From: Methylotenera sp.
GTDB lineage: Bacteria > Pseudomonadota > Gammaproteobacteria > Burkholderiales > Methylophilaceae
Direction of reading: 5' to 3'
NCBI RefSeq assembly: GCF_036401095.1
Contig: NZ_DASWWA010000027.1
Coordinates: 25,091 to 89,090, forward strand
Length of the DNA: 64,000 nt
Part shown: positions 1-64,000 of the stretch, piece after piece
Layout: every line of letters starts with the position of its first letter
Position numbering within the stretch: the first letter of the stretch is position 1
Translations under genes and position numbers: made by a program
Notes under the pieces: generated by a model
What the model was told of the DNA's origin: nothing
Seen by the model: the letters and a program-made list of their open reading frames with translations, nothing else
The model's database searches: none

Positions 1-281
1 CGCTTAAGGCTTGGTTTGGTCAGGCTGGCTTGGTGGTGGCTTCCGGCGTTGCCGGCCTGGCCGATGTGCATGCCTCCACAATTTCAGTCGCTTCTTTAGC
101 TTCTACGATTAAAATCACGCCTGCCAATGCCGCAGTGGCAATACTGGTGGCGGTTTCAACCAATGCCATCTCTAAGGCGATTACAGCCTTGGTGACAGGC
201 GGCAAGGCATTTTTTCAGCAGGTGACCTTGGGGCTGGTGTTGCAAGTGTCGGTGATGTGGTTAGGGTGGTGGTTGTTTTAA
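1..281 (+). CDS. 3' end of DUF4010 / MgtC-SapB-family membrane protein (5'-truncated by window)
   Basis: Frame is open from the window start (LKAWFGQAGLVVASGVAGLADVHASTISVASL...AILVAVSTNAISK...GG..F) to TAA at 279-281. Hydrophobic helices and the G..D...TN..SK pattern are typical of DUF4010. Confidence 0.7.
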   Translation, partial: LKAWFGQAGLVVASGVAGLADVHASTISVASLASTIKITPANAAVAILVAVSTNAISKAITALVTGGKAFFQQVTLGLVLQVSVMWLGWWLF

Positions 282-481
282 TTTTTTACGTATAAGCAGA
301 TAAACAAAACAGGGATAGCGTTTATTGCAACATGCTGAGTTACTAAAGTGCTTTTATCTACAATTTTTGTTGATAAAACCCATTTAAAACAATTGGTTCC
401 AAAAATTCCAGTAGTGGGGGTGCGCTTGTGTGATTTATACTAATGCCAACCCTTTTATTTAACTCAAAACGCTTAAATTAC

Positions 482-2551
482 ATGAACAAAAATATTAAAA
501 CCATGCTTTGGGTCGCCGTTGCATTGCTAGGTGCATTTGCTGTTGCCGGCATAGCGTTGAACCGCGGCGAAAGCATTAATGCATTATGGCTGATTACCGC
601 TGCAGTGTGCGTTTACGTAATTGCTTATCGCTTTTACGCGGCGTGGATTGCCGCCAAGGTGTTAGTGATAGATGAAACCCGCGCCACGCCAGCAGAGCGG
701 CTGGATAACGGTAGGGATTTTGTCCCTACTAATAAGTGGGTGGTATTTGGCCATCATTTTGCTGCAATTGCAGGCCCCGGGCCTTTGATTGGGCCTACAT
801 TAGCGGCGCAGTTTGGTTATTTGCCAGGCACGTTATGGATTTTAATCGGCGCGGTATTGGGCGGCGCAGTACAGGACATGGTTACGCTGTTTTTCTCAAC
901 ACGCCGCAACGGACGCAGCCTAGGGCAGATGGCGCGAGATGAAATCGGCGTGGTCGGTGGTAGCGCAGCACTTATCGGTACGTTTCTTATTATGATTATC
1001 TTAATTGCCGTGTTGGGGTTGGTGGTCGTTAATGCCATGAAGCATAGCCCTTGGGCAACCTCAACCGTAGCAGCTACCATCCCGATTGCCATGATCGTCG
1101 GGGTTTATATGCGCAATATTCGCCCTGGACGTGTGTTAGAGGCTTCTATTATTGGCGTGGTTTTATTATTGCTCTCAGTTGGGCTAGGGGGCTGGGTGGA
1201 TCATCACGAAACGTTGCGTTCACTATTTGACCATGATGGTTTGCCATTAGCTTACGGCATTATTCTGTATGGTTTTGCAGCAGCAGTATTGCCGGTATGG
1301 CTGCTTTTGGCGCCACGTGATTATCTCTCTACTTTCATGAAGCTAGGCACCATTATGTTGCTGGCGATTGCCATCGTGATACTGCGTCCAGATATGCATA
1401 TGCCGGCAGTGACGCAGTTTGTGGATGGCACAGGGCCGATTTTTGGCGGTAAGCTGTTCCCTTTTGTCTTTATTACCATTGCTTGCGGCGCTATTTCAGG
1501 TTTCCATGCATTAATTGCCTCTGGCACCACGCCAAAATTACTTGGTAATGAACGCGATATCCGTATGATAGGTTATGGTGGCATGTTGCTAGAAAGTTTT
1601 GTCGCCATTATGGCGATGATTGCCGCAACGGTGCTGGAGCCTGGCGTGTTCTTTGCCATCAACAGCCCTGCAGGTGTGGTGGGTAAAGAAGCAGTAGATG
1701 CCATTGCCAAAATTAACAGCTGGGGTTTTGCGGTGACGGTAGAGCAAATGCAGCAGCTTGCCAATGATATGGGTGAGTCCACCTTGTTCTCGCGTACTGG
1801 CGGTGCACCAAGCCTAGCAGTGGGTATGGCGAGTATTTTCGGCAGCGCTTTTGGTAAAGAGTTATTGGCGCTTTGGTATCACTTTGCCATTATGTTTGAG
1901 GCCATATTCATCCTGACTACGCTGGATGCAGGCACACGCGTTGGCCGTTTTATGCTGCAAGACTTATTAGGCAACTTTAACAAAAAACTGGGCGAAACCT
2001 CATATACGCCTTCGGTGATACTGACTAGCAGTATTGTCGTGGCAGGTTGGGGCTACTTCTTGTATATAGGCGTGATAGACCCTAACGGCGGCGTTAATAT
2101 TTTATGGCCGCTATTTGGCATTGCGAACCAAATGCTTGCGGCCATTGCCTTATGTGTGGCAACAGGCATTCTAGTGAAATCTGGTAAGTTGAAATATGCG
2201 TGGGTAACAGGTTTACCGCTGGTTTGGTTGGTGACCATTACCACCTCAGCAGCTTACGAAAAGATTTTTAGTGCTGATGCGCGGGTGGGCTTTTTTGCCG
2301 CGGCGAATGATATGGCCGCAAAGTTGGCGGCAGGAACATTGCCAGCTGATAAAGTAAGCGTTGCACCGCAATTGATATTTAACCAGCACTTAGATGCCTA
2401 TCTCACCATGTTTTTTGTGGTGGTGCTGTGGGTGGTAATACTGGATATGGTGCGATTATGCCTGCGCTACTTGAGTGGCAAGCCGGTATTGCAATTATCA
2501 GAAGTGCCGCATGAACCAAGTCGCTTAGTAGAAAACTGGGTGCGCGATTAG
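482..2551 (+). CDS. cstA: Carbon starvation protein A (CstA) peptide/pyruvate transporter
   Basis: GHHFAAIAGPGPLIGP and FITIACGAISGFH motifs, many TM helices. ATG at 482 preferred over 443. Confidence 0.95.
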   Translation: MNKNIKTMLWVAVALLGAFAVAGIALNRGESINALWLITAAVCVYVIAYRFYAAWIAAKVLVIDETRATPAERLDNGRDFVPTNKWVVFGHHFAAIAGPGPLIGPTLAAQFGYLPGTLWILIGAVLGGAVQDMVTLFFSTRRNGRSLGQMARDEIGVVGGSAALIGTFLIMIILIAVLGLVVVNAMKHSPWATSTVAATIPIAMIVGVYMRNIRPGRVLEASIIGVVLLLLSVGLGGWVDHHETLRSLFDHDGLPLAYGIILYGFAAAVLPVWLLLAPRDYLSTFMKLGTIMLLAIAIVILRPDMHMPAVTQFVDGTGPIFGGKLFPFVFITIACGAISGFHALIASGTTPKLLGNERDIRMIGYGGMLLESFVAIMAMIAATVLEPGVFFAINSPAGVVGKEAVDAIAKINSWGFAVTVEQMQQLANDMGESTLFSRTGGAPSLAVGMASIFGSAFGKELLALWYHFAIMFEAIFILTTLDAGTRVGRFMLQDLLGNFNKKLGETSYTPSVILTSSIVVAGWGYFLYIGVIDPNGGVNILWPLFGIANQMLAAIALCVATGILVKSGKLKYAWVTGLPLVWLVTITTSAAYEKIFSADARVGFFAAANDMAAKLAAGTLPADKVSVAPQLIFNQHLDAYLTMFFVVVLWVVILDMVRLCLRYLSGKPVLQLSEVPHEPSRLVENWVRD

Positions 2552-2563
2552 TAGGGGATTGGT

Positions 2564-2755
2564 ATGTTAAAGATGTTAAAGAAATTATGGTGCTATGTGC
2601 GCCATGTTTCAGGTGATGATGCTTATGAGCAATACTTGAAACATCATGCCGAGTTTCACCAAGCCACGGTAGATGCGCCGCCAGCACTATCGCGCAAAGA
2701 GTTCTTTAAGTTATGGCAAGATAGCAAATGGAAAGGCATTAATCGATGCTGTTAA
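2564..2755 (+). CDS. YbdD/YjiX (DUF466) CstA-associated small protein
   Basis: G..AYE.YL.H pattern, C-terminal RCC, directly downstream of cstA. Confidence 0.85.
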   Translation: MLKMLKKLWCYVRHVSGDDAYEQYLKHHAEFHQATVDAPPALSRKEFFKLWQDSKWKGINRCC

Positions 2756-3021
2756 GCTCGGTTAGTGCGCAGCCGTTAGATGAAGCGCAAGTTTCCCGTG
2801 TGATAGAAATGGCGTGGGAAGATCGTACCCCGTTTGAAGCAATCGCTTATCAGTTCGGCCTGAATCAAGATGGTGTGATTAAGTTGATGCGCGCTCACTT
2901 AAAGTTCAGCTCATTTAAGTTGTGGCGTGCTCGCACCCACGGGCAAACGACCAAGCACGCAAAACTAAGGCCAGATACCGTTACTAGACATAAAGCCAAC
3001 CACAGAGTAAAACAGTTTTAA
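2746..3021 (+). CDS. TIGR03643 / DUF2805 family protein
   Basis: IEMAWEDRTPFEAI..QFGL....VIKLMR..LK.SSFKLWR.R motif. Confidence 0.85.
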   Translation: MLLSSVSAQPLDEAQVSRVIEMAWEDRTPFEAIAYQFGLNQDGVIKLMRAHLKFSSFKLWRARTHGQTTKHAKLRPDTVTRHKANHRVKQF

Positions 3022-3058
3022 AAGTATTTAAAGCCTGCAGTGCTTGCTAAGTGAGTGC

Positions 3059-3274
3059 TTACTGAGCTCGCCTGCGTTCCTCATGTACCTCTGCCGCAGC
3101 CACTCTGCGTTCTGGGCCAGCATATTCTACATATTCATCATAACTCAACTCAGTTACCTCAAAATCAGATTTTGAATGGCTGTTATGGGTGCTGATAAAC
3201 TCTGGATTTAGCGGACGTGACTTAGCCGTTTGATGGTTTCTAAAGAACACAAGTTTTAGAAGTTTCTTAATCAT
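3059..3274 (-). CDS. Small hypothetical protein with YxGPERR motif
   Basis: 71-aa ORF with an AGGAG-like RBS upstream (taaggagcc). C-terminus YAGPERR...EERRR. Confidence 0.6.
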   Translation of the reverse strand: MIKKLLKLVFFRNHQTAKSRPLNPEFISTHNSHSKSDFEVTELSYDEYVEYAGPERRVAAAEVHEERRRAQ

Positions 3275-3460
3275 AGGGCTCCTTACATTAACAGATCAAT
3301 AACCCGTCAGATAATAAGCCTAATGATTCGTTGCGCCAAGTTAACAATTGTTAACTGAAGGTTGAGAGAGGGTGCTAGCCAGTAGGTGTACCTAGAAACA
3401 GATTGTAGGTACACCATACAGCTAAGAAAGTTGAATCAGGTTGCTACTGTGCCGCCTGTA

Positions 3461-4261
3461 CTAAAAACCACGTTTTTTATTGCACAAGGCAAACATCACC
3501 ACGCCAATTAAAATCATCGGCAAGCTTAACCATTGCCCCATACTTAAGCCCATAGAGAGTAAACCTAAGTAATCATCTGGCTCACGTGTGTATTCCACAA
3601 TAAATCTGAAGCTACCGTAACCGATTAAGAATAAAGCCGAAATAGTGCCTGTTGCACGTGGTTTTGCTGAGTAGATCCAAAGGATTAAAAACAACAACAC
3701 ACCCTCAAGTGCAAACTCATACAACTGTGACGGGTGGCGTAATGCAGTGTCGACTTTAGGGAAAATCATGCCAAATGGCGCGTTTGTAACTCTGCCCCAT
3801 AGTTCTGCATTGATGAAATTGCCCATACGTCCGGCACCCAAGCCAATAGGGACTAATGGCGCAACGAAATCCATGATTTTTAACCAGTTTTGCGGATACT
3901 TCCTGCCAAAAAGCCACATAGCTACAAGCACACCTAAGAAGCCGCCATGAAAGCTCATGCCGCCTTGCCACACTGCAAAAATCTCTGTGGGGTGGCTGGT
4001 GAAATAGCTTAGCTGATAAAACAAGACATAGCCCAAGCGTCCGCCGATGATTACCCCTAATGCACCAAAAAACAGTGCATCATCAAGCATTTGCATGGTC
4101 CAGCCATGCCAACTTCTATGGTTGATTTGGTATCTGCCTAAAGCTAAAAATGCCAGGAATCCTAGCAAATACATTAAGCCATACCAATGGATGCCAAAAT
4201 TACCAAGGTGGATCGCAATAGGGTCAAACTGGGGGTGAACAAACATGAGCGCTAACATCAA
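3461..4261 (-). CDS. lgt: Prolipoprotein diacylglyceryl transferase
   Basis: [32 protein letters not shown] and HPSQLYE motifs. True start may be 4258 or 4246. Confidence 0.97.
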
Positions 4262-4386
4262 TTGAATAGAAGTGAGATTTTACCTAAGTTTCGTGAGTTC
4301 ACAATGACTTAGTTGCGCAGATGTAATTTTATGCAGCCCACTAAGCGAATCACAATGCTCACTTAGCGGGCAGTTGGGAATAAAAA

Positions 4387-4686
4387 TTATACTTGGGCAA
4401 TATTCAGGCTTGCTCTGGCTTCAGCCATTGTTTGCTCTGAGTCTTTTAACACATAGCCTTTTTCTAACATTCTCGTCATGTACTGTTTATTGTATAAAAA
4501 GGAAACAATTAGCTGCCATAAGCCAAAAGTGAACAGTGTGAACAGCATATGCAAGGCAGCAACGCCCAGTTCCCCCCTGAATAAAGGCACTAACCAGCCA
4601 AAAAACAGATATGTCCAGCTATATCCAAAGTAGCCATTTTTAGTGAGGCCATTCACTGGGTGCTGAATAATTACTTTTTTTGCCAT
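4387..4686 (-). CDS. Small membrane protein, HrgC/DUF2628-like
   Basis: G.SWT.LFFG...PLFRG...A....YNK.Y...L..GY pattern. AT-rich, with an AAGGAA RBS. Confidence 0.55.
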   Translation of the reverse strand: MAKKVIIQHPVNGLTKNGYFGYSWTYLFFGWLVPLFRGELGVAALHMLFTLFTFGLWQLIVSFLYNKQYMTRMLEKGYVLKDSEQTMAEARASLNIAQV

Positions 4687-4750
4687 GTTGCGTTCCTTTT
4701 TTGTTATGTCGATATGAAGTTGTTACAAAAGATATAAGGTTTAAATAAGG

Positions 4751-4773
4751 CTGGGTAAACCGAACGTTACATT
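4751..4773 (-). other. Truncated/degenerate attC remnant at end of cassette 3
   Basis: The stop codon lies in ATGTAAC followed by GTTCGGTTTACC, resembling the first part of an attC. No matching L'/R' arm or GTTRRRY follows. Confidence 0.35.
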
Positions 4774-5162
4774 TTTACTACTATAGTAGATGCTATAAAG
4801 TCACCTAGCCTGCGATGAGAGCCGAAAAAGATAAATACCCAATCAAGAATACCAAATGGAAAAGTAATATTTCTTAAAAATGATTCAGCCAAGGAGCATG
4901 GCAGCAATGTTTCTTGATTAACTACTCTTATTTTTAACAGCTTTTTCCCGATGCTCTGACCGTTGGGTAGTGCGTCTGAAAACAGAAAGTAAGTTACTCC
5001 AATTGCGATTGCTACAAGAATAGACATGTCCTTACCGATGACTGTATGTAAAAGGTAAAAGGCAATAGCACCCAATAAATAAGCGACAAAACCATCAATA
5101 AATTGACCTTGGAACCTCTTGCCTGGGTGGGCTAACTTTATTGCTCTATCTTGCAAATCCAA
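4767..5162 (-). CDS. RDD-family membrane protein (integron cassette 3)
   Basis: KRF.G.FID...GQSIGK.LLKIRVV...RN...RRLGD.IA.T.V motif. TTG start behind AAGGAG, just after the attC crossover GTTAAGC. Confidence 0.85.
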   Translation of the reverse strand: MDLQDRAIKLAHPGKRFQGQFIDGFVAYLLGAIAFYLLHTVIGKDMSILVAIAIGVTYFLFSDALPNGQSIGKKLLKIRVVNQETLLPCSLAESFLRNITFPFGILDWVFIFFGSHRRLGDFIASTIVVKM

Positions 5163-5176
5163 TTATGACTCCTTCT

Positions 5177-5233
5177 GCTTAACGTCTGAATTGAGGCCGC
5201 TGTTAGGTGTCCCGCTTGAATGATGGGTTAGGC
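5177..5233 (-). other. attC site (57 bp) closing cassette 2
   Basis: Minus strand GCCTAAC-CCATC-ATTCAAG...CTCAAT-TCAGAC-GTTAAGC. 23 nt (5209-5231) are identical to the other attC. Central stem pairs poorly. Confidence 0.85.
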
Positions 5234-5482
5234 TGTAATTTGATAATGCCATAAGCCAATATACATAAATACAATAGATATACCAACATCATACAATGCC
5301 TTGCCAGTATTAACTCCCACTCCTAAAATTTTTGCAATTATCTCAGCCAAAGCGCACCCTCGTCCGTGAGTGAGGCTGACTGTTTGAGAGCTTGCATCAA
5401 GAAATGCAAAAATCAAGAACAACACAGCTATAGAAACTGATAAAACGAGCACAGGAACTCTTTGTTCTTTAGACGCTTTCAC
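5228..5482 (-). CDS. Hypothetical small two-TM protein (integron cassette 2)
   Basis: 84-aa ORF. GTG start 6 nt after GTTAGGC and the stop is the TAA of GCCTAAC, a classic cassette layout. Confidence 0.75.
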   Translation of the reverse strand: MKASKEQRVPVLVLSVSIAVLFLIFAFLDASSQTVSLTHGRGCALAEIIAKILGVGVNTGKALYDVGISIVFMYIGLWHYQITA

Positions 5483-5487
5483 TCTGA

Positions 5488-5547
5488 GCCTAACGTTTGA
5501 ATTAAGGGGCGCGCGTCAGCGCGTCCCGCTTGAATGATGGGTTAGAG
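5488..5547 (-). other. attC site (60 bp) closing cassette 1
   Basis: Minus strand CTCTAAC-CCATC-ATTCAAG-CGGGACGCGC-TGAC-GCGCGCCC-CTTAAT-TCAAAC-GTTAGGC. The bottom strand folds into a clean hairpin with three extrahelical bases (G, G, T). Confidence 0.95.
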
Positions 5548-5924
5548 CGCCAAGCCTTGCCATCTGGGGAAGCCCGCCATTTAGACAAAGATATAAATTC
5601 ACCCTCGGTGTTATCAATATAAATTTTGTTTCCAATTTGGCTGATATAAAAGTCGTGCCAACGGTGGATATGATCGCCTTCGTCAGAGTAAGCGGAAAGC
5701 TTAGAAAAACACTTATTTTTTAAAGTTTCCGTTTCAATTTCCTTTGAAATAATTGGCTTTTTACCTTTATGTGATAACACGTACGATTTCCAGTTTATTA
5801 CTTCAGGAACTGCCCAGAACTTTGAGATAGCAGCAGATTTTTCAGATTCTGAGATATTGCAGACTGCAAAGGAGCTATAACTTACACAAAGAAAAGTTAA
5901 GGTAATAATGGCTCTGAGTATCAT
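5502..5924 (-). CDS. Hypothetical secreted protein (integron cassette 1)
   Basis: 140 aa with an N-terminal signal peptide (..SFA/VC). ATG 3 nt after attI GTTAGAGC. The ORF reads into the attC (...SNPSFKRDALTRAP). Confidence 0.8.
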   Translation of the reverse strand: MILRAIITLTFLCVSYSSFAVCNISESEKSAAISKFWAVPEVINWKSYVLSHKGKKPIISKEIETETLKNKCFSKLSAYSDEGDHIHRWHDFYISQIGNKIYIDNTEGEFISLSKWRASPDGKAWRSNPSFKRDALTRAP

Positions 5925-5927
5925 GGC

Positions 5928-5945
5928 GCTCTAACGTAAAGTAGC
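5928..5945 (-). other. attI crossover site
   Basis: Minus strand GCTACTTTAC-G/TTAGAGC lies between the first cassette and the intI promoter. GTTAGAG is the exact complement of the CTCTAAC R'' box ending cassette 1. Confidence 0.8.
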
Positions 5946-5985
5946 CATCCTATTTGACGCAAAACTTTGCGTCGATGAATGATTT

Positions 5986-6015
5986 TTGTAGTTAATTGAA
6001 TTTAAAGTATATAAT
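5986..6015 (+). promoter_or_regulatory. Candidate sigma70 promoter for intI
   Basis: TTGTAG (5986-5991), 18-nt spacer, TATAAT (6010-6015). It overlaps a divergent TATACT -10 (6006-6011, minus strand) that could be the cassette promoter Pc. Confidence 0.45.
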
Positions 6016-6057
6016 AAAATCATATTGTTATAATTTTTTAGTGCTTCCTAAAATAAT

Positions 6058-7065
6058 ATGATGACTACGTCAAATACCCCAGTGCCCAGCGAGCCTAAGT
6101 TGTTGGATATAGTGCGCGGAAAAATCCGTTTAAAGCATTACAGTATTCGTACTGAGCAAGCTTATTTGGATTGGATTAAACGCTATATTCTGCATTTTGA
6201 CAAGCAACACCCTAAAGACTTAGGGGCGGCTGAGGTTGAGGTGTTTTTAACGCATTTGGCGGTTGTGCGTAATGTTTCTGCAAGTACGCAAAATCAGGCT
6301 AAAAGTGCGCTGTTGTTTTTATATAAAGAGGTGTTAGGTACTGAGTTTCCTTGGTTGGATGATGTTGAGCAGGCAAAAACACCTAAGCGCTTGCCTGTGG
6401 TGTTGACGCAGGATGAAGTGGGTAGAGTTTTAAAGCGTTTAGATGGCACGCAGCATTTGGTGGTGAGTTTGCTTTACGGCACCGGGATGCGCATTTTAGA
6501 AGCGCTGCGTCTGCGGGTGAAAGATGTGGATTTTGCGCGTAAAGAGATTTTGATTCGTGATGGTAAGGGGTTTAAAGACCGCATCACGATGTTGCCAGTG
6601 AGTTTGATTGCACCGCTTAAACTGCATTTTGAAAAAGTTAAAACTTTGCATGAGGCGGATTTGGCGCAAGGTTATGGTGCAGTGTATATGCCGCAAGCTT
6701 TAGGTAAAAAGTATCCATATGCGGCACGAGACTGGGGTTGGCAGTATGTGTTTCCTTCAGGCAAGTTGTCGGTTGACCCGCGTAGTATAGATGAAAATGG
6801 ACAGGGTGAAACGCGCCGTCATCATGTGCAAGATCAGGCGATTCAGCGTGCGGTGCGTCAGGCAGTGGTTGACGCCGGGCTTACCAAGCCAGCTACGCCA
6901 CATACGTTTCGGCATAGTTTTGCCACTCATTTGCTTGAGAGCGGTTACGATATCCGTACAGTGCAGGAGTTATTAGGACATAGCGATGTTGCTACCACCA
7001 TGATTTATACGCATGTGCTTAACAAGGGTGGGCGTGGGGTGGGTAGCCCACTTGACGCTTTATAA
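6058..7065 (+). CDS. intI: Integron integrase (tyrosine recombinase)
   Basis: [74 protein letters not shown], plus the IntI-specific insert [21 protein letters not shown]. Confidence 0.97.
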
Positions 7066-7196
7066 GGCGTTGGCGTAGGTTTTAGTACTTTTGTATAATG
7101 AAGTCATACGTTTCTTTCACATTTCTTTGGCTAGTTGGCGCTAGCTAGTCTAAAATCATACTTTATCTATTAATCAATTTTTTACGGATTTTTATC

Positions 7197-9047
7197 ATGC
7201 CAGTTTATCGTTCACATACCACTACTCACGGCCGCAACATGGCGGGTGCGCGCGCACTATGGCGTGCCACTGGCATGAAAGACGGTGACTTTGATAAACC
7301 AATTATCGCGGTGGCTAACTCGTTTACCCAGTTTGTACCGGGCCACGTACATTTAAAGGATATGGGGCAATTAGTTGCCCGTGAAATTGAAAAGGCAGGC
7401 GGCGTAGCCAAAGAATTTAATACTATTGCGGTAGATGATGGTATCGCCATGGGCCATGGCGGCATGCTGTATAGCTTGCCCAGCCGCGATTTAATTGCAG
7501 ACAGCGTTGAATACATGGTGAATGCACACTGTGCAGATGCGCTGGTATGTATTTCAAACTGTGACAAAATCACACCGGGCATGCTGATGGCAGCCTTACG
7601 TTTGAATATCCCAGTGGTATTTGTATCAGGCGGCCCAATGGAAGCCGGTAAAGTGAACTGGGGTGGCAACACACACAAACTAGACTTGGTTGATGCAATG
7701 GTTGCAGCAGCAGATAGCAATGTGAGTGATGCAGAAGCTGACGCGATTGAGCGTTCAGCTTGTCCTACCTGTGGTTCTTGCTCAGGTATGTTTACTGCTA
7801 ACTCAATGAACTGTTTAACTGAAGCTTTAGGTTTGAGCTTGCCAGGCAACGGCTCAACCTTAGCTACACATGCAGCACGTAAAGAGTTGTTCCTAAAAGC
7901 AGGACGTTTGATTGTAGATCTTGCAAAACGTCATTACGAGCAAGATGATTACACCGTATTGCCGCGTAGTATTGCCAATATGAAGGCGTTTGAAAATGCA
8001 ATGAGCTTAGACGTGGCAATGGGTGGCTCTACCAACACAGTATTGCACTTGCTAGCAGCTGCACATGAGGCTGGTTTAGATTTCACTATGAGTGATATTG
8101 ACCGCATCTCACGTAAAGTGCCATGCGTAAGTAAAGTAGCACCAGCAACGGCTAAGTACCATATGGAAGACGTGCACCGTGCAGGTGGCGTGATGGGTAT
8201 TTTAGGCGAGCTTGATCGTGCGGGTGTGATTCACCGTGACACGCCAATGGTACATAGCCCAAGCTTGGGTGATGCACTCAATGAGTGGGATATTAAAGTC
8301 ACAAAAAATGAGGATGTGAAGAAATTCTTCCGTGCAGCGCCTGGCGGCATTTCAACCACCATCGCGTTTTCTCAAAGTATGCTTTACCCAACACTGGATG
8401 ATGACAGAAGCGAAGGCTGTATCCGTGATAAAGCGCATGCCTACTCACAAGACGGCGGCTTGGCAGTGCTCTACGGCAACATCGCATTAGATGGCTGTAT
8501 TGTTAAAACTGCGGGTGTGGATGACAGCATTCTAAAATTTAATGGCCGTGCACGTATTTTTGAAAGCCAAGATGCTGCGGTAGAAGCGATTCTTGCTGAT
8601 GAAATCGTAGCAGGTGATGTAGTGGTGATTCGCTACGAAGGCCCTCGTGGTGGCCCAGGTATGCAGGAAATGCTGTACCCGACCTCTTACTTAAAATCTA
8701 AAGGCTTAGGTAAAGCGTGTGCGTTGCTAACTGATGGGCGTTTCTCAGGTGGTACCTCTGGTTTGAGTATCGGCCATGCTTCACCAGAAGCGGCTGAAGG
8801 CGGCGCAATTGGCCTAGTGCAGGAAAACGATACGATTGAAATTGATATTCCAAACCGTACTATTCACCTAGTGATTAGTGATGAAGAAATGGCGCACCGT
8901 CGCGCCAAAATGGAAGATAAAGGCAAAGACGCCTGGAAACCGGTTAACCGTGAAAGAGCAGTTTCACCGGCATTGCGCGCCTATGCGGCAATGAGTACCA
9001 GTGCTGCACGTGGTGCAGTACGTGACGTTTCTCAAATTGAGAAATAA
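7197..9047 (+). CDS. ilvD: Dihydroxy-acid dehydratase
   Basis: [48 protein letters not shown] and TDGRFSG motifs. Confidence 0.98.
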
Positions 9048-9111
9048 TTTATTCAGATTAAAAGTCACTTTGATAAGTAAAACCTAAAGTGAGCAATTGA
9101 TAAGGTAATGT

Positions 9112-10050
9112 ATGACATTAGATTCACTAGAAGACCATATCTTTAGAAAAAGAGACGGGCAGGGTTGCTCAACACTGCACCCACATGTGACCGTGACTGA
9201 AGACGAAAATGGTTTGCAATATTTAGAGATAGATAACCCATTAGCGACCGCAAAAATTGCGTTGCAAGGTGGCCATGTGATGCAATGGCAGCCTAAAACA
9301 GAAAAACAGCCTGTGCTGTGGCTTTCTGATCATGCGCGCTATGTAAAAGGCCGCTCAATACGTGGTGGTGTGCCTATTTGCTGGCCTTGGTTTGGTGCGC
9401 ATCCAACCGATAGCACCCTGTGCCCACATGGCTTCGCCAGAGTGATTCCTTGGCAGTTGGTAGATGTAGATTCAACAGAAACAGGCGCAACGCGCATTGT
9501 GTTGCAAATGATAGAAACACCAGAAGCGAAAAGACAGCTTTCGTACTCATACGTGCTCACTATGATGGTGACTATCGGTAAGCGTTTGAAAATTGACTTG
9601 GCTACTACTAATAAATCCGACCATCCATTCTTAATTGGCGAAGCATTCCACACTTATCTTAATGTGAGTGATGTGGGTAATATTAGGGTAACCGGTCTGC
9701 AAGATTGCCTGTATGCCGATAAATTGCGCCAGTACAGACGTTACGTAGAGCATAACGTATTGAAGTTTGATGGTGAGTTTGATCGTGTTTACCTAGACCA
9801 CAATTCAGATTGCTTAATCCATGACCCTGTTTATAACCGTTTGGTTCGTGTCGGTAAATCAGGCAGTGATACTACTGTTGTATGGAGCCCGGGTGCAGAG
9901 AAAGCACACGCAATGGGTGATATGGGCGATGCCGATGAGTGGCGTAAAACCGTTTGTGTAGAAACCGCTAATGCATTAGAAAACTCTGTGGTGATTAGCC
10001 CGAACAGAACGCATACCATGTCGGTTGAATATAGCGTGGAAGCGCTTTAA
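9112..10050 (+). CDS. D-hexose-6-phosphate mutarotase (aldose 1-epimerase family)
   Basis: IRGGVPICWPWFG, HGFAR, FHTY and VCVE motifs. Confidence 0.9.
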   Translation: MTLDSLEDHIFRKRDGQGCSTLHPHVTVTEDENGLQYLEIDNPLATAKIALQGGHVMQWQPKTEKQPVLWLSDHARYVKGRSIRGGVPICWPWFGAHPTDSTLCPHGFARVIPWQLVDVDSTETGATRIVLQMIETPEAKRQLSYSYVLTMMVTIGKRLKIDLATTNKSDHPFLIGEAFHTYLNVSDVGNIRVTGLQDCLYADKLRQYRRYVEHNVLKFDGEFDRVYLDHNSDCLIHDPVYNRLVRVGKSGSDTTVVWSPGAEKAHAMGDMGDADEWRKTVCVETANALENSVVISPNRTHTMSVEYSVEAL

Positions 10051-10277
10051 TTAGCTTTTATTTTTTATTTTAGGTTGCTGTCAACCCGTGACATTGTCGG
10101 TACGTTGAGTGTACCCTAGGTACTGCAAATTTATTTTAATTGCTTAAGATTCTATATATTTTAATTGGTTGAGATAGATTTGATTTAACTCACTTGTCAT
10201 AAGTTAAATTATGAGTATGATATGCGGGTTGTAAAATTTATAACTACTATTATTAAGCGTTAATTCAAGGAGATAGC

Positions 10278-10607
10278 ATGAAAGCTTTATTATTAACAAT
10301 CGCTACTGCTGGTTCTATGTTGCTTACTGCGCAAGCAGGTGCTGCGGTAGATGCAAAAGCTGCTGAAGCTCTAGCACAAAAAAGTGGCTGTTTAGCATGT
10401 CACTCAGTAGATAAAAAAGTATTAGGCCCAGCTTACAAAGATGTTGCGGCTAAATACAAGGGTGACAAAACTGCAGAAGCAAAGCTAGTTGAAAAAGTTA
10501 AAAAAGGCGGTAGCGGTGTTTGGGGCCCAATGCCAATGCCACCAATGGGTGCACAAGTTAAAGAAGCTGACATCAAAACAGTAGTTGAATGGGTGTTGTC
10601 ACTGTAA
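10278..10607 (+). CDS. Class I cytochrome c (c551/c552-like)
   Basis: Signal peptide, CLACH haem motif, GPAYKDVA, and a PMPMPP Met ligand. Confidence 0.93.
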   Translation: MKALLLTIATAGSMLLTAQAGAAVDAKAAEALAQKSGCLACHSVDKKVLGPAYKDVAAKYKGDKTAEAKLVEKVKKGGSGVWGPMPMPPMGAQVKEADIKTVVEWVLSL

Positions 10608-10651
10608 TCGCTTGCTCGAGCTTTTGAATACAATTTAATCGCTTGTCACAT

Positions 10652-10683
10652 AAAAAAAGCCAGCTCAAAAAGCTGGCTTTTTT
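10652..10683. terminator. Bidirectional rho-independent terminator
   Basis: AAAAAAAGCCAGCT-CAAAA-AGCTGGCTTTTTT between convergent genes. Confidence 0.9.
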
Positions 10684-10701
10684 ATTAGGTGTTAGTAGCA
10701 G

Positions 10702-12117
10702 CTATGCTTTATGTTTATGCAGTAAATTCAATTTACTGTGGTGCATAGAGTAAGCAAAGTAAAACACGATACCCACTAATATCCAGGTGCCGAATCTAAT
10801 CCAGGTACTTGCGGGCAGAAATGACATTAATGCGCCGCATGAAATAACCCCCAACACCGGAATCAGCGGATTCCATGGGTTTTTGAATGGGCGATGCAGG
10901 TTAGGTTGACGAATACGCAGAACGATTACGCCAATACATACCATCACAAAACTTGCCAGCGTGCCAATATTCACAGTTTCTGCTAACTCGCCTAAAGGAA
11001 TAAAGCCAGCCACTAATGACACAACAAAACCGCACATGAGAATAATGCGGGTAGGGGTTTTACGGTCTGGGTTAACTTTTGAGAAAATAGGTGAGATCAG
11101 GCCGTCGCGGCTCATTGCAAACAAGATGCGTGTTAGACCGTAGAGCAGAACCAATAACACCGTAATAAGGCCAGCAAGCACACCGGTTGCTACTAGGGTA
11201 GATGACCAGGTATGGCCAATTCTGGTGAGCGCATAGGCGACTGGCGATGATACGTTGAGCTCAGTGTAAGATACGATACCGGTAAGCATGCCAGACACGA
11301 CAATATAAACCAGCGTGCAGAACACCAGTGAGCTAAGCAAGCCTATTGGTAAGTCACGTTGAGGGTTTTTAGCCTCTTCAGCTGCGGTAGAAACCGCATC
11401 AAAGCCAAAATAGGCAAAGAACACTAAGGATGCGCCAGCGAGCACACCAATGTTTTTGCCGTTCTCTAATGTGCTAAACCAGCCAAATGGCATAAATGGC
11501 TGCCAGTTATCTGTGTTGATATGCGCGGAGGCTAAGGCAATAAAGATGGCGATGGTCGAGAGCTTAATAATGACGATAATATTATTAAAGCGCGCACTTT
11601 CTTTAACGCCAATAATTAATAAAATCGTGAGTACCCAAATAATAGAGAACGCTGGTAAATTAATGATGCCGCCCATCACCGGGGCTTTGGTCATGGCCTC
11701 AGGTAGGTGTATATTGAAATTAGTGAGGGTGTTGATAAAGTAGCCAGCCCAGCCATTAGCCACGGCAGCAGCGCCTACGCCGTATTCTAGCAGTAGAATC
11801 CAGCCCATAATCCATGCGATAAACTCGCCAAATGCCACATAGCTGTAGCCATAAGCGCTGCCTGATCCGCCAACTGAGGCAGCAAGCTCGGCGTATGCTA
11901 GCGCGGCAAAACCTGATGCAACGCCAGCAATAATAAACGAGAGTACTACCGCCGGGCCCGACTGCGTGGCCGCTGCAATGCCAGTTAATACAAAGATACC
12001 GGTGCCGATGGCGCAGCCTATGCCTAGTAGCGCTAAATCAAACGCTGATAAGCATTTTTTAAGCTCGCTATCAGCGTGAGCGCTGATTATTTTAGTTCTA
12101 AGTAGCTGCTTGAGCAT
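10702..12117 (-). CDS. APC-family amino acid permease
   Basis: GIGCAIGTGIFVLTG and FFAYFGFDAVSTAAEE.KNPQRDLP motifs, about 12 TM helices. Confidence 0.92.
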   Translation of the reverse strand: MLKQLLRTKIISAHADSELKKCLSAFDLALLGIGCAIGTGIFVLTGIAAATQSGPAVVLSFIIAGVASGFAALAYAELAASVGGSGSAYGYSYVAFGEFIAWIMGWILLLEYGVGAAAVANGWAGYFINTLTNFNIHLPEAMTKAPVMGGIINLPAFSIIWVLTILLIIGVKESARFNNIIVIIKLSTIAIFIALASAHINTDNWQPFMPFGWFSTLENGKNIGVLAGASLVFFAYFGFDAVSTAAEEAKNPQRDLPIGLLSSLVFCTLVYIVVSGMLTGIVSYTELNVSSPVAYALTRIGHTWSSTLVATGVLAGLITVLLVLLYGLTRILFAMSRDGLISPIFSKVNPDRKTPTRIILMCGFVVSLVAGFIPLGELAETVNIGTLASFVMVCIGVIVLRIRQPNLHRPFKNPWNPLIPVLGVISCGALMSFLPASTWIRFGTWILVGIVFYFAYSMHHSKLNLLHKHKA

Positions 12118-12233
12118 AACGGTTATCCCTTTGGTGTATTACGTTATGCATGGCCGATGACGATAAATCGGTCATGCATTGTTAACGGATGCTAAACATT
12201 AAACAATTGCTGGTCAATCACCCTCGCGATTAA

Positions 12234-13574
12234 CTAGCTATTAAACAACGCGCTCAGCGCTTGTATCATGTAATAGTGGTCGAGTACGCCTGCGCTTTCT
12301 CTAATGCTGTGCATCGCCCACATCGGTGAGCCTACATCCACGCTGGCAACCCCTAAACCTGAAGCAAGAATCGGCCCTATTGTGCTGCCACAGCCTAAAT
12401 CTGTGCGATGTGAGTATTGTTGTACAGGCACTTTGGCGCGTTCGCACAGCGCAATGAAGCGTGCAGCGGTGTCGGCATTGCTTGCATAGCGCTGGTTGGC
12501 ATTGGTTTTAATCACTGGGCCTTTGTTGACCATAACGTGGTGACAAGGCTCGTATGCACCAGCATGGTTCGGATGGTATGCATGCGCCATGTCTGCGCTG
12601 ACAAAAAAGCTTTGCGCCAAAGCACGTAGGCGCTCTTCTTCACTCATACCAACATTACTTGTGATGCGGTTGATTACATCAGACAAAAAGCTACCGCTGG
12701 CGCCTGTGGCGCTCTCGCTGCCGACTTCTTCATGGTCGAACAATGCGCAGATATTGCTGCCATCTTGATTGCTGCTATTGAGCATGGCGGAGATTGCTGC
12801 GTGGCAGGAGGCTAAGTTGTCTAATTGGCTATTCGCGATGAATTCTTGGTTGGCACCCCAGAATTTACCTTTTTGTGTATCAAACACGTTAAATTCAAAG
12901 GTCAGGATGTCGTTCGCTGCAACATTAAGCGCTGCGGCAATGTAAGCCAGAAATTGCTGTTCAGCCGCAATGCCTTCTGCGCTTTCTCCAAACAGTAAGG
13001 GTAATTCCGTTTGCTTGTTGAGCTTGAGGCCTTTTTCATTCACTTCGCGGTTCATGTGAATCGCCAAGTTGGGCAGGCGCATCAGTGCGTCGTCAAACTT
13101 GAGCAGTTTAATGTCGTGACCTGTTGCCGTGCGTACCGTAACGCGCCCGGCAATGCTTAAGTCACGGTCAGTAAAGGTTGCCAGAATCGGCCCGCCATAT
13201 ACCTCTACGCCTATGCGCAGTAGGCCGTCTGTTTCATAAGCAGCTTTAGGTTTTAGCCTTAGGCTAGGGGAGTCTGTATGCGCGCCCACCATGCGGAAGC
13301 CGGTATTGGCGAGTGGCTTGCTGCCGAGGGTGAAGGCAATAATGGAGGAGCCACCGCGTACGACAAAATAACGCTTACCGGTGCTCAATTGCCAGGCTTG
13401 CGTTTCGTCTAGCTTGCTAAACCCTGCATTGAGTAGCTGCTGTTCAATCTGCTCAACCGCGTGCCAGGGGCTAGGGCTTAGGTCAATAAAGTTAAGTAAA
13501 TCTTTTGCTAGCGTGCGTGCTTGGTCAGAAATGCTTATTGGGGTAGAAATATTGACTGGGGTTGAGGTATTCAT
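12234..13574 (-). CDS. M18-family aminopeptidase
   Basis: SPSPWHAV, GAHTDSP, LDN, FDHEEVGS, SADMAHA and MHS.RE metal ligands. Confidence 0.93.
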   Translation of the reverse strand: MNTSTPVNISTPISISDQARTLAKDLLNFIDLSPSPWHAVEQIEQQLLNAGFSKLDETQAWQLSTGKRYFVVRGGSSIIAFTLGSKPLANTGFRMVGAHTDSPSLRLKPKAAYETDGLLRIGVEVYGGPILATFTDRDLSIAGRVTVRTATGHDIKLLKFDDALMRLPNLAIHMNREVNEKGLKLNKQTELPLLFGESAEGIAAEQQFLAYIAAALNVAANDILTFEFNVFDTQKGKFWGANQEFIANSQLDNLASCHAAISAMLNSSNQDGSNICALFDHEEVGSESATGASGSFLSDVINRITSNVGMSEEERLRALAQSFFVSADMAHAYHPNHAGAYEPCHHVMVNKGPVIKTNANQRYASNADTAARFIALCERAKVPVQQYSHRTDLGCGSTIGPILASGLGVASVDVGSPMWAMHSIRESAGVLDHYYMIQALSALFNS

Positions 13575-13580
13575 AAGTGC

Positions 13581-14495
13581 CTACTGGTTAAGGGAGAGCC
13601 AGTCTTTCGCAATAAGAAAGTCAGTATAGAGTTTTGCTTCTGGGCTGCCTGCTTCTGGCTTCCAGTCGTAACGCCATTTCACAATCGGCGGCATGGAAAG
13701 CAAAATAGATTCAGTGCGGCCGTTGGATTGCAGGCCGAAAATCGTGCCACGGTCGTAAATTAGGTTAAATTCTACATAGCGGCCACGGCGATAAGCCTGG
13801 AAGTCACGTTCACGTTCGCCGTATGGTGTGTCTTTGCGGCGTTGTACGATAGGTAAATAGGCCTGCAAGAATGCATCACCTACTGCGCGATGAAAGTCGA
13901 AGCTACGTTCAAAACCGAGTTCGCTGAAATCATCATAAAAAATGCCGCCTATGCCGCGAGGCTCCTGGCGGTGTTTTAAGAAGAAGTAGTCATCACACTC
14001 TTTTTTGAATTTAGGGTAAAAGCTGGTATCAAACGCATCTAATACTGTTTTGTTAGTGCGGTGGAAATGTTCAGCATCTTCACTAAAGCCATAGTAAGGG
14101 GTTAAATCCATGCCGCCTCCAAACCACCAGATATCCTGCTCGCTGGCATTTTGTGCTTTGGCTACAAAAAAGCGTACGTTCATATGTACGGTAGGTACAT
14201 ACGGGTTACGTGGGTGAAACACCAAAGATACACCCATTGCTTCCCAAGGGCGGCCTGCTGCCTCTGGATGCGCCACACTGGCAGCTGGTGGCAACTTAGT
14301 ACCTAATACGTGAGAAAAACCTACACCAGCACGCTCAAATACGTTGCCTTCTTCAAGCAGGCAAGATGTGCCGCCGCCACCTTCAGGACGTTGCCAGCTA
14401 TCTTGTAGAAAATTTTTACCATCCACTAATTCAATGGCCTCTACAATTTTGGCTTGCAGGTTTTGTAAGTAGCTGAAAACGTCTTGAGTGTTCAT
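13581..14495 (-). CDS. hemF: Oxygen-dependent coproporphyrinogen III oxidase
   Basis: [26 protein letters not shown] and [20 protein letters not shown] motifs. Confidence 0.97.
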
Positions 14496-14513
14496 GTCGT
14501 AAGCTCGTATTTC

Positions 14514-15782
14514 TTAACTTTTAATGGCACGGTAGCCGATATCACTACGGAATTGTGCACCATCAAACTTAATTTCTTTCATGGCTTGGTAAGCTTGCTG
14601 CTGTGCAAACTTAACGGTTTCGCCTAGTGCTGTAACGCATAGTACGCGACCGCCGCTGGTGACTACTTTGCCATCTTTTTGTGCAGTGCCTGCGTGGAAA
14701 ATATGCGTATCTGCTACTTGGTTGGTGAGGCCGGAAATTTCATCGCCTAGTCTTGGTGTTTCCGGATAGTTGGCTGAAGCCATGACTACACCTAGCGCCA
14801 CACGTCTGTCCCACTCAGCTTCGGCACGGTCTAAGGTGCCATTCACGGCGTGTTCCATCAAGCCTACTAAATCACTCTTCAAGCGCATCATGATAGGCTG
14901 GGTTTCTGGGTCGCCCATGCGGCAGTTAAACTCTAAAGTTTTAACATCGCCATTTGGACTGATCATTAAACCTGCGTATAAAAAGCCTGTATATGGGATG
15001 CCATCTTTGGACATGCCTTCTACCGTAGGCTTGATAATCTCGCGCATCACTTTGGCGTGGATAGCCGGTGTTACCACCGGAGCCGGTGAGTAAGCGCCCA
15101 TGCCGCCAGTGTTAGGGCCTTGGTCTGCGTCTAGCAGGCGTTTGTGGTCTTGGCTGGTAGCAAGCGCTAAAATATTTTTGCCATCTACCATCACCATGAA
15201 GCTGGCTTCTTCGCCTTCTAGGAACTCTTCAATCACCACGCGTGCACCAGCAGCGCCTAGTTTGTTGTCTTCCAGCATGGCGTCAATTGCAGCATGGGCT
15301 TCATCTTCGGTCATGGCAACTACCACGCCTTTGCCTGCAGCTAAGCCATCAGCCTTAATCACGATAGGTGCGCCTTGTTGCTTCACGTAGTCATGGGCAA
15401 GTTTAGCGTCGGTAAATGTGCCGTAAGCGGCGGTAGGGATGCTGTGACGCATCATAAACGCTTTAGCGTAGTCTTTAGAAGATTCTAGCTGTGCTGCGGC
15501 TTTTGTTGGGCCAAAAATCTTTAAGCCTGCGGCGCGGAATGCATCAACGACGCCTTGAGAGAGGGGGGCTTCTGGGCCCACAATGGTGAGGTATATTTGT
15601 TCGTCTTGTGCGAACTTAACTAAATCATCAACTGCGGTAATAGGTACATTAACCATGTCCGGGTTTAATGCGGTGCCTGCATTGCCTGGCGCTACATAAA
15701 CACGGCTAACCTCTTTGTTGTGAGTAACTTTCCAGGCGAGGGCATGTTCACGACCACCACCACCGATGACTAAAATTTTCAT
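14514..15782 (-). CDS. purD: Phosphoribosylamine-glycine ligase
   Basis: MKILVIGGGGREHALAW, KADGLAAGKGV, GPNTGGMGAYSP and EFNCRMGDPETQ motifs. Confidence 0.97.
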   Translation of the reverse strand: MKILVIGGGGREHALAWKVTHNKEVSRVYVAPGNAGTALNPDMVNVPITAVDDLVKFAQDEQIYLTIVGPEAPLSQGVVDAFRAAGLKIFGPTKAAAQLESSKDYAKAFMMRHSIPTAAYGTFTDAKLAHDYVKQQGAPIVIKADGLAAGKGVVVAMTEDEAHAAIDAMLEDNKLGAAGARVVIEEFLEGEEASFMVMVDGKNILALATSQDHKRLLDADQGPNTGGMGAYSPAPVVTPAIHAKVMREIIKPTVEGMSKDGIPYTGFLYAGLMISPNGDVKTLEFNCRMGDPETQPIMMRLKSDLVGLMEHAVNGTLDRAEAEWDRRVALGVVMASANYPETPRLGDEISGLTNQVADTHIFHAGTAQKDGKVVTSGGRVLCVTALGETVKFAQQQAYQAMKEIKFDGAQFRSDIGYRAIKS

Positions 15783-15873
15783 GTATTTGAAACCCTTAAA
15801 AATCTTTCGCCACAACCAGTTGTGACACAGGCTGTGGCAAAAAGAAGAACAAACGTATTATTTTAATAATTGT

Positions 15874-17460
15874 TTAATGCCTAAAGTGGCGAATACCAGT
15901 CACGACCATCACCAAACCATGCTCATCAGCTGCAGCAATCACTTCTTCATCGCGCATACTGCCACCTGGATGAATCACGCAAGCTGCACCAGCTTCTGCC
16001 AGTACATCAATACCATCGCGGAATGGGAAGAATGCATCAGAGGCAACCACTGAGTTTTTTAATGTGAGGCCAGCATTTTGCGCTTTAATCGCTGCAATTT
16101 TAGTGCTGTCCACACGACTCATCTGGCCTGCGCCTACACCTAGTGTCATGCTGTTGCCGCAGAATACAATCGCGTTGGATTTAACGTATTTTGCAACGCG
16201 CCACGCAAACAGCATGTCTTGCAATTGCTCTGGGGTTGGTTGTTTTTTGCTGACAATTTTTAAATCGTTAACGCTGATTTCATGGTTGTCTGCAGTTTGA
16301 ATAAGCAGGCCAGAACCAATGCGTTTGGTGTCATGTGAGTTGCGGCCTTGTGCCCACGCTGTATCGCCACCTTCTGGTAATGCGATTTTAAGTACGCGTA
16401 CATTGGCTTTAGCACTAAAAATAGCCAATGCTTCAGCGGTGTAGTCAGGGGCGATTAACACTTCTACAAACTGCTTGCTCACTGCTTCTGCCGCGGCTTT
16501 ATCCAGCGTTGTGTTGAACGCGATAATGCCGCCAAATGCTGAGGTCGGGTCAGTTTGGAATGCTTTGCTATAAGCTTCTAACGCATCTTTACCTAGTGCT
16601 ACGCCGCATGGATTGGCGTGTTTAACGATCACACAGGCTGTTGAATCAAAACTCTTCACGGCTTCCCATGCTGCATCGGCATCGGCAATGTTGTTGTAGC
16701 TTAACTCTTTACCTTGTAGCTGTACTGCTGTCACCAAAGAGCCTGGTGCTGGGTTGGTGTCACGGTAGAACGCTGCGCTTTGATGCGGGTTCTCGCCGTA
16801 GCGTAAGTCTTGCAGTTTTACAAAGCGGCTATTGACCTGCGCTGGGTAAGGGTTGCGTGAACCGTCAGCGTTGAAGCTAGAGAGGTAGTCGCTGATGGCG
16901 CCGTCGTAGTTGCTGATGCGGTTAAATGCGGCAACAGATAAAGCAAACTTTGTGGCTTGGCTGGTTGCGCCGCCTGTGCTTTTTAGCTCACGTAGTACAT
17001 CTGCATATTGGCTGGCGTCTGTTACTACGGCAACGTCTTTCCAGTTTTTTGCAGCTGAACGTACCATTGCTGGGCCGCCGATGTCGATGTTTTCAATCGC
17101 ATCTTCCAGGGTGCAGTTTAGGTTAGCTACTGTGGCTTCAAACGGATAAAGATTCACCACTACCATATCAATGTTAGGGATGTCTTGCGCTTGCATGGCT
17201 GAGACGTGTTCTGGCAAGTCACGGCGACCTAAAATGCCGCCATGTACTTTTGGGTGCAGCGTTTTAACGCGGCCGTCTAACATTTCTGGGAAGCCTGTGT
17301 AATCACTTACTTCAACGACAGGAATGTCGTTGTCACGGAATAGCTTAGCGGTGCCGCCAGTCGATAAAATTTCAATGCCTAAAGCTTGCAAGCCTTTTGC
17401 AAAATCAATAATGCCAGTTTTATCAGAAACGCTAATTAGCGCACGTTTAGTAGTTGCCAT
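15874..17460 (-). CDS. purH: Bifunctional AICAR transformylase / IMP cyclohydrolase
   Basis: [28 protein letters not shown] and [10 protein letters not shown] motifs. Confidence 0.97.
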
Positions 17461-17627
17461 AAAATTATTCCATAATACAAATGATAAGCTGTATTCGCTA
17501 ATTGCCAATACACGTTAAATTTTTGCTGCCGGTTGTTTCCTGGTAACCAAGCGTGGCTGGTTAAATTACCGCCAAACTAAATTGCCAGAATGCAAGATTG
17601 GATAAAAAAGCGTGTTACGTGCTTGTT

Positions 17628-17864
17628 TTATTCGATCTTGTACTGCTGAAGTTTTTTACGCAGGGTGTTGCGATTGATGTCTAGTATCTCGGCTGCCTTG
17701 CTTTGGTTGCCGCCTACTTTATGCATGATGTAGCTAAGCAATGGCTTTTCTACGCAGCCCAATACCATATCGTAAACGGCATGGGGCGGCTCACCATCTA
17801 AATGGGTAAAATAATCATCTAAAGACTCTTGCACTGCTTGGCTGAGCTTACAATTCTCTGACAT
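17628..17864 (-). CDS. fis: Fis-family DNA-binding protein
   Basis: GNQSKAAEILDINRNTLRKKL helix-turn-helix, in the dusB-fis-purH-purD order. Confidence 0.9.
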   Translation of the reverse strand: MSENCKLSQAVQESLDDYFTHLDGEPPHAVYDMVLGCVEKPLLSYIMHKVGGNQSKAAEILDINRNTLRKKLQQYKIE

Positions 17865-17872
17865 ACAAGTTC

Positions 17873-18916
17873 CTAGGCTGCTAATGCTGAAGACGCATCT
17901 GGATTAGTATCATCAGCGTCATTATCAATGTAAACCAAGCGTTCATTTTTTGTTTTCAGTTCAACAAAAAAGTCATTAATTGCTTGTAGTTGTAATTCTA
18001 TGGTCTGCAGGGTGTTCATGCTGTGGCGGAACTGTGCAGAGCCGGCTAAACCTTTGGTGTACCATGAGATGTGCTTACGTGCCATACGCATACCAGTCAG
18101 GTCGCCATAAAACTCATATAAATCATGCAGATGCTCTAGCATCACGGCATGGATTTCGTCTACGGTAGGCGGTAGCATATACGTGCCGGTCGTGAGGTAA
18201 TGCTCAATTTCGCGGAATATCCACGGGCGGCCTTGTGCGGCACGGCCTATCATTACTGCATCGGCACCGGTGTAATCGAGTACAAACTTTGCTTTTTCAG
18301 GCGTGGTGATGTCGCCGTTAGCAATCAGCGGAATCTTGATCGCTTGTTTTACTGCGGCGATGGTGTCGTACTCAGCGTCACCCATATAAGCACATGCGCG
18401 GGTGCGGCCATGCATAGCCAGTGCTTGTACGCCTAAATCTTCCGCCATTTTGGCAATTTGAATTGCATTGCGGTTTTGCTTGTCCCAACCCGTACGTATT
18501 TTTAAGGTGACCGGTACATCGACTGCGGCAACTACTGCGCGCAGAATTTGTGCGACTAATGGCTCATCTTTCAGCAATGCAGAGCCAGCCATCACGTTGC
18601 AGATCTTTTTAGCCGGGCAACCCATGTTGATATCGATGATTTGTGCGCCATTATCCACATTGTGTTTAGCGGCCTCGGCCATCATTTGCGGGTCTGCGCC
18701 AGCAATTTGCACAGAAATCGGGTTAACTTCACCTTCGTGGTTGGCACGACGTTTTGTTTTTTCACTGCCGTACAGTAGCGAGTTAGAGGTCACCATCTCA
18801 GATACAGCCAAGCCCGCACCCATCTTCTTACAAAGTTGGCGGAAAGGCCTGTCAGTCACGCCCGCCATGGGTGCGACAACTAGGTTGTTTTTTAAGATGT
18901 GATTGCCGATTTGCAC
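17873..18916 (-). CDS. dusB: tRNA dihydrouridine synthase B
   Basis: APMAGVTDRPFR, DINMGCPAKK, HGRTR and MIGRAAQGRPWIF motifs. Confidence 0.95.
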   Translation of the reverse strand: MQIGNHILKNNLVVAPMAGVTDRPFRQLCKKMGAGLAVSEMVTSNSLLYGSEKTKRRANHEGEVNPISVQIAGADPQMMAEAAKHNVDNGAQIIDINMGCPAKKICNVMAGSALLKDEPLVAQILRAVVAAVDVPVTLKIRTGWDKQNRNAIQIAKMAEDLGVQALAMHGRTRACAYMGDAEYDTIAAVKQAIKIPLIANGDITTPEKAKFVLDYTGADAVMIGRAAQGRPWIFREIEHYLTTGTYMLPPTVDEIHAVMLEHLHDLYEFYGDLTGMRMARKHISWYTKGLAGSAQFRHSMNTLQTIELQLQAINDFFVELKTKNERLVYIDNDADDTNPDASSALAA

Positions 18917-19021
18917 TAGTGTATTTCTCGAACGCGAAAGTTGCTTATTTTATACGCAATCTGGGTTTGAGAAAACAATTTTCAGCATACAATTGGCAAT
19001 AGTTTGTTATTGAGTCGGATT

Positions 19022-20290
19022 ATGCAGAAGCCATCAACCACGCACATTGCCTTTGCCAGCTTTATTGGTACTGCGATTGAGTTTTACGATTTTTATATTT
19101 ACGCCATGGCGGCGGCTTTGGTGATTGGGCAGGTGTTCTTTCCTGCTAGTGACCCCGCAACACAGTCCCTTAACGCATTTTTAACTTTCGGCATTGCTTT
19201 TATTGCCAGACCGGTTGGCGCGGTTGTGTTTGGTCATTTTGGCGATAAGGTTGGGCGTAAAACAACGCTAGCGGCCTCTTTGCTACTGATGGGTATTTCT
19301 ACCTTGCTGATAGGGCTGCTGCCCGGGTATGAAGTGTTAGGGATTTGGGCGCCAATTGCACTATGTATATTGCGTTTTGGTCAGGGCTTGGGCTTAGGTG
19401 GTGAGTGGGGTGGCGCGGCATTGCTGGCTACCGAACATGCGCCGCAAGGTAAGCGCGCTTGGTTTGGCATGTTTCCGCAATTGGGACCATCGGTTGGTTT
19501 TTTAATGGCTACCTTGAGCTATCTTGCTTTGTCGGTATGGCTAACGGACGCACAGTTTAAAGCTTGGGGCTGGCGCCTGCCTTTTATTGCCAGTGCATTG
19601 CTGGTGGGAGTGGGGTTGTATGTGCGTTTTAAATTAGCAGAAACGCCAGCCTTTGCGACTGCGCTGCAACAGAATAAAACCCATGCCATGCCAATTAAGC
19701 CTTTGTTAAACAAACATTTGCGTCCTGTGTTGTTGGGTGCGTTAGCGATGGTGGTGTGCTATAACTTATTTTATACTGCCACGGTGTTTTGCTTGAGTTA
19801 TGGCACGGCTAATTTGGGCATTACGCGCAGCGACTTTCTGGGCATGTTATGTGTTGCTATTTTGTTTATGACGCTTGCTACGCCTATCTCTGCAAAGTTG
19901 AGTGATGCCTATGGGCGGAAGCCTGTGCTGTTAATTAGTAGTGCACTGGCGGTGCTGGCAGGCTTTGCGCTGAACCCCTTGCTTGCAAGCGGCTCAGTAG
20001 CGCAGGTAACCCTGTTTTTATCTCTAGCACTGTTCTTAATGGGAGCCACATTTGCGCCTATGGGAGCATACCTACCTGAGCAGTTTCCGGTGGCGGTGCG
20101 TTATACCGGCGCGGGCTTGGCTTATCAGCTTGGTGGTATTTTAGGCGCGTCAATGGCACCTTATATTTCACAAGTGCTGGTGGCAACCGGCGGGCTGGCA
20201 TGGGTGGGGGCTTATGTTTCCATTGCTGCCGCTGTGAGTTTTGTTGCGGTGTTATTGCTGGGTGAGCGTAGGAGCGGTGATTTGCTCTAG
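19022..20290 (+). CDS. MFS transporter (metabolite:H+ symporter family)
   Basis: [28 protein letters not shown] and WGWRLPF motifs. Confidence 0.92.
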
Positions 20291-20521
20291 ATTTGTTAGC
20301 CATGTAATCGCTTGTTCACGCGTGTCTCCACACATTTCTGCACTAGGCTGTAGGCCGCCACAAAATGCGGGCCGTTCTGGCTGGCCAAAAATCTTGCACA
20401 TGTTTTTCTCATTGAGGTGTACGCAGCGCACGCCAGCAGGCTTGCCGTTCGGCATGCCGGGGATGGGGCTGTTAATAGAGGGCGCGATGCAACACGCGCC
20501 ACAATGCTCTCTACATTTCAT
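20252..20521 (-). CDS. YkgJ-family cysteine-cluster protein
   Basis: [29 protein letters not shown]...CKIFG.PERPAFC. Overlaps the MFS 3' end by 39 bp. Confidence 0.85.
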
Positions 20522-20554
20522 GGTGAATTAATCAGCCTTAGTGCTAGGCAACCC

Positions 20555-21307
20555 TTAGTGCTCTGTCCATGGAAAATTCAATGCGCTGACTGCCAGTTTG
20601 ATTTCCTCCAATGCCGTGTTTGCCATTGCCGCAGCGCCTTTGACTCCCACTTCTGTGGTGCGGCGATTATCCAGCTTAGGCAGGCTAAAAAGCTTAAGCC
20701 CCGGGTATTTTTGTACGATATGATTCATTAAGTCAATTAATTGGCTTTCACCGGCGTCCATCACCAAAATCGATAGCTCGGTGTAATCCTGCTGGTGAAA
20801 CAAGTGGGGGTAATGCGTGTCCAGCACCCACTCCACCATAGGGTGTGCCATTTGTGGAAAGCCTGGCACAAAATAATGCTGGTTGATGGCAAAGCCCGCT
20901 ACGCGATTCACTGGGTTGGGGATCAGTTCTGCTCCTGCTGGTAAGTCTGCCATCAACACTCTTTTGGGGTAGGCGCCTTCGCCATATTGCGCCTCAATTT
21001 CGGCAACGGCACCCGGGTGGCGGGTGAGTGCTACTCCGGCAGCATCAGCCGCACACTGGCGCGTGTAATCATCTGGCGTGGCACCAATGCCACCAAAGCT
21101 CAACACAATATCGCCATGCTGCATACTGGCTTGTAGCAGGCTAGTAATCTGTGCAGGTATATCCCCCAAATAATGCGCCCATGCCAGTTGCAAACCGCGT
21201 GATTTTAATGCCTGTATAACAAAGCTTAGGTGCGCATCCTGCCGTTTTCCAGAGAGGATTTCATCGCCAATGATATAAATGCCGATAGACTGATTATCTT
21301 TTTGCAT
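20555..21307 (-). CDS. CinA-like / molybdopterin-binding domain protein
   Basis: IIGDEILSGKRQD, GGIGATPDDYT and PGFP.MA motifs. Confidence 0.85.
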   Translation of the reverse strand: MQKDNQSIGIYIIGDEILSGKRQDAHLSFVIQALKSRGLQLAWAHYLGDIPAQITSLLQASMQHGDIVLSFGGIGATPDDYTRQCAADAAGVALTRHPGAVAEIEAQYGEGAYPKRVLMADLPAGAELIPNPVNRVAGFAINQHYFVPGFPQMAHPMVEWVLDTHYPHLFHQQDYTELSILVMDAGESQLIDLMNHIVQKYPGLKLFSLPKLDNRRTTEVGVKGAAAMANTALEEIKLAVSALNFPWTEH

Positions 21308-21353
21308 GATTGTTTAAATACGCCCGTGAACCGCTATGAGTCAATGTTAAGGA

Positions 21354-24164
21354 TTAATGCGCGCTTTCCCAGTTGTTACCTACGCCAACTTCAGCCAGTA
21401 ACGGCACATCCAGTTTGGCTACACTTTGCATGAGTTCTGGTAGTTTTTGTTTCACTAACTCAAGCTCTGCGTCTGGCACTTCTAATACCAGCTCATCGTG
21501 CACTTGCATGATAAGTTTGGTGTTGAGTTTTTCATCTTTCAGCCATTTATCTACCGCAATCATTGCTAGTTTGATTAAGTCTGCCGCGGTGCCTTGCATC
21601 GGTGCGTTGATGGCGGCACGTTCGGCGCCTGCTCTGCGCATGCCGTTGGCGCTATTGATTTCTGGCACCCACAATCTGCGGCCAAAGTAGGTTTCTACAT
21701 AGCCTTTTTCTTTGGCGAGTTCGCGTGTGTCCTGCATATATTGGCGCACACCTGGGTAGCGCGCGAAGTAGCGTTCTATGTAACTTTGTGCAGCGCCGCG
21801 CTCAATGTTGAGGTTTTGCGCCAAGCCAAAAGCACTCATGCCATAAATCAGGCCAAAGTTAATCACTTTGGCATAGCGGCGCTGTTCGTTGTCTACAGCA
21901 CTGCGTTCTACGCCAAAAATCTCGGCAGCGGTGGCGCGGTGGATATCTTCATTGTTGGCAAAGGCTTGCAGCATGCCTGTGTCTTTAGATAAATGCGCCA
22001 TGATGCGCAGCTCAATTTGTGAGTAATCGGCAGAAACAATATGGCTGCCCGGCGGTGCGATAAACGCTTCACGGATACGGCGGCCTTCGGCGGTACGTAC
22101 CGGAATGTTTTGTAAATTAGGGTCGCTACTGGCTAAGCGGCCGGTAATTGCCACAGCTTGGTTGTAGTTGGTATGCACACGCCCGGTGTGCGGGTTAATC
22201 ATTTTTGGCAGTTTGTCGGTATAGGTGGATTTTAATTTGGCTAAACCGCGATACTCCAGCAGCACTTTCGGCAATGGGTAATCTAGCGCCAGTTCCTGTA
22301 GTACGTCTTCATCTGTGGACGGTGCACCAGAAGGGGTCTTCTTAATCGGCTTGATGCCGAGTTTACCAAATAGGATTTCCTGCAATTGCTTAGGTGAGCC
22401 TAAGTTAAATGGCTGCCCAGCAAGCTCAAAAGCTTGTGTTTCTAGCTCCATCAGCTTCATGCCGATTTCGTTGCTTTGGCGGTTGAGCATATTGGCATCA
22501 ATCAGTACGCCGTTGCGCTCGATAGTAAACAGGCATTCCATTGAAGGCATTTCAATTTGGCTGTAAATAAAATGGAGTTTGCTGTCCTGCAGTACTTGTG
22601 GTGACAGTGCCTCATGTAGTTGCAGGGTAATGTCAGCATCTTCAGCCGCGTATTCTGCGGCAACCTCTACCGTTACCTGATTAAAGCCCACTTGCTTGGC
22701 GCCTTTGCCTGCCACTTGCTCAAAGCTGATGGGTTCAATGCCTAAGTGTCTGGCGCTGAGTTCATCCATGCCGTGTCCACGGTGGCTTTCCAGCACGTAA
22801 GATTGCAGTAAAGTGTCGTGCGCAATGCCATTAAGTGCAATGCCGTGGTTAGCCAATACGTGTTTATCGTATTTTAAATTTTGCCCTACTTTTTTAATGG
22901 CTGGGTTTTCCAGCAAAGGCTTAAACTTGGCTAAAACTTGCGCCAGTGGTAGCTGCGCGGGTGCGTCAAAGTAATCATGCGTGAGCGGTAAGTAGGCGCC
23001 AGTACCTGCGGCCACGCTAAACGACATGCCTACAATTTGGGCGGTGAGCGGGTCTAGTGAAGTGGTTTCTGTATCAAAGCATATGAGCTCAGCTTGGTTA
23101 AGCTTGGCAAGCCATGTATCTAAAGTTGCCTCGCTGAGTATGGTTTCATATTGGCGGCTGGTGTTTGGGGTGTAGCTGAACTGCTTAGTTTCAGTTCTAG
23201 CTTCGGTATTAGGTTTAGGCGTGGGTGCGGGTGTGCTGAATAAATCACCTGAAGTACCTGCCGGCTGGTTTTCAATACTGGGTTGCGGTGCTGCGTCTGG
23301 CATGTTGTCCAACTCGCGCTTCCAGCTTCTGAATTCAAAGTGGTCAAATAATGCGGCCAGTTTTGCTTTGTCCGGCGCTTGCTGTACCAGCTCATCAAAG
23401 TGGTCGCGGATGCCTACGTCGCAGCGGATGGTAATCAGCTCGCGCGCGGTGGGTAACCACGGCAGTGCTTTGCGTAGGTTCTCGCCGACCACGCCTTTGA
23501 TGCTGTCTGCATTAGCGACTATGTTATCCAGCGTGCCGTATTCTTTTAGCCATTTAACCGCGGTTTTTGGGCCTACTTTTTCTACCCCGGGCACGTTGTC
23601 TGAAGTATCGCCAATCAGCACTAGGTAATCAATAATTAAACTTGGCGGGATGCCAAATTTGTTTTCTACGCCGGCTACATCCAGCACGTCATCGGTTTTG
23701 CGGAAAGCATCGCGCATAGTGTTGACCACGGTAATGTGCTCGTTCACCAGTTGTGAAATGTCTTTATCGCCTGTAGAAATCACGGTTTTAATGCCTTGGC
23801 GCTCAGCTTGTTTGGCCAGTGCACCAATTACATCGTCCGCCTCTACGCCATCTTCAACAATCAATGGCCAGCCCATGGCGCGTATGGTTTCAAATAATGG
23901 CTCAATTTGCGAGCGTAAATCATCGGGCATGCTGGCGCGGTTGGCTTTGTATTCTGGGTAAATGTCATCGCGGAAGGTTTTGCCTTTGGCATCAAATACG
24001 CAGGCGCTGTATTCAGCAGGGTAGTCTTTATGTAGGCGACGCAGCATGTTAAGTACGCCCTGAATGGCGCCTACCGGCTCGTTGGCCGAGTTGCGCAGGT
24101 CGGGCATGGCATGAAATGCCCGATACAAATAAGATGAGCCATCCACCAATAATAAAGTTTTCAT
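21354..24164 (-). CDS. polA: DNA polymerase I
   Basis: 5'-3' exonuclease (LLVDGSSYLYRAFHA), 3'-5' exonuclease (FDTET) and polymerase motifs (DYSQIELR, RR.AK.INFGLIYG, VHDE). Confidence 0.98.
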   Translation of the reverse strand: MKTLLLVDGSSYLYRAFHAMPDLRNSANEPVGAIQGVLNMLRRLHKDYPAEYSACVFDAKGKTFRDDIYPEYKANRASMPDDLRSQIEPLFETIRAMGWPLIVEDGVEADDVIGALAKQAERQGIKTVISTGDKDISQLVNEHITVVNTMRDAFRKTDDVLDVAGVENKFGIPPSLIIDYLVLIGDTSDNVPGVEKVGPKTAVKWLKEYGTLDNIVANADSIKGVVGENLRKALPWLPTARELITIRCDVGIRDHFDELVQQAPDKAKLAALFDHFEFRSWKRELDNMPDAAPQPSIENQPAGTSGDLFSTPAPTPKPNTEARTETKQFSYTPNTSRQYETILSEATLDTWLAKLNQAELICFDTETTSLDPLTAQIVGMSFSVAAGTGAYLPLTHDYFDAPAQLPLAQVLAKFKPLLENPAIKKVGQNLKYDKHVLANHGIALNGIAHDTLLQSYVLESHRGHGMDELSARHLGIEPISFEQVAGKGAKQVGFNQVTVEVAAEYAAEDADITLQLHEALSPQVLQDSKLHFIYSQIEMPSMECLFTIERNGVLIDANMLNRQSNEIGMKLMELETQAFELAGQPFNLGSPKQLQEILFGKLGIKPIKKTPSGAPSTDEDVLQELALDYPLPKVLLEYRGLAKLKSTYTDKLPKMINPHTGRVHTNYNQAVAITGRLASSDPNLQNIPVRTAEGRRIREAFIAPPGSHIVSADYSQIELRIMAHLSKDTGMLQAFANNEDIHRATAAEIFGVERSAVDNEQRRYAKVINFGLIYGMSAFGLAQNLNIERGAAQSYIERYFARYPGVRQYMQDTRELAKEKGYVETYFGRRLWVPEINSANGMRRAGAERAAINAPMQGTAADLIKLAMIAVDKWLKDEKLNTKLIMQVHDELVLEVPDAELELVKQKLPELMQSVAKLDVPLLAEVGVGNNWESAH

Positions 24165-24362
24165 ATATAAATCCAAAAAATGCGAGCATGCATTGCATTA
24201 AATCGCCCAGCTTTAGGCAAATAATTGCAATAGGTTGTTGCCAACGGTCTTTAATCGCCTACATAATAAAACATATATGACATGCTTAAAAATTGTTTAT
24301 GCGCAGCTGCTTAATTTAGCCTGTGTAAATTTTGGTATTTCATTCATCAAGGATTAATCGTC

Positions 24363-25091
24363 ATGACCATAGTTAAAAAAATTCCAAAAATTACCGACCC
24401 TGACGTACAAGGCATGCACCATACCGGCCTTGAGTCTTGGCATGCGTTTAAGATTATGTCTGAGTTTGTGGATGCGACCGAGCGGCTTAAAGAAATTACG
24501 CCTGCGGTTTCTATTTTTGGCAGTGCACGCACCAAGCCGGATAGCCCGTATTATGAGTTGACAGTGGACATCGCAAGACGCCTTTCTGATGCTGGCTTTG
24601 CTGTGATCTCTGGCGGAGGCCCTGGTATTATGGAGGCTGCCAACAAGGGCGCATTTGCAGGCAAGTCGCCAAGCATAGGCTTAAATATTGAGTTGCCGCA
24701 TGAACAAAATGCTAATCCTTATCAGGATATTAGCCAGAACTTTAAGCACTTTTTTATGCGTAAGGTCATGTTTGTAAAATATGCGAGCGCGTATGTGGTG
24801 ATGCCTGGCGGCTTTGGTACTTTAGATGAGCTGATGGAGGCGATTACTCTGGTGCAAACTGGTAAAACGCTGAGGATTCCCATCATCTTAGTTTGCGAAC
24901 CATTCTGGCGTGGACTGGTGGACTGGGTGAAAACTACTTTGGTGAACGAAGATATGATTTCTAGCAGCGATTTGGATTTAATCCAAATGATTGATGACCC
25001 GGAAGAGATTGTGCAAGCCATTTTCAAACATTACGAAACCCGCGGTTTCAAGCTTTCTGCAGAAGAAGAGCGCATCCAGCTTTATTTGTAA
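24363..25091 (+). CDS. LOG-family (TIGR00730) nucleotide phosphoribohydrolase
   Basis: SIFGSART, SGGGPGIMEAAN and PGGFGTLDE motifs. Confidence 0.9.
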   Translation: MTIVKKIPKITDPDVQGMHHTGLESWHAFKIMSEFVDATERLKEITPAVSIFGSARTKPDSPYYELTVDIARRLSDAGFAVISGGGPGIMEAANKGAFAGKSPSIGLNIELPHEQNANPYQDISQNFKHFFMRKVMFVKYASAYVVMPGGFGTLDELMEAITLVQTGKTLRIPIILVCEPFWRGLVDWVKTTLVNEDMISSSDLDLIQMIDDPEEIVQAIFKHYETRGFKLSAEEERIQLYL

Positions 25092-25171
25092 TGATATGGC
25101 CTTATACCGGATGGTTTTTGATAGAATGGGCACTTATTTAGTTGATGATGTTGATGCCGTAAAGGGTGGTA

Positions 25172-25525
25172 ATGATGATGCGTAAAAATTACAAAAATCT
25201 AAGTGCTTTATTACTCGCAGCAATGCTAGCGCCAACGCTGTTGCAAGCTAGAGAGTTGCCATCTAATCTGCAGCCGTTGGAAGATATCCCACCGCCTAGC
25301 ATCAGCTCAGAAGATGTTCCAGATGAGCCGGAAGTTACCATTGTTAAAAAGAATGGTGAAACCATAGAGGAATATCGTGTTGGTGGCCAGCTGTACATGA
25401 TGAAGGTGACCCCTAAGCATGGCGTGCCTTACTACCTGCATAGAGAAGACCAAGACGGCGCCTGGGTAAACGTAGGGCCTAATCCGCCGCTATCTATCCC
25501 TAAATGGACTATCTTTAGATTTTAA
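25172..25525 (+). CDS. DUF2782-family exported protein
   Basis: Signal peptide, then EPEVTI....ETIEEYRVGGQLYMMKVTPKHG.PYYL. Confidence 0.8.
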   Translation: MMMRKNYKNLSALLLAAMLAPTLLQARELPSNLQPLEDIPPPSISSEDVPDEPEVTIVKKNGETIEEYRVGGQLYMMKVTPKHGVPYYLHREDQDGAWVNVGPNPPLSIPKWTIFRF

Positions 25526-25632
25526 TTCACCATATTGACCAAAGCGGGCATGTGGATGCAAACAGCGCTTTCATCTACATGCTTGATATAATGCCCCGCC
25601 TTTAATTTTTTCCAGTTTTTTAAATTATACCT

Positions 25633-26574
25633 ATGTCTGTTTTTACCTCAGTTAACAACCAACAACTACAAGCATGGCTTCAAGATTACTCCATCGGTGA
25701 GCTGGTTGAGTTGAAAGGTATTTCTTCAGGCATTACCAATACCAATTATTTTGTGACTACCACACAAAATAAATATGTACTGACACTGTTTGAACACAAC
25801 ACGATAGATGAACTGCCTTACTTCATTGATTTGATGCACCATTTATCCACGCACGGTGTGCCTTGTCCAGACCCGATTAGCAATAAAGCTGGCGTTAATT
25901 TGCACATGCTTAATGGTAAACCTGCCGTGTTAATCAGCTGCCTGAATGGTCAGGACATTACAGCCCCTAATAGCGTGCATTGTGCCGAGGTTGGCCGTGT
26001 GCTGGCGCAAATGCATCAGGCAGGGCAGTCGTTTGTTTCGCAGTACTCCGGGCAGGCGCATCAAAACCCGCGTGGTGCAGACTGGCGTAATCAAACTGCA
26101 CAAAAGGTGATGGCGCATTTGCCGGCAGATGACCAAAAGTTACTGAATGAAACATTGGCGTTCCAAGCTGGGCTGGATGCTTCAGCCTTACCTAAAGGTA
26201 TTATCCATGCTGATTTGTTCCGCGATAATGTATTGTTTGATGGCGATAAAGTCGGCGGCTTGATTGATTTTTATTACGCATGTCATGATGTACTGGCGTA
26301 CGATTTGGCAATAGTGGCAAATGACTGGTGCGTGCAGGCGGATGGGCAGTTAGATGCCACAAAAGTGGAAGCGTTGTTGCAGGCTTACCAAGCGGTGCGT
26401 CCATTTGAGCAGGCAGAGCATGCGGCATGGAATGGTTTGTTACGTATTGCCGCCTTGCGTTTCTGGCTGTCGCGACTGTACGACCAGATTTATCCGCAAG
26501 CGGGCGAGTTAACGCACGCAAAAGACCCAAATCATTTTAAAAATATACTTAAGTTAAGAACCGCACAATCTTAA
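25633..26574 (+). CDS. thrB: Homoserine kinase (type II, APH-like)
   Basis: MSVFT, GITNTNY, IHADLFRDNVLF, IDFY.AC and LRFWLSRL motifs. Confidence 0.93.
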   Translation: MSVFTSVNNQQLQAWLQDYSIGELVELKGISSGITNTNYFVTTTQNKYVLTLFEHNTIDELPYFIDLMHHLSTHGVPCPDPISNKAGVNLHMLNGKPAVLISCLNGQDITAPNSVHCAEVGRVLAQMHQAGQSFVSQYSGQAHQNPRGADWRNQTAQKVMAHLPADDQKLLNETLAFQAGLDASALPKGIIHADLFRDNVLFDGDKVGGLIDFYYACHDVLAYDLAIVANDWCVQADGQLDATKVEALLQAYQAVRPFEQAEHAAWNGLLRIAALRFWLSRLYDQIYPQAGELTHAKDPNHFKNILKLRTAQS

Positions 26575-26684
26575 TTAAAAATAGGATTAATCAAACTGGA
26601 TTAAGCTGTTGTACGTTAGCGTAGAATGGTTATTACAGTAGGCTGATTTAAAACTACTGATTTGAAACTAGAGGTGAAGGCATC

Positions 26685-27467
26685 ATGGCAGACGATCTAA
26701 ACACGCAATCTCCAGCAGTTAAACAAGTGCCGGCGGCAAATGCATGGCTTTGGATTGTAAACGGCATTAGCTTGTTTAGAGCTAACCCTGTGATGTGGGT
26801 AATTCTGCTGCTGATTTATTTGGCTATCATGATTCCTATCTCAATGGTGCCGATTTTGGGCTCTGTGGTCAGCACTTTGTTAGCGCCAGTATTTGCGGCA
26901 GGCATGATGTGGGGCTGCCAAGCACTCACACGTAATCAAGATTTAGAAATCAACCATCTGTTTCAGGGCTTCAAGCAAAACACTTCACAGTTAGTGGCAG
27001 TGGGCGGCTTTTATATGATGAGTTTGCTGGTGATTGCGGTTTTAGTGGTGTTGATGCTAGATAGAGGAGCGGTAGAGTTGATTGCGCAAGGTAAAGACCT
27101 GAGCCCTGAGCAGGCAAGTACTGTAATCTTGCCGCTGTTTATTGCCATGTTTTTGTTGATGCCAGTCTTGATGGGCTACTGGTTTGCACCTGTATTGGCT
27201 GGGCTTAACCAATTAAAAGCAGTGGATGCAATGAAATTAAGCTTTGTGGCCTGCTTGAAGAATATGCTGCCATTCTTGCTTTATGGCTTGATGTTTATGG
27301 CAGTTCTAATGGCTGCCATGTGGTTGGTTGTAAGTGTGCATGTGGTTTTTTCTGTGGTGTTTGTCGCCATTATTCCAGTCATGATGGCCAGTTTATATAC
27401 TAGCTACGCTGATATTTTTAGCATAGACAACACTAGTCAGGCTAGCTCGCCTGAACAAGCTATCTAA
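26685..27467 (+). CDS. BPSS1780-family membrane protein
   Basis: V.A..AW.WI..G..LF..NP, LF.GF and WFAP.L...A.KLSF.AC.KN.LPF motifs. Confidence 0.8.
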   Translation: MADDLNTQSPAVKQVPAANAWLWIVNGISLFRANPVMWVILLLIYLAIMIPISMVPILGSVVSTLLAPVFAAGMMWGCQALTRNQDLEINHLFQGFKQNTSQLVAVGGFYMMSLLVIAVLVVLMLDRGAVELIAQGKDLSPEQASTVILPLFIAMFLLMPVLMGYWFAPVLAGLNQLKAVDAMKLSFVACLKNMLPFLLYGLMFMAVLMAAMWLVVSVHVVFSVVFVAIIPVMMASLYTSYADIFSIDNTSQASSPEQAI

Positions 27468-27529
27468 CTTAATTGAATTAGCAACCTGCCTGGCACACCT
27501 GTTAAGGTTTACGCTAGGCAGAACAGGGT

Positions 27530-29746
27530 TTAGATAGCAGTCAATTTAGCAAACTCTAGCGCCAGCCATTTTAGGCCTTCACGTCCAAAGTTCACTTGCA
27601 CGCGCATATCGTTAGCGTTGCCTTCGTAGCTCACTACTACGCCATTGCCAAATTTATTGTGAGCCACTTGCTGGCCTACTTTCCATGGCATTGCGCTTTT
27701 TTGCGTGCTGCTTTGCTGTTTACTCATCACTGCAGGCAGCTCGTTGTAATCTCTGCCGTAGCCTGATTTTGCCACAGGTTTACTGTTTAAATGTTTGAGC
27801 AGTTCATCCGGAATTTCATCTAAAAAGCGTGAAGGAATGCCGTAGCGTACCTGTCCATGCAACATGCGGCTTTGCGCGTGGCTTAAATACAGGCGTTGGC
27901 GCGCACGCGTTACCGCTACGTACATTAAACGACGCTCCTCTTCTAGGCCATTGGCTTCGTAAGTGCTCTGCTCATGCGGGCACAGGCCTTCTTCCAAGCC
28001 GCTGATAAACACTACTTTAAACTCTAGGCCTTTAGATGCGTGCACGGTCATCAACTGCAAGGCTTCGCGTCCTACGTCTGCTTGGTGTTCACCTGCTTCT
28101 AAACTGGCATGGCTTAAAAACTGTGTAAGTAGGTCTTGCTCGGTTTCGCCATCCGCATTGCTATGGTTACCAAAATCCTGATTGGTGAAAGCTACTGCCG
28201 CCGTGACTAGCTCTTCCAAGTTGGCAATACGGTCTTCGCCTTCTTTTTCATTCTGGTAATGTGCTTTGAGGCCAGAGAGGGTGGTAGCAAGCTCCGCAAG
28301 TTCTGCCAGACTGATGCCATAAGCTTCGTCTACCATTTGCCTGATTAATGCGACAAAACCATCTATGCCCTTGCCGCCAATTTTGCCATTACCTACTTTG
28401 TTAATTGCAGCTTGCCATAAGCTGCAGTTCTGCGCGCGCGCTGCCTCTTGCAGTTGTTCCAAGCTACGTGCGCCGATGCCACGCGCGGGGAAGTTAATCA
28501 CACGTAATAAGGCGGTATCGTCATTAGCGTTGGCAATCAGCCTCATGTAAGCGAGCGCGTGTTTAATCTCGGCGCGTTCAAAGAAGCGCAGGCCGCCATA
28601 TACTCGGTACGGTAAATTGGCAGAGAATAATGCATGCTCCAATACGCGCGATTGCGCGTTGGAGCGGTAGAGCATAGCCATTTCGCCCAGCTCTGTGCTT
28701 TCTGCATGCAGCATTTTAATTTCATCTACAATAAACTGGGCTTCATCATTATCGTTGTAGGCTTGGTACACGCGCACCGGCTCACCGGCACCAGCGCTGG
28801 TCCATAGGTTTTTACCTAGGCGGTTTTTATTGTGTGAAATAATGGCATTGGCTGCATCTAGTATATTGCTGTGTGAGCGGTAGTTTTCTTCCAGCTTCAC
28901 TACGCTTTGTACGTTAAAGTCAGTTTCAAAGTCACGCATATTGCCAACGCGTGCGCCACGGAAGCCGTAAATAGATTGGTCATCATCACCCACGGCAAAC
29001 ATACAGTTGTCTTTGCCGGCCAATAATTTTAACCATTGGTATTGCAAGCGGTTGGTATCCTGAAACTCATCTACCAGGATGTATCTGAAACGGCTTTGGT
29101 AATGCAGGCGGATATTAGTATCACGCTCTAATAGCTCGTAACAGCGCAATAGCAGCTCGGCAAAGTCGGCCACGCCATCGCGTTGGCATTGCTTGTCGTA
29201 TTCTTCAAAAATCTCACGCAGTTTTTGTGAGTGCGGGTCGTAGGCATCAACTGCATGCGCGCGCAGCCCCTCATCTTTACAGCCGTTAATGTAGTTTTGC
29301 ACCTGCTTAGGTGGAAATTTTTCATCATCCACATTCATCAGCTTCATCAAGCGCTTAATCATGGAAAGCTGGTCTGCAATATCCAAAATTTGGAAACTGG
29401 CTGGAAGCCCTGCCTCACGGTGATGTGCGCGCAATAAACGGTTGCACAGGCCGTGGAAGGTGCCAACCCACATGCCGCGCGTGTTGATAGGTAATGATGC
29501 AGTGATGCGCGTGAGCATCTCTTTTGCTGCTTTGTTGGTAAATGTCACAGCCAGCAAACCGGTAGGGGAAACTTGTTCCGTTTGTATCAGCCACGCAATA
29601 CGTGCGGTAAGTACGCGTGTTTTACCGCTGCCTGCACCTGCCAAAATCAATGCAGATTGTTGGGGTAAGGTAACTGCTTCTAGCTGTTTATTGTTGAGGC
29701 CGGCTAAAAGGGGATCTTGCATGGTGGTTTGCGGTTGGCTATTCAT
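27530..29746 (-). CDS. uvrD: DNA helicase II
   Basis: AGAGSGKTRVLT, LVDEFQDTN, VGDDDQSIYGFRGA, LEENYRS, TVHASKGLEF and EERRLMYVAVTRA motifs. Confidence 0.97.
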   Translation of the reverse strand: MNSQPQTTMQDPLLAGLNNKQLEAVTLPQQSALILAGAGSGKTRVLTARIAWLIQTEQVSPTGLLAVTFTNKAAKEMLTRITASLPINTRGMWVGTFHGLCNRLLRAHHREAGLPASFQILDIADQLSMIKRLMKLMNVDDEKFPPKQVQNYINGCKDEGLRAHAVDAYDPHSQKLREIFEEYDKQCQRDGVADFAELLLRCYELLERDTNIRLHYQSRFRYILVDEFQDTNRLQYQWLKLLAGKDNCMFAVGDDDQSIYGFRGARVGNMRDFETDFNVQSVVKLEENYRSHSNILDAANAIISHNKNRLGKNLWTSAGAGEPVRVYQAYNDNDEAQFIVDEIKMLHAESTELGEMAMLYRSNAQSRVLEHALFSANLPYRVYGGLRFFERAEIKHALAYMRLIANANDDTALLRVINFPARGIGARSLEQLQEAARAQNCSLWQAAINKVGNGKIGGKGIDGFVALIRQMVDEAYGISLAELAELATTLSGLKAHYQNEKEGEDRIANLEELVTAAVAFTNQDFGNHSNADGETEQDLLTQFLSHASLEAGEHQADVGREALQLMTVHASKGLEFKVVFISGLEEGLCPHEQSTYEANGLEEERRLMYVAVTRARQRLYLSHAQSRMLHGQVRYGIPSRFLDEIPDELLKHLNSKPVAKSGYGRDYNELPAVMSKQQSSTQKSAMPWKVGQQVAHNKFGNGVVVSYEGNANDMRVQVNFGREGLKWLALEFAKLTAI

Positions 29747-29925
29747 AGTCGATATTTTAGCATGACTACTTAATGCGAATATTTCATATGTGGCGACAAC
29801 TTATGTATGTTTTGCATGTATGCGCTGGAGTTGTATTGCAACTCAGCTGATACCAGTGGCTTGCTTTGTTGAGGGAGGTAGAGCAGTGGCTGAGAATAGG
29901 GGTGATATAAAAAACAAAAGTGTTT

Positions 29926-29954
29926 GGAACTTATTTTGAAAAGGCTTAGTCAGA
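29926..29954 (+). promoter_or_regulatory. SigmaE (RpoE/AlgU)-type promoter
   Basis: GGAACTT (29926-29932), 16-nt spacer, GTCAGA (29949-29954). Predicted +1 at about 29960-29961, the first base of the first hairpin. Confidence 0.65.
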
Positions 29955-29960
29955 GCTTAC

Positions 29961-30067
29961 AGGTAACGCAAGTTACCTTTCCGCTCCAATCCTCCCTGAG
30001 CGGAAGCCTTAGACGATGAGGCATTTTTTGGACCCCGATTTCATCCCCTTGGTTGGGGTCTTTTTTT
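29961..30067 (+). ncRNA. Candidate small regulatory RNA (four stem-loops)
   Basis: Hairpins AGGTAAC-GCAA-GTTACCT, TTCCGCTC-CAATCCTCCCT-GAGCGGAA, GCCT-TAGACGATG-AGGC and GACCCC-(GATTTCATCCCCTTGGTT)-GGGGTC followed by T7. No ORF covers it. Confidence 0.65.
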
Positions 30068-30207
30068 GCCTGCTATTTATGCAAAGGCTTAATTTATAAG
30101 CATTAGTATAAACTTAAATCTTACTAATTGTAAATAACTTGTAAATGATTTGTAAATTAATTGCTGTATGGTTTTAAACCTAAGTAATTAGGTGTAGCTT
30201 AGTAGTT

Positions 30208-31011
30208 ATGAAGCCAAACATTAAACTCCCAGTATTGTTCATTTCTCATGGTGGTGGGCCGTGGCCGTATATTGAAGATATGCGTCAGCGCTTTGCCGTT
30301 ACAGAGGCTGAGTTGGCCAAACTGCCTGCCAGCTTACCAGCAAAACCCAAGGCGATTTTGGTGATTACAGGTCATTGGGAAGAGCCGCAGTTTACGGTAT
30401 CCACAGCCCAGCAGCCGCCTATGGAGTATGATTATTTTGGCTTCCCCGAGCATACCTATCATGTGCAGTATCCTGCAGCGGGGAGTCCTGCCTTAGCTAA
30501 GCGCGTGGGCGAGCTGTTGGCATTAAGCGGCGTGAAGGTGCTTGAAGACGAGCAGCGTGGTTTTGATCACGGTGTTTTTGTGCCCATGATGCTGATGTAT
30601 CCGCATGCAGATATTCCTGTGGTGATGCTATCAATGAAAACCACTTATGATCCACTTGAGCATATCAAGCTGGGTGAAGCGCTTGCGCCGCTGAGAGAGG
30701 AAGGTGTGTTGATTGTTGGCAGTGGGCTTACTTATCATAATATGCGTGGTTTCGGCCGGCCGGTATCGTTTGAGCCTTCAGTACAGTTTGAGCAGTATTT
30801 ATATGAAGCGATTGCTAATTCTAGCCCACAGCAGCGAAATAAAGCCTTGGCAGATTGGGAGCAGGCGCCATTTGCGCGTTTGGTGCATCCGCGCGAGGAT
30901 CACTTAATCCCTTTAATGGTGGTAGCTGGTGCGGCAGCTGATAGTGTGGGAGAGCGTATTTTTACTGATACTGTGTTTGATGTGGTAATGGCTTCTTACC
31001 GTTTTGGCTAA
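30208..31011 (+). CDS. DODA/LigB-type class III extradiol ring-cleavage dioxygenase
   Basis: FISHGGGP, TGHWE, YDY.GFP, RGFDHG, GSGLTYHN and HPREDHLIPL motifs. Confidence 0.9.
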   Translation: MKPNIKLPVLFISHGGGPWPYIEDMRQRFAVTEAELAKLPASLPAKPKAILVITGHWEEPQFTVSTAQQPPMEYDYFGFPEHTYHVQYPAAGSPALAKRVGELLALSGVKVLEDEQRGFDHGVFVPMMLMYPHADIPVVMLSMKTTYDPLEHIKLGEALAPLREEGVLIVGSGLTYHNMRGFGRPVSFEPSVQFEQYLYEAIANSSPQQRNKALADWEQAPFARLVHPREDHLIPLMVVAGAAADSVGERIFTDTVFDVVMASYRFG

Positions 31012-31074
31012 TGCTAAGCTGGCTGTGCGATAGGGCAGTTGCTAAATTGTTACCGCCAAGCCAGCTTAGGGTTG

Positions 31075-31218
31075 TCATCCTATCCCCAACCATGACTCCT
31101 CTTCTCTGAATTTTGCATCTAAATCAGATTGTTGTAAGTCTGTTGTATTGGCTTCTTGCTCAGTATTTGCGCTGAAAATGGAGTTTCTCCAAGTGTAGAT
31201 TCTTTCTAAAATCATCAT
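31075..31218 (-). CDS. Small hypothetical protein, 47 aa (below the ORF-track cutoff)
   Basis: MMILERIYTWRNSIFSANTEQEANTTDLQQSDLDAKFREEESWLGIG, with AAAGAGA upstream. It fills the intergenic gap and a hairpin (31014-31069) follows. Confidence 0.5.
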   Translation of the reverse strand: MMILERIYTWRNSIFSANTEQEANTTDLQQSDLDAKFREEESWLGIG

Positions 31219-31297
31219 TATTCTCTTTTCTGTATGTGCTTGATTGGATTAAAGCTCCCAAGCTTTTGCTCGGGAGTGCTTTAGCCGCTACGCTAAT

Positions 31298-32176
31298 TTA
31301 AATAAAAGCGGCTTTGTTGGCAGTAATGTAGTCTTCAAATCGGGTTAATGGACGGCCTAATAAGGTTTCACCATCAGTAGTGACTACCGCTGCTTGGTTT
31401 GAGGCAAACACCTCAAATAGCTCCAGAACACCTTTTGCCTGCCATTCTGGCCAGCCTGAACCGGTTAGTGATGCATAAGTAGTGTCTTCATCTGGTGATA
31501 CGTAGTCCACGCTGTGGCCAGTGACACGTGAGAACACTGCCGCAATGTCGCTTCCTGATAACAGTTCTGGACCGGTAATGTTGTAAGCTTTATTGCTATG
31601 GCCTGGTGCTGTTAGTGTCACGGCTGCTGCTTCGCCAATGTCTTGCACGTTTAATGGCGCAAGTTTGCCTTCTCTGATGCCAAAGTATAATTTGCCGCTT
31701 TTTACGCCATCGGCCCATCCAAAAAAGTTATCTTGGAACCAGATCGTGCGTAAGTGCGTCCATGGCAAACCTGATGCTTCCAGATACTTCTCAGCCTCGC
31801 GGAATTGTTTAGCAAACAAAATTGCTTCCCACTCTGCGCCTACTACCGATAACAATACAACTTGATTTACTGTGCCTGCTGCCACCGCTGCATCCACTGT
31901 GTTTTTAGCATGCTGTGCTCTGTTCTCTACGTTACCTGGAATGATGTAAACTTTTGTCACCCCTTCAAAAGCTGCTTTCAAGGTGGCTGGTTCGTCTAGA
32001 TCAAAAATAGCGGTTTCGATAGTTGGAAATTTTTCTTTAAGCTGCGCGGCTTTGCTTGCGCTTCTTACGCCAGCCACTACTTTGATATTGCTATCATTTT
32101 TGTTCACTAATGCTTCAATTGCAGCTACGCCGTTATTGCCTGCTGCGCCTACGATTAAAATGGTTTCTTGTGTCAT
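31298..32176 (-). CDS. NmrA-like / SDR NAD(P)H-binding oxidoreductase
   Basis: ILIVGAAGNNG Rossmann motif, E.YLEASGLPWTHLR..WF.DN and YNITGPE. Confidence 0.85.
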   Translation of the reverse strand: MTQETILIVGAAGNNGVAAIEALVNKNDSNIKVVAGVRSASKAAQLKEKFPTIETAIFDLDEPATLKAAFEGVTKVYIIPGNVENRAQHAKNTVDAAVAAGTVNQVVLLSVVGAEWEAILFAKQFREAEKYLEASGLPWTHLRTIWFQDNFFGWADGVKSGKLYFGIREGKLAPLNVQDIGEAAAVTLTAPGHSNKAYNITGPELLSGSDIAAVFSRVTGHSVDYVSPDEDTTYASLTGSGWPEWQAKGVLELFEVFASNQAAVVTTDGETLLGRPLTRFEDYITANKAAFI

Positions 32177-32221
32177 GGTATTGTTCCTAAAAAATATAAA
32201 GTAATTAAAATTAAATAAAAG

Positions 32222-32929
32222 TTAGTAAGGGAGGTCGAACATCAATAGCTCGGCGTCTGCGGCATTGCTAAACTCAATCAAAGATTCCTCTTGAATTTTT
32301 AATGCATCGCCTGTGCTCAATTTAATGCCGTTAATTTCAACTTGGCCTCTAATCAAATGCACATAGCCTGTTCTGTTAGGGGCTAATTGATGAGCCAATT
32401 TGGTTTCTCCGTTTAATATTGCGGCATAGATGCTTGCATCTTGGTGAATCAACACTGAGCCATTTTTGCCATCTTGAGAGGCAATCAAACGCAGTTGCCC
32501 TGTTTTTGATGCGCTATCAAAATGCTTTTCCTCGTAGCTTGGTGCAATGCCGGTTACGTTAGGGTTAATCCAAATTTGCAAAAAGTGCACACGTTCAGTA
32601 CTGGAGTGGTTAAATTCGCTGTGGCTCACACCAGTGCCAGCACTCATTCTTTGCACGTCGCCGTAGCTAATCACAGAGCCATTGCCCATGCTGTCTTTAT
32701 GTTCTAGTGCGCCACTCAATACGTAGCTGATAATTTCCATGTCTTCATGGCTGTGTGTGCCAAAGCCACGCGCAGGTTGTACGCGGTCTTCGTTAATCAC
32801 TAGCAGGGGGCCAAATCCCATTTGCTCTGGGTTGTAGTAATGGCCAAATGAGAATGAGTGGTTTGATTGCAACCAGCCATGGTCAGCTGCACCGCGTTGT
32901 CCGTTTTTAAGAACTTGTAACATCATCAA
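32222..32929 (-). CDS. Pirin-family protein (YhhW/YhaK-like)
   Basis: HSFSFG.YY, GFGTHSHEDMEIISYV.SG.LEHKDSMGN and HSEFN motifs. Confidence 0.93.
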   Translation of the reverse strand: MMMLQVLKNGQRGAADHGWLQSNHSFSFGHYYNPEQMGFGPLLVINEDRVQPARGFGTHSHEDMEIISYVLSGALEHKDSMGNGSVISYGDVQRMSAGTGVSHSEFNHSSTERVHFLQIWINPNVTGIAPSYEEKHFDSASKTGQLRLIASQDGKNGSVLIHQDASIYAAILNGETKLAHQLAPNRTGYVHLIRGQVEINGIKLSTGDALKIQEESLIEFSNAADAELLMFDLPY

Positions 32930-33071
32930 TCTCCTTTATGCTTTGGTATCATTTGTGTATATGCGATAATTTAAAACATCACATTCTCTGCTAAATGATT
33001 GCCGGTTAATGTGAGAAGCATTATGAGCCGTTATTTCATTGATGAAAAACGGAAAAATTATCAACCTATCA

Positions 33072-33084
33072 TCGAAAATTTCGA
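33072..33084. promoter_or_regulatory. LysR-type T-N11-A palindrome
   Basis: TCGAAAATTTCGA abuts the LysR ATG. A second box TTCATTGATGAAA lies at 33035-33047. Confidence 0.5.
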
Positions 33085-33987
33085 ATGTTCAGAATAAGCC
33101 TAGATTCTTTATTAATTCTTGATGCGATTGACCGTGGTGGATCGTTTGCTGCTGCGGGTAACGAATTACACAAGGTTCCGTCCACCATCTCGTACACGGT
33201 CAGTAAGTTGGAGCAGGATTTAGGAGTGCAGGTATTCGAGCGCCAAGGCCCTAAAGTCAGTTTAACCAGCGCGGGTAAAGAGCTATTAAAAGAAGGGCGC
33301 TATCTGTTGAAAGCGGCAGAGGACCTTGAGCATAGAGTGCGGCGCGTGGCGTCAGGCTGGGAAACCGAGCTGTCCATCGGCATGGATTCCGTGTTCTCCC
33401 CCACTGCGTTGGTTGAGGATATTGCCGAATTTTATAAAGTAGCTAACCTGACCAGACTGCGGTTTGCACAAGAGGCACTGTCAGGCAGTTGGGAGGCGCT
33501 GATGGATAGGCGCGTGGATTTACTGATAGGGGCTGCGGGCGAGGGGCCATCTGGTGGCGGATATCATGCTGAGGTGATTGATAGCATCAATTTTGTGTTT
33601 GCCGTTGCGCCTAGTCACCCACTTGCGAGTGTGGATAAGCCCTTAGGTAAGGCTGAGTTATATCAGCATCGCGCTATCACGGTGAGTGACTCGGTGCGGA
33701 AGTTGCCGCCACGCACCGTAGGATTGCTGTTTGGGCAGGAAGCCTTAGCGGTATCCAATATGCGTACAAAGTATGAGTTTCAGCTAGCTGGGCTTGGTTT
33801 TGGTTTTTTACCAGAGCCATTAGCGCGTGGTGCTATCACAAAAGGCTTACTAGTAGAAAAACAGGTCGAAGAGCCACGCCAACCAGAATCAATCTACATG
33901 GCCTGGCGCAGCAGTGATGCTGGTGCTGGCTTGAAGTGGTGGATTGATAGAATCAAATCACAGAATATGGCAGAAAAGCTGTGGTGA
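33085..33987 (+). CDS. LysR-family transcriptional regulator (YhaJ-like)
   Basis: GSFAAA..EL.KVPSTISYTVSKLEQDLGV..F.R helix-turn-helix, divergent from the pirin gene. Confidence 0.92.
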   Translation: MFRISLDSLLILDAIDRGGSFAAAGNELHKVPSTISYTVSKLEQDLGVQVFERQGPKVSLTSAGKELLKEGRYLLKAAEDLEHRVRRVASGWETELSIGMDSVFSPTALVEDIAEFYKVANLTRLRFAQEALSGSWEALMDRRVDLLIGAAGEGPSGGGYHAEVIDSINFVFAVAPSHPLASVDKPLGKAELYQHRAITVSDSVRKLPPRTVGLLFGQEALAVSNMRTKYEFQLAGLGFGFLPEPLARGAITKGLLVEKQVEEPRQPESIYMAWRSSDAGAGLKWWIDRIKSQNMAEKLW

Positions 33988-34266
33988 GGTAGGGCGTTTG
34001 TTGAGTGGTTGGTGGGTTTTTGTGCTTAACTATTTGTTCTATTTGGGTGATTGTTTCTAAGTTTGTTGACTGATACTGTTTGCTTGGTTTGAGTTTACAG
34101 GCATGCAAACGAGCTTCTTATTTGGTTGGCGATGAAACATTTGACCTCAATATACTAAAAGCAAGACAGTTGAACGGATTTGCCGAAATTAACGCGTCCA
34201 GATTATTTGTTGGCAGATTTGTAAATTCAAATTGTAGATAAGTGTAGCGATACTTTTTTATTAACA

Positions 34267-35424
34267 ATGAGATTGCAAATGAAGAAAAAACTAATAATCC
34301 CCATCATGCTCGCTTTAATCGTCCCACTAATCGCGAGCTGGTTTGCTTACCCCGATACGCATTTACCGCCTGGTTTTGGCGTATTCCCCCCGCAGTTTGT
34401 AGCAGAAGCACCAGGTTTTAATTTAGTTGTATTCTGTGCGTTAGCCCTAGTAGAGTTAGTTGTGTTGGCGCTATATATTTCCCCCACGTTATTTGGGTTT
34501 AAAAAGGTGGAGCCTGCTGCACCTAACAAACCCTTACCTTTGCCTATTTGGTTTTGGCTAGGTTTAGCATCTACGCTGTTTTTCTGGTGGCTGATGTGGA
34601 CGCGAGTGACTATATTTGGCAGCTTGGTTTACTATGCATTTACACCACTCTGGTGGAGCTTTATTTTTACATTAGACGGCGTTGTTTATCGTTATAACAA
34701 TGGGCAGTCTTTGTTGTCATCCAAACCTAAAACACTAGTTATCAGCGCCTTGGTGTCCTTGGTTGGTTGGCGTATGTTTGAGTATTACAATTATTTTGCG
34801 TTAGGTAATTGGTATTATCCGCAAACAGAGAGCATTCCATCACTGTCCCATGAGGCGGTGGTGGTGATATTTCTGTTAGCTTATACGACTGTTTGGCCTG
34901 CTATCTTCCAATGGTACATGCTGTTAAACGCCTGTCCTAGTTTGGCTAGCAGGTACTCGCAAGGCCCCAAGGTTTCTATCAAGGGCAATGTCTTATTGTA
35001 TGCAGGCTATGCATTATTATTTCTTATGGTGTTTTGGCCTTATCCATTATTTTGGGTGCTGTGGATAGGTGTATTGATGGTGTTTTCAGGTTTACTCATC
35101 AAGCTTAATATTTGGACACCGTTTGCTGATATGGCGAAAGGCAACTGGACCTCTGCACTGCTCATTGCGTTAGCTACCATGTTAAATGGTTTTGTGTGGG
35201 AGTGCTGGAACTACGGTAGTGCACATCCACAAATGCCGATTACTAACCCTAATTACTGGGTTTACGATATCCCTTACGTAAATGTGATTCACATATTTTC
35301 AGAAATGCCGCTTTTAGGCTACATGGGCTATATGCCGTTTGGGGTGTTGGCTTTGGTGATGTGGATATGGGCCGGTAATGTATTTGGTTTTGATACAAAA
35401 ATACTTGATACCGACCAACACTAG
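34267..35424 (+). CDS. Uncharacterised polytopic membrane protein
   Basis: 385 aa, Trp-rich, about 10 TM helices, with two internal (F/W)E.xN...W.Y motifs. Confidence 0.75.
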   Translation: MRLQMKKKLIIPIMLALIVPLIASWFAYPDTHLPPGFGVFPPQFVAEAPGFNLVVFCALALVELVVLALYISPTLFGFKKVEPAAPNKPLPLPIWFWLGLASTLFFWWLMWTRVTIFGSLVYYAFTPLWWSFIFTLDGVVYRYNNGQSLLSSKPKTLVISALVSLVGWRMFEYYNYFALGNWYYPQTESIPSLSHEAVVVIFLLAYTTVWPAIFQWYMLLNACPSLASRYSQGPKVSIKGNVLLYAGYALLFLMVFWPYPLFWVLWIGVLMVFSGLLIKLNIWTPFADMAKGNWTSALLIALATMLNGFVWECWNYGSAHPQMPITNPNYWVYDIPYVNVIHIFSEMPLLGYMGYMPFGVLALVMWIWAGNVFGFDTKILDTDQH

Positions 35425-35596
35425 CTAGCACAATAATCACCAAGCCATGTTAAATGGAGTGGCTAATCATAGATGAGGCAGATGTCTTTTGCCTCATCTA
35501 TGAAGTTGATGCCTTTGTAACGATATGACAGCATGGTGGAGCTTTGGGTTTGGGGTGCAGCTTGTGCCTCGCCCGAGTCAGGCGAGGTGTTTATAT

Positions 35597-36847
35597 TTAC
35601 CACTGCTTGCTCAGCATTAAATGCAGAAAGAACCCTTCGTTACGTACTTCAGTATTGTTGCCAAATATTGGGCTGTCGTAAGTCACTTTTTTAGGTAATA
35701 AAAACTCAATTCCACTCGTGAGTTTCCAAGTTTCATCCAGCTTGCGGGCAAAGCCCAGTGTCACGTGCTCTTCTAAAATCGCGGCGAGCAAAGCACTTGA
35801 GTTATTTCTTGGCACCGGATTTTTGCCGTAGTTGTAGCCTGCATATAAAGTGGTTTTGTCATCGTAAGTGTAAGCTGCACCTAGCGCATATACTATTTGG
35901 TTGCGCCAATCTTGTTGGCTAACATTCACCACTGAGGCGGGTGCAAACGCGCTTGAGGTGTCGCTCCATGTAGTGGTTACATCGTTAATGGCATCTGCCC
36001 AGTTAAGCCAATTGATTTTGGCTGAGAGTAATAAATCTTGGTTAGGCTTAAACGCGGCGCCAATTGCTACTTCACGCGGTAACGCAAATCCTTTAATGCT
36101 CAGGTTGTCATATTTAACAGCGCCAGCCGCGCCATAGTTAAATTTGGCCGTGCCGCCGGTAAGCGGTAAGTCAGTTTTTTCGGTGTAGCTTGCACCTAGT
36201 GCCCACTGTTCGTTTAACTTATATTGAGCGCCAAGTTTAAAGCCAAAGCGTAGCGTGTCTGCGCCTGTGTTTTTAAAGCCGGCGAAACTAGAGGTAGGCG
36301 GGGTGTGGTAAAAAAACTTTTGCTCAATACTCGCGTAAATCATGCTAATAGAGCCGCCGATTGCAAGATTGTCTGTCACTTGGCAGCCAATGCCTGGCGT
36401 TACTTTTGCAATACCAAACACTGAACTCATTTCGTCATCAGTACCAAACGGTGTATTGATGTGTTTAAACACTGCGCCTGCGCCACCTTGTGAGAAAAAA
36501 CCAATGCCCACGGTACAGGGTGAGTTTTCTAATTGCTGCGCATAACCGCCACCGGCAAGCATGACGTAGCGATTGTCAGCATGCTGGTCATTGCGTGCGT
36601 CTTGGTGTGATAAATCAGTGGTGCGTAGCATTGAGCCATAAGCATCAAGCAATTTACCTTTGATTTGCGCCAAACCTGCTGGGTTGGTGTTTAATGCGCT
36701 GGTGTCGCGGGCTACAGCAGTATCTGCACCGCCCATCAGGGTTGATTCTGCGCCGTAGCCAATTAAATTGATGCCGTTTGTCGCATGGCTTTGCGTTGTA
36801 ATTGATAGCCCACAAACTATCAATGCAATCATGTTGTTGCGTTTCAT
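35597..36847 (-). CDS. OmpP1/FadL/TodX-family outer membrane channel
   Basis: Signal peptide, N-terminal hatch (G.....MGGA..A...D.....NPAGL), C-terminal aromatic residue (W). Confidence 0.88.
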   Translation of the reverse strand: MKRNNMIALIVCGLSITTQSHATNGINLIGYGAESTLMGGADTAVARDTSALNTNPAGLAQIKGKLLDAYGSMLRTTDLSHQDARNDQHADNRYVMLAGGGYAQQLENSPCTVGIGFFSQGGAGAVFKHINTPFGTDDEMSSVFGIAKVTPGIGCQVTDNLAIGGSISMIYASIEQKFFYHTPPTSSFAGFKNTGADTLRFGFKLGAQYKLNEQWALGASYTEKTDLPLTGGTAKFNYGAAGAVKYDNLSIKGFALPREVAIGAAFKPNQDLLLSAKINWLNWADAINDVTTTWSDTSSAFAPASVVNVSQQDWRNQIVYALGAAYTYDDKTTLYAGYNYGKNPVPRNNSSALLAAILEEHVTLGFARKLDETWKLTSGIEFLLPKKVTYDSPIFGNNTEVRNEGFFLHLMLSKQW

Positions 36848-37064
36848 CTTATTGTTATTTCTTTAGTTTTATCACGCAACGCGTGTTTGATTTTTGGTTG
36901 ATTTTATATTGCTGCACTGATGTTCTTATAATGGTGCTTAATTATGCAATCAGCATAGTCTATATTTAATCTGTTACGACAATATTTTTGCATTCTGTAG
37001 GCGCTGGTAGCTACTTTAGCTTTATATTTTCATGCACATTCGCCAACGGCGGCTTAAAGTGATG

Positions 37065-37841
37065 TTATTTGCCACTCGCAAGAAAATTAGCTACTACTTC
37101 TATAAATGCTTGTGGCTGCTCTGCGTGCACCCAATGATTTGTTGCTAAGCTGGCAAATTGTGCGTTGGTGAAATGGTTTTTGATATGCTCAATATCGGCA
37201 TCCTGTACATAATCACTGCGTTCACCGCGGATAAATAGGCTAGGCTTTTCATAACGCGTATGTTCACACACGGCTTGTGTCAGGTGAGGGTAGTTAGCTC
37301 TGAGCGCGGCTAGGTTAATGCGCCACGTTAAGTTGTTTTCGGGCTTGATCAAATTCAACAGTAAGAACTGACGCACCATCGCGTGGGGGATTTTGCTGGT
37401 CAATGCTTTATCCACATCACCGCGGCTTTGCATGGTGCTGAGGTCAACAGCCATCATGGCATCAATAATATGCGTATAAGCATCGGGATAAGTGCGTATA
37501 GCCATGTCCACCACGATCAATTTTTCTAGCTTATCAGGGTATTGTGTAGCAAATTGCATCGCAACTTTTCCGCCTAGTGAATGCCCAACTAAATGGATGC
37601 GGTCTAAGCTGAGCGCGTCACACAATTCCAGCAGGTCATCTGCCATCTCGGGATAGGTTTGTGAGTCACTATGGGGTGATCTGCCGTGGTTGCGTAAATC
37701 TACACTAATCACTTGGTGGTGCTGCGAAAAATGCTTGGCAACCGTTCCCCAGTTATCGCCAGAGCCAAATAAACCGTGCAGTAAAATGAGTGGGCTTTTA
37801 CCTGAGATTTGATCGCCTAAGGTTTGGTAATGTAATTGCAT
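37065..37841 (-). CDS. Alpha/beta hydrolase (YbfF-like esterase)
   Basis: LHGLFGS..NW, DLRNHG.S, GHSLGGK nucleophile elbow and HWVHAE motifs. Confidence 0.9.
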   Translation of the reverse strand: MQLHYQTLGDQISGKSPLILLHGLFGSGDNWGTVAKHFSQHHQVISVDLRNHGRSPHSDSQTYPEMADDLLELCDALSLDRIHLVGHSLGGKVAMQFATQYPDKLEKLIVVDMAIRTYPDAYTHIIDAMMAVDLSTMQSRGDVDKALTSKIPHAMVRQFLLLNLIKPENNLTWRINLAALRANYPHLTQAVCEHTRYEKPSLFIRGERSDYVQDADIEHIKNHFTNAQFASLATNHWVHAEQPQAFIEVVANFLASGK

Positions 37842-37949
37842 AGGGGGATTATAAAAGATTGAAGCAGGTGGAGTGTTAGTGCCAGACAATACGAGATAGG
37901 GTGTAACAGGGTAGATAAACTAAGTTATCTACCCTCGTCATATTAGCGA

Positions 37950-38576
37950 TTATTCAATCGCTAATAACTCAACTTCAAAAACCAATGTAGCATCTGGGCC
38001 AATCACTGGGCCGCTACCGTTAGCGCCATAAGCCAAGTTTGATGGAATAGTTAACTCAAATTTACTGCCCACGTTCATTAACTGTAAACCTTCAACCCAA
38101 CCAGCAATCACGCCAGTTACCGGGAAAACGATAGGCTCACCACGGTCGTAAGAGCTATCAAACACCGTACCATCAATCAATGTGCCTCTGTAATGCACTC
38201 TTACTTTATTGCTTCTGCTTGGTTTTGCGCCATCGCCAGCCACCAATGATTTATATTGCAAGCCGCTATCTGTAGTGATCACGCCTTCTTTTTTAGCGTT
38301 TTCAGCCAAATAAGCCGCGCCTTCAGCTTGGTTTTTTGCAGACTGTTCAGCCTGTGCTGCCATTTGTTTTTCTTGGCTCTCCTTTTGCACTTGCTCAACT
38401 GTGCTGCGTTTTTCTGCATCAGTTAAACGTGATGGGGTGTCCGCCATTACATCTTTAACTGCCAGTGCGACTACGTCTGCGTCTAAGGCTAAGCCATCAT
38501 TTTTAAGCTGATGCGCCATATTTTCACCCACGATATAACTTAAGCGTTGGGTTAAGGTTTCTAATGCAATTGTCAT
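37950..38576 (-). CDS. FKBP-type peptidyl-prolyl isomerase (FklB-like)
   Basis: SGLQY, V.VHYRGTLIDGTVFDSS, VIAGW.EGLQLM and LAYG motifs. Confidence 0.93.
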   Translation of the reverse strand: MTIALETLTQRLSYIVGENMAHQLKNDGLALDADVVALAVKDVMADTPSRLTDAEKRSTVEQVQKESQEKQMAAQAEQSAKNQAEGAAYLAENAKKEGVITTDSGLQYKSLVAGDGAKPSRSNKVRVHYRGTLIDGTVFDSSYDRGEPIVFPVTGVIAGWVEGLQLMNVGSKFELTIPSNLAYGANGSGPVIGPDATLVFEVELLAIE

Positions 38577-38662
38577 TGTGTTCTTTCGTTGATTTGAGGG
38601 GATGCTATTAATGCGAGTGAGGCAAACGGCATAAACCGTAATTATGACGGAGAATGATAGAT

Positions 38663-38686
38663 AAAACAAAACCCGCCGAAGCGGGT
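38663..38686. repeat. 24-bp direct repeat, copy 1 (terminator hairpin, minus strand)
   Basis: AAAACAAAACCCGCCGAAGCGGGT, identical to 40662-40685. Confidence 0.9.
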
Positions 38687-38812
38687 GAGCAATTATTAAA
38701 AGTTTGCTTGTTTTGAATGGTTATCATACGATCCAAGCATCGTTCGATGTCAATGCAAGCGCGCAACACCTTGATTAATTCACCCATGATGGCCAATTTA
38801 ATAAGTAAAGTG

Positions 38813-39850
38813 TTACAGCAGATTGTCTTCCTTAAGCCTATGAAAAGCTAATCGTATTTCTTCCTCTGGAAACACATTTCGTTTATTCTTTTCTAGAGCA
38901 ACCATCTCTGAGGCAATGTATTTAATATCGTTGTTACCTACCTCTGATGTAGTGGCTAGCTTATGTACAGTAGATAGCAACTCTAGACCGTACGGAGTTT
39001 CAAATCCATCAACTAGCTTCGTTAAATTATCTATAACTGCTTCGCTTTTCTCATCATTTTTCAAATAGTCTTCTGCAACTGCAAATCCAGCCGGCGTAAC
39101 ATGTGCTTCTCTATCTGTTTGAAAGCCGGCTATTAATTTGTAATCAACCTCAAGAGCAACTATCGCTTTTTTTAAAGCTTCTGAATATGGTCCATAAAGA
39201 TTTTTAGTGAAATCCAGATTTAATGGCACACCCATAACCTGCAAAAAATAAGCAATCTTCTGAAGAGAAAGGCGATCCAATACCCCCCCAAAAGAAGTTT
39301 CAAGCTCGGCAATCGATTTTAGAAAAATCGCCCTACCTTGAGTCATTTTTAAATTCGTATCAACATACTCTGGATCGTCACTTTCATTTAAAGGTGCGTA
39401 AATAGAAACACTAACATCATCCAATACAGACAGTTTTTCCAATATGATTGGGCGCACCACATCCCAATCAAGCCCACCATTACCGCACCCCAATGGTGGA
39501 AGAGCTATTGATTTAATTTTGTATCTTTTTATATCACCGACTAAGGCATCTAGCCCTTCGGAAATATATTCCAGTTTAGATTTGGCTCGCCAGTGATCTT
39601 TTGTTGGAAAGTTCACAATAAATTTAGGCTCGCTTTTACCAAACAAATTTGTAAGCTCGAATATCAGCATGGAGCCAGGACGCAAAACTTTGGCATTGCA
39701 CGCCTTCTTGTAAGCTTTGTAGTTCTCTGGCCAACGACGCTTGAACTCAAGCGCTACTCCCTTACCCATGACTCCGACGCAATTAACCGTGTTTACCAAG
39801 GCTTCGGCTTTATCTAAAAACAAATCCCCTGATTTGAATGTAATACTCAT
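38813..39850 (-). CDS. darG: DarG antitoxin (macrodomain ADP-ribosyl glycohydrolase)
   Basis: GDL...AEALVNTVNCVGVMGKGVALEFK, IVNFPTKDHWR, IALPPLGCGNGGLDW, then a C-terminal LQKIAYFLQ...YGPYS domain. ATGA overlap with the darT stop. Confidence 0.92.
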   Translation of the reverse strand: MSITFKSGDLFLDKAEALVNTVNCVGVMGKGVALEFKRRWPENYKAYKKACNAKVLRPGSMLIFELTNLFGKSEPKFIVNFPTKDHWRAKSKLEYISEGLDALVGDIKRYKIKSIALPPLGCGNGGLDWDVVRPIILEKLSVLDDVSVSIYAPLNESDDPEYVDTNLKMTQGRAIFLKSIAELETSFGGVLDRLSLQKIAYFLQVMGVPLNLDFTKNLYGPYSEALKKAIVALEVDYKLIAGFQTDREAHVTPAGFAVAEDYLKNDEKSEAVIDNLTKLVDGFETPYGLELLSTVHKLATTSEVGNNDIKYIASEMVALEKNKRNVFPEEEIRLAFHRLKEDNLL

Positions 39851-40572
39851 ATCACAAAACATCCAGGTTTAGAATAAACAGGTAATTGATAACCAGCAGA
39901 TTGAATCATATTACTCACAAGAGCTTGTTTTTGTGCATTTGGAGCCACCACGCAAATGAACGTGTTCATAGGAACCGCAGTGCGAACCAAAAACTCTGCC
40001 ATTCTAATTGACCCACGTCGCTGATATCGTTCAGGCGTTGCTCTGCTATAAAAAAACTTACATGCCCCTCTATATCCAATTTCAGGGATTTCACCTGCAA
40101 AATAAAACTCATCCTCGTCAAACATAGTCCAGTCTATGTGGCTTTCAAGCATATTAATATCACTAACAACAATTGGCTTAGGTACTGTCGTAGTAAGTGC
40201 ATAGTTACTAAAACAACATTCTAGACCAGCAATGTATAAATCCGTAACTCTAGCGACCAAAAAAACTCTATCATCTAATCGAGATTTTGTTGATGCTGCT
40301 CCATCATTGGGCGGTATCACATCTACAGACCCACGATGAATGGCACAGGTAAATGACGTTAACGGGGAGAAATAGAAAGCAACGCAGTCATTAACCACCC
40401 CACCAAAAGGTAGCTGAAAATTATTTGTGCCACGCCGTTGAACTAGATTCTGATAACTAGTTTGATGACAGATCTGTGGATTAGGATGGTTTTTTGAACG
40501 AACCTCTCCATCTGCTAGAAATGTTGGTAGATCTCTATAGTCTATCTGTCTAAATACAAATCGCTCTGGCAT
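39847..40572 (-). CDS. darT: DarT toxin (DUF4433 ssDNA ADP-ribosyltransferase), divergent
   Basis: L..FL..G.V...N, QRR, GGVVNDCVAFYFSP, DW and AEFLV (Glu193) motifs. Translationally coupled to darG. Confidence 0.85.
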   Translation of the reverse strand: MPERFVFRQIDYRDLPTFLADGEVRSKNHPNPQICHQTSYQNLVQRRGTNNFQLPFGGVVNDCVAFYFSPLTSFTCAIHRGSVDVIPPNDGAASTKSRLDDRVFLVARVTDLYIAGLECCFSNYALTTTVPKPIVVSDINMLESHIDWTMFDEDEFYFAGEIPEIGYRGACKFFYSRATPERYQRRGSIRMAEFLVRTAVPMNTFICVVAPNAQKQALVSNMIQSAGYQLPVYSKPGCFVI

Positions 40573-40661
40573 TACCTGAACCTACACCTTTAATGGCTAT
40601 ATGTTGTTACTATACTGAAATAATTGACTAATTAATAATGAAAATAAAATACATGTTCCAG

Positions 40662-40695
40662 AAAACAAAACCCGCCGAAGCGGGTTTGTTTTTTT
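40662..40695. terminator. groEL terminator (bidirectional), containing direct repeat copy 2 at 40662-40685
   Basis: Minus strand ACCCGC-TTCG-GCGGGT-TTTGTTTT, with A/T runs on both sides. Confidence 0.9.
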
Positions 40696-40740
40696 GCAAT
40701 GCTTGTTAGGGCATTTTGCTTTGAGCAGAAAATTGAGACT

Positions 40741-40794
40741 AGGCGCGCAAGCCGCAGACAATACAATGAGTATGGCAAGGCTTGCGCAACGCAG
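40741..40794 (+). repeat. Palindromic intergenic repeat, copy A
   Basis: Stem GCGCAAGCC/GGCTTGCGC around core GCAGACAATACAATGAGTATGGCAAG. Confidence 0.65.
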
Positions 40795-40820
40795 TATCAA
40801 TGAACTGCTTAAATGCAAAA

Positions 40821-42521
<1,701 letters not shown>

Positions 42522-42522
42522 T

Positions 42523-42603
42523 TAGCGATAGGCGTGAAAGATTTTTTTTGTGCATACAGTACGATTAGTACGGCAAGCAAAAAAATCTTGAGCAACAACG
42601 CTA
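42523..42603 (+). repeat. Palindromic intergenic repeat, copy B
   Basis: Stem AAGATTTTTTTTG/CAAAAAAATCTT around core GCATACAGTACGATTAGTACGGCAAG (21/26 identical to copy A). Confidence 0.65.
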
Positions 42604-42626
42604 TAAACTGTTACAAGCACTCAGAT

Positions 42627-42914
42627 TTATTCGACGATAGCCATGATGTCTTCTTCGCGCATAACTAGTAGCTCTTCACCGTCAACTTTAACAGTTTGGC
42701 CTGCGTATTTGCCGAAAAGCACTTTGTCGCCTACTTTAACGTCAAGGGCAATTACTTTGCCGCTTTCGTCGCGCTTGCCTGAACCAACAGCTTGAATAAC
42801 GCCTTGATCTGGTTTTTCTGTTGCGCTATCTGGGATTACAATGCCAGACGCGGTTGTGCGCTCTTCTTCTGAACGTTTAACAATCACGCGGTCGTGTAAT
42901 GGACGAATTTTCAT
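42627..42914 (-). CDS. groS: Co-chaperonin GroES
   Basis: [14 protein letters not shown]...TASGIVIPD...EKP motif. Confidence 0.99.
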
Positions 42915-42982
42915 TCAATTTCTCCTGATGAGTTATGCAAATAAATTGGTTAAATACAAAATTGTATAGGTAATGCCGCATT

Positions 42983-43009
42983 TTAGCACTCCCGTATCTC
43001 GATTGCTAA
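42983..43009. promoter_or_regulatory. CIRCE element (HrcA operator)
   Basis: TTAGCACTC-N9-GATTGCTAA, one mismatch to TTAGCACTC-N9-GAGTGCTAA. Confidence 0.85.
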
Positions 43010-43036
43010 TTTGGGGACCAATTAAGTGATTTCAAG
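43009..43036 (-). promoter_or_regulatory. Sigma32 promoter of groESL
   Basis: Minus strand CTTGAA-N14-CCCCAAAT versus consensus CTTGAA-N13/14-CCCCATNT. Confidence 0.8.
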
Positions 43037-43271
43037 AGCTATCATTAAAATATTCGCAATTGTCGCTGCCATCTAAATTTGGCTTGCACACGTATAGTTG
43101 TGCTCTCCTGTGAGTACAGGCTTTCTCAACTGTACTCTAAAAACTCTCCGCTTCTGTGTCTGGTTTGCATCTGTGATCTACCTTACGATGGCCGTAATCG
43201 TTATTCCGTATTCATGCGCGGCAAGCTTTTACCAAAAGCAGCCCGTATTTTAAAATTTTAAGTAAAGATTT

Positions 43272-45596
43272 ATGTCACAGCCAAAAGCCGTTATTAAGCC
43301 ATACCATCATCCTGCCGCCGGTTGGGGGGCATTAAAACAAGTTGCAGCGCAGCTTGCGTTACAGAAAATTCCAGTGAAGGGTGTTATGACCCTGCTTGCC
43401 CAGAACCAGCCAGATGGTTTTGATTGCCCAGGCTGCGCCTGGCCTGATAAAGAGCACACTTCTACTTTTGAGTTCTGTGAAAACGGCGTGAAAGCGGTTG
43501 CCGCTGAAGCCACTGCCAAGCGTGTGCCGCCTGAGTTTTTTGCTAAACACACTGTTACTGAGTTAATGGAGTGGAGCGATTTTGATCTGGAAAATGAAGG
43601 TCGCTTAACTCATCCTATGCGCTATAACCCAGCAACGGACAAGTATGAGGTGGTTTCATGGGATGGTGCATTTGAGCTGATGGCGGCGCATTTAAATGTG
43701 TTAGCTGACCCGAATGAGGCGATTTTCTACACGTCTGGTCGCGCCAGCAATGAAGCGGCTTTTCTTTATCAGCTGTTTGTACGTGAATTCGGCACCAATA
43801 ACTTCCCAGATTGTTCCAATCTCTGCCACGAATCTACCAGCATGGCCTTGCCGCCTACCGTGGGCATAGGTAAAGGCTCGGTGACTCTGCATGACTTTGA
43901 GCATGCGGACACTTTGCTGATTTTTGGCCAAAACCCTGCGACCAATCACCCACGCATGTTGGGTGAGTTACGTGAGGCCGCCAAACGTGGCGCACGCATC
44001 GTTGCGATTAACCCATTGAAAGAGCGTGGTCTGGAGCGTTTTGCCGACCCGCAAAGTCCATTCGATATGTTGTCTTTTAAGGGCAGCAAGATTAGCGGTT
44101 TGTTTATCCAGCCTAAGCTGGGCGGAGACTTGGCTTTGATCAAGGGTATGATCAAGTTCGTGATTAAGTGGGATGACGAAGCGATCAAACATGGCACAGA
44201 GCGTGTTGTGGACTTTGCGTTTATTCAGCAGCACACCAATAACTTTGAAGCGATTGCCGAAGACGCGCGCCAGGAAAGCTGGGATCTGATTCTGGAAGAG
44301 TCCGGTGTGCCATTAGCGCAGATTGAAGAGCTTGCCCGTATTTATGCAACGGGTGATCGCGTGATCTCAACTTGGGGTATGGGGATTACTCAGCACAAGC
44401 ACGGCGTGGCTACCATCAAAACTTTGGTCAATCTGATGCTGCTACGTGGCAATATCGGCAAAGAAGGTGCAGGCTTATGCCCAGTGCGTGGGCATAGCAA
44501 TGTGCAAGGTAACCGTACTGTAGGCATTTATGAAAAGATGCCATTGGCGTTTCTTGAAAGCCTTGATCGTGTATTTGATCTCAATGTACCCAAAGTGCCA
44601 GGTTACGATGCGGTGGCCGCTATTCAGGCCATGATTGATGGTAAAGCTAAATTCTTCTTTGGTTTGGGCGGCAACTTCTCAATTTCTACACCAGATACAG
44701 ACCGTACCTGGCAGGGCATGCGTAATTGTGATCTGACTGCTCATGTCACAACCAAGCTTAACCGTAGTCATCTGGTGCATGGGAAAGAAGCCCTGATTCT
44801 GCCATGCCTTGGTCGTACAGAAATCGACACGCAGGAAACTGGCGCGCAAGGCGTAACGGTGGAGGACTCCATGAGTATGGTGCACGTCTCCTACGGTATG
44901 AATAAGCCAGCGTCACCGCAGTTACTTTCTGAGCCCGCCATCGTGGCGCGCTTTGCACATGCCACACTCAAGCACAGTAAAACACCGTGGCTGGAATACA
45001 TTAAGGATTACAGTAAAATCCGTGACGCGATAGAGCAGACCATGCCGGAGGCATTTAAAGACTACAACCAACGCATCAGGCAGCCTGGCGGTTTCCGTAT
45101 GCCGGTGCCTTCTAGCGAGCGTATTTGGAACACACCATCAGGAAAAGCCGAGTTCAGTGTGCAAGATATCCCGTCTCGTTCGCCTATCCACCAGGCGCGC
45201 GAGCAATATGGCGACCAACTGTTCGTGCTGATGACTACGCGCTCACACGATCAGTACAACACTACGATCTATGGCATGGATGACCGTTATCGCGGTGTGT
45301 TTGGTCAACGCCGCGTTATCTTCATGAACCCGGCAGATATCACACGCATGGGGTTAGTGGCAGGTGACTGGATTAACCTGGTTAGCGTCTGGCAGGATGG
45401 CATTACGCGCCGCTCGGACAAGTTCTTAGTCGTATCCTACGACATTCCTCAGGGTTGCTTGAGTGGTTACTATCCGGAAACCAATAATCTGGTGCCGCTG
45501 GAGAGTGTGGCCGATCACTCACGCACACCAACCTCGAAGTCCATCCCGGTGATTATCGAGAAAACTACGGCACCTGAGGTGGCTAATGCTGCTTGA
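43272..45596 (+). CDS. FdhF/YdeP-family molybdopterin oxidoreductase
   Basis: AAGWGAL, GFDCPGCAW, FCENG.KAVA.E, YTSGRASNEAAF, NNFPDCSNLCHE, RGHSNVQG and RSHDQYNTTIYG.DDRYRGVFG motifs. Confidence 0.92.
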   Translation: MSQPKAVIKPYHHPAAGWGALKQVAAQLALQKIPVKGVMTLLAQNQPDGFDCPGCAWPDKEHTSTFEFCENGVKAVAAEATAKRVPPEFFAKHTVTELMEWSDFDLENEGRLTHPMRYNPATDKYEVVSWDGAFELMAAHLNVLADPNEAIFYTSGRASNEAAFLYQLFVREFGTNNFPDCSNLCHESTSMALPPTVGIGKGSVTLHDFEHADTLLIFGQNPATNHPRMLGELREAAKRGARIVAINPLKERGLERFADPQSPFDMLSFKGSKISGLFIQPKLGGDLALIKGMIKFVIKWDDEAIKHGTERVVDFAFIQQHTNNFEAIAEDARQESWDLILEESGVPLAQIEELARIYATGDRVISTWGMGITQHKHGVATIKTLVNLMLLRGNIGKEGAGLCPVRGHSNVQGNRTVGIYEKMPLAFLESLDRVFDLNVPKVPGYDAVAAIQAMIDGKAKFFFGLGGNFSISTPDTDRTWQGMRNCDLTAHVTTKLNRSHLVHGKEALILPCLGRTEIDTQETGAQGVTVEDSMSMVHVSYGMNKPASPQLLSEPAIVARFAHATLKHSKTPWLEYIKDYSKIRDAIEQTMPEAFKDYNQRIRQPGGFRMPVPSSERIWNTPSGKAEFSVQDIPSRSPIHQAREQYGDQLFVLMTTRSHDQYNTTIYGMDDRYRGVFGQRRVIFMNPADITRMGLVAGDWINLVSVWQDGITRRSDKFLVVSYDIPQGCLSGYYPETNNLVPLESVADHSRTPTSKSIPVIIEKTTAPEVANAA

Positions 45597-45954
45597 GTGT
45601 GATCATCATGAAGTGCAGGTGAGCGCGGGCTTTGTTTATGGTTCGCTTGACGCTGTAACGCTGGATTCTGTTCAGCTAGAGCCAGTTCAATTAAATCCGG
45701 TTCAATTAGACCATAGCGCCGTGCTGATGCTAGGCATACTGGAGCTGCTGCATGCAGAGCATGAAGCAGGCCGTGCGCATGTGTCGCTCGCTGTTATTTG
45801 CAAGCGTCTGGATATCCGCATGAGTACGCTGCAACGGTTGATGACTGCATTAAGCGAGCAAGTGCTGGTGGAAGTTTCCACGCAAAAGGAGCGGCTGGTT
45901 GCTGCACTGACGGCTAGCGGTGAGGAGCTTTCTTTCGCATTGCAGGCGGCTTAA
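45586..45954 (+). CDS. Small winged-helix protein
   Basis: SLAVICKRLDIRMSTLQRLMTAL....LV...LT..G pattern. Overlaps the oxidoreductase stop. Confidence 0.6.
   Translation: MLLECDHHEVQVSAGFVYGSLDAVTLDSVQLEPVQLNPVQLDHSAVLMLGILELLHAEHEAGRAHVSLAVICKRLDIRMSTLQRLMTALSEQVLVEVSTQKERLVAALTASGEELSFALQAA
45646..45711 (+). repeat. Degenerate 15-bp in-frame tandem repeat
   Basis: Encodes LDAVT-LDSVQ-LEPVQ-LNPVQ-LD. Confidence 0.7.
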
Positions 45955-46074
45955 GACTACCCAACCACGAACCTAGAACGAGCTATCAAGCGAACCTAAG
46001 GTGGTGACGTAAGCTGTGCAGGGGTAGGCTGTAGTATACTTGTCGATAACAAGAACCCTCCCACTTGGCCACCC

Positions 46075-47526
46075 ATGAAGCTTTATGTCTCGTTTGCCGC
46101 TCGCATACGCGCAATGATCGATGAAGGCGTTTTAAAGCCGGCGGACAAGATTTTTTCGGTGCGGCAGGCCAGCCAGAAATATGGGCTCAGCATCAGCACC
46201 GTATTACGTGCTTATCTGCTGTTGGAGCAGGAGGGGGTTATCAGTAGTCACCCTCAGTCAGGCTACTATGTCACACCGCGTAAGCGCCTGCAGCAGCGCC
46301 ATGCATCTCCGCTTGCCAAGGACCTTAATCTTTCCGAAGTCGATGCGAGTAAGCTGGTACTCACTACGCTTAAATCCATCCGCGAATTTGGCACTGTGCC
46401 GCTAGGTTCACCATTCCCAGATCCACAGCTGTTCCCACTCAAGAAAATCCATCAGTATGAAAAAGCCCTGACCGATGACGAGGGAGAGTGGGGCGTGTTG
46501 AGCGACTTACCACCCGGCAACGAAATGCTGCGTCAGCAGATTGCACGTCGCTATCTAGCTAGTGACATAGATGTATCACCGGACGATATTGTCATCACGC
46601 ATGGCGCCACCGAGGCTATCACCCTCTGCCTGCAGGCCGTGGCCAAGGCGGGAGATACCATTGCGCTGGAGTCTCCCGGCTATTATGCGCTGGCACATAC
46701 CGTGGAGCGGCTGGGGATGAAAGTCGCTGAGATTCGTACCGATCCTGAATCTGGTATTGATCTGGATGCGTTGCGTGCGGCGACAGCGGATACGCGTATT
46801 GCGGCGGTGATTCTGACTACCAATTTTCAGAATCCGCTAGGCTTTGTCATGCCTGAGGCAAAAAAGCAGGCGTTGGTGGAATTTCTTGCTGAGCAGGATA
46901 TTCCGCTGATTGAGGATGATGTCTATAGTGAGCTGTACTTTAGCAATGAGCCGCCTTTGCCCGCCAAGGCCTATGACCGCTCGGGCATGGTGCTGCACTG
47001 CTCGTCGTTCTCTAAGTCGCTGGCACCTGGCTACCGCGTGGGCTGGACCAGTGCAGGACGCTATCGCCAAGAGGTAGAGCGACTGATGTTTCTTAACAGT
47101 CTATCGCTGACCTCAGCGCCGCAGATTGCGATTGCCAAATTTATGCAGCGAGACAGCTTTGAACAGCACCTTAAGCAGCTGCGGCATACCTTACGCTCGA
47201 ATTATGTGTTGATCCGCAATGTGATAGAGCAAAGTTTCCCGGTCGGCACAGAGCTTTCTGTCCCTAAGGGTGGCTACGTGTTATGGGTAAAGCTCCCTCC
47301 GGCGCTAGATGCACTACAGCTTTATCGTGCAGCGATCGACAACGGCATCACCGTAGCGCCTGGTACCATTTTTTCACGCAAAAAAGAACTTACCCACTAT
47401 ATACGCCTTAATTTTAGCCATCTTTGGACACTTGCAATCGAACAGGCTGTGCGTGATGTGGGCGCCCTTGCCTGCGAGATGCTAGCATCAGCAAGGCCTA
47501 GTCCGGATGACAGTACTAGTGACTAG
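46075..47526 (+). CDS. MocR/GabR-type GntR regulator with PLP aminotransferase domain
   Basis: N-terminal GntR HTH (SVRQ...SISTVLRAY..LEQEG.I...PQSGYYV), IEDDVY and SFSKSLAPGYRVGW (PLP Lys). Confidence 0.92.
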   Translation: MKLYVSFAARIRAMIDEGVLKPADKIFSVRQASQKYGLSISTVLRAYLLLEQEGVISSHPQSGYYVTPRKRLQQRHASPLAKDLNLSEVDASKLVLTTLKSIREFGTVPLGSPFPDPQLFPLKKIHQYEKALTDDEGEWGVLSDLPPGNEMLRQQIARRYLASDIDVSPDDIVITHGATEAITLCLQAVAKAGDTIALESPGYYALAHTVERLGMKVAEIRTDPESGIDLDALRAATADTRIAAVILTTNFQNPLGFVMPEAKKQALVEFLAEQDIPLIEDDVYSELYFSNEPPLPAKAYDRSGMVLHCSSFSKSLAPGYRVGWTSAGRYRQEVERLMFLNSLSLTSAPQIAIAKFMQRDSFEQHLKQLRHTLRSNYVLIRNVIEQSFPVGTELSVPKGGYVLWVKLPPALDALQLYRAAIDNGITVAPGTIFSRKKELTHYIRLNFSHLWTLAIEQAVRDVGALACEMLASARPSPDDSTSD

Positions 47527-47638
47527 CAAAGACATTGCATGTAGTAAAAGGCATTTGGTATGCCTAAGCTTACCGCATGTTTAAACTTAAAATATTGTCT
47601 AAATTTACGACGACAGTAATCAACATCAGGATCAAAGT

Positions 47639-48709
47639 ATGCAATACACCAAGCTTGCCCACACCGATTTAAACGTTTCTAAAGTCTGCTTAGGTACCAT
47701 GACCTATGGCGACCAGAATACTGAGGCCGAAGCACATGAGCAGTTAGATTATGCGATGGCGCGCGGCATTAATTTTATAGATACGGCTGAAATGTACCCG
47801 GTACCGCCCAAGGCTGATACTTATACACGTACGGAATCTATGGTGGGGACTTGGTTAAAAAAACAGCCGCGTGACCAAATCATACTGGCTGGTAAAGTTT
47901 CTGGTCCACGTCGTGGCTTGGATTGGATCCGTGGCGGCCCACCATCGTTAGATCGTGCCAATATTCGGGCCGCGATTGAGGGATCGTTACAGCGTATGCA
48001 GACTGATTATATCGATTTATACCAACTGCATTGGCCAGAGCGTAACGTGCCGATGTTTGGACAATATCAGTTTGACCCTGCGGGTGAGTTTGAGTCTGGC
48101 GTTTACCAGCAAGGTGAAGAAAAAGTGTGGGTGTCGATACAAAACCAGCTGGAAACGCTGGCTGAGTTGGTGCAAGAAGGCAAAGTGCGCTATGTCGGCT
48201 TATCCAATGAGCAGCCGTGGGGCGTGATGGAATTTGTGCGTATCGCTAAGGCATATAACCTGCCACACATTGCCAGCGTACAAAACTGCTATAACCTGAT
48301 TAACCGTGGCATGGAGTTTGGCATGGCTGAAGTGCTATATCGCGAGCAAGTGGGTTTGCTTGCGTATTCACCGCTGGCGTTCGGGCACCTCACTGCAAAA
48401 TACATTGATAACCCAGAGGCAAAAGGTCGCGTCACCATGTTTTTAGGCTATGCCCAGCGCTATAAAAAGCCTGGTGTATTTCCTGCGAGTGCTGCATATG
48501 CCAAGCTGGCGAGAGCGCATGGGCTTACCCCTACGCAATTAGCGTTGAGCTTTGTATATCACCGCTGGTTTGTGAGCAGTACGATTATTGGCGCAACTAC
48601 CATGCAGCAATTAAAAGAAAATATTGATGCGTGGGATACCAAGCTATCCCCAGAAGTGCTGCAAGAAATTGAGCATTTGCATTTAACCATGATGAATCCT
48701 GCGCCGTAG
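47639..48709 (+). CDS. Aldo/keto reductase (Tas-like)
   Basis: LGTMTYG.QN.EAEAH.QLD, DTAEMY, DLYQLHWPER and YSPLAFG.LT motifs. Confidence 0.92.
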   Translation: MQYTKLAHTDLNVSKVCLGTMTYGDQNTEAEAHEQLDYAMARGINFIDTAEMYPVPPKADTYTRTESMVGTWLKKQPRDQIILAGKVSGPRRGLDWIRGGPPSLDRANIRAAIEGSLQRMQTDYIDLYQLHWPERNVPMFGQYQFDPAGEFESGVYQQGEEKVWVSIQNQLETLAELVQEGKVRYVGLSNEQPWGVMEFVRIAKAYNLPHIASVQNCYNLINRGMEFGMAEVLYREQVGLLAYSPLAFGHLTAKYIDNPEAKGRVTMFLGYAQRYKKPGVFPASAAYAKLARAHGLTPTQLALSFVYHRWFVSSTIIGATTMQQLKENIDAWDTKLSPEVLQEIEHLHLTMMNPAP

Positions 48710-48883
48710 TAGTGTTAGCAGCAGTCTTTGCACAAGTGGTGCTGGTGATTCGCAGCTTGTGCGCCAAATAAATCATGTCTGAGATAACCACATTTAAAAT
48801 AATGTCTTTCTAATAAGGTGCAGCCTGCATTACAATCACGGTATTGTTTAGCTAGTATTATTTAATTGTTTAGAAAGTTCTGC

Positions 48884-49225
48884 ATGTCTCAGCTCCCATC
48901 ATGTCCGCAATGCCAATCTGAATATACGTATGAAGATGGCGATAGATACGTTTGCCCAGAGTGCGCGCATGAGTGGTTAATCGCCGGTGGTGCAGAGAGT
49001 GCGGATGAAGTGCGCATTATTAGAGATGCAAACGGTAATGTGCTACAAGATGGTGACACGATTACAGTGATTAAAGACCTGAAGGTAAAAGGTTCTTCAT
49101 TGGTAGTAAAAGTCGGCACCAAGGTCAAAAATATCCGCCTCGTGGATGGCGACCATGACATTGATTGCAAAATCGATGGTATTGGTGCAATGAAGCTAAA
49201 GTCTGAGTTTGTAAAAAAAGCGTAA
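48884..49225 (+). CDS. YjdM/PhnA-like zinc-ribbon protein
   Basis: CPQC.SEYTYED...CPEC.HEW and DANGN.LQDGD motifs. Confidence 0.9.
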
Positions 49226-49411
49226 TAAAAGCTTGGTATAAAGCTTGCTGTTTTTAGCCGTACTGTGGTCTCCTAATTTAAGCTTGCTTAGATCTGGGCC
49301 TGACGTGGCAAGTATGCGTAGTTTAACTTTCACCCCAACTAGCACTTCAACAAAAAGGCATTAATCTGTATATTGTGAGACATACATTAATCACACCTAG
49401 TTTGACAGTTA

Positions 49412-51040
49412 ATGATGTCATGGTTTAGCCCACAACAATTACGTACGTGTTTTGCTTGCCTAGCTTCTTATGCGGGCTTGTTGCTCAGTCTTTTTCTTTT
49501 TGTGATTGAGCCAGCTAATGCAAGCCCTGAACTGACTCCTAGTTTGATTGAAGGGCATTGGTATGCTGTGCACCAGCCTGCGATGCCGATTAAATCGCTG
49601 CCATTAACTGGCGGTGATTTTGTATTTAACGGCACTTTGCATATCGCTACCACCGGCGACTACGTGATTGATTTCAAAAACACCAGTACGTTTGCGATGT
49701 TTAGACATAAGGTACTGGATAGCCGCAATGTAGTGGTTGCTGAGTTAGAGGGTGGGATTAGCAGCACGGAAAGTAACCCCTTTACTTTAAGGCATGCACG
49801 GCTTTTGTATTTGGAAGCAGGGAACTACACCTTGGTGACCTCGCTTAAAACTCCCTACCTGATTGCTCAGCCTCAGCCATATTTAGACTCAAAAGCACAC
49901 TACCAGCAGGCCATTAAGTTTGGTAACTTTATCTCGCTACTTTGTTTGGGCGTGCTCGCTGGGTTAATGGCGTATTACGTTGTGCTGGGTCTAATTAGAG
50001 GACAAATGGTGCATGGCATGTATGCGCTGTTTATCTTGGGCAACCTCTTTTTACAGGGAACATCGCTGCTGGTGTTCTCAGACACGTTTGGTATCCATTA
50101 CTTTTACCTGAGTGCGCTGCCCATTCTGTTTTCAAATATCGCATATGTTTTCTTTGTTAAAGGCTTGCTGAACATTCGCCAGCAATACAACCCTAAGCTA
50201 TATCGCTGGATTCAATATGCAGTAGCGATATTGGTGCTATTTGCAGTGTGGGGTATTTACTCTCCTCACTGGATGATGGAGATGGCACGTTATGGCGTTG
50301 GTGTTTTTCTGTGCCTTGGCTTGGCATGTGGCATCTACCTGAGCAGTAAAAAGAACATGACCGCGCGTTATTACTTGATTGCGATTCTGACCTTTTTTGT
50401 TTTAGGTGGCTTAACGATTACTGCCCAGAACTTCACCGGCTATACGCTATATGTGGAGCATTTGGGTTTGGTGGCGGTAACGGTAGAGGCGCTGTTGCTG
50501 TCGTTTGTACTTAGCTACCAATTTAGCGAGTTATTTAAAGAAAAAGAACAGGTGCTAACAGCGCTTGGCATCAGTGAGGCCAGAGTTAAAACAGATAAAT
50601 TAACTGGTTTACCTAATCGTATGGCACTGGAAGCCACTATTCAGGAGCTACCTAAGAGCGGCAGTATTACCATACTGGATTTAGATCGCCTCAAATACTA
50701 TAACGATAATTTTGGGCACGCCTACGGCGATAAATTGCTGTGTGATTTTAGCCGTTTTCTACAGGCCAAATTAGAAGGTGTGGCGACGCTGCATCGTTTA
50801 GGTGGTGATGAGTTTGCAATTACTGCACATAATGCAGACGAGGCGTTGATTCAAACTCTACTGGATGAAACCGTGGCACATCTGCGTGCCAATGGTTTTG
50901 AATTGGTGGGTGTGAGTGCAGGTACGGCATTTATCTATGAAGAGATGGATAACTGCGGCGTGGTGATGCACATAGCTGACTTGCGTATGTATGAGAACAA
51001 GCGCGCCCATAAGCGCGCGCAGAATGAGCAGTTTTATTAG
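49412..51040 (+). CDS. Membrane-bound diguanylate cyclase (7TM-DISM-like sensor + GGDEF)
   Basis: Periplasmic N-terminal region, about 7 TM helices, TD.LTGLPNR, DLD..K..ND.FGH..GD, RLGGDEF and ADLRMY..K. Confidence 0.88.
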   Translation: MMSWFSPQQLRTCFACLASYAGLLLSLFLFVIEPANASPELTPSLIEGHWYAVHQPAMPIKSLPLTGGDFVFNGTLHIATTGDYVIDFKNTSTFAMFRHKVLDSRNVVVAELEGGISSTESNPFTLRHARLLYLEAGNYTLVTSLKTPYLIAQPQPYLDSKAHYQQAIKFGNFISLLCLGVLAGLMAYYVVLGLIRGQMVHGMYALFILGNLFLQGTSLLVFSDTFGIHYFYLSALPILFSNIAYVFFVKGLLNIRQQYNPKLYRWIQYAVAILVLFAVWGIYSPHWMMEMARYGVGVFLCLGLACGIYLSSKKNMTARYYLIAILTFFVLGGLTITAQNFTGYTLYVEHLGLVAVTVEALLLSFVLSYQFSELFKEKEQVLTALGISEARVKTDKLTGLPNRMALEATIQELPKSGSITILDLDRLKYYNDNFGHAYGDKLLCDFSRFLQAKLEGVATLHRLGGDEFAITAHNADEALIQTLLDETVAHLRANGFELVGVSAGTAFIYEEMDNCGVVMHIADLRMYENKRAHKRAQNEQFY

Positions 51041-51235
51041 CGGAGCTTTAGGCAATACAGAGTAAATAGCTACGCGGCTGAATTACTTTGTTGTGCGGTA
51101 CTCGCAACCTCACTGTATGGCACATGCAGTCTCAGATTCTCCGTCCTGTGCGCCTTTGTGTGTGAATAATGCACGTTGCGCATATATTACAGGGACATGC
51201 ACATGCACTTAGCGGGTGCACTGCATCCCTCTTGC

Positions 51236-53161
51236 TCACTTAGTCTGTATGCCCCTAGGGAAAAAACTCACTGGTTGCGGCTCTGGTATTTGCAAAATAT
51301 TTTTGCGGATTTTACCCATCACATGCATCTCGCATGGCTTGCAATCAAATTTCAGCGTGTAGCGGTCATTGCCGTTAATCAGTGTCATCGGTTCTGCGGT
51401 GACTGTGCCTTGTACACCAATCACGCCTTTAGCCTCTTTAGGGCATAGGCCGTGGCTAAAGCGCAGGCAGTGCTTGGTAATCATCAGCGGTACTTCATCC
51501 AGCTCTTTGTTAGCTTCATACGCCGCTGCAATCATTTTCACGCCATGTTTCTCGTAAAACTGACGTGCTTTTTTGTTGTACACATTGGCGAGGTAGCTCA
51601 ATGTATCTTCAGGGAAAATCGCTGGCGGTTGCGCTGCCTCACGGCGTGGCGGGCGCTGGTAACCTAAGTCACGGGTTTGCTGCAATTGCTCGATAGCGTC
51701 ACGGCGTAAGTTGTTAATAATTGAGGCCGGGATAAACCAGGTTTGCGTAGTGCTGATTTCAATGCCTTGCGTGCTGAAGTCGCTACCACCCAGTTTACTT
51801 AGGTTCTCACGTAGGCTAGTTTCTGCTTTTTCCAGGTTTTGCGCGCTTTGCTTTTCTGCCTCACAGGTGGCGGTGGCGCTAAAGCCATTTTCATCGGTAA
51901 CGGTTAAGGCAAAGCCATTGGCAGTTTCGTAAAAGTTCATAGTCACTGCAATTTTGCGCTGTGCGGAATCTTTTTCCAGCAGGCGCATAAAGGCGTGGTC
52001 GCGATTACGATAAATGGTCATATTGCGCGTTATGCCAGTTGGCATTTCGTTAGGATAGAGTCTTTTGCCCTCTACCGTGTTAACACGCAGGCCCACCAGC
52101 TCTTTATGTACGTCAAAGAAGCATACGCCGTCGCCGTTATGTAGCTCGATATTGGTTTCTACTTCAAAGTAATCTTTGCCCACTTTGGTGACTTTACCCA
52201 GCGCCTCACCAGAAAACTTAGGCGTATCAAACGCGCCGATGTCGGCTTGACGCCCGTTTACAAAGTAATCGGTAGCACTGCGGTTAAAGGTTTTTTCCGG
52301 CTGTGGTGTGAATGTGTAGGTGGCGTGGCCTGACGATGATTTTGCCAGCTCGGGCCTGTAGGTCAGGATTTCATCAATCAACTCACGGTAATGCGCGGTG
52401 GCATTTTTTACATAAGGTAAGTCTTTGTAACGCCCTTCAATTTTGAATGAACTAACACCGGCTTCAATTAAAGCACGTAAGTTAGCGCTTTGGTCGTTAT
52501 CTTTCATGGATAAAAAGTGCTTATCCTTACCGATAATACGGCCTTTTTGGTCCTCTAGCGTAAAGGGCAGGCGGCACTCTTGTGAGCACTCGCCGCGGTT
52601 GGCGCTGCGGCCAGTGTGCGCATGGCTGATAAAGCATTGGCCGCTAAACGCTACGCATAACGCACCATGAATAAAAAATTCCAAGTTGCATGAAGTTGCG
52701 TCAGCAATCTGCTTGATCCTTTTTAAATCCAGTTCGCGCGCTAATACAATTTGTGAAAAGCCAACCTGGTCTAAAAATACCGCTTTCTCTACGGTGCGGA
52801 TATCAGTCTGTGTGCTGGCATGCAACTGTATCGGCGGTAAATCCATTTCCAACAACCCCATGTCCTGCACGATAAGCGCGTCTACTTCAGCATCGTAAAG
52901 TTGGTGCACCAACTCACGTGCGCTTTCTAACTCGTTATCATGGAAAATAGTGTTGAGTGCCACATACACCTCTGCGTGGTAGCGGTGTGCGTGTTTCACC
53001 AAGCGTGTAATGTCTGCAATGGTGTTAGGTGCTTTTGCGCGCGCACCAAAGGCTGGGCCGCCGATATATACCGCGTCTGCGCCATGATTAATGGCCTCAA
53101 TGCCGAAGTCAGCATTTTTTGCAGGAGCGAGTAGTTCTAAATGGCGGCGAGTTTTTTGCAT
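51236..53161 (-). CDS. U32-family protein (RlhA-like rRNA hydroxylation) with DUF3656
   Basis: LELLAPA, GADAVYIG, LHASTQ, HGALCVAFSGQC...NRGECSQ.CR and FKIEGR motifs. Confidence 0.88.
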   Translation of the reverse strand: MQKTRRHLELLAPAKNADFGIEAINHGADAVYIGGPAFGARAKAPNTIADITRLVKHAHRYHAEVYVALNTIFHDNELESARELVHQLYDAEVDALIVQDMGLLEMDLPPIQLHASTQTDIRTVEKAVFLDQVGFSQIVLARELDLKRIKQIADATSCNLEFFIHGALCVAFSGQCFISHAHTGRSANRGECSQECRLPFTLEDQKGRIIGKDKHFLSMKDNDQSANLRALIEAGVSSFKIEGRYKDLPYVKNATAHYRELIDEILTYRPELAKSSSGHATYTFTPQPEKTFNRSATDYFVNGRQADIGAFDTPKFSGEALGKVTKVGKDYFEVETNIELHNGDGVCFFDVHKELVGLRVNTVEGKRLYPNEMPTGITRNMTIYRNRDHAFMRLLEKDSAQRKIAVTMNFYETANGFALTVTDENGFSATATCEAEKQSAQNLEKAETSLRENLSKLGGSDFSTQGIEISTTQTWFIPASIINNLRRDAIEQLQQTRDLGYQRPPRREAAQPPAIFPEDTLSYLANVYNKKARQFYEKHGVKMIAAAYEANKELDEVPLMITKHCLRFSHGLCPKEAKGVIGVQGTVTAEPMTLINGNDRYTLKFDCKPCEMHVMGKIRKNILQIPEPQPVSFFPRGIQTK

Positions 53162-53276
53162 GGGACTTAATTTGCTTAGGTGATCAAGGTTGAATTTTAG
53201 ACTAAACAACAGCTTATGACGACATTTGATTTTTGTTCAGATGAAAAACCTCACACAATTATCGTACAATTCAGCC

Positions 53277-54602
53277 ATGAGTAATCAAGATCTATTAAAT
53301 CGCAGTATGCAGTCTGTATGGCACCCGTGCACACAGATGAAGCAACATGAGTCTTTTCCATTAACGCCGATACAACGCGGGGAAGGGGTCTGGCTATATG
53401 ATACGGACGGCAAAAAATATTTAGATACGGTCAGCTCCTGGTGGGTAAACCTGTTTGGGCATAATAACCCACGCATCAAAGATGCCATTAAGCAGCAGTT
53501 AGATACTTTAGAGCATGTGATGCTGGCAGGCTTTACCCATGAGCCGGTAGTGGCGCTGTCTGAGCAGTTAGCAGCGCTTACCGGGCTTGGTCATGCGTTT
53601 TATGCCAGCGACGGTGCCAGCGCCACTGAGATTGCGCTCAAAATGAGCTTTCATTATTGGCGTAATGTTGGCCTACCCAATAAAACCAAGTTTATTAGCT
53701 TGCAGAATAGTTACCACGGCGAGACCTTAGGCGCTCTGGGCGTGACTGATGTGGCCATTTTTAAAGATACCTATGCACCGCTATTAATGCAGTCTGCACA
53801 AATGCCTAGCCCTGATTTTAGGCTGGCAGAAGCGGGTGAGAGCGCTGCAGATTATGCCTTACGTTGTGCTGCACAATTAGAGCAGTATGTGGCGCAGCAT
53901 CATGCAGAGCTGGCCGCTTTTATTATTGAGCCCTTGGTGCAATGTGCTGCTGGTATGGCGATGTATCACCCCGTTTATCTGACAAAAGCGCGTGAGATAT
54001 GTAGCAAGTACCAAGTGCATCTAATTGCTGATGAAATCGCGGTTGGGTTTGGGCGCACCGGCACCATGTTTGCAACTGAGCAGGGCGCCAGTGGAGAAGG
54101 TAAGGTCAGTGATATTGCAGATTTTGTCTGTTTGTCTAAAGGGATTACCGGTGGTTACTTGCCATTGTCTGCGGTGCTTACCACCGATGATATCTATCAG
54201 GCATTTTATGACCCAAGCACCGTACGTGGTTTTTTACATAGTCATAGTTATACCGGTAATCCATTAGCATGCAGTGCTGCATTGGCTACACTGGCTATCT
54301 TTAAAGCAGACCAAGTGGTGAAAAATAATTTGGCTCTTTCTGAGGTAGTAGTGCGTGAAATGCAAGTACTTACTGACTTGCCTATTCAGCATCTACGACA
54401 TCAAGGCATGATATTTGCGTTTGATGTGGTTACCGATAATCAGCAGTTTTCTAAGCATTGCTACCAGCTGGCAATGCAGCATGGCTTGCTGTTGCGTCCG
54501 ATAGGCAACACGGTGTATTACATGCCGCCATATACAATCGATGCAGATGAAATTGCTTTTATGGTGCAAAACACGCATCAGGTGATTAAGCAGATACTAT
54601 GA
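53277..54602 (+). CDS. bioA: Adenosylmethionine-8-amino-7-oxononanoate aminotransferase
   Basis: VWHPCTQMK, SSWWVN.FGH, SYHGET.GAL, ADEIAVGFGRTG, SKGITGGYLPL and HSHSYTGNP motifs. Confidence 0.95.
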   Translation: MSNQDLLNRSMQSVWHPCTQMKQHESFPLTPIQRGEGVWLYDTDGKKYLDTVSSWWVNLFGHNNPRIKDAIKQQLDTLEHVMLAGFTHEPVVALSEQLAALTGLGHAFYASDGASATEIALKMSFHYWRNVGLPNKTKFISLQNSYHGETLGALGVTDVAIFKDTYAPLLMQSAQMPSPDFRLAEAGESAADYALRCAAQLEQYVAQHHAELAAFIIEPLVQCAAGMAMYHPVYLTKAREICSKYQVHLIADEIAVGFGRTGTMFATEQGASGEGKVSDIADFVCLSKGITGGYLPLSAVLTTDDIYQAFYDPSTVRGFLHSHSYTGNPLACSAALATLAIFKADQVVKNNLALSEVVVREMQVLTDLPIQHLRHQGMIFAFDVVTDNQQFSKHCYQLAMQHGLLLRPIGNTVYYMPPYTIDADEIAFMVQNTHQVIKQIL

Positions 54603-56002
54603 AAAAACTCGCATTATTGGTTAGCCTGATGTTGCTCTGCGCGCCAGTGCAGGCTGAGTTGCCTAAAACTGTTGCAACGGAGCTGGTGCAAGCAGATGTG
54701 CCGCTAAGTGGTGTGTCTATCTACGTCCAGGCGGTGGATAAACAGGCGCCAAGCCTAAGCCATAACGCAGACAAAGGTATGAACCCTGCGTCTGTGATGA
54801 AAATGGTGACAACCAACGCCGCATTGGACTTGCTCACACCAGCTTACCGCTGGAAAACCGAGCTCTACCACGACGGCCAAATCAAAGACGGTGTATTGAA
54901 TGGCAACTTAATCATTAAAGGCTATGGCGACCCTAGTTTTAAAGTGCAGGATTTTTGGCGCTTATTGATGAGCTTAAAGCAGGCTGGGGTTAAAAAAATC
55001 AACGGTGATTTACTGATTGATAAAAGCTACTTTGCCAATGATATTGATAATGGCATTAGTTTTGATGATGAAAAATGGCGTGCTTACAATGCAAAACCCA
55101 GCGCATTTTCTGTGAATGGCCGCAGTACCAGCTTCCGCTTTTTTGCTGGTGATAATGGAATCAGCGTGAATCAGGAGTTTGAATTGCCAGAGGTAACGAT
55201 AGTCAATAACATGAAGCTGGTTGATGGGGATTGTGGCAACTGGCGCGGCAGAATGAGCTACGACATTCAGACCAATGAGCCAAAAGCTGTGGTGAGCTTT
55301 AAGGGCACTTATGCAGCTGACTGCGGCGAACGTTACTTAGAGCTAAGTTTGTTTGATGACGCGCAATATGCCTATTTTACGTTTAAAAAATTATGGCGAG
55401 AGTTGGGCGGTACGTTTGATGGTAAGTTGCAGTTACAGTCAGTGCCTAGTACTGCCATAAAATTGCTTGAACAAGTATCTGAGCCTTTAGGCAGTAACGT
55501 GCGCGATATTAATAAATGGAGCAACAACCTGATGGCGCGGCAGCTATTGCTTACATTAGGGGCAGAAAAATCGGGTGCGCCAGCGACCATGCAAAAAGGC
55601 GCTGCCGCTATCAACAATTGGCTGGCTATGAACGGATTTAATTTTAAAGAGTTAGTGATTGAGAATGGCTCTGGTTTGTCGCGCGTGGAGCGCATCAGTG
55701 CCGAACACTTGGGTAAAATGTTAGTACGCACTTACTTAAGCCCGGTGATGCCAGAATACATGGCATCTATGCCGATATTGTCGTTAGATGGTACGGTGAA
55801 GCATCGCTTGCAAGATAGTGCCGTGAACGGTAGAGCGCATCTTAAAACTGGCTCTATCAACGGGGTGAGTAGTATTGCCGGCTATGTTTTGAGCGCTAGC
55901 GGGCATCGTTACGTGATGGTGATGCTGGTTAATCATCCTAATGCGGGCGCCAGTAGAGATGCGCAGGATGCGTTAGTGGAGTGGGTGTACCGCCTGCCTT
56001 GA
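54599..56002 (+). CDS. dacB: D-Ala-D-Ala carboxypeptidase/endopeptidase PBP4
   Basis: PASVMK (SxxK), SNN (SxN), KTG and ENGSGLSR motifs. Confidence 0.93.
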   Translation: MKKLALLVSLMLLCAPVQAELPKTVATELVQADVPLSGVSIYVQAVDKQAPSLSHNADKGMNPASVMKMVTTNAALDLLTPAYRWKTELYHDGQIKDGVLNGNLIIKGYGDPSFKVQDFWRLLMSLKQAGVKKINGDLLIDKSYFANDIDNGISFDDEKWRAYNAKPSAFSVNGRSTSFRFFAGDNGISVNQEFELPEVTIVNNMKLVDGDCGNWRGRMSYDIQTNEPKAVVSFKGTYAADCGERYLELSLFDDAQYAYFTFKKLWRELGGTFDGKLQLQSVPSTAIKLLEQVSEPLGSNVRDINKWSNNLMARQLLLTLGAEKSGAPATMQKGAAAINNWLAMNGFNFKELVIENGSGLSRVERISAEHLGKMLVRTYLSPVMPEYMASMPILSLDGTVKHRLQDSAVNGRAHLKTGSINGVSSIAGYVLSASGHRYVMVMLVNHPNAGASRDAQDALVEWVYRLP

Positions 56003-56079
56003 GTTAACGGTAATGCTGATTTTAAAGTATGATTACAGATTAAATCCCTTTATTTAGATAGAACGCTACAGGACACACA

Positions 56080-56553
56080 ATGAAATTATTAGGATCATTA
56101 CTCGCGGTTGTTTGCTTGTTAAGCTTAGGTGCATGTCAAGCCGAGTCAAATAAATCAACATCAGATAAGTCAACAGTTAAGGAAGCAAAAGCGATGTCAG
56201 AACAAGTTAAAGAGTTACAAAAGATTGATACTTTAGTGGGTGAAGGGCGCGAAGCTGAGCCTGGTTTTAATGTAACCGTGCATTACACTGGCTGGCTGTA
56301 TGACCCATCTGCTAAAGATGGTAAAGGTAAAAAGTTTGATAGCAGCTTAGACCGCAAGCAGCCTTTCGTATTCTTCTTGGGCGCTGGCCAAGTGATTCAG
56401 GGTTGGGATGAAGGTTTTGCTGGCATGAAAATCGGCGGTAAACGTACACTGATTATCCCATCAGAAATGGGCTACGGTGCGCGTGGCGCAGGTGGCGCTA
56501 TTCCACCAAATGCTGATCTGATTTTTGATGTGGAATTATTAGGCGTTAAATAA
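56080..56553 (+). CDS. FKBP-type peptidyl-prolyl isomerase (lipoprotein)
   Basis: Lipobox [20 protein letters not shown] and VIQGWDEG motifs. Confidence 0.92.
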
Positions 56554-56662
56554 TTCATCAGCAGTTTATTGACCATGACTGGCTATGATAGCGTTTGTAT
56601 TCAGCGCTATCAGTTTGTTACAACTGGTTATTGATTAGACCTAACGGTACGAGAGATGGAAC

Positions 56663-57091
56663 ATGAAAGTAAGTATAAAGTGGATTGACGGTGTAAGTTT
56701 TGTCGGCGAGTCTGAGACTGGCCACGCTGTTGTGTTGGATGGCGCACCTGAAAACGGCGGCCGTAATATTGGTATGCGCCCGATGGAAATGCTGTTAATC
56801 GGCATGGGTGCTTGCACTTCATTCGATGTGGTGGCAATTTTGAAAAAAGCGCGCCAGCCTATTTTTGATTGTGTTGCCGAGATTGACGCAATCCGTGCAG
56901 ATGAGATTCCAAAGGTATTTACCAAGATTCATGTGCATTTTGTGATTACTGGCGACAATTTAAACCCAGCACAGGTGGAGCGTGCGGTTAAACTGTCTGC
57001 GGAGAAATATTGTTCAGCTTCTATTATGCTGAGCAAAAGTGTAGAAATCACACATGACTTTGAAATAAAACCATTGGCTGTACAAGCCTAA
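56663..57091 (+). CDS. OsmC-family protein (YhfA-like)
   Basis: RPMEMLL.GMGACT..DV and AV.LSAEKYCSAS motifs. Confidence 0.9.
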   Translation: MKVSIKWIDGVSFVGESETGHAVVLDGAPENGGRNIGMRPMEMLLIGMGACTSFDVVAILKKARQPIFDCVAEIDAIRADEIPKVFTKIHVHFVITGDNLNPAQVERAVKLSAEKYCSASIMLSKSVEITHDFEIKPLAVQA

Positions 57092-57149
57092 GGTTAAGTA
57101 ATTGCTTGGTTTCTGCTGTGCAGAAGTTAGTCCTAGTAATTACTGCAAT

Positions 57150-57181
57150 AAAAAAGGGGATGAGCAATCATCCCCTTTTTT
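57150..57181. terminator. Bidirectional rho-independent terminator
   Basis: AAAAAAGGGGATGA-GCAA-TCATCCCCTTTTTT between convergent genes. Confidence 0.9.
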
Positions 57182-57255
57182 ATCTTTGTAAGTACTCAAT
57201 CACCTGAGCCTCTAAGCAAGCAGTTCGTCCGTTATCTGGATAAACGGGTATCAGT

Positions 57256-57573
57256 TTATGCTTCAATCACTTTTACCGTGAGCGGTTGTTCATCTTCTAA
57301 AATATTCAGTAATCGGTCTACGTTCGGGTGCTTGCCTGGGCAGTTTTCAGCATCTTCAGTATGCTCTGCATATAAGCTTAAACCTTCAACCGCTGCATCT
57401 AAAGAGATTTCACCATACATGCGCGCTAAGTGACTGTAAACCTTGATTGAGCCTTGGCTGCCAGGTTTATTCTCAATCACCCCCGCTGGGCTGCCGTCTT
57501 TATTGTAAAGCTCGATACGTTCGACATTGGAAGCGTCATCGAGAGTTTGTAGTACGTCACTGAATTTTTGCAT
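57256..57573 (-). CDS. DUF2322-family protein
   Basis: IENKPG..GS..VY and YAEHT.DA...PGKHPNVDRL motifs. Confidence 0.85.
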   Translation of the reverse strand: MQKFSDVLQTLDDASNVERIELYNKDGSPAGVIENKPGSQGSIKVYSHLARMYGEISLDAAVEGLSLYAEHTEDAENCPGKHPNVDRLLNILEDEQPLTVKVIEA

Positions 57574-57593
57574 GGTATTGCCTTAAAAAATAA

Positions 57594-58229
57594 TTAGATA
57601 TGATAGGTAGTGCTAGTCATTAGTTGCGACATTTTTGTCATGCAGAACTTAATCGGCGCAGGTAGTTGGGCTGCGCCTTGTATGCTTGCATCATTTGCGT
57701 GTTTGGCTTCATCAATTTGCATTTGCTCAATGATACGGCGTGACTTTTCATCTGTGGCTGGCAGCTGGTCAAGATGGCTGGCTAAGTGTGCGCCTACCTG
57801 CTTTTCGGTTTCTTCCAAAAAGCCTAGGCTCCAATTGTCGCCTAAGGCACCTGCTACTGCGCCAATTGCAAATGAGCCTGCATAGAATAATGGATTAAGT
57901 ACGCTAGTGTGCCCACCTAATGCTTCAATGCGTGATTCGCACCATGCCAAATGCTCGGTTTCTTCTCGTGCGGCTTGTTGCATGCTGATGCTGGTCGCCG
58001 CGCTTTGTGCGGTAAGTGCCTGCCCACTGTAGAGTGCCTGTGCACAGACCTCACCAGTATGGTTGACACGCATTAGCGCGCTTACATGTTTTTTCTGCTG
58101 GTTATCCATTGGCGACTCATCAATGGCCGCATCCGGATGTTGACGTTCGCTATGTGGTTTTGCAAACAGGGTGCGCAACCCGGTGTCAAACGCACAAATT
58201 AATTTGTCTGTCGTGATTAATCTGTTCAT
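57594..58229 (-). CDS. coq7: Demethoxyubiquinone hydroxylase Coq7
   Basis: LMRVNHTGEVCAQALY.GQ, EE.EHL.WC, ETE.QV..HL and DEA.H di-iron ligands. Confidence 0.93.
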   Translation of the reverse strand: MNRLITTDKLICAFDTGLRTLFAKPHSERQHPDAAIDESPMDNQQKKHVSALMRVNHTGEVCAQALYSGQALTAQSAATSISMQQAAREETEHLAWCESRIEALGGHTSVLNPLFYAGSFAIGAVAGALGDNWSLGFLEETEKQVGAHLASHLDQLPATDEKSRRIIEQMQIDEAKHANDASIQGAAQLPAPIKFCMTKMSQLMTSTTYHI

Positions 58230-58336
58230 GAAAGTTATTCTACGCTTAATTGTCTTGGCTAAGCTAGTATCCCGTCGTTTGTTTTGTGTGCCAATACGAT
58301 TATGCTGCTGGTATCGGTTTTAGCAAGCTTGCTGGT

Positions 58337-59512
58337 TTATGCCCTAAACCCCATTTGCTTTGCAATAACTTGTACAGGGTGCAGTACATCAATGTCCATG
58401 CCTTCGTTCTCTAATCCCTTAGCGATATGGATGCTACAGCCAATATTAGAGGTGGCCAGTATTGATACCTGATTGGACTGTATAGCGGCAAGTTTATCAT
58501 TGCGTAGCGTGTTTGCCATCTCTGGCTGCGTAATAGTGTAAGCGCCAGCGCCACCACAGCATTGACCGTTGCCCGGCAGTGCTTGTATATCGGTAGTCGG
58601 AATTTTTTTAAGCAAGTCATACACCGCTTTTTGTGCTTTGAGTCCATTGCGTAGTGAACAAGGGTCCTGCACGAAAATGCGTTGTTGTAGCGGTGCAACC
58701 TCTGCTGCAGACCAGTCGCAATTGATTAAAAAGGTACTGATGTCCTGTACTTGATGCGTGGTAAGGTAGTCCTGCAGGACTGCGCCGCAACCGCTTGCCG
58801 TGGAGAGTATGGGCATGCTGCGGTCAAAGCTCGCGCCATTTCTTGCAACTAGGGTGTCTGCTTCAGTGGCGTCACCGGCTTGGCGAGCAATACTGCCGCA
58901 GCATGTTTGCGCAGTGGGTACGTGTACATCGTAGCCCAGTGCGTTTAATACATAAACGCTGGCGCTTAATGTTTGGTTATCAAAAGCGTTGGTGGCGCAT
59001 CCTAAAAATAAACTCACAGCACCGCGCTTGGGTATGGTCGCTGGGTACAAGGCCTTCCATACAATAGGCTTGGGGATGGTCGGCAAAAGTTTCGCAGCAG
59101 GTACGATGCGCTTTAACGCGCCAAGCAATTTGGCTTTAGATAGTAGCCAAAGCGGCCATGTGGCTAGGTAGCTTAATGTACGGTAACGGATAAATGGTTT
59201 GGCCAAGCTTAAGCCAAGACTTTTTTTCTTGATGTAAAGTGCACGTGTTGTATCCACCAGTGCGCCATAGCTCACGCTGTTCGGGCATGCCGACTCACAA
59301 CTGCGGCAGCTTAGGCACAGGTCAATATGCTCTTTGAAGCGTGCGCTGTTCGGCAGGATATCTTGCGATACGGCTCGGATAAGCTGGATGCGTCCACGTG
59401 GAGAGTCTGCCTCAGAGCCCGTCTTTCTGTAGGTAGGGCAATGCGGTAAGCACAGGCCGCATGCAACGCAGCGGTCAGCTTCAGCAGTGAGTTCTTTAAG
59501 TGATAACGTCAT
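58337..59512 (-). CDS. GlcF-like Fe-S oxidoreductase (2x[4Fe-4S] + CCG domains)
   Basis: CVACGLCLPHCPTY, SPRGRI, CLSCRSCESACP, TCCG, QCCGGAG and TSNIGC motifs. Confidence 0.85.
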   Translation of the reverse strand: MTLSLKELTAEADRCVACGLCLPHCPTYRKTGSEADSPRGRIQLIRAVSQDILPNSARFKEHIDLCLSCRSCESACPNSVSYGALVDTTRALYIKKKSLGLSLAKPFIRYRTLSYLATWPLWLLSKAKLLGALKRIVPAAKLLPTIPKPIVWKALYPATIPKRGAVSLFLGCATNAFDNQTLSASVYVLNALGYDVHVPTAQTCCGSIARQAGDATEADTLVARNGASFDRSMPILSTASGCGAVLQDYLTTHQVQDISTFLINCDWSAAEVAPLQQRIFVQDPCSLRNGLKAQKAVYDLLKKIPTTDIQALPGNGQCCGGAGAYTITQPEMANTLRNDKLAAIQSNQVSILATSNIGCSIHIAKGLENEGMDIDVLHPVQVIAKQMGFRA

Positions 59513-59578
59513 GGTGACATTATAATCGTTTTCAATCTCAACACTTATTAAACAATGTTAAGTCATGGTGGCAGACGT

Positions 59579-59610
59579 AAAAAAACCGCCTTAACTATGG
59601 CGGTTTAGTT
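59579..59610 (-). terminator. Rho-independent terminator of ctpA
   Basis: Minus strand AAACCGCCA-TAGTTAA-GGCGGTTTTTTT. Confidence 0.75.
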
Positions 59611-59625
59611 TGCTACGGCAATACC

Positions 59626-61068
59626 TTATTCAGTTTTTGGTGTTTCAGCTTTTACCGCAGGGGTAGACTGAACAACTGGCAAGCCTTTTAGCAGGTTCAT
59701 GGCTTGCGTAAATTGAATATCATCTTTACTTGCAGGCTCTATCGGTGCGCTAGGCTCTGCGTATTTCTTCTCATTCAATTTTGCTTTGGCGGCATCATTG
59801 TGAGTAGCGCTGTCTGCAGGTTTATTTGCTTCAGCATCTTTTGGATTAGATAGATGGCGAGATAAGTCCGCTTCATGGATTGCGCCAGATTGGTCGGTAC
59901 CATCTTCAACCAAGTAGTCAGGCACAATACCTTTAGCCTGGATAGAGCGACCTTTAGGCGTAAAGTAGCGTGCAGTGGTTAGCTTAATCGCCGCACCGTT
60001 ATTCATCGGCATAATGGTTTGCACTGAACCTTTACCAAAGCTTTGTGTACCCAATACTGCAGCGCGTTTATGGTCTTGCAGGGCGCCCGCTACAATTTCA
60101 GATGCAGAAGCAGAGCCACTGTTAATCAATACCACCATAGGTACGGTTTTGATATCTGCCGGTAAATCGCGGATGTAGTCGTTTGCTGCGCCACCACGTA
60201 CGTAGTTTTCCGGTGTGGCAGTGAGTTGCATTTTAGAGTCAGGTGCACGGCCTTCTGTGTAAACCACTAACTCACCTTTAGGTAAGAAGGCAGCAGACAC
60301 GCCTACTGCACCGTTCAGTAAGCCGCCCGGATCGTTACGCAGGTCTAATACTAAGCCCTTAAATGCACCTTTGTTTTCTGTGTGCATGGTTTTAATGGCT
60401 TTGGCTAAGTCTTCACCAGTACGTTCCTGGAACTGCGTGACACGTACGTAGGCATAGCCAGGCTCGGTTAGTTTGTATTTAACGCTCTTGCTCTTAATAA
60501 TTGCACGGGTCAGCGTGAACTTAAGTGGCTTGGTTTCAGTTTTGCGGATCACCGTAAGTATAATTTTGGTATCAGGTTTGCCGCGCATGCGTTTAACCGC
60601 ATCATTCAATGTCAGCCCTTTAACTGGAGTGTCATCAAGCTTAACGATTAAGTCGCCGCTTTTCAGGCCAGCTGCATAAGCTGGAGAGTCTTCAATCGGA
60701 GAGATTACTTTGACTAAGCCATCTTCCATGCCAACTTCAATGCCCAGTCCGCCAAATTCACCCTGTGTGGCAACTTGCATGTCTTTAAATGCATCGGGGT
60801 CCATATAGGTGGAGTGCGGGTCTAAGCCGGTAAGCATGCCGCTGATGGCTTCTGAAATGAGTTTTTTGTCTTCAACCGGCTCTACGTAGTCGGTCTTGAT
60901 TTTGCCAAACACTTCAGCAAAAGCACGTAGATCATCCAGCGGCAGCTGCGGTTTAACCATTTTTTCTGCAACGGCAGAGTAGGTTAAGCTCAGCATTAGG
61001 CCAAGTATTAAACCTGAGCCAACTAGCCCGATTTTAGTAAGCCTGTGATGTTTATTATTTACTTGCAT
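59626..61068 (-). CDS. S41 carboxy-terminal processing protease (CtpA)
   Basis: LDPHS.Y, GEFGGLGIEV (PDZ), LDLRNDPGGLL, SASASEIVAGALQDH and FGKGSVQ motifs. Confidence 0.93.
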   Translation of the reverse strand: MQVNNKHHRLTKIGLVGSGLILGLMLSLTYSAVAEKMVKPQLPLDDLRAFAEVFGKIKTDYVEPVEDKKLISEAISGMLTGLDPHSTYMDPDAFKDMQVATQGEFGGLGIEVGMEDGLVKVISPIEDSPAYAAGLKSGDLIVKLDDTPVKGLTLNDAVKRMRGKPDTKIILTVIRKTETKPLKFTLTRAIIKSKSVKYKLTEPGYAYVRVTQFQERTGEDLAKAIKTMHTENKGAFKGLVLDLRNDPGGLLNGAVGVSAAFLPKGELVVYTEGRAPDSKMQLTATPENYVRGGAANDYIRDLPADIKTVPMVVLINSGSASASEIVAGALQDHKRAAVLGTQSFGKGSVQTIMPMNNGAAIKLTTARYFTPKGRSIQAKGIVPDYLVEDGTDQSGAIHEADLSRHLSNPKDAEANKPADSATHNDAAKAKLNEKKYAEPSAPIEPASKDDIQFTQAMNLLKGLPVVQSTPAVKAETPKTE

Positions 61069-61321
61069 GAATGTAAGGTGTCCTAACAAAAGTAACAGTA
61101 ACTGATTTATGCTTTAATATCTCAACTCGCTTTATATTAGGTTACATAAAGCAAGATTAGGGTTTGTTGCACTAATACATTGCGCATACGTCGCGCTAGA
61201 TTTAACGGGCTAAACAACAGCCTAGCGATAACTATGAGTTGCCAAATATTTTTTAGTTTCAGAGTTTAATCATTATATTGCGTTCTACGCATATTAAACT
61301 ATATCGGTCGGGACATACAAA

Positions 61322-61612
61322 TTGAGTAGATATATTGTTGAAATCACCTATTGCACGCAGTGCCGTTGGTTATTGCGCGCGGCATGGCTTGCGCAAGAGC
61401 TATTAACAACGTTTGAGCAAGATTTATACAGTGTGGCATTAAGGCCGGGTACTGGCGGCATCTTTGAAGTGAGCTTAAATGATGAGCTGATTTTCTCCAG
61501 AAAAGAGGCTGGCAGGTTCCCCGAGGCAAAAGAGATTAAGCAACTGGTGCGTGATAAAGTAGACCCAGACCGTCATTTGGGGCATAGTGATAAAACGACT
61601 ACTGAGAACTAG
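61322..61612 (+). CDS. SelT/SelW/SelH (Rdx)-family protein
   Basis: ITYCTQC.WLLRAAW.AQELL.TF, PGTGG.FEV and FPEAKE.KQLVRD motifs. TTG start. Confidence 0.88.
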   Translation: MSRYIVEITYCTQCRWLLRAAWLAQELLTTFEQDLYSVALRPGTGGIFEVSLNDELIFSRKEAGRFPEAKEIKQLVRDKVDPDRHLGHSDKTTTEN

Positions 61613-61692
61613 TCGTCTATCGCATGCGTCAGTATTAAGCGTTACCGATCCAGAGTCGGGCGATATATTTTTTGATAAGAAAGGATTACAAA

Positions 61693-62151
61693 ATGTCAGA
61701 TCATCACGATAACAGTCCTATTGTGGACGCACTCAATACGATTTTAGAGTTTGAATTAGCTGGGGTTGTAAGATACACCCACTATTCGTTGATGGTGTTT
61801 GGTTACAACCGTATTCCTATTGTGTCATGGCTACGTAGCCAAGCGACAGAGTCTTTAGATCATGCAAATAAAGCAGGTGAAATTATTACGCATTTAGGTG
61901 GGCATCCATCATTGTCAATCGGCCCTTTGTTAGAAACTCATAATCATGACATCGGTGATATTTTACGTGAGTCTTTAGCGCATGAAACGGCAGCTTTAAA
62001 TGCATATAAAGCATTGTTAAAACTGGTAGAGGGAGATTCAGTAATGCTGGAAGAGTACGCCAGAGAAATGATTTACCAAGAAGAGCTGCATTTGGGTGAA
62101 GTGGATAAAATGTTGCGTAAGCCTGGGGATTTAGCTAAGTTCCACGCCTAA
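61693..62151 (+). CDS. Bacterioferritin-like (ferritin fold) protein
   Basis: LNTILE.ELAGVVRY, ES..HA...GE and EE.H di-iron ligands. Confidence 0.85.
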   Translation: MSDHHDNSPIVDALNTILEFELAGVVRYTHYSLMVFGYNRIPIVSWLRSQATESLDHANKAGEIITHLGGHPSLSIGPLLETHNHDIGDILRESLAHETAALNAYKALLKLVEGDSVMLEEYAREMIYQEELHLGEVDKMLRKPGDLAKFHA

Positions 62152-62315
62152 GCTAAACTCTGGGTTTGATATTAACTGGCGGCATTTGCCCGCCAGTTAG
62201 TTAAGACATGCGAAATTAAAACAGAAAGTTAGATAACTAGTTCAGCAGGTTGTCGGTATTGTAAGAACAGTAAAACGTATCATTGCAAACTTATAGGTTT
62301 GCGCTCCGGCTTCCA

Positions 62316-62864
62316 TTAGTTTTTATCTTGCTCAGGCTCTATGCGCTGGGCGCCATTAAAGCGTTTGCTCCAATAGCTAGTTTGCATATCATCTACACGC
62401 ACACCGCCGCCACTGCTTGGCGAGTGAATAAAACGGTTGTTCCCTACATAAATACCTACATGTGAGAAAGTTGATTTGAGTGTGTTGAAGAACACTAGGT
62501 CACCTGGCTGCAAATCACTTTTAGATACTGATTTTCCAATCTGGCTAATGGCTTTTGCGCCATGTGGCAGGCTTAAATTAGTGGCTTGCTGGTATACATA
62601 GCGCACAAAACCACTGCAATCAAAACCGGTTTCTGGTGAGGTGCCACCATATTTGTAGGTAATGCCGGTGAGGCTGAGTGCACTCACTAAAACTTCACGC
62701 GCACGTTCTGGCCAAGCGTGATGGGCCTCTACAGGCTCTGCTGGCGTAGATTTCTCTGTGAGTGTGTTTGTGTTGGTCAGCCCGTTAGGGGTAGCTGCGC
62801 AGGAGGCACTGGTGAGTGCGAGCACTAAACACACTAAATAATTGTAGTAAGTGAATTTTGCCAC
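62316..62864 (-). CDS. NlpC/P60 (C40) cell-wall peptidase
   Basis: YKYGG.SP.TGFDCSG, LQPGDLVFF and HVGIY.G..RFIHSP motifs. GTG start. Confidence 0.93.
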   Translation of the reverse strand: MAKFTYYNYLVCLVLALTSASCAATPNGLTNTNTLTEKSTPAEPVEAHHAWPERAREVLVSALSLTGITYKYGGTSPETGFDCSGFVRYVYQQATNLSLPHGAKAISQIGKSVSKSDLQPGDLVFFNTLKSTFSHVGIYVGNNRFIHSPSSGGGVRVDDMQTSYWSKRFNGAQRIEPEQDKN

Positions 62865-62963
62865 GGACTCATTATATTCAACTTACCCAAAAGTACCAAA
62901 TGTGACGATAACTCAGGTTAAAACAAACATGAGCGTGTTAACTCATGGGATAATTACCGTTCT

Positions 62964-64000
62964 ATGAGTGAATACAATATCCGCCAAGTTTTTGAAAAAG
63001 ATGGCATTTTAGCTTCTCACATTGCTGGTTACCACGAGCGTACCCAGCAATTGGAAATGGCGTTGGCGATTGCCGATGCAATTGAGCATAATACCCAGTT
63101 AGTCGCAGAAGCTGGCACCGGCACCGGCAAGACATTTGCCTATTTGGTGCCTGCATTATTGACTGGCGGTAAAGTCATTATTTCTACTGGCACTAAGAAC
63201 CTGCAAGACCAGTTGTTTAGCCGCGACCTACCCAATGTGCGTGATGCACTGAAAGTATCGGTGACGGTCGCTATGCTGAAGGGCCGCTCCAACTATGTGT
63301 GCCACTATCATTTAGAGCGTGCAGCTAACGAAGGGCGTTTTTTAGCACGAGATGATGCGCAATACGTCCATGTCATCAAAGCATTCGCTGAGAACAGTAA
63401 AACCGGTGATAAAGGTGAGCTGAACACTGTGCCGGAAAATGCTACGATATGGGGCAATGTCACCTCAACTCGTGATAACTGTCTGGGCGGAGATTGCAAC
63501 TACTATAAAGAGTGCTTTGTGATGGAAGCGCGTAAACAGGCGCTGGCTGCGGATGTGGTGGTCGTGAATCATCACTTGTTCTTTGCGGATGTCATGTTAC
63601 GCGATGAAGGCGTGGCCGAACTGCTACCCAGCGCCAACACCGTGATATTTGACGAAGCGCACCAATTGCCGGAAGTCGCAGGCTTGTTTTTTGGTGAGGA
63701 TGTATCCACCAGCCAATTAATGGAGTTGGCACGCGATTGCACTGCCGCACATTTAAGTCTGGCCAAAGACTGTGTGCAGCTGGGAGAAGTGATTCCAGTA
63801 CTGGAAAAAGCGTGCAAAGATTTTAGGTTGATTTTTTCATATGAAGGTTCACGCATGTCGGTGCAAAAAGCACTGGCACTGAAAAACTTTGAATCTACAT
63901 TTACATATATGCAAGAGCAGTTGCAAGCCTTGGCAAAAGTGCTGGAAACACAAGCCGCGCGCGACCCGCTACTAGAAAAATGCTGGCAGCGCAGTATGGC
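62964..64000 (+). CDS. DinG/YoaA-family ATP-dependent DNA helicase (3'-truncated by window; absent from ORF track)
   Basis: MSEYNIRQVF...VAEAGTGTGKTFAYLVPA, ISTGTKNLQDQL, LKGRSNYVC, VVVNHHLFFAD and IFDEAHQL motifs. No stop before the window end. Confidence 0.92.
   Translation, partial: MSEYNIRQVFEKDGILASHIAGYHERTQQLEMALAIADAIEHNTQLVAEAGTGTGKTFAYLVPALLTGGKVIISTGTKNLQDQLFSRDLPNVRDALKVSVTVAMLKGRSNYVCHYHLERAANEGRFLARDDAQYVHVIKAFAENSKTGDKGELNTVPENATIWGNVTSTRDNCLGGDCNYYKECFVMEARKQALAADVVVVNHHLFFADVMLRDEGVAELLPSANTVIFDEAHQLPEVAGLFFGEDVSTSQLMELARDCTAAHLSLAKDCVQLGEVIPVLEKACKDFRLIFSYEGSRMSVQKALALKNFESTFTYMQEQLQALAKVLETQAARDPLLEKCWQRSM

Follow-up and report, generated by a model that had tools for sequence, protein, structure and literature searches.

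In Enterobacteriaceae, the small RNAs MicA and RybB depend on both sigma-E and Hfq and repress the mRNAs of outer-membrane proteins. A homologue of RybB was not found in B. cenocepacia, a species whose RpoE pathway is poorly characterised (October 2026 preprint, 10.64898/2026.10.08.756501). The hemB/anti-hemB motif came out of a computational search and was put forward as a non-coding RNA (Weinberg et al. 2007, PMC1950547). One of its members is ncS04 of B. cenocepacia J2315, a transcript of 105 nt whose start has been mapped (Sass et al. 2015 and 2017, PMC4603805, PMC5688073), and its co-purification with Hfq was reported in the same species (PMC5688073, PMC4603805). Some candidate small RNAs were observed to hold, in their unpaired regions, reverse complements of ribosome-binding sites (Sass et al., PMC5688073), and in B. 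pertussis Hfq-dependent small RNAs with C/T-rich seeds bind Shine-Dalgarno-like motifs in RIL-seq (PMC12235514).

The stretch of DNA analysed here, 64,000 nt in length and referred to as the window, comes from a Methylotenera (Methylophilaceae) whose UvrD product is 99% identical to the UvrD of M. oryzisoli La3113. The gap between the uvrD gene and a dioxygenase gene is 461 bp long and holds a whole element at window positions 29926-30067 of the + strand (Table 1). A preliminary description, made from the letters of the window, had read this gap as a self-contained small-RNA gene consisting of a GGAACTT-N16-GTCAGA promoter, four back-to-back hairpins and a T7 terminator, with a product of about 107 nt. 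All of these parts were recovered at the positions given for them, the predicted RNA (29961-30067) being 107 nt long, and the gene with its four hairpins and terminator is further backed by covariation in the homologues described below. The position of the predicted start was placed by its spacing from the -10 element and by an ACAG/ACAT motif conserved in the genus alignment. Judged by sequence, the hairpin 2 loop CAAUCCUCCCU is the main candidate seed, complementary to ribosome-binding sites of the AGGGAGG type, and the terminator loop UCAUCCCCUU is a second candidate; the AUUUUUU linker between hairpins 3 and 4 might be a contact site for Hfq.

With a probability that we place at about 0.72, the element is an orthologue of anti-hemB/ncS04, that is, an independent gene of ~107 nt with a sigma-E promoter, giving an Hfq-type RNA that acts in trans on ribosome-binding sites. 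What supports this reading directly are the sequence features themselves, the family membership, the four-hairpin structure, the conservation of promoter and loop cores, the rpoE-rseABC-degP cluster and the hfq gene of the host, and the independence of the RNA from its neighbours.

Table 1. Features of the uvrD-dioxygenase gap and of its flanking genes (window positions)
Feature	Position	Strand	Basis or remark
UvrD helicase gene	27530-29746	-	one flank of gap
-35 element GGAACTT, sigma-E (RpoE/AlgU, ECF) type	29926-29932	+	sequence and conservation
-10 element GTCAGA (core TCAGA), 16-nt spacer after -35	29949-29954	+	sequence and conservation
Predicted transcription start, A of conserved (A)CA(G/T), ~7 nt past -10	29961	+	inferred
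Hairpin 1, 7 bp, GCAA loop, outside the 81-position Rfam model	29961-29978	+	fold, covariation
Hairpin 2, 8 bp, 11-nt loop CAAUCCUCCCU at 29987-29997	29979-30005	+	fold, conservation, RF02837 alignment
Hairpin 3, GCCUUA/UGAGGC, 5-nt loop	30006-30022	+	fold, conservation
U-rich linker AUUUUUU, unpaired in fold	30023-30029	+	fold; U-rich linker conserved
Hairpin 4 = intrinsic terminator, 11 bp, 10-nt loop UCAUCCCCUU at 30041-30050	30030-30061	+	fold, covariation
T7 tail of terminator	30061-30067	+	sequence
LigB-type dioxygenase gene	30208-31011	+	other flank of gap

A Methylotenera member of the anti-hemB/ncS04 family

An Rfam scan of the 64-kb window at gathering thresholds did not retrieve any match. 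When the gap (29740-30215) was scanned permissively, RF02837 (anti-hemB) was found at 43.2 bits (E = 7e-9), with a match spanning the full model (positions 1-81 of 81) at window 29978-30067 (+) and hairpin 2 as its best aligned part. This score lies just below the gathering cut-off of RF02837, 49.5 bits, which is an operational threshold and not a biological feature. The features of the family are present in the window RNA, namely a C/U-rich loop on a CCGC/GCGG stem, a GCCUU/AAGGC hairpin and a terminal intrinsic terminator. Whole-genome searches with RF02837 identified the window copy as the only strong one of its genome and retrieved a copy in 39 of 41 relatives (32 above the cut-off); among the congeners sampled, all 24 have a copy, 20 of them above the cut-off with 50-65 bits.

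Because these congeners carry the RNA in the same uvrD-linked slot wherever the locus reaches uvrD, and mostly above the cut-off, the window RNA is a slightly divergent Methylotenera orthologue of the described anti-hemB/ncS04 family. Its lower score reflects local divergence, in the 5' half of the loop and in the linker, since most congener copies score 50-65 bits. The preliminary description had held that the RNA was not of a described family, and had itself named a hit on an existing Rfam family as the outcome that removes the novelty. With a full-length RF02837 match at E = 7e-9, and with the RNA carried by all 24 congeners, this claim has to be withdrawn. A real small-RNA gene was thus missed in the annotation because it scores just under the Rfam cut-off, and the window copy stands as an example of a genuine member lost in this way.

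The window RNA agrees with anti-hemB/ncS04 in the hairpin that bears the CCUCCCUGAGCGG core, in the GCCUU/AAGGC hairpin and the terminator, in having one copy per genome and in its length (107 nt predicted in the window, 105 nt mapped for ncS04), which is similar. On the other hand, its loop starts with CCAAU instead of the UUCUUU of the family, its linker is longer, and its gene lies divergent from uvrD, away from hemB and engB.

The permissive Rfam scan of 29740-30215, taken to E = 10, gave no match to MicA, RybB, ErsA or sX13. By analogy, the window RNA resembles MicA and RybB in its sigma-E-type promoter, in being a short Hfq-type RNA with a terminator and in its presumed role in envelope stress; the seed of MicA and RybB, however, is their single-stranded 5' end, whereas the candidate seeds in the window are hairpin loops and anti-Shine-Dalgarno-like. 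ErsA of P. aeruginosa, which is dependent on AlgU (sigma-22), is likewise comparable for its envelope-stress sigma promoter of the GAACTT-N16/17-TCTGA type, but has no Rfam match to the window element, whose gene also lies away from engB. As for RF02278, the Betaproteobacteria toxic small RNA, the window element reached 12.9 bits (E = 7), where the cut-off is 50. The B. cenocepacia members of this family (ncS03, ncS05 and ncS27) and the B. pertussis RNAs CT_433 and CT_521 have in common with the window RNA the exposed C/U-rich seeds complementary to ribosome-binding sites and, presumably, the Hfq dependence; their target motifs in RIL-seq are Shine-Dalgarno-like (PMC12235514). They differ in architecture and in conserved core, and no sigma-E promoter is reported for them.

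Fold, strand and covariation of the four hairpins

The + strand of the element folds at -44.1 kcal/mol (z = -4.98), with none of 200 shuffles as good, and the fold of the - strand is unremarkable (z = -1.84). G-U pairs are frequent in the homologues; at two positions, for instance, UG was counted in 34 and in 65 sequences. Because these pairs would be A-C mismatches on the opposite strand, the transcribed strand is the + strand, and transcription from the other one was rejected on both its z value and the G-U pairs. A small peptide was considered as well, in an ATG frame of 27 codons that opens within hairpin 3 and continues beyond the terminator, and was discarded, the ATG being missing in many congeners, which have ACAATAAGG at that place.

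The plan of four hairpins, or a close variant of it, was found in the 31 homologues folded, which belong to 17 genera. A 5' hairpin occupies the position of hairpin 1 in nearly all of them, with sequences that differ completely between lineages. A covariance model was built from eight short-hairpin congeners and the four-helix structure, as needed for the two length classes of this 5' hairpin, and the resulting alignment comprised 95 hits (76 distinct) from the 31 loci plus 69 Methylophilaceae uvrD loci.

Standard pairs were found in 95.9% of cells of the 76 distinct homologues versus 82.8% in shuffled alignments, values to be read with the caveat that the alignment was fitted to the covariance model, which favours the modelled structure. 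Sliding the partners by 1-3 columns in the same alignment left 33-51% of cells paired. Compensatory changes, on both sides of the pair, were detected in 22 of the 31 pairs, and none of 500 shuffles reached the observed measures. In spite of the fitted alignment the covariation is robust, because of the slide control and because helix 1 is formed by entirely different sequences. By helix, both sides changed in all seven pairs of hairpin 1 (89.1% of cells paired), and compensatory change involves four of six pairs in hairpin 3 (98.4%) and eight of the ten modelled pairs in the terminator (96.8%); in hairpin 2, 98.5% of cells pair in the 76 distinct homologues.

Conservation in the same 76 sequences reaches at least 90% for the CCGCU, CCUCCCU and GAGCGG of hairpin 2, for the GCCUU...AGGC of hairpin 3 and, in the terminator, for the CC-C-UU of its loop and for its U tail. 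A covariance model from Methylophilaceae homologues was among the checks suggested in the preliminary description, and with 95.9% of cells paired it finds stems and loops conserved in relatives; the two C/U-rich loops singled out there keep their cores, CCUCCCU and CC-C-UU.

The anti-hemB Rfam model is without the conserved 5' hairpin of the window RNA and its homologues. The covariation support for this hairpin is one of three additions made by the window, the others being the relocation of the gene to uvrD in Methylophilaceae and the example of a true member that falls short of the Rfam cut-off. If our reading is true, the Rfam model needs a 5' extension of ~25 nt to accommodate the fourth, covarying hairpin.

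The promoter and the sigma-E machinery of the host

The RpoE/AlgU consensus is GGAACTT-N16-TCAAA in E. coli and GAACTT-N16/17-TCTGA for AlgU of P. aeruginosa. The motif GAACNN-N16/17-TCNNA was detected upstream of the RNA in 26 of 31 homologues and, in a larger set, in 69 of 80 distinct upstream sequences, and occurs in 0.35% of background 75-nt windows taken from the same loci. In nine of the 11 exceptions GAACTT-N16/17-TC is retained, and solely the last position of the -10 element deviates. Among the -10 variants of the family, TCTGA (27), TCAGA (16) and TCTTA (11) were followed by others, and the commonest -35 element was GAACT(A/T). Within the genus alignment GAAC and TC never vary, amid variable surroundings, and the distance between promoter and RNA follows the class of the 5' hairpin. 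Across 17 genera, the -35 and -10 elements of the motif and the spacing between them match those of the RpoE/AlgU consensus. As judged from these alignments, the anti-hemB family carries a conserved sigma-E-type promoter, and the sigma-E/AlgU-type assignment of the preliminary description is borne out by the homologues.

The genome encodes RpoE (TIGR02939, 313.8 bits with a cut-off of 236), and the rpoE gene is followed in order by rseA, rseB, rseC and a degP/mucD-like protease gene; hfq is also encoded. The stringent motif GGAACT[TA]-N15-17-GTCNNA has only two sites in the 2.68-Mb genome. The same type of promoter lies upstream of the genome's own rpoE, as GGAACTT-N16-GTCTCT. A relaxed motif retrieved 29 sites genome-wide, 13 of them intergenic; as non-coding sequence makes up ~11.5% of the genome, intergenic sites are enriched. 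Among them are sites ahead of a trypsin-like protease gene and of an rpoH-like sigma gene, rpoH being a classic target of sigma-E in E. coli. Dependence on sigma-E is not proven by a promoter motif alone.

An RNA that is a genuine anti-hemB small RNA, yet is transcribed by the housekeeping sigma factor or by another ECF sigma recognising GAAC, and so stands outside the envelope-stress response, is an unlikely alternative. It could draw on three further ECF-like sigma genes in the genome. It would also be in line with the levels of ncS04 in B. cenocepacia, which were flat under the stresses tried, namely biofilm, stationary phase, starvation, osmotic stress, low pH and low iron (PMC5688073, Table 2), and with a different, suspected sigma-E-driven RNA of B. 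pertussis, which is independent of RseA in that its level was unaffected by rseA deletion (PMC12235514). The upstream sequences themselves point the other way: the motif fits the RpoE/AlgU consensus in both elements and spacing over 17 genera, GGAACTT-N16-GTC recurs upstream of the host's own rpoE and of its rpoH-like gene, and the + strand ahead of the RNA yielded no sigma-70-like promoter. Transcription of the anti-hemB RNA by RpoE, probably from the start predicted at 29961, is therefore the reading that we keep.

No report linking anti-hemB/ncS04 with RpoE was found in the literature, subscription-only papers aside, and for this reason the sigma-E promoter of the family appears, as far as can be told, to be unpublished. 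For a family known since 2007 without a described function, an RpoE-type promoter offers a concrete and cheap hypothesis. It also bears on a gap that stood as late as October 2026, Burkholderia having no known sigma-E small RNA of the RybB/MicA kind. We lean towards regarding anti-hemB/ncS04, whose RpoE-type promoter is kept in at least 17 genera of the order irrespective of the neighbouring genes, as the sigma-E-dependent small-RNA branch so far missing from the envelope-stress response of Betaproteobacteria, a functional counterpart of MicA, RybB and ErsA.

Genomic placement and mode of action

In Methylophilaceae the RNA is divergent from uvrD, and in 64 of 69 loci its 5' end lies 81-350 nt upstream of uvrD; of the five exceptions, three are loci truncated at contig ends. 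Every congener locus that reaches uvrD has the RNA in the same uvrD-linked slot, with a variable gene on the far side; a dioxygenase gene occupies that side in just one further locus. Families of the order other than Methylophilaceae have the RNA beside hemB, beside the gene of an EngB-type GTPase (engB) or beside a cytochrome c gene. The hemB (C1:202334-203251) and engB genes of this genome lie on different contigs, without a copy of the RNA. Placement upstream of hemB on the opposite strand, from which the family takes its name, is typical of anti-hemB and not universal, and is absent in this genome.

In Methylophilaceae the gene, together with its promoter, would have passed as one unit from hemB/engB to its place at uvrD. 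Because the promoter travelled with the RNA on this change of locus, the anti-hemB gene is, as its sequence context indicates, autonomous and trans-acting; it does not serve the dioxygenase gene as a leader or hemB as an antisense regulator. A cis-acting element, in the form of a dioxygenase leader or attenuator, of an interference with the divergent uvrD or of an antisense regulator of hemB, would be suggested by the uvrD synteny conserved across Methylophilaceae, by the position of the RNA ahead of the dioxygenase gene, in the same orientation, and by a September 2026 preprint that treats anti-hemB as a regulator of hemB (10.64898/2026.09.01.748597). Each of these forms meets with contrary evidence, which makes a cis role very improbable. 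A strong terminator, then a 140-nt AT-rich spacer, precede the dioxygenase gene, which is adjacent in only one other congener locus. The RNA runs away from uvrD, beginning 81-350 nt from its start. The hemB gene is on another contig, and in its translation-start region, in this genome, only GAGG matches the loops. Finally, the same RNA stands beside different genes in different families. That the whole Methylophilaceae family keeps the RNA far from hemB argues against anti-hemB as a cis-antisense regulator of this gene; if the independent, trans-acting gene that we prefer is the true reading, both the name anti-hemB and its understanding as "antisense regulator of hemB" are misleading.

From the design of the RNA and from the precedents, that is, the co-purification of ncS04 with Hfq, the observations of Sass et al. 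and the RIL-seq data of Bordetella, we infer how such an independent gene may work. On envelope stress, RpoE would be released from RseA and would transcribe the anti-hemB RNA, with the transcript ending at the intrinsic terminator. The RNA, presumably bound by Hfq in Methylotenera as well, would then pair in trans through the CCUCCCU of hairpin 2 and the UCCCCUU of the terminator loop. Its partners would be the purine-rich ribosome-binding sites of a set of mRNAs, the translation of which would be lowered by occlusion of these sites. A decoy or sponge, whose loops would imitate a protein-binding site or the 16S rRNA 3' end and titrate a protein or an RNA, is the least probable of the readings considered: the CCGC/GCGG stem and GCCUU...AGGC, near-invariant across the order, exceed the needs of pairing and could reflect protein contact, but no candidate partner is known, the C/U-rich loops, U-rich linker, U-tailed terminator and ncS04-Hfq co-purification are those of an Hfq-type base-pairing design, and RIL-seq of C/T-rich-seed small RNAs in Bordetella recovered the ribosome-binding sites of mRNAs.

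Possible targets of the base-pairing RNA were searched for by running RNAduplex with the two loops against ~14,000 candidate translation-start regions, which gave noisy results in which internal false starts and long duplexes with bulges prevailed. A scan for complements of 8 nt (8-mers) was likewise very noisy, and a stricter 7-mer scan, restricted to the distance of a ribosome-binding site, returned about 20 candidates. In this crude scan, genes of envelope proteins accounted for 10 of 20 seed-matching translation starts against 36.5%, an enrichment that is not significant (p = 0.15); the preliminary description had expected outer-membrane or transporter mRNAs as targets. The most striking of the 7-mer candidates are two consecutive Tad-pilus genes, rcpC (C21:86288), which matches loop 4 (the terminator loop) perfectly over 10 nt (AAGGGGAUGA), and rcpA (secretin, C21:87354), which matches loop 2 over 8 nt (UCAGGGAG). 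Of 31 congeners, only 7 have the Tad operon, and outside the close relatives the pairing does not extend past the Shine-Dalgarno core; conservation thus failed to support rcpC and rcpA as a core target. The other candidates of the 7-mer scan include a TonB-dependent receptor gene (C17:60642), exbB, amtB, lemA and the gene of an F-type platform protein of type II secretion.

Relocation of the anti-hemB RNA to the uvrD locus

In other families of the order the anti-hemB RNA (Rfam RF02837) is flanked by hemB and engB. These two genes are unlinked in the Methylotenera genome studied here, and no copy of the RNA adjoins either of them. Throughout Methylophilaceae, the RNA and its promoter have moved together to the uvrD locus.

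In the locus L103, from a Methylotenera metagenome-assembled genome, a 12-nt tandem repeat (TTCAGACCTTGG, at least three copies) lies upstream of the small-RNA copy, standing where other genomes carry the sigma-E-type promoter.

Coordinates of the features discussed (C, contig of the Methylotenera genome; L103, homologue locus)
Feature	Position	Context
hemB	C1:202334-203251	own genome
cytochrome c and engB	C17:30119-31521	own genome
rcpC and rcpA, Tad/Flp pilus genes, consecutive	C21:86288-88904	own genome
sigma-E-type motifs of the rpoH-like and trypsin-like protease genes	C16:62683-62709 and C7:41788-41814	43-44 nt upstream of the genes
TTGTAAAT triple repeat	window 30128-30157	AT-rich spacer from small-RNA terminator to LigB-type dioxygenase gene
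TTCAGACCTTGG tandem repeat	L103:1351-1410	upstream of small-RNA copy

Copies below the Rfam gathering score

Against RF02837, the copies of 4 of 24 congeners and of our genome (window 29978-30067) scored 42.7-49.1 bits. These are genuine family members and, lying under the gathering score of 49.5 bits, would escape annotation at the Rfam threshold. With a model including the 5' hairpin, those sub-threshold copies that were tested reached at least 117 bits.

Complementarity to Tad pilus genes

The ribosome-binding sites of rcpC and rcpA are each complementary to a different loop of the small RNA, AAGGGGAUGA being the complement of loop 4 (terminator hairpin) and UCAGGGAG that of loop 2 (hairpin 2). 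Of 31 congeners, just 7 have the Tad operon; only close relatives retain extended pairing between the loops and rcpC/rcpA.

Candidate RpoE regulon members and a downstream repeat array

Outside the window, sigma-E-type motifs precede an rpoH-like sigma gene (GAACTT-N16-TCGAA) and a gene for a trypsin-like protease with TPR repeats (GAACTT-N16-TCTTA), which marks both genes as candidates for the RpoE regulon of this Methylotenera.

Downstream of the small RNA, minus-strand sigma-70-like matches around the triple repeat did not exceed the number expected by chance. The three copies of TTGTAAAT start at 30128, 30139 and 30150, with a spacing of exactly 11 bp; being helically phased, they suggest a putative array of transcription-factor binding sites.

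Follow-up and report, generated by a model that had tools for sequence, protein, structure and literature searches.

The darTG islet between groEL and FKBP

In the window (the whole 64-kb stretch of DNA that was analysed), a pair of genes, darT and darG, lies between two core genes, all of them on the minus strand. The upstream core flank is groEL (40821..42461; 546 aa, Pfam Cpn60_TCP1), which is followed by a 3'UTR (40686..40820) that includes a palindromic repeat element (about 40741-40794). The downstream core flank (37950..38576; 208 aa, Pfam FKBP_N and FKBP_C) encodes an FKBP-type peptidyl-prolyl isomerase and is a called gene in public assemblies. Between them, two exact copies of a 24-mer, AAAACAAAACCCGCCGAAGCGGGT, at 38663-38686 and 40662-40685, enclose a foreign insert of 1975 bp (38687..40661, minus strand; 1999 bp including one repeat). 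The initial annotation had described this interval as AT-rich and devoid of integrase and transposase. Both points are borne out since its GC content is 38.9%, against 44.6% for the genome, which places it in the lowest 3.8% of 2-kb windows, and a survey of ORFs and Pfam domains between the repeats gives darT and darG only. The structure of the islet is 100% identical in contigs from 11 independently assembled sequencing runs. Several of these contigs extend across both repeats, and the structure is therefore not an assembly artefact.

The product of darT (39847..40572; 241 aa) is a predicted single-stranded DNA thymidine ADP-ribosyltransferase toxin, matched by Pfam PF14487 (E=3.1e-19, 69.9 bits for a cut-off of 22.5) and by the PADLOC DarT model (E=4.6e-30). 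It matches the structures of Thermus DarT (7omv and related entries) weakly, only residues 15-84 being aligned, and this partial alignment together with the Pfam score of about 70 bits marks it as a divergent member of the family. The start of darG (38813..39850; 345 aa) overlaps the darT stop, so that it lies immediately downstream; there is an alternative ATG at 39862, and the form called in public assemblies is that of 345 aa. It would encode a macrodomain DNA ADP-ribosyl glycohydrolase antitoxin (Pfam Macro, E=4e-21; PADLOC DarG, E=5e-112 over residues 7-346). Residues 3-154 match the DarG macrodomains in PDB entries 5m3i and 5m31 (E=4.7e-45 for 5m3i), while residues 191-339 match the C-terminal domain of 7yk3_B (E=4e-15). 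DarT is a DNA ADP-ribosylating toxin, the modification is reversed by the DarG macrodomain antitoxin and the two together constitute a known anti-phage system. The genes in the islet have the make-up of such systems, i.e. a PF14487 DarT and, directly downstream, a DarG with both a macrodomain and a C-terminal DarT-binding domain. They also share the darT-darG order, the overlapping stop and start, full-length matches to both PADLOC models and a macrodomain that closely resembles the solved DarG structures from Mycobacterium and Thermus. They differ in the divergence of DarT, and their toxin and antitoxin functions are predicted ones.

The 89-nt spacer upstream of darT (40573..40661, minus strand) contains a putative promoter of its own, with a -10-like TATAGT at 40614-40609; a good -35 was not found and a consensus promoter scan did not call it. 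The sequence CAGTATAGT precedes darT in the closest darTG relative (L031) as well. At the other end, the 126-nt tail from the darG stop to the second repeat (38687..38812, minus strand) is unique to the islet and bears no significant similarity to the groEL 3'UTR. The closest darTG relatives, in which DarG is 89% and 79% identical, are both found in unrelated core-gene contexts and have no such flanking repeat. DNA homology to them is confined to the two ORFs (in L031 it stops about 20 nt past the darG stop), indicating that darTG moves as a bare two-gene unit. A related darTG, in a Methylotenera MAG (L032), sits after purA, a site that is empty in the genome studied here; when the two were compared for a target duplication, the intergenic DNA was too diverged to place the junctions.

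A duplicated groEL terminator

The two 24-mers are identical (0 mismatches) at the positions given by the initial annotation, and no third site exists in the window at up to 3 mismatches (0 matches in 100 shuffles). The annotation had cautioned that the hairpin core is a common one and had made its reading depend on the 24-mer not being abundant genome-wide. In the whole genome (2,683,183 bp in 28 contigs), exact copies occur at these two sites only, with one additional near-copy on contig C12 (2 mismatches), and the 14-nt core CCCGCCGAAGCGGG is found 3 times, which makes the caution a weak one for this genome. When metagenome contigs were scanned for the 24-mer with a free loop, the matches came mostly from unrelated organisms and none of the contigs had two direct copies. 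The repeat measures exactly 24 bp; beyond it, the flanks of the two copies have no significant similarity (local score 24 versus 21.4 +/- 3.9 in shuffles). A longer repeat or a duplicated groEL 3'UTR, hinted at by a GCAAT...GCTTGTT likeness, was rejected because that likeness is not significant.

Terminator scanning and folding identify both copies as intrinsic terminators on the minus (gene) strand, each made of a 16-nt hairpin and an 8-nt U-tract. Copy A (40662..40685; minus-strand reading ACCCGCTTCGGCGGGTTTTGTTTT) is the intrinsic terminator of groEL and runs on from the native groEL 3'UTR, as it does in relatives with an empty site. It folds with -16.7 kcal/mol and is terminator-like on both strands because the upstream A-tract has been kept. 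Copy B (38663..38686, minus strand), the terminator after darG, is terminator-like on the minus strand only and abuts the native FKBP upstream region (ATCTATCATTCTCCGTCATAATTAC). That the repeat is the groEL terminator, as originally claimed, is confirmed by its presence after groEL in two genera, where the 24 nt are identical or nearly so (exact in G019, G224 and G055); right after the U-tract, the sequence diverges in all the lineages compared. The groEL 3'UTR itself is conserved as several allelic types across relatives, and neither it nor the terminator region corresponds to an Rfam family.

The arrangement expected before insertion, groEL followed by one terminator and FKBP, is found in seven relatives (genomes G019, G018 and G017, and metagenome contigs L159, L183, L185 and L264), and is precisely what deletion of the interval and one repeat would leave, as had been predicted. 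In G019, the exact 24-mer is present once between the two genes. Alignments of the two flanks of the islet to empty sites overlap by exactly the 24-mer and both outer junctions, from UTR to terminator and from terminator to the FKBP upstream region, are native, the flank on the FKBP side of copy B being identical to L159. Had relatives lacking darTG carried both copies, the duplication could not have been tied to the islet; all seven empty sites carry one. Even the nearest sequenced relatives reach an identity of only about 88-90%; the flanks are mosaic, and none of these relatives carries the immediate pre-insertion allele. These alignments also bear on whether darTG simply brought along a terminator of its own that merely resembles that of groEL. 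Hairpins of the type AAAACAAAACCCGC-loop-GCGGGT do occur in many unrelated metagenome contigs, but the identity here is 24/24, loop and U-tract included, and the core is rare in the genome. Moreover, copy B adjoins the native FKBP upstream region without a break, just as the single terminator of empty sites does, and is therefore the resident terminator rather than an imported one. Such a coincidence thus seems extremely improbable, and the empty-site alignments come close to refuting it.

Variable cargo downstream of groEL

The comparison of the groEL-FKBP interval across relatives revealed alternative cargo in addition to empty sites. In at least 10 relatives, different genes directly follow the groEL terminator, in line with the original suggestion of a defence hotspot as they are largely defence related. 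They encode Nhi/AbiO (E=1e-169), accompanied in G008 by a BrnT/BrnA-like pair (so named by sequence resemblance only, with no PADLOC match at E<=0.001), a SLATT-like protein with two transmembrane segments, a DUF2971/PDC-S31-like protein and a split AAA_16 ATPase. Proteins of 300, 383 and 627 aa have no assigned function, and that of 300 aa, from G020, has no Pfam or PADLOC match. In a sister genus, the site is occupied by a second darTG lineage (DarG 45-48% identical), which is in the opposite orientation and convergent to groEL. With varying defence-enriched cargo at one position between core genes, the region downstream of groEL is an integrase-less defence hotspot of the Methylophilaceae. 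Core defence hotspots that lack mobile-element signatures have been described in Pseudomonas aeruginosa (PMC10250203) and Acinetobacter (PMC11723918). They similarly combine a fixed position between core genes, variable defence-rich cargo, absence of an integrase and homologous-recombination mosaicism in the flanks. However, the anchor here is the groEL terminator, the family is Methylophilaceae and the cargo consists mostly of single genes or two-gene systems. A limited literature search found no description of a Methylophilaceae hotspot anchored there.

Among about 23 hotspot loci, the terminator is duplicated only in the genome studied here. No second copy of 11 nt or more was detected in the 22 others, so that duplication was rejected as a general signature of the hotspot. 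One duplicated allele among so many loci represents a single event, from which no generalization can be drawn. A degenerate terminator candidate upstream of darT in G196 was also discarded; it has 8 mismatches, which is within chance (10/200 shuffles), and is absent in G251.

Identity profiles beside the site are mosaic, in FKBP for G024 and at the 3' end of groEL for L159, where the breakpoint lies inside groEL, and show that alleles are exchanged by homologous recombination. The closest relative, G020, differs from the window all the way from the groEL stop to terminator B, with another type of 3'UTR and another terminator, indicating that entire alleles have been swapped, UTR included. Such exchanges open a different route to the repeat pair, in which the islet came from a related donor that already had groEL, UTR, terminator and darTG in this order, by homology-facilitated illegitimate recombination. 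The left crossover would have been homologous, within groEL, and the right joint illegitimate, just 5' of the recipient terminator hairpin, leaving the orthologous terminators of donor and recipient as repeats that are identical by conservation. Several observations are in accord with this scenario: the near-identity of the terminator in two genera, the divergence immediately after its U-tract, by which the 3' limit of the repeat would be fixed, the whole-allele swap seen with G020, the breakpoint inside groEL of L159 and the second darTG lineage that already adjoins the groEL terminator in the sister genus. Nevertheless, no donor was found in which darTG of this lineage follows groEL and its terminator in the same direction, the closest darTG being in other contexts. 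The illegitimate joint would also have to coincide with the very base of the hairpin, and on the groEL side the UTR of the window is uninterrupted and looks native. We regard this route as possible but rather unlikely.

Origin and significance of the islet

The explanation that we consider probable is that a horizontally acquired darTG was inserted at the groEL terminator by 'insertion with long target duplication'. This phenomenon, the nearest one known, has been described for restriction-modification gene units (Nobusato et al. 2000 Gene 259:99; Furuta, Abe and Kobayashi 2010, PMC2853133). Precedents exist for units without mobility genes that are flanked by long target duplications (PMC2853133, PMC2875022). 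Here too, a small addiction or defence unit with no mobility gene sits between core genes, with direct repeats on either side whose sequence is single in the related empty allele, the insert contains no mobile-element genes or ends, and the repeat is unique in the genome and longer than ordinary transposon duplications, which are typically <10 bp (PMC2853133). There are also differences. The cargo is a DarTG toxin-antitoxin pair rather than a restriction-modification unit, and the 24 bp compare with mostly 26 to several hundred bp in published cases and fall short of the >30 bp required in one screen (PMC2853133). In addition, the stretch duplicated here coincides exactly with a functional intrinsic terminator; PMC2853133 does not mention terminators (0 occurrences).

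Since the islet has neither a mobility function nor transposon ends, it is read in this way rather than as a product of transposition. Target-site duplication is nonetheless the classical signature of transposition, and Mycoplasma IS1630 makes duplications of similar length (19-26 bp, as cited in PMC2853133), so that a non-autonomous element could in principle have been moved by a transposase acting in trans. This is highly improbable considering that the insert ends have no terminal inverted repeats (alignment score 16 versus 15.1 +/- 2.7 in shuffles), that there is no transposase, that the element is present once in the genome, unlike transposons or MITEs in multiple copies, and that the closest copies elsewhere have the two ORFs, not the ends, in common.

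Site-specific integration is also distinctly unlikely. In that case the terminator hairpin, with its 24-bp segment of identity, would serve as an att-like site for a tyrosine or serine recombinase that acts in trans or has since been deleted, and the islet would be a small mobilizable cassette able to excise as a 1999-bp circle. The insertion is clean, its perfect direct repeats have a length typical of att cores, the hotspot has been used repeatedly and the same genome contains several tRNA-3'-end direct-repeat pairs, typical of integrase-made islands, as well as a chromosomal integron with attC arrays. Islands integrated at tRNA 3' ends similarly have perfect direct repeats of about 20-60 bp around foreign DNA, and their duplication preserves the function of the target. 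By contrast, there is no recombinase gene in or beside the islet, the target is a terminator rather than a tRNA or tmRNA gene, no other cargo at the hotspot is flanked by a second terminator copy and the closest darTG relatives lack any such repeat. The ends of the islet have no attC-like or IntI core sites: no RYYYAAC site is present, GTTRRRY matches occur only inside genes and there is no similarity to the attC motif of this genome. The initial annotation held the islet to be excisable by recombination, a claim that finds no backing in the 11 assemblies; empty-site or excision contigs were sought using the exact DarG, DarT and FKBP proteins, and only occupied contigs, 100% identical, were recovered.

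A bolder proposal, which we view as very unlikely, is that the terminator hairpin is itself an active recombination site. Small defence cassettes would enter, and possibly leave as circles of about 2 kb, via a hairpin-directed reaction copying the whole terminator, catalysed by a trans-acting recombinase or resulting from breakage and repair where the palindrome is extruded, to which DarT lesions on the T-tract could conceivably contribute. Formally, this would resemble the repeat duplication that accompanies CRISPR spacer integration and attC-based cassette capture. If true, it would represent a new class of integrase-less, terminator-targeting cassette mobility.

On this preferred explanation, the darT-darG module, acquired horizontally, would have entered a Methylophilaceae (probably Methylotenera) chromosome in the short stretch between groEL and FKBP, precisely at the conserved intrinsic terminator of groEL, with direct duplication of this 24-bp functional element, through illegitimate recombination or repair rather than transposition or integrase action. 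The groESL transcript would then end at copy A and that of darTG at copy B, leaving the native FKBP upstream region untouched, and selection may have favoured the version that kept a terminator for both groEL and darTG. The site is a hotspot without an integrase and with several alleles (empty, darTG, Nhi/AbiO and others), which are later exchanged between lineages by homologous recombination in the flanking core genes. The related idea that the terminator shields the toxin from read-through under heat shock is plausible; as a selective argument, however, it is weak: read-through would raise darT and darG alike because they are co-transcribed, and the second darTG lineage is convergent to groEL.

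The islet is thus a tidy case of a known kind of event and not a new mechanism. It offers a nucleotide-exact view of how a toxin-antitoxin or defence module without mobility genes can enter a chromosome without harm to its neighbours, since the highly expressed groESL operon, the module and the upstream region of the next gene are all kept intact by the position of the unit between two strong terminator copies. It would also extend 'insertion with long target duplication', so far reported for restriction-modification units, to DarTG. For methylotrophic Methylophilaceae, the 3' terminator of groEL is a recurrent defence hotspot, which may be mined for new defence genes, such as those encoding the 300-, 383- and 627-aa proteins.

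Anatomy of the darTG islet

On the minus strand, the islet lies between groESL (groES, 42627-42914; groEL, 40821-42461) and the gene of an FKBP-type isomerase (37950-38576). The 135-nt groEL 3'UTR is followed by repeat copy A (40662-40685), an 89-nt spacer, darT (39847-40572), darG (38813-39850), which overlaps the darT stop, a 126-nt tail, repeat copy B (38663-38686) and the 83-86 nt upstream of the FKBP gene. As the initial annotation had it, the two copies (AAAACAAAACCCGCCGAAGCGGGT) are perfect, with 0 mismatches over a length of exactly 24 bp. Read on the minus strand, the repeat (ACCCGCTTCGGCGGGTTTTGTTTT) is a GC-rich hairpin with a UUCG loop and a following U-tract, and each copy scored as terminator-like with a stable fold, copy A being bidirectional with its upstream A-tract retained and copy B having lost this tract. 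No further site in the window matches the 24-mer with three or fewer mismatches (0 in 100 shuffles), and in the whole genome (2.68 Mb in 28 contigs, the window being C27:25091-89090) its only exact copies are the two flanking the islet, one site on contig C12 having 2 mismatches and the 14-nt hairpin core occurring three times. In 11 independent run assemblies from a single study (SRR11449178-88), the contigs agree with the window at 100% identity here, several of them spanning both repeats, and the structure is thus not an assembly artefact.

The 1975-bp insert has a GC content of 38.9% (44.6% for the genome), among the lowest 3.8% of 2-kb windows, and contains no other credible ORF. Transposition is unlikely since the insert is present in a single copy, without a transposase and without ends (no terminal inverted repeats were found), while integron capture is excluded because nothing in it resembles the genome's own attC sites. 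DarG aligns over its full length with the PADLOC DarG model (E=5e-112); it also matches the solved macrodomains of DarG, 5m3i/5m31 (E about 1e-45), and the DarG C-terminal domain 7yk3. DarT matches PF14487 (E=3e-19) and PADLOC DarT (E=5e-30), and, given its weak alignment to the solved Thermus DarT, is a divergent family member. A resemblance of the sequence after darG to the groEL 3'UTR was not significant (local score 24 vs 21.4 +/- 3.9).

In a genome-wide scan for exact direct repeats (at least 18 bp, 0.3-20 kb apart), the islet-flanking pair was the sole one of terminator type, the others being mostly tRNA 3' ends, attC sites or intragenic repeats. Four perfect pairs of 49-101 bp (C11:16792/19254, C17:67460/72331, C3:567987/576620 and C6:11694/21016) resemble tRNA gene 3' ends and bracket segments of 2.5-9.3 kb, probably islands made by integrases or what is left of such islands. 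The attC-like motif of the window's integron (GTCCCGCTTGAATGATGGGTTAG, 5209-5545) recurs in pairs at C13:652-1117 and C6:53111-53660, which suggests more cassette arrays away from the integrase.

Empty sites and relatives of the module

The order groEL, one terminator, FKBP is found in three congeneric genomes (G019, G018 and G017), and a metagenome scan added four such empty sites (L159, L183, L185 and L264), in line with the single-repeat sites that had been anticipated in other strains. In the three genomes, the flank alignments overlap by the 24-mer alone, of which G019 has an exact, single copy. On the FKBP side, the flank of L159, a contig about 88-90% identical to the window, matches the window's base for base (GAATGATAGAT plus terminator), and the FKBP upstream sequence TCTCCGTCATAATTA is conserved in all relatives. 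These comparisons show that the outer junctions are native on both sides; removing the insert and one repeat gives the relatives' arrangement and would precisely restore the ancestral one, as expected for the proposed insertion at the groEL terminator with its duplication.

The closest DarG proteins are those of Methylophilus sp. 42 (89%) and a Methylotenera MAG (79%), where darTG lies between unrelated core genes, e.g. right after purA. That these contexts are unrelated, that DNA homology to the window is confined to the two ORFs and that these copies have no flanking repeats indicates that this lineage moves as a bare two-gene unit.

A palindromic element lies in the groEL 3'UTR (40741-40794) and in loci L026-L028 and L111-L127, with a conserved core (GCAGACA.TAC..T.AGTA.GGCAAG) and stems whose sequence varies between genomes while pairing is kept. 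It has at least three allelic types not tracking genome phylogeny, is deleted in G019 and L159, has short matches elsewhere in relatives' genomes and no Rfam match.

Cargo and probable allele exchange downstream of groEL

The groEL terminator is old; two genera of the family have ACCCGCTTCGGCGGGTTTTGTTTT or a near variant 3' of groEL, and among groEL terminators compared across the family the sequence diverges right after the U-tract. Varied cargo directly behind it supports the suggestion of a defence hotspot, for which no description was found in the searched literature. In the closest relative, G020 (about 88-89% background identity), the position is taken by a 300-aa protein convergent to groEL (L024 2041-2943, minus strand) that matched nothing in Pfam or PADLOC, in G024 by a roughly 200-bp remnant, in G009 by a two-transmembrane protein of DUF4231/SLATT-like type, in G001 by a DUF2971 protein and in G188 by a split AAA_16 ATPase. 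Nhi/AbiO (PADLOC E=1e-169) is found in G008 and on metagenome contig L262, and in the sister genus the cargo is a 383-aa protein (G180) or a 7.6-kb block including a 627-aa protein (G055). The 300-, 383- and 627-aa proteins are candidates for uncharacterised defence genes. DarT is rare, occurring in 8 of 251 genomes of the family, yet darT is directly downstream of groEL in three of the eight (the window's, G196 and G251). The latter two, of the sister genus, carry another darTG lineage (identity to the window's proteins 45-48% for DarG, 38-41% for DarT), convergent to groEL and sharing its terminator.

In G008, Nhi/AbiO (L112, +277 to +1671 past the groEL stop) is followed by a BrnT/BrnA-like pair, so named from sequence resemblance (no PADLOC match), and the shortened L262 copy (3824-4648) by a frame whose first residues resemble an IS3-family transposase. 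A pqqA-like small ORF (MWTTPAAIEVRFGFEITMYVMNK; L050 2984-3055) lies just upstream of the G196 darTG, and this roughly 90-bp sequence is multicopy in every genome of that genus. Two small genomes of the window's genus, G007 and G002 (L121/L122), have a tRNA-like gene about 250-300 nt past the groEL stop, followed in G007 by a 414-aa ORF resembling, from its first residues, a P4-type integrase; if so, a classical integrase island would lie beside groEL.

G020 and G024 have kept a diverged old terminator beside FKBP, with a different one beside groEL, which shows that whole alleles, including 3'UTR and terminator, are replaced at the site. Identity to the window is mosaic (in G024, about 75% for the background and 89% for FKBP; in L159, a switch from 95-98% to 86-92% at about 41450, within groEL), consistent with alleles being exchanged through homologous recombination within the flanking core genes. 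A close and possible rival to target duplication takes one copy from the donor and the other from the recipient, as orthologous terminators brought together by two crossovers, one of them homologous and the other illegitimate; terminator conservation and allele swapping speak for it, but no suitable donor was found. Integrase action is unsupported, as there is no recombinase, the other cargoes all lack a flanking second copy of the terminator and the excised form is absent from the 11 assemblies.

A possible origin of the islet

With transposition, integrase and integron disfavoured, the islet is left to be explained by an event of illegitimate recombination or repair, which would have produced the 24-bp target duplication. 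Selection may then have kept an insertion duplicating exactly the functional terminator, the best explanation being that only an insertion leaving groESL terminated, providing darTG with its own terminator and keeping TCTCCGTCATAATTA upstream of FKBP would be harmless. Insulation of the toxin from heat-shock read-through, also proposed initially, is compatible with this selection and yet not needed, because the toxin and antitoxin genes share one transcript and, in the other darTG lineage, the pair is oriented convergently with groEL.

The initial annotation's interpretation (terminator insertion with duplication, empty site and hotspot) was thus mostly right. The same formal pattern, also without mobility genes, is seen in the 'insertion with long target duplication' of restriction-modification units (PMC2853133, PMC2875022), and the islet would be an unusually clean example of this already known kind of event.

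Follow-up and report, generated by a model that had tools for sequence, protein, structure and literature searches.

The darTG locus and its islet

The window, the whole stretch of 64,000 nucleotides of a Methylotenera sp. contig that was analysed here (NCBI RefSeq assembly GCF_036401095.1, contig NZ_DASWWA010000027.1), carries a putative darT toxin gene and, directly downstream of it, a darG antitoxin gene on a short islet next to groEL (Table 1). The product of the 241-aa darT reading frame, whose N-terminus reads MPERFVFRQIDYRDL, scores 69.9 bits on the Pfam DarT model PF14487 (DUF4433), above its gathering cut-off of 22.5, and 102.9 bits on the PADLOC DarT model; on the NCBIfam model NF048013 (toxin_DarT) it reaches 72.3 bits, which is below the 150-bit equivalog cut-off. 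Its catalytic set, R47, Y67 and E193, corresponds to R51 (the NAD+-phosphate Arg), Y71 and E160 of Thermus DarT2 in a profile–profile alignment (hhalign). The window darT and its clade of relatives are under purifying selection, with dN/dS values for the window gene of 0.19 against L046, a metagenomic darTG copy that is 98% identical to the window locus, and of 0.10, 0.16 and 0.15 against the loci L050, L003 and L004, respectively. A zinc or disulphide site was considered for C35, C120 and C171 together with H29, H36 and H145 and set aside, as only C171, C207 and C238 are conserved in the wider clade.

Table 1. Features of the darTG islet, in positions of the window
Feature	Position	Strand	Basis and remarks
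Direct repeat copy 1, AAAACAAAACCCGCCGAAGCGGGT, terminator after darG	38663..38686	.	identical 24 nt
darG, antitoxin with N-terminal macrodomain and C-terminal DarT-binding domain	38813..39862	(-)	NCBIfam antitoxin_DarG, 359.8 bits, cut-off 250
darT, long-loop DarT2-like ADP-ribosyltransferase toxin (putative)	39847..40572	(-)	241 aa; Pfam, PADLOC and NCBIfam DarT models
Codon GAG, catalytic Glu193 (RMAEF motif)	39994..39996	(-)	read from the sequence; aligned to Thermus E160; A192 and E193 invariant
Clade-specific insertion (main block) of the loop that precedes Glu193, residues ~154-171 (D154-C171), DEFYFAGEIPEIGYRGAC	40060..40113	(-)	gap in the canonical profile (hhalign)
Codon AGA, Arg8, aligned with Thermus His13 and EPEC Arg18	40549..40551	(-)	tct on the + strand; hhalign; PDB search with E. 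coli DarT2 (phmmer)
A+T-rich darT leader, presumed promoter region (inferred only)	40573..40661	(-)	extends from the darT ATG to the repeat copy at the groEL terminator
Direct repeat copy 2, AAAACAAAACCCGCCGAAGCGGGT, groEL terminator hairpin	40662..40685	.	24 nt

The stop codon of darT (TGA, 39849-39847) and an ATG in the darG frame (39850-39848) overlap as ATGA, and the overlap thus gives the two genes the classical arrangement for translational coupling. The ATG at 39850 is likely the true start of darG, which would then encode 345 aa, and the gene calls in L046 give the same darG start with the same 4-nt overlap. The DarG macrodomain matches that of Mtb DarG (5m3i) at 4e-45 with the catalytic Lys of the FPTK/PTK motif aligned (K80 in Mtb and Thermus), and residues 195-343 match the C-terminal toxin-binding domain of Mtb DarG (7yk3_B) at 4.5e-15. 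The sequence-only reading had described an intact and coupled DarG, which the antitoxin score and the ATGA overlap bear out. A macrodomain DarG directly downstream of the toxin gene, with both its catalytic Lys and its C-terminal toxin-binding domain, gives the pair two hallmarks of DarTG2; a third, the thymine-coordinating His119 (Asn in Mtb) with Met78, is missing from the window DarT. The DarTG1 system (E. coli C7, PDB 8baq, guanine-specific) shares the DarT superfamily fold and the toxin–antitoxin logic with the window pair, but it has a NADAR antitoxin and its DarT1 carries Ser in place of the motif Tyr (PMC11543638), whereas the window pair has a macrodomain antitoxin and keeps Tyr67. 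DarT1 membership was rejected on the macrodomain antitoxin and on the structural comparison, in which the window DarT model matches 8baq with a TM of only 0.47-0.54.

The gene pair is carried on a mobile 2-kb islet inserted at the groEL terminator. Both 24-bp copies of the flanking repeat are terminator-like hairpins on the minus strand, and in a congener with an empty site (G098), the repeat occurs exactly once in the stretch from groEL to the FKBP gene. Once joined, the islet flanks match contiguously in four genomes of the same genus, which represent empty sites, and, out of 81 genomes from the same family, just one has the window DarT. The G+C content is 0.37-0.42 within the islet versus 0.44-0.48 in its flanks. 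At the islet position, a close relative (G099) has a different, unrecognisable ORF of 300 aa, and the two closest named homologues, in Methylophilus sp. 42 and in a Methylotenera MAG, have darTG at other genome positions. No consensus sigma-70 promoter passed the scan of the darT leader.

Arginine at the first motif

Attention had been drawn in the sequence-only reading to Arg8, which stands in the place of the motif-1 His (H13 in Thermus DarT2, H17 in DarT1), and which was taken to be no read error and a remarkable, cholera-toxin-like change. The replacement itself is secure: the codon was read directly, AGA differs from the His codons CAT and CAC at all three positions, and hhalign places it in the column of Thermus His13. 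Arg8 is moreover invariant among the 133 clade members aligned and the residue is present in the DarT2 of enteropathogenic (EPEC) E. coli too, which speaks against a read error. That the change is remarkable could not be upheld, however, as shown by the wider distribution of Arg in this column.

A tblastn search with a canonical Arg-type representative against plasmid records led to an E. coli record (L002), whose DarT of 218 aa starts MAYDYSASLNPQKALIWRIVHRDNI and reads IW-R18-IVH at motif 1. Its residues G49, R57, M84, M86, R92, R166 and E170 coincide with the published numbering of EPEC O127:H6 DarT2 (PMC13368585), and the same gene is annotated as darT in 249 complete E. coli genomes. EPEC O127:H6 DarT2 is an active enzyme that ADP-ribosylates the third position, a thymine, of 5'-TYTN-3' in ssDNA (PMC13368585). 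In a phmmer search of the E. coli protein against PDB, R18 falls opposite His in Thermus (iyHithidn) and Mtb (vwHfthadn), and opposite Tyr in Thermosipho (lyYithidn), while a MAFFT alignment of 26 canonical DarTs gives a motif-1 column that is cleanly His/Arg. Among the 83 short-loop DarTs of a 147-row set drawn, apart from four reference DarTs, from the best 150 of 502 matches, 53 have His and 26 have Arg, and on the tree of the 147 DarTs the column requires at least 17 changes. With Arg18 in EPEC DarT2, Tyr in Thermosipho and Arg in 26 of the 83 short-loop representatives, His at motif 1 is not truly a defining feature of the DarT family. Since Arg is also found in an active enzyme and the column has changed so often, Arg is a frequent and functionally tolerated alternative to His in thymine-specific DarT2, with no sign of a shift towards the R-S-E class. 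As a novelty, Arg8 is ruled out by its presence in 133 of 133 clade relatives and in EPEC DarT2.

An enlarged loop before the catalytic glutamate

Residue correspondences were taken from an hhalign profile–profile alignment of 22 clade members against 26 canonical DarTs (probability 100%, E 1.1e-40), which pairs R8, R47, Y67, F74, A125 and E193 of the window DarT with His13, R51, Y71, M78, H119 and E160 of Thermus DarT2, respectively. Searches of PDB with phmmer and hmmsearch agree with hhalign over residues 11-122, a range that includes R47 and Y67 and excludes R8; the placement of R8 is based on hhalign, on ungapped extension of the PDB alignments and on the position of E. coli Arg18 opposite Thermus His13. 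Against the canonical profile, D154-C171 and a few further residues are unmatched. The distance from W148 to E193 is 45 residues, compared with 21 for the Thermus enzyme and 24 for most canonical DarTs, so that the Trp–Glu loop is indeed longer by about the 24 residues originally proposed, and the insertion is conserved across the clade. It comprises ~20 aa with the consensus P..A.IPEIGY.GVC (motif IPEIGYxGVC), and its mean top-residue frequency is 0.70 versus 0.56 for the whole protein among 42 full-length members.

A first AlphaFold model built from 22 sequences was mediocre (pLDDT 76), while a second AF2 model built from 133 sequences reached a pLDDT of 94.6 and a pTM of 0.92, with a pLDDT of 92-97 in the insertion. 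Foldseek matches the model to Thermus DarT2 (7omv) with a TM of 0.86 and an E-value of 1.9e-17, which identifies a DarT fold, and the TM to the Mtb DarT structure is 0.79. Matches to the cholera, pertussis and heat-labile (LT) toxin structures are insignificant (E > 0.7, TM <= 0.38). Membership of the cholera-toxin-like R-S-E (ARTC) class was rejected on these values and on the second motif, which keeps Tyr67.

In ADP-ribosyltransferases, the loop that precedes the catalytic Glu is the ARTT substrate-recognition loop. Both DarT1 and DarT2 hold DNA on their ARTT loop (PMC11543638). Two canonical contacts elsewhere have changed as well: the column of Thermus Met78 holds Phe74 in the window DarT and Phe in the inner part of the clade, and the column of the base-coordinating Thermus His119 (Asn in Mtb) holds Ala125 in the window DarT and a near-invariant Ala in the clade. 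Two residues after this Ala, the clade has a near-invariant Asn, and a shift of contacts of this kind may compensate for the lost His119 and Met78. The window DarT itself departs from its clade at two sites, with Thr127 in place of this Asn and with Glu in place of the near-invariant Pro155 together with a 2-aa addition (EFY), and the changes at Asn127 and Pro155 are partly common to metagenomic copies that are 98% and 87% identical.

A DarG-coupled clade of long-loop DarTs

A word-index search recovered 262 clusters of ~238-aa proteins with 46-98% identity, and among the 133 clade members aligned the residues F7, R8, Q33, R47, Y67, P70, W148, F151, G169, A192 and E193 are invariant, so that the catalytic R47, Y67 and E193 are unchanged throughout. 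Representatives at 50% identity were searched exhaustively with HMMER, which gave 502 matches, and the full-length ones among the best 150 were analysed with four reference DarTs in a FastTree of 147 DarTs. On this tree, 49 rows of long-loop Arg proteins make up a clade of their own (local support 99%, branch length 0.64), apart from a 20-row all-Arg clade that holds EPEC DarT2. On NF048013, the other members of the long-loop clade score 78-107 bits, and the clade as a whole scores 72-107 against the cut-off of 150.

The clade is proteobacterial, with members in Alphaproteobacteria, Methylophilaceae and Xanthomonas. When a single genome of each species was scanned, 36 clade loci were detected, in Rhodobacterales, Rhizobiales, Acetobacter, Sphingomonadales, Thalassospira, Methylophilus, Methylotenera and Xanthomonas. 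In all 35 complete loci, DarG lies directly downstream of darT and starts within ~12 nt of the darT end, and across the loci DarG is the more conserved of the two proteins (51-89% identity versus 42-75% for DarT). Plasmid-borne relatives occur in Paracoccus, Agrobacterium, Rhizobium and Mesorhizobium, and elsewhere clade loci adjoin hsdM, a reverse transcriptase or a phage-type integrase, and also housekeeping genes. The conserved insertion, the support and branch length of the clade, its constant DarG and its scores below the equivalog cut-off support the view that the long-loop proteins constitute a distinct, DarG-coupled DarTG subtype, and the subtype suggested in the original interpretation has in this respect withstood alignment and tree building. 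That interpretation had also allowed that the variant might prove to be common and already characterised with the usual thymidine specificity. This holds for the Arg, which is frequent in thymine-specific DarT2; of the long-loop Arg clade, no characterised member was found in the literature searched (the 2021 Nature structure paper that groups 16 DarTs and LeRoux 2022 lay outside that scope). The supplements of the V. cholerae DarTG paper gave no matching names, and literature on DarTG together with the host genera gave nothing relevant.

Among characterised systems, the window pair resembles the DarTG2 of EPEC E. coli O127:H6 in its motif-1 Arg (R8 versus R18), its R/Y/E set, its macrodomain DarG and its short darT/darG overlap, and some clade loci likewise adjoin type I restriction-modification genes. 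EPEC DarT2 differs in having a 24-residue Trp–Glu loop, a His at the base-contacting site and Met84, and its score on the NCBIfam DarT model is 262.6 bits, compared with 72.3 for the window DarT. The DarT2 enzymes of Thermus sp. 2.9 and Mtb (PDB 7omv-7on0 and 7yk3) are the best structural matches and share the NAD-binding Arg, the Tyr, the catalytic Glu and a DarG that is homologous in both domains. Unlike the window DarT, they have a motif-1 His, a loop of 21-24 residues, Met78 and either His119 (Thermus) or Asn (Mtb), and their sequence identity to it is only 15-17%. Intermediate in loop length are His-type DarTs (P0156-P0169, P0192, P0202 and P0203), which form sister groups to the long-loop proteins within a 65-row clade (96% support). 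Their loops of 32-48 residues carry the insertion in a shortened version, W.lFfE.P..gG[YF][CS].[YF], and they keep the motif-1 His and a His or Asn at the base-contacting site; unlike the long-loop clade, they clear the 150-bit cut-off of the NCBIfam DarT model, at 181-221 bits.

Function and alternative explanations

We consider it quite probable that the islet carries a functional toxin–antitoxin and anti-phage module of the DarTG2 type at the groEL terminator. Family, fold, catalytic residues, conservation, purifying selection, obligatory coupling to DarG and mobility were established in the analysis, and the window DarTG would be expected to combine them with enzymatic activity, a thymidine target and a role in defence. 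In such a module, DarT would transfer ADP-ribose from NAD+ onto a base of ssDNA, most likely at N3 of thymidine, and this ADP-ribosylation would block replication once the toxin is freed, for example on phage infection. The DarG macrodomain would remove the ADP-ribose from DNA, and the C-terminal domain of DarG would bind and sequester DarT. As to the base, the guanine-ADP-ribose made by DarTG1 is reversed by NADAR and not by macrodomains (PMC11543638). Because the window DarG resembles the thymidine-ADP-ribose hydrolases of Mtb and Thermus, the comparison favours thymidine as the probable target. The points counted against the module as the best explanation are the score of 72 bits against 150, the loss of His119 and Met78, the changes at N127 and P155, and the promoter consensus that was looked for in the leader and not found.

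The alternatives differ in how much of the DarT2 chemistry they give up. It is plausible, though less likely than not, that the chemistry is the same and the specificity has shifted, such that the long-loop Arg clade would recognise another ssDNA motif, or another base or nucleic acid, than the TNTC/TYTN thymidine of the Thermus, Mtb and EPEC DarT2 enzymes. The insertion lies in the loop on which DarT1 and DarT2 hold DNA (PMC11543638), it is strongly conserved and confidently structured in the model, the His119 column has become a near-invariant Ala with a near-invariant Asn two residues on, Met78 is lost, and the clade sits on its own long branch of the tree; all of this would fit such a shift. 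Against a different base stands the DarG macrodomain, which is canonical and very close to the thymidine-ADP-ribose hydrolases of Mtb and Thermus, and the mid-loop His-type sisters share a shorter insertion and score as equivalogs, so that growth of the loop alone need not change the base. The sequence motif is probably the main specificity question, and a change of base is the less likely form that such a shift would take.

A degenerate or inactive toxin left as a relic beside a functional DarG would account for the low score on the curated DarT model and for the changes at N127 and P155 in the window lineage. We regard this as very improbable, as the frame is intact, all catalytic residues are kept, the ATGA coupling is retained, and dN/dS is 0.10-0.19 even when the 98%-identical metagenomic copy is included. 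Least credible of all, and hardly to be expected, is the notion that Arg8 signals a change of mechanism to that of the cholera-toxin-like (R-S-E) enzymes, or a change of target to protein. The Arg does occupy the class-defining position on strand beta-1, but the Tyr67 of the H-Y-E class is kept, EPEC DarT2 modifies thymine in ssDNA with the same Arg (PMC13368585), and the fold matches to the bacterial toxins of that class are insignificant. The DarTG2-type module accordingly remains the reading that we prefer for the locus.

Taken alone, the locus holds a mobile DarTG module of an ordinary kind, and its motif-1 Arg is not new. DarT toxins serve as models of phage defence and, recently, as DNA 'append editors'. 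These editors are limited by a four-base motif, and the mining of orthologs has been called for (PMC13368585). With its rebuilt loop and altered base contacts, the conserved and DarG-coupled clade would be a reasonable source of new motif specificities. Should the specificity of the clade indeed be shifted, it would represent a third functional class of DarT, still paired with a macrodomain DarG, and would supply genome editing by ADP-ribose 'append' chemistry with new target motifs.

Occupancy of the groEL/FKBP site

The darTG islet lies between the two copies of a direct repeat that are listed in the table below. The groEL-FKBP junction is uninterrupted in four same-genus genomes, and one of these, G098, has just one copy of the repeat. 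In a close relative from the genus (G099), the same intergenic site is occupied by a different ORF, of 300 aa, for which neither a Pfam nor a PADLOC match was found; the groEL/FKBP intergenic site appears to be a small hotspot of variable content.

Coordinates of the repeat, the residue changes in the window DarT and the alternative occupant of the site
Feature	Sequence	Positions	Description
Direct repeat	Window	38663-38686 and 40662-40685	24 nt, perfect; groEL terminator hairpin; flanks the 2-kb darTG islet
DarT residue 127	Window	~40192-40194	Asn127, near-invariant in the clade, replaced by Thr
DarT residues 155-157	Window	~40102-40110	Pro155, near-invariant in the clade, replaced by Glu, plus added Phe-Tyr
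300-aa ORF	L045 (G099 locus)	552-1454	Occupies the groEL/FKBP intergenic site

Divergence of DarT

The clade in question comprises the long-loop DarTs with Arg at the motif-1 column (His13 of Thermus DarT2) and DarG directly downstream. The changes at residues 127 and 155-157 of the window DarT are partly common to metagenomic copies of 98% and 87% identity. The loop before the catalytic Glu seems to have been enlarged stepwise across the 65-row super-clade, since a reduced version of the insertion, G-[YF]-[CS]-x-[YF], is common to His-type DarTs (P0156-P0169, P0192, P0202, P0203 and P0260) whose loops are 32-48 residues long.

The motif-1 column holds a third residue type in a structurally studied DarT, that of the Thermosipho africanus DarTG (PDB 7omu), which carries Tyr (LYYITH).

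Genomic neighbours of darTG

At the E. coli locus whose DarT2 matches the published EPEC numbering (L002, NZ_OL790696.1), a type I restriction S-subunit gene is directly followed by darTG. This 4.8-Mb record is catalogued among plasmids as 'plasmid unnamed' and is evidently a chromosome. Clade darTG is adjoined by hsdM in Neorhizobium and Agrobacterium (L012 and L017), by a reverse transcriptase in Xanthomonas hortorum (L022) and by a phage-type integrase in Acetobacter fabarum (L024), neighbours that fit a defence-island or mobile context.
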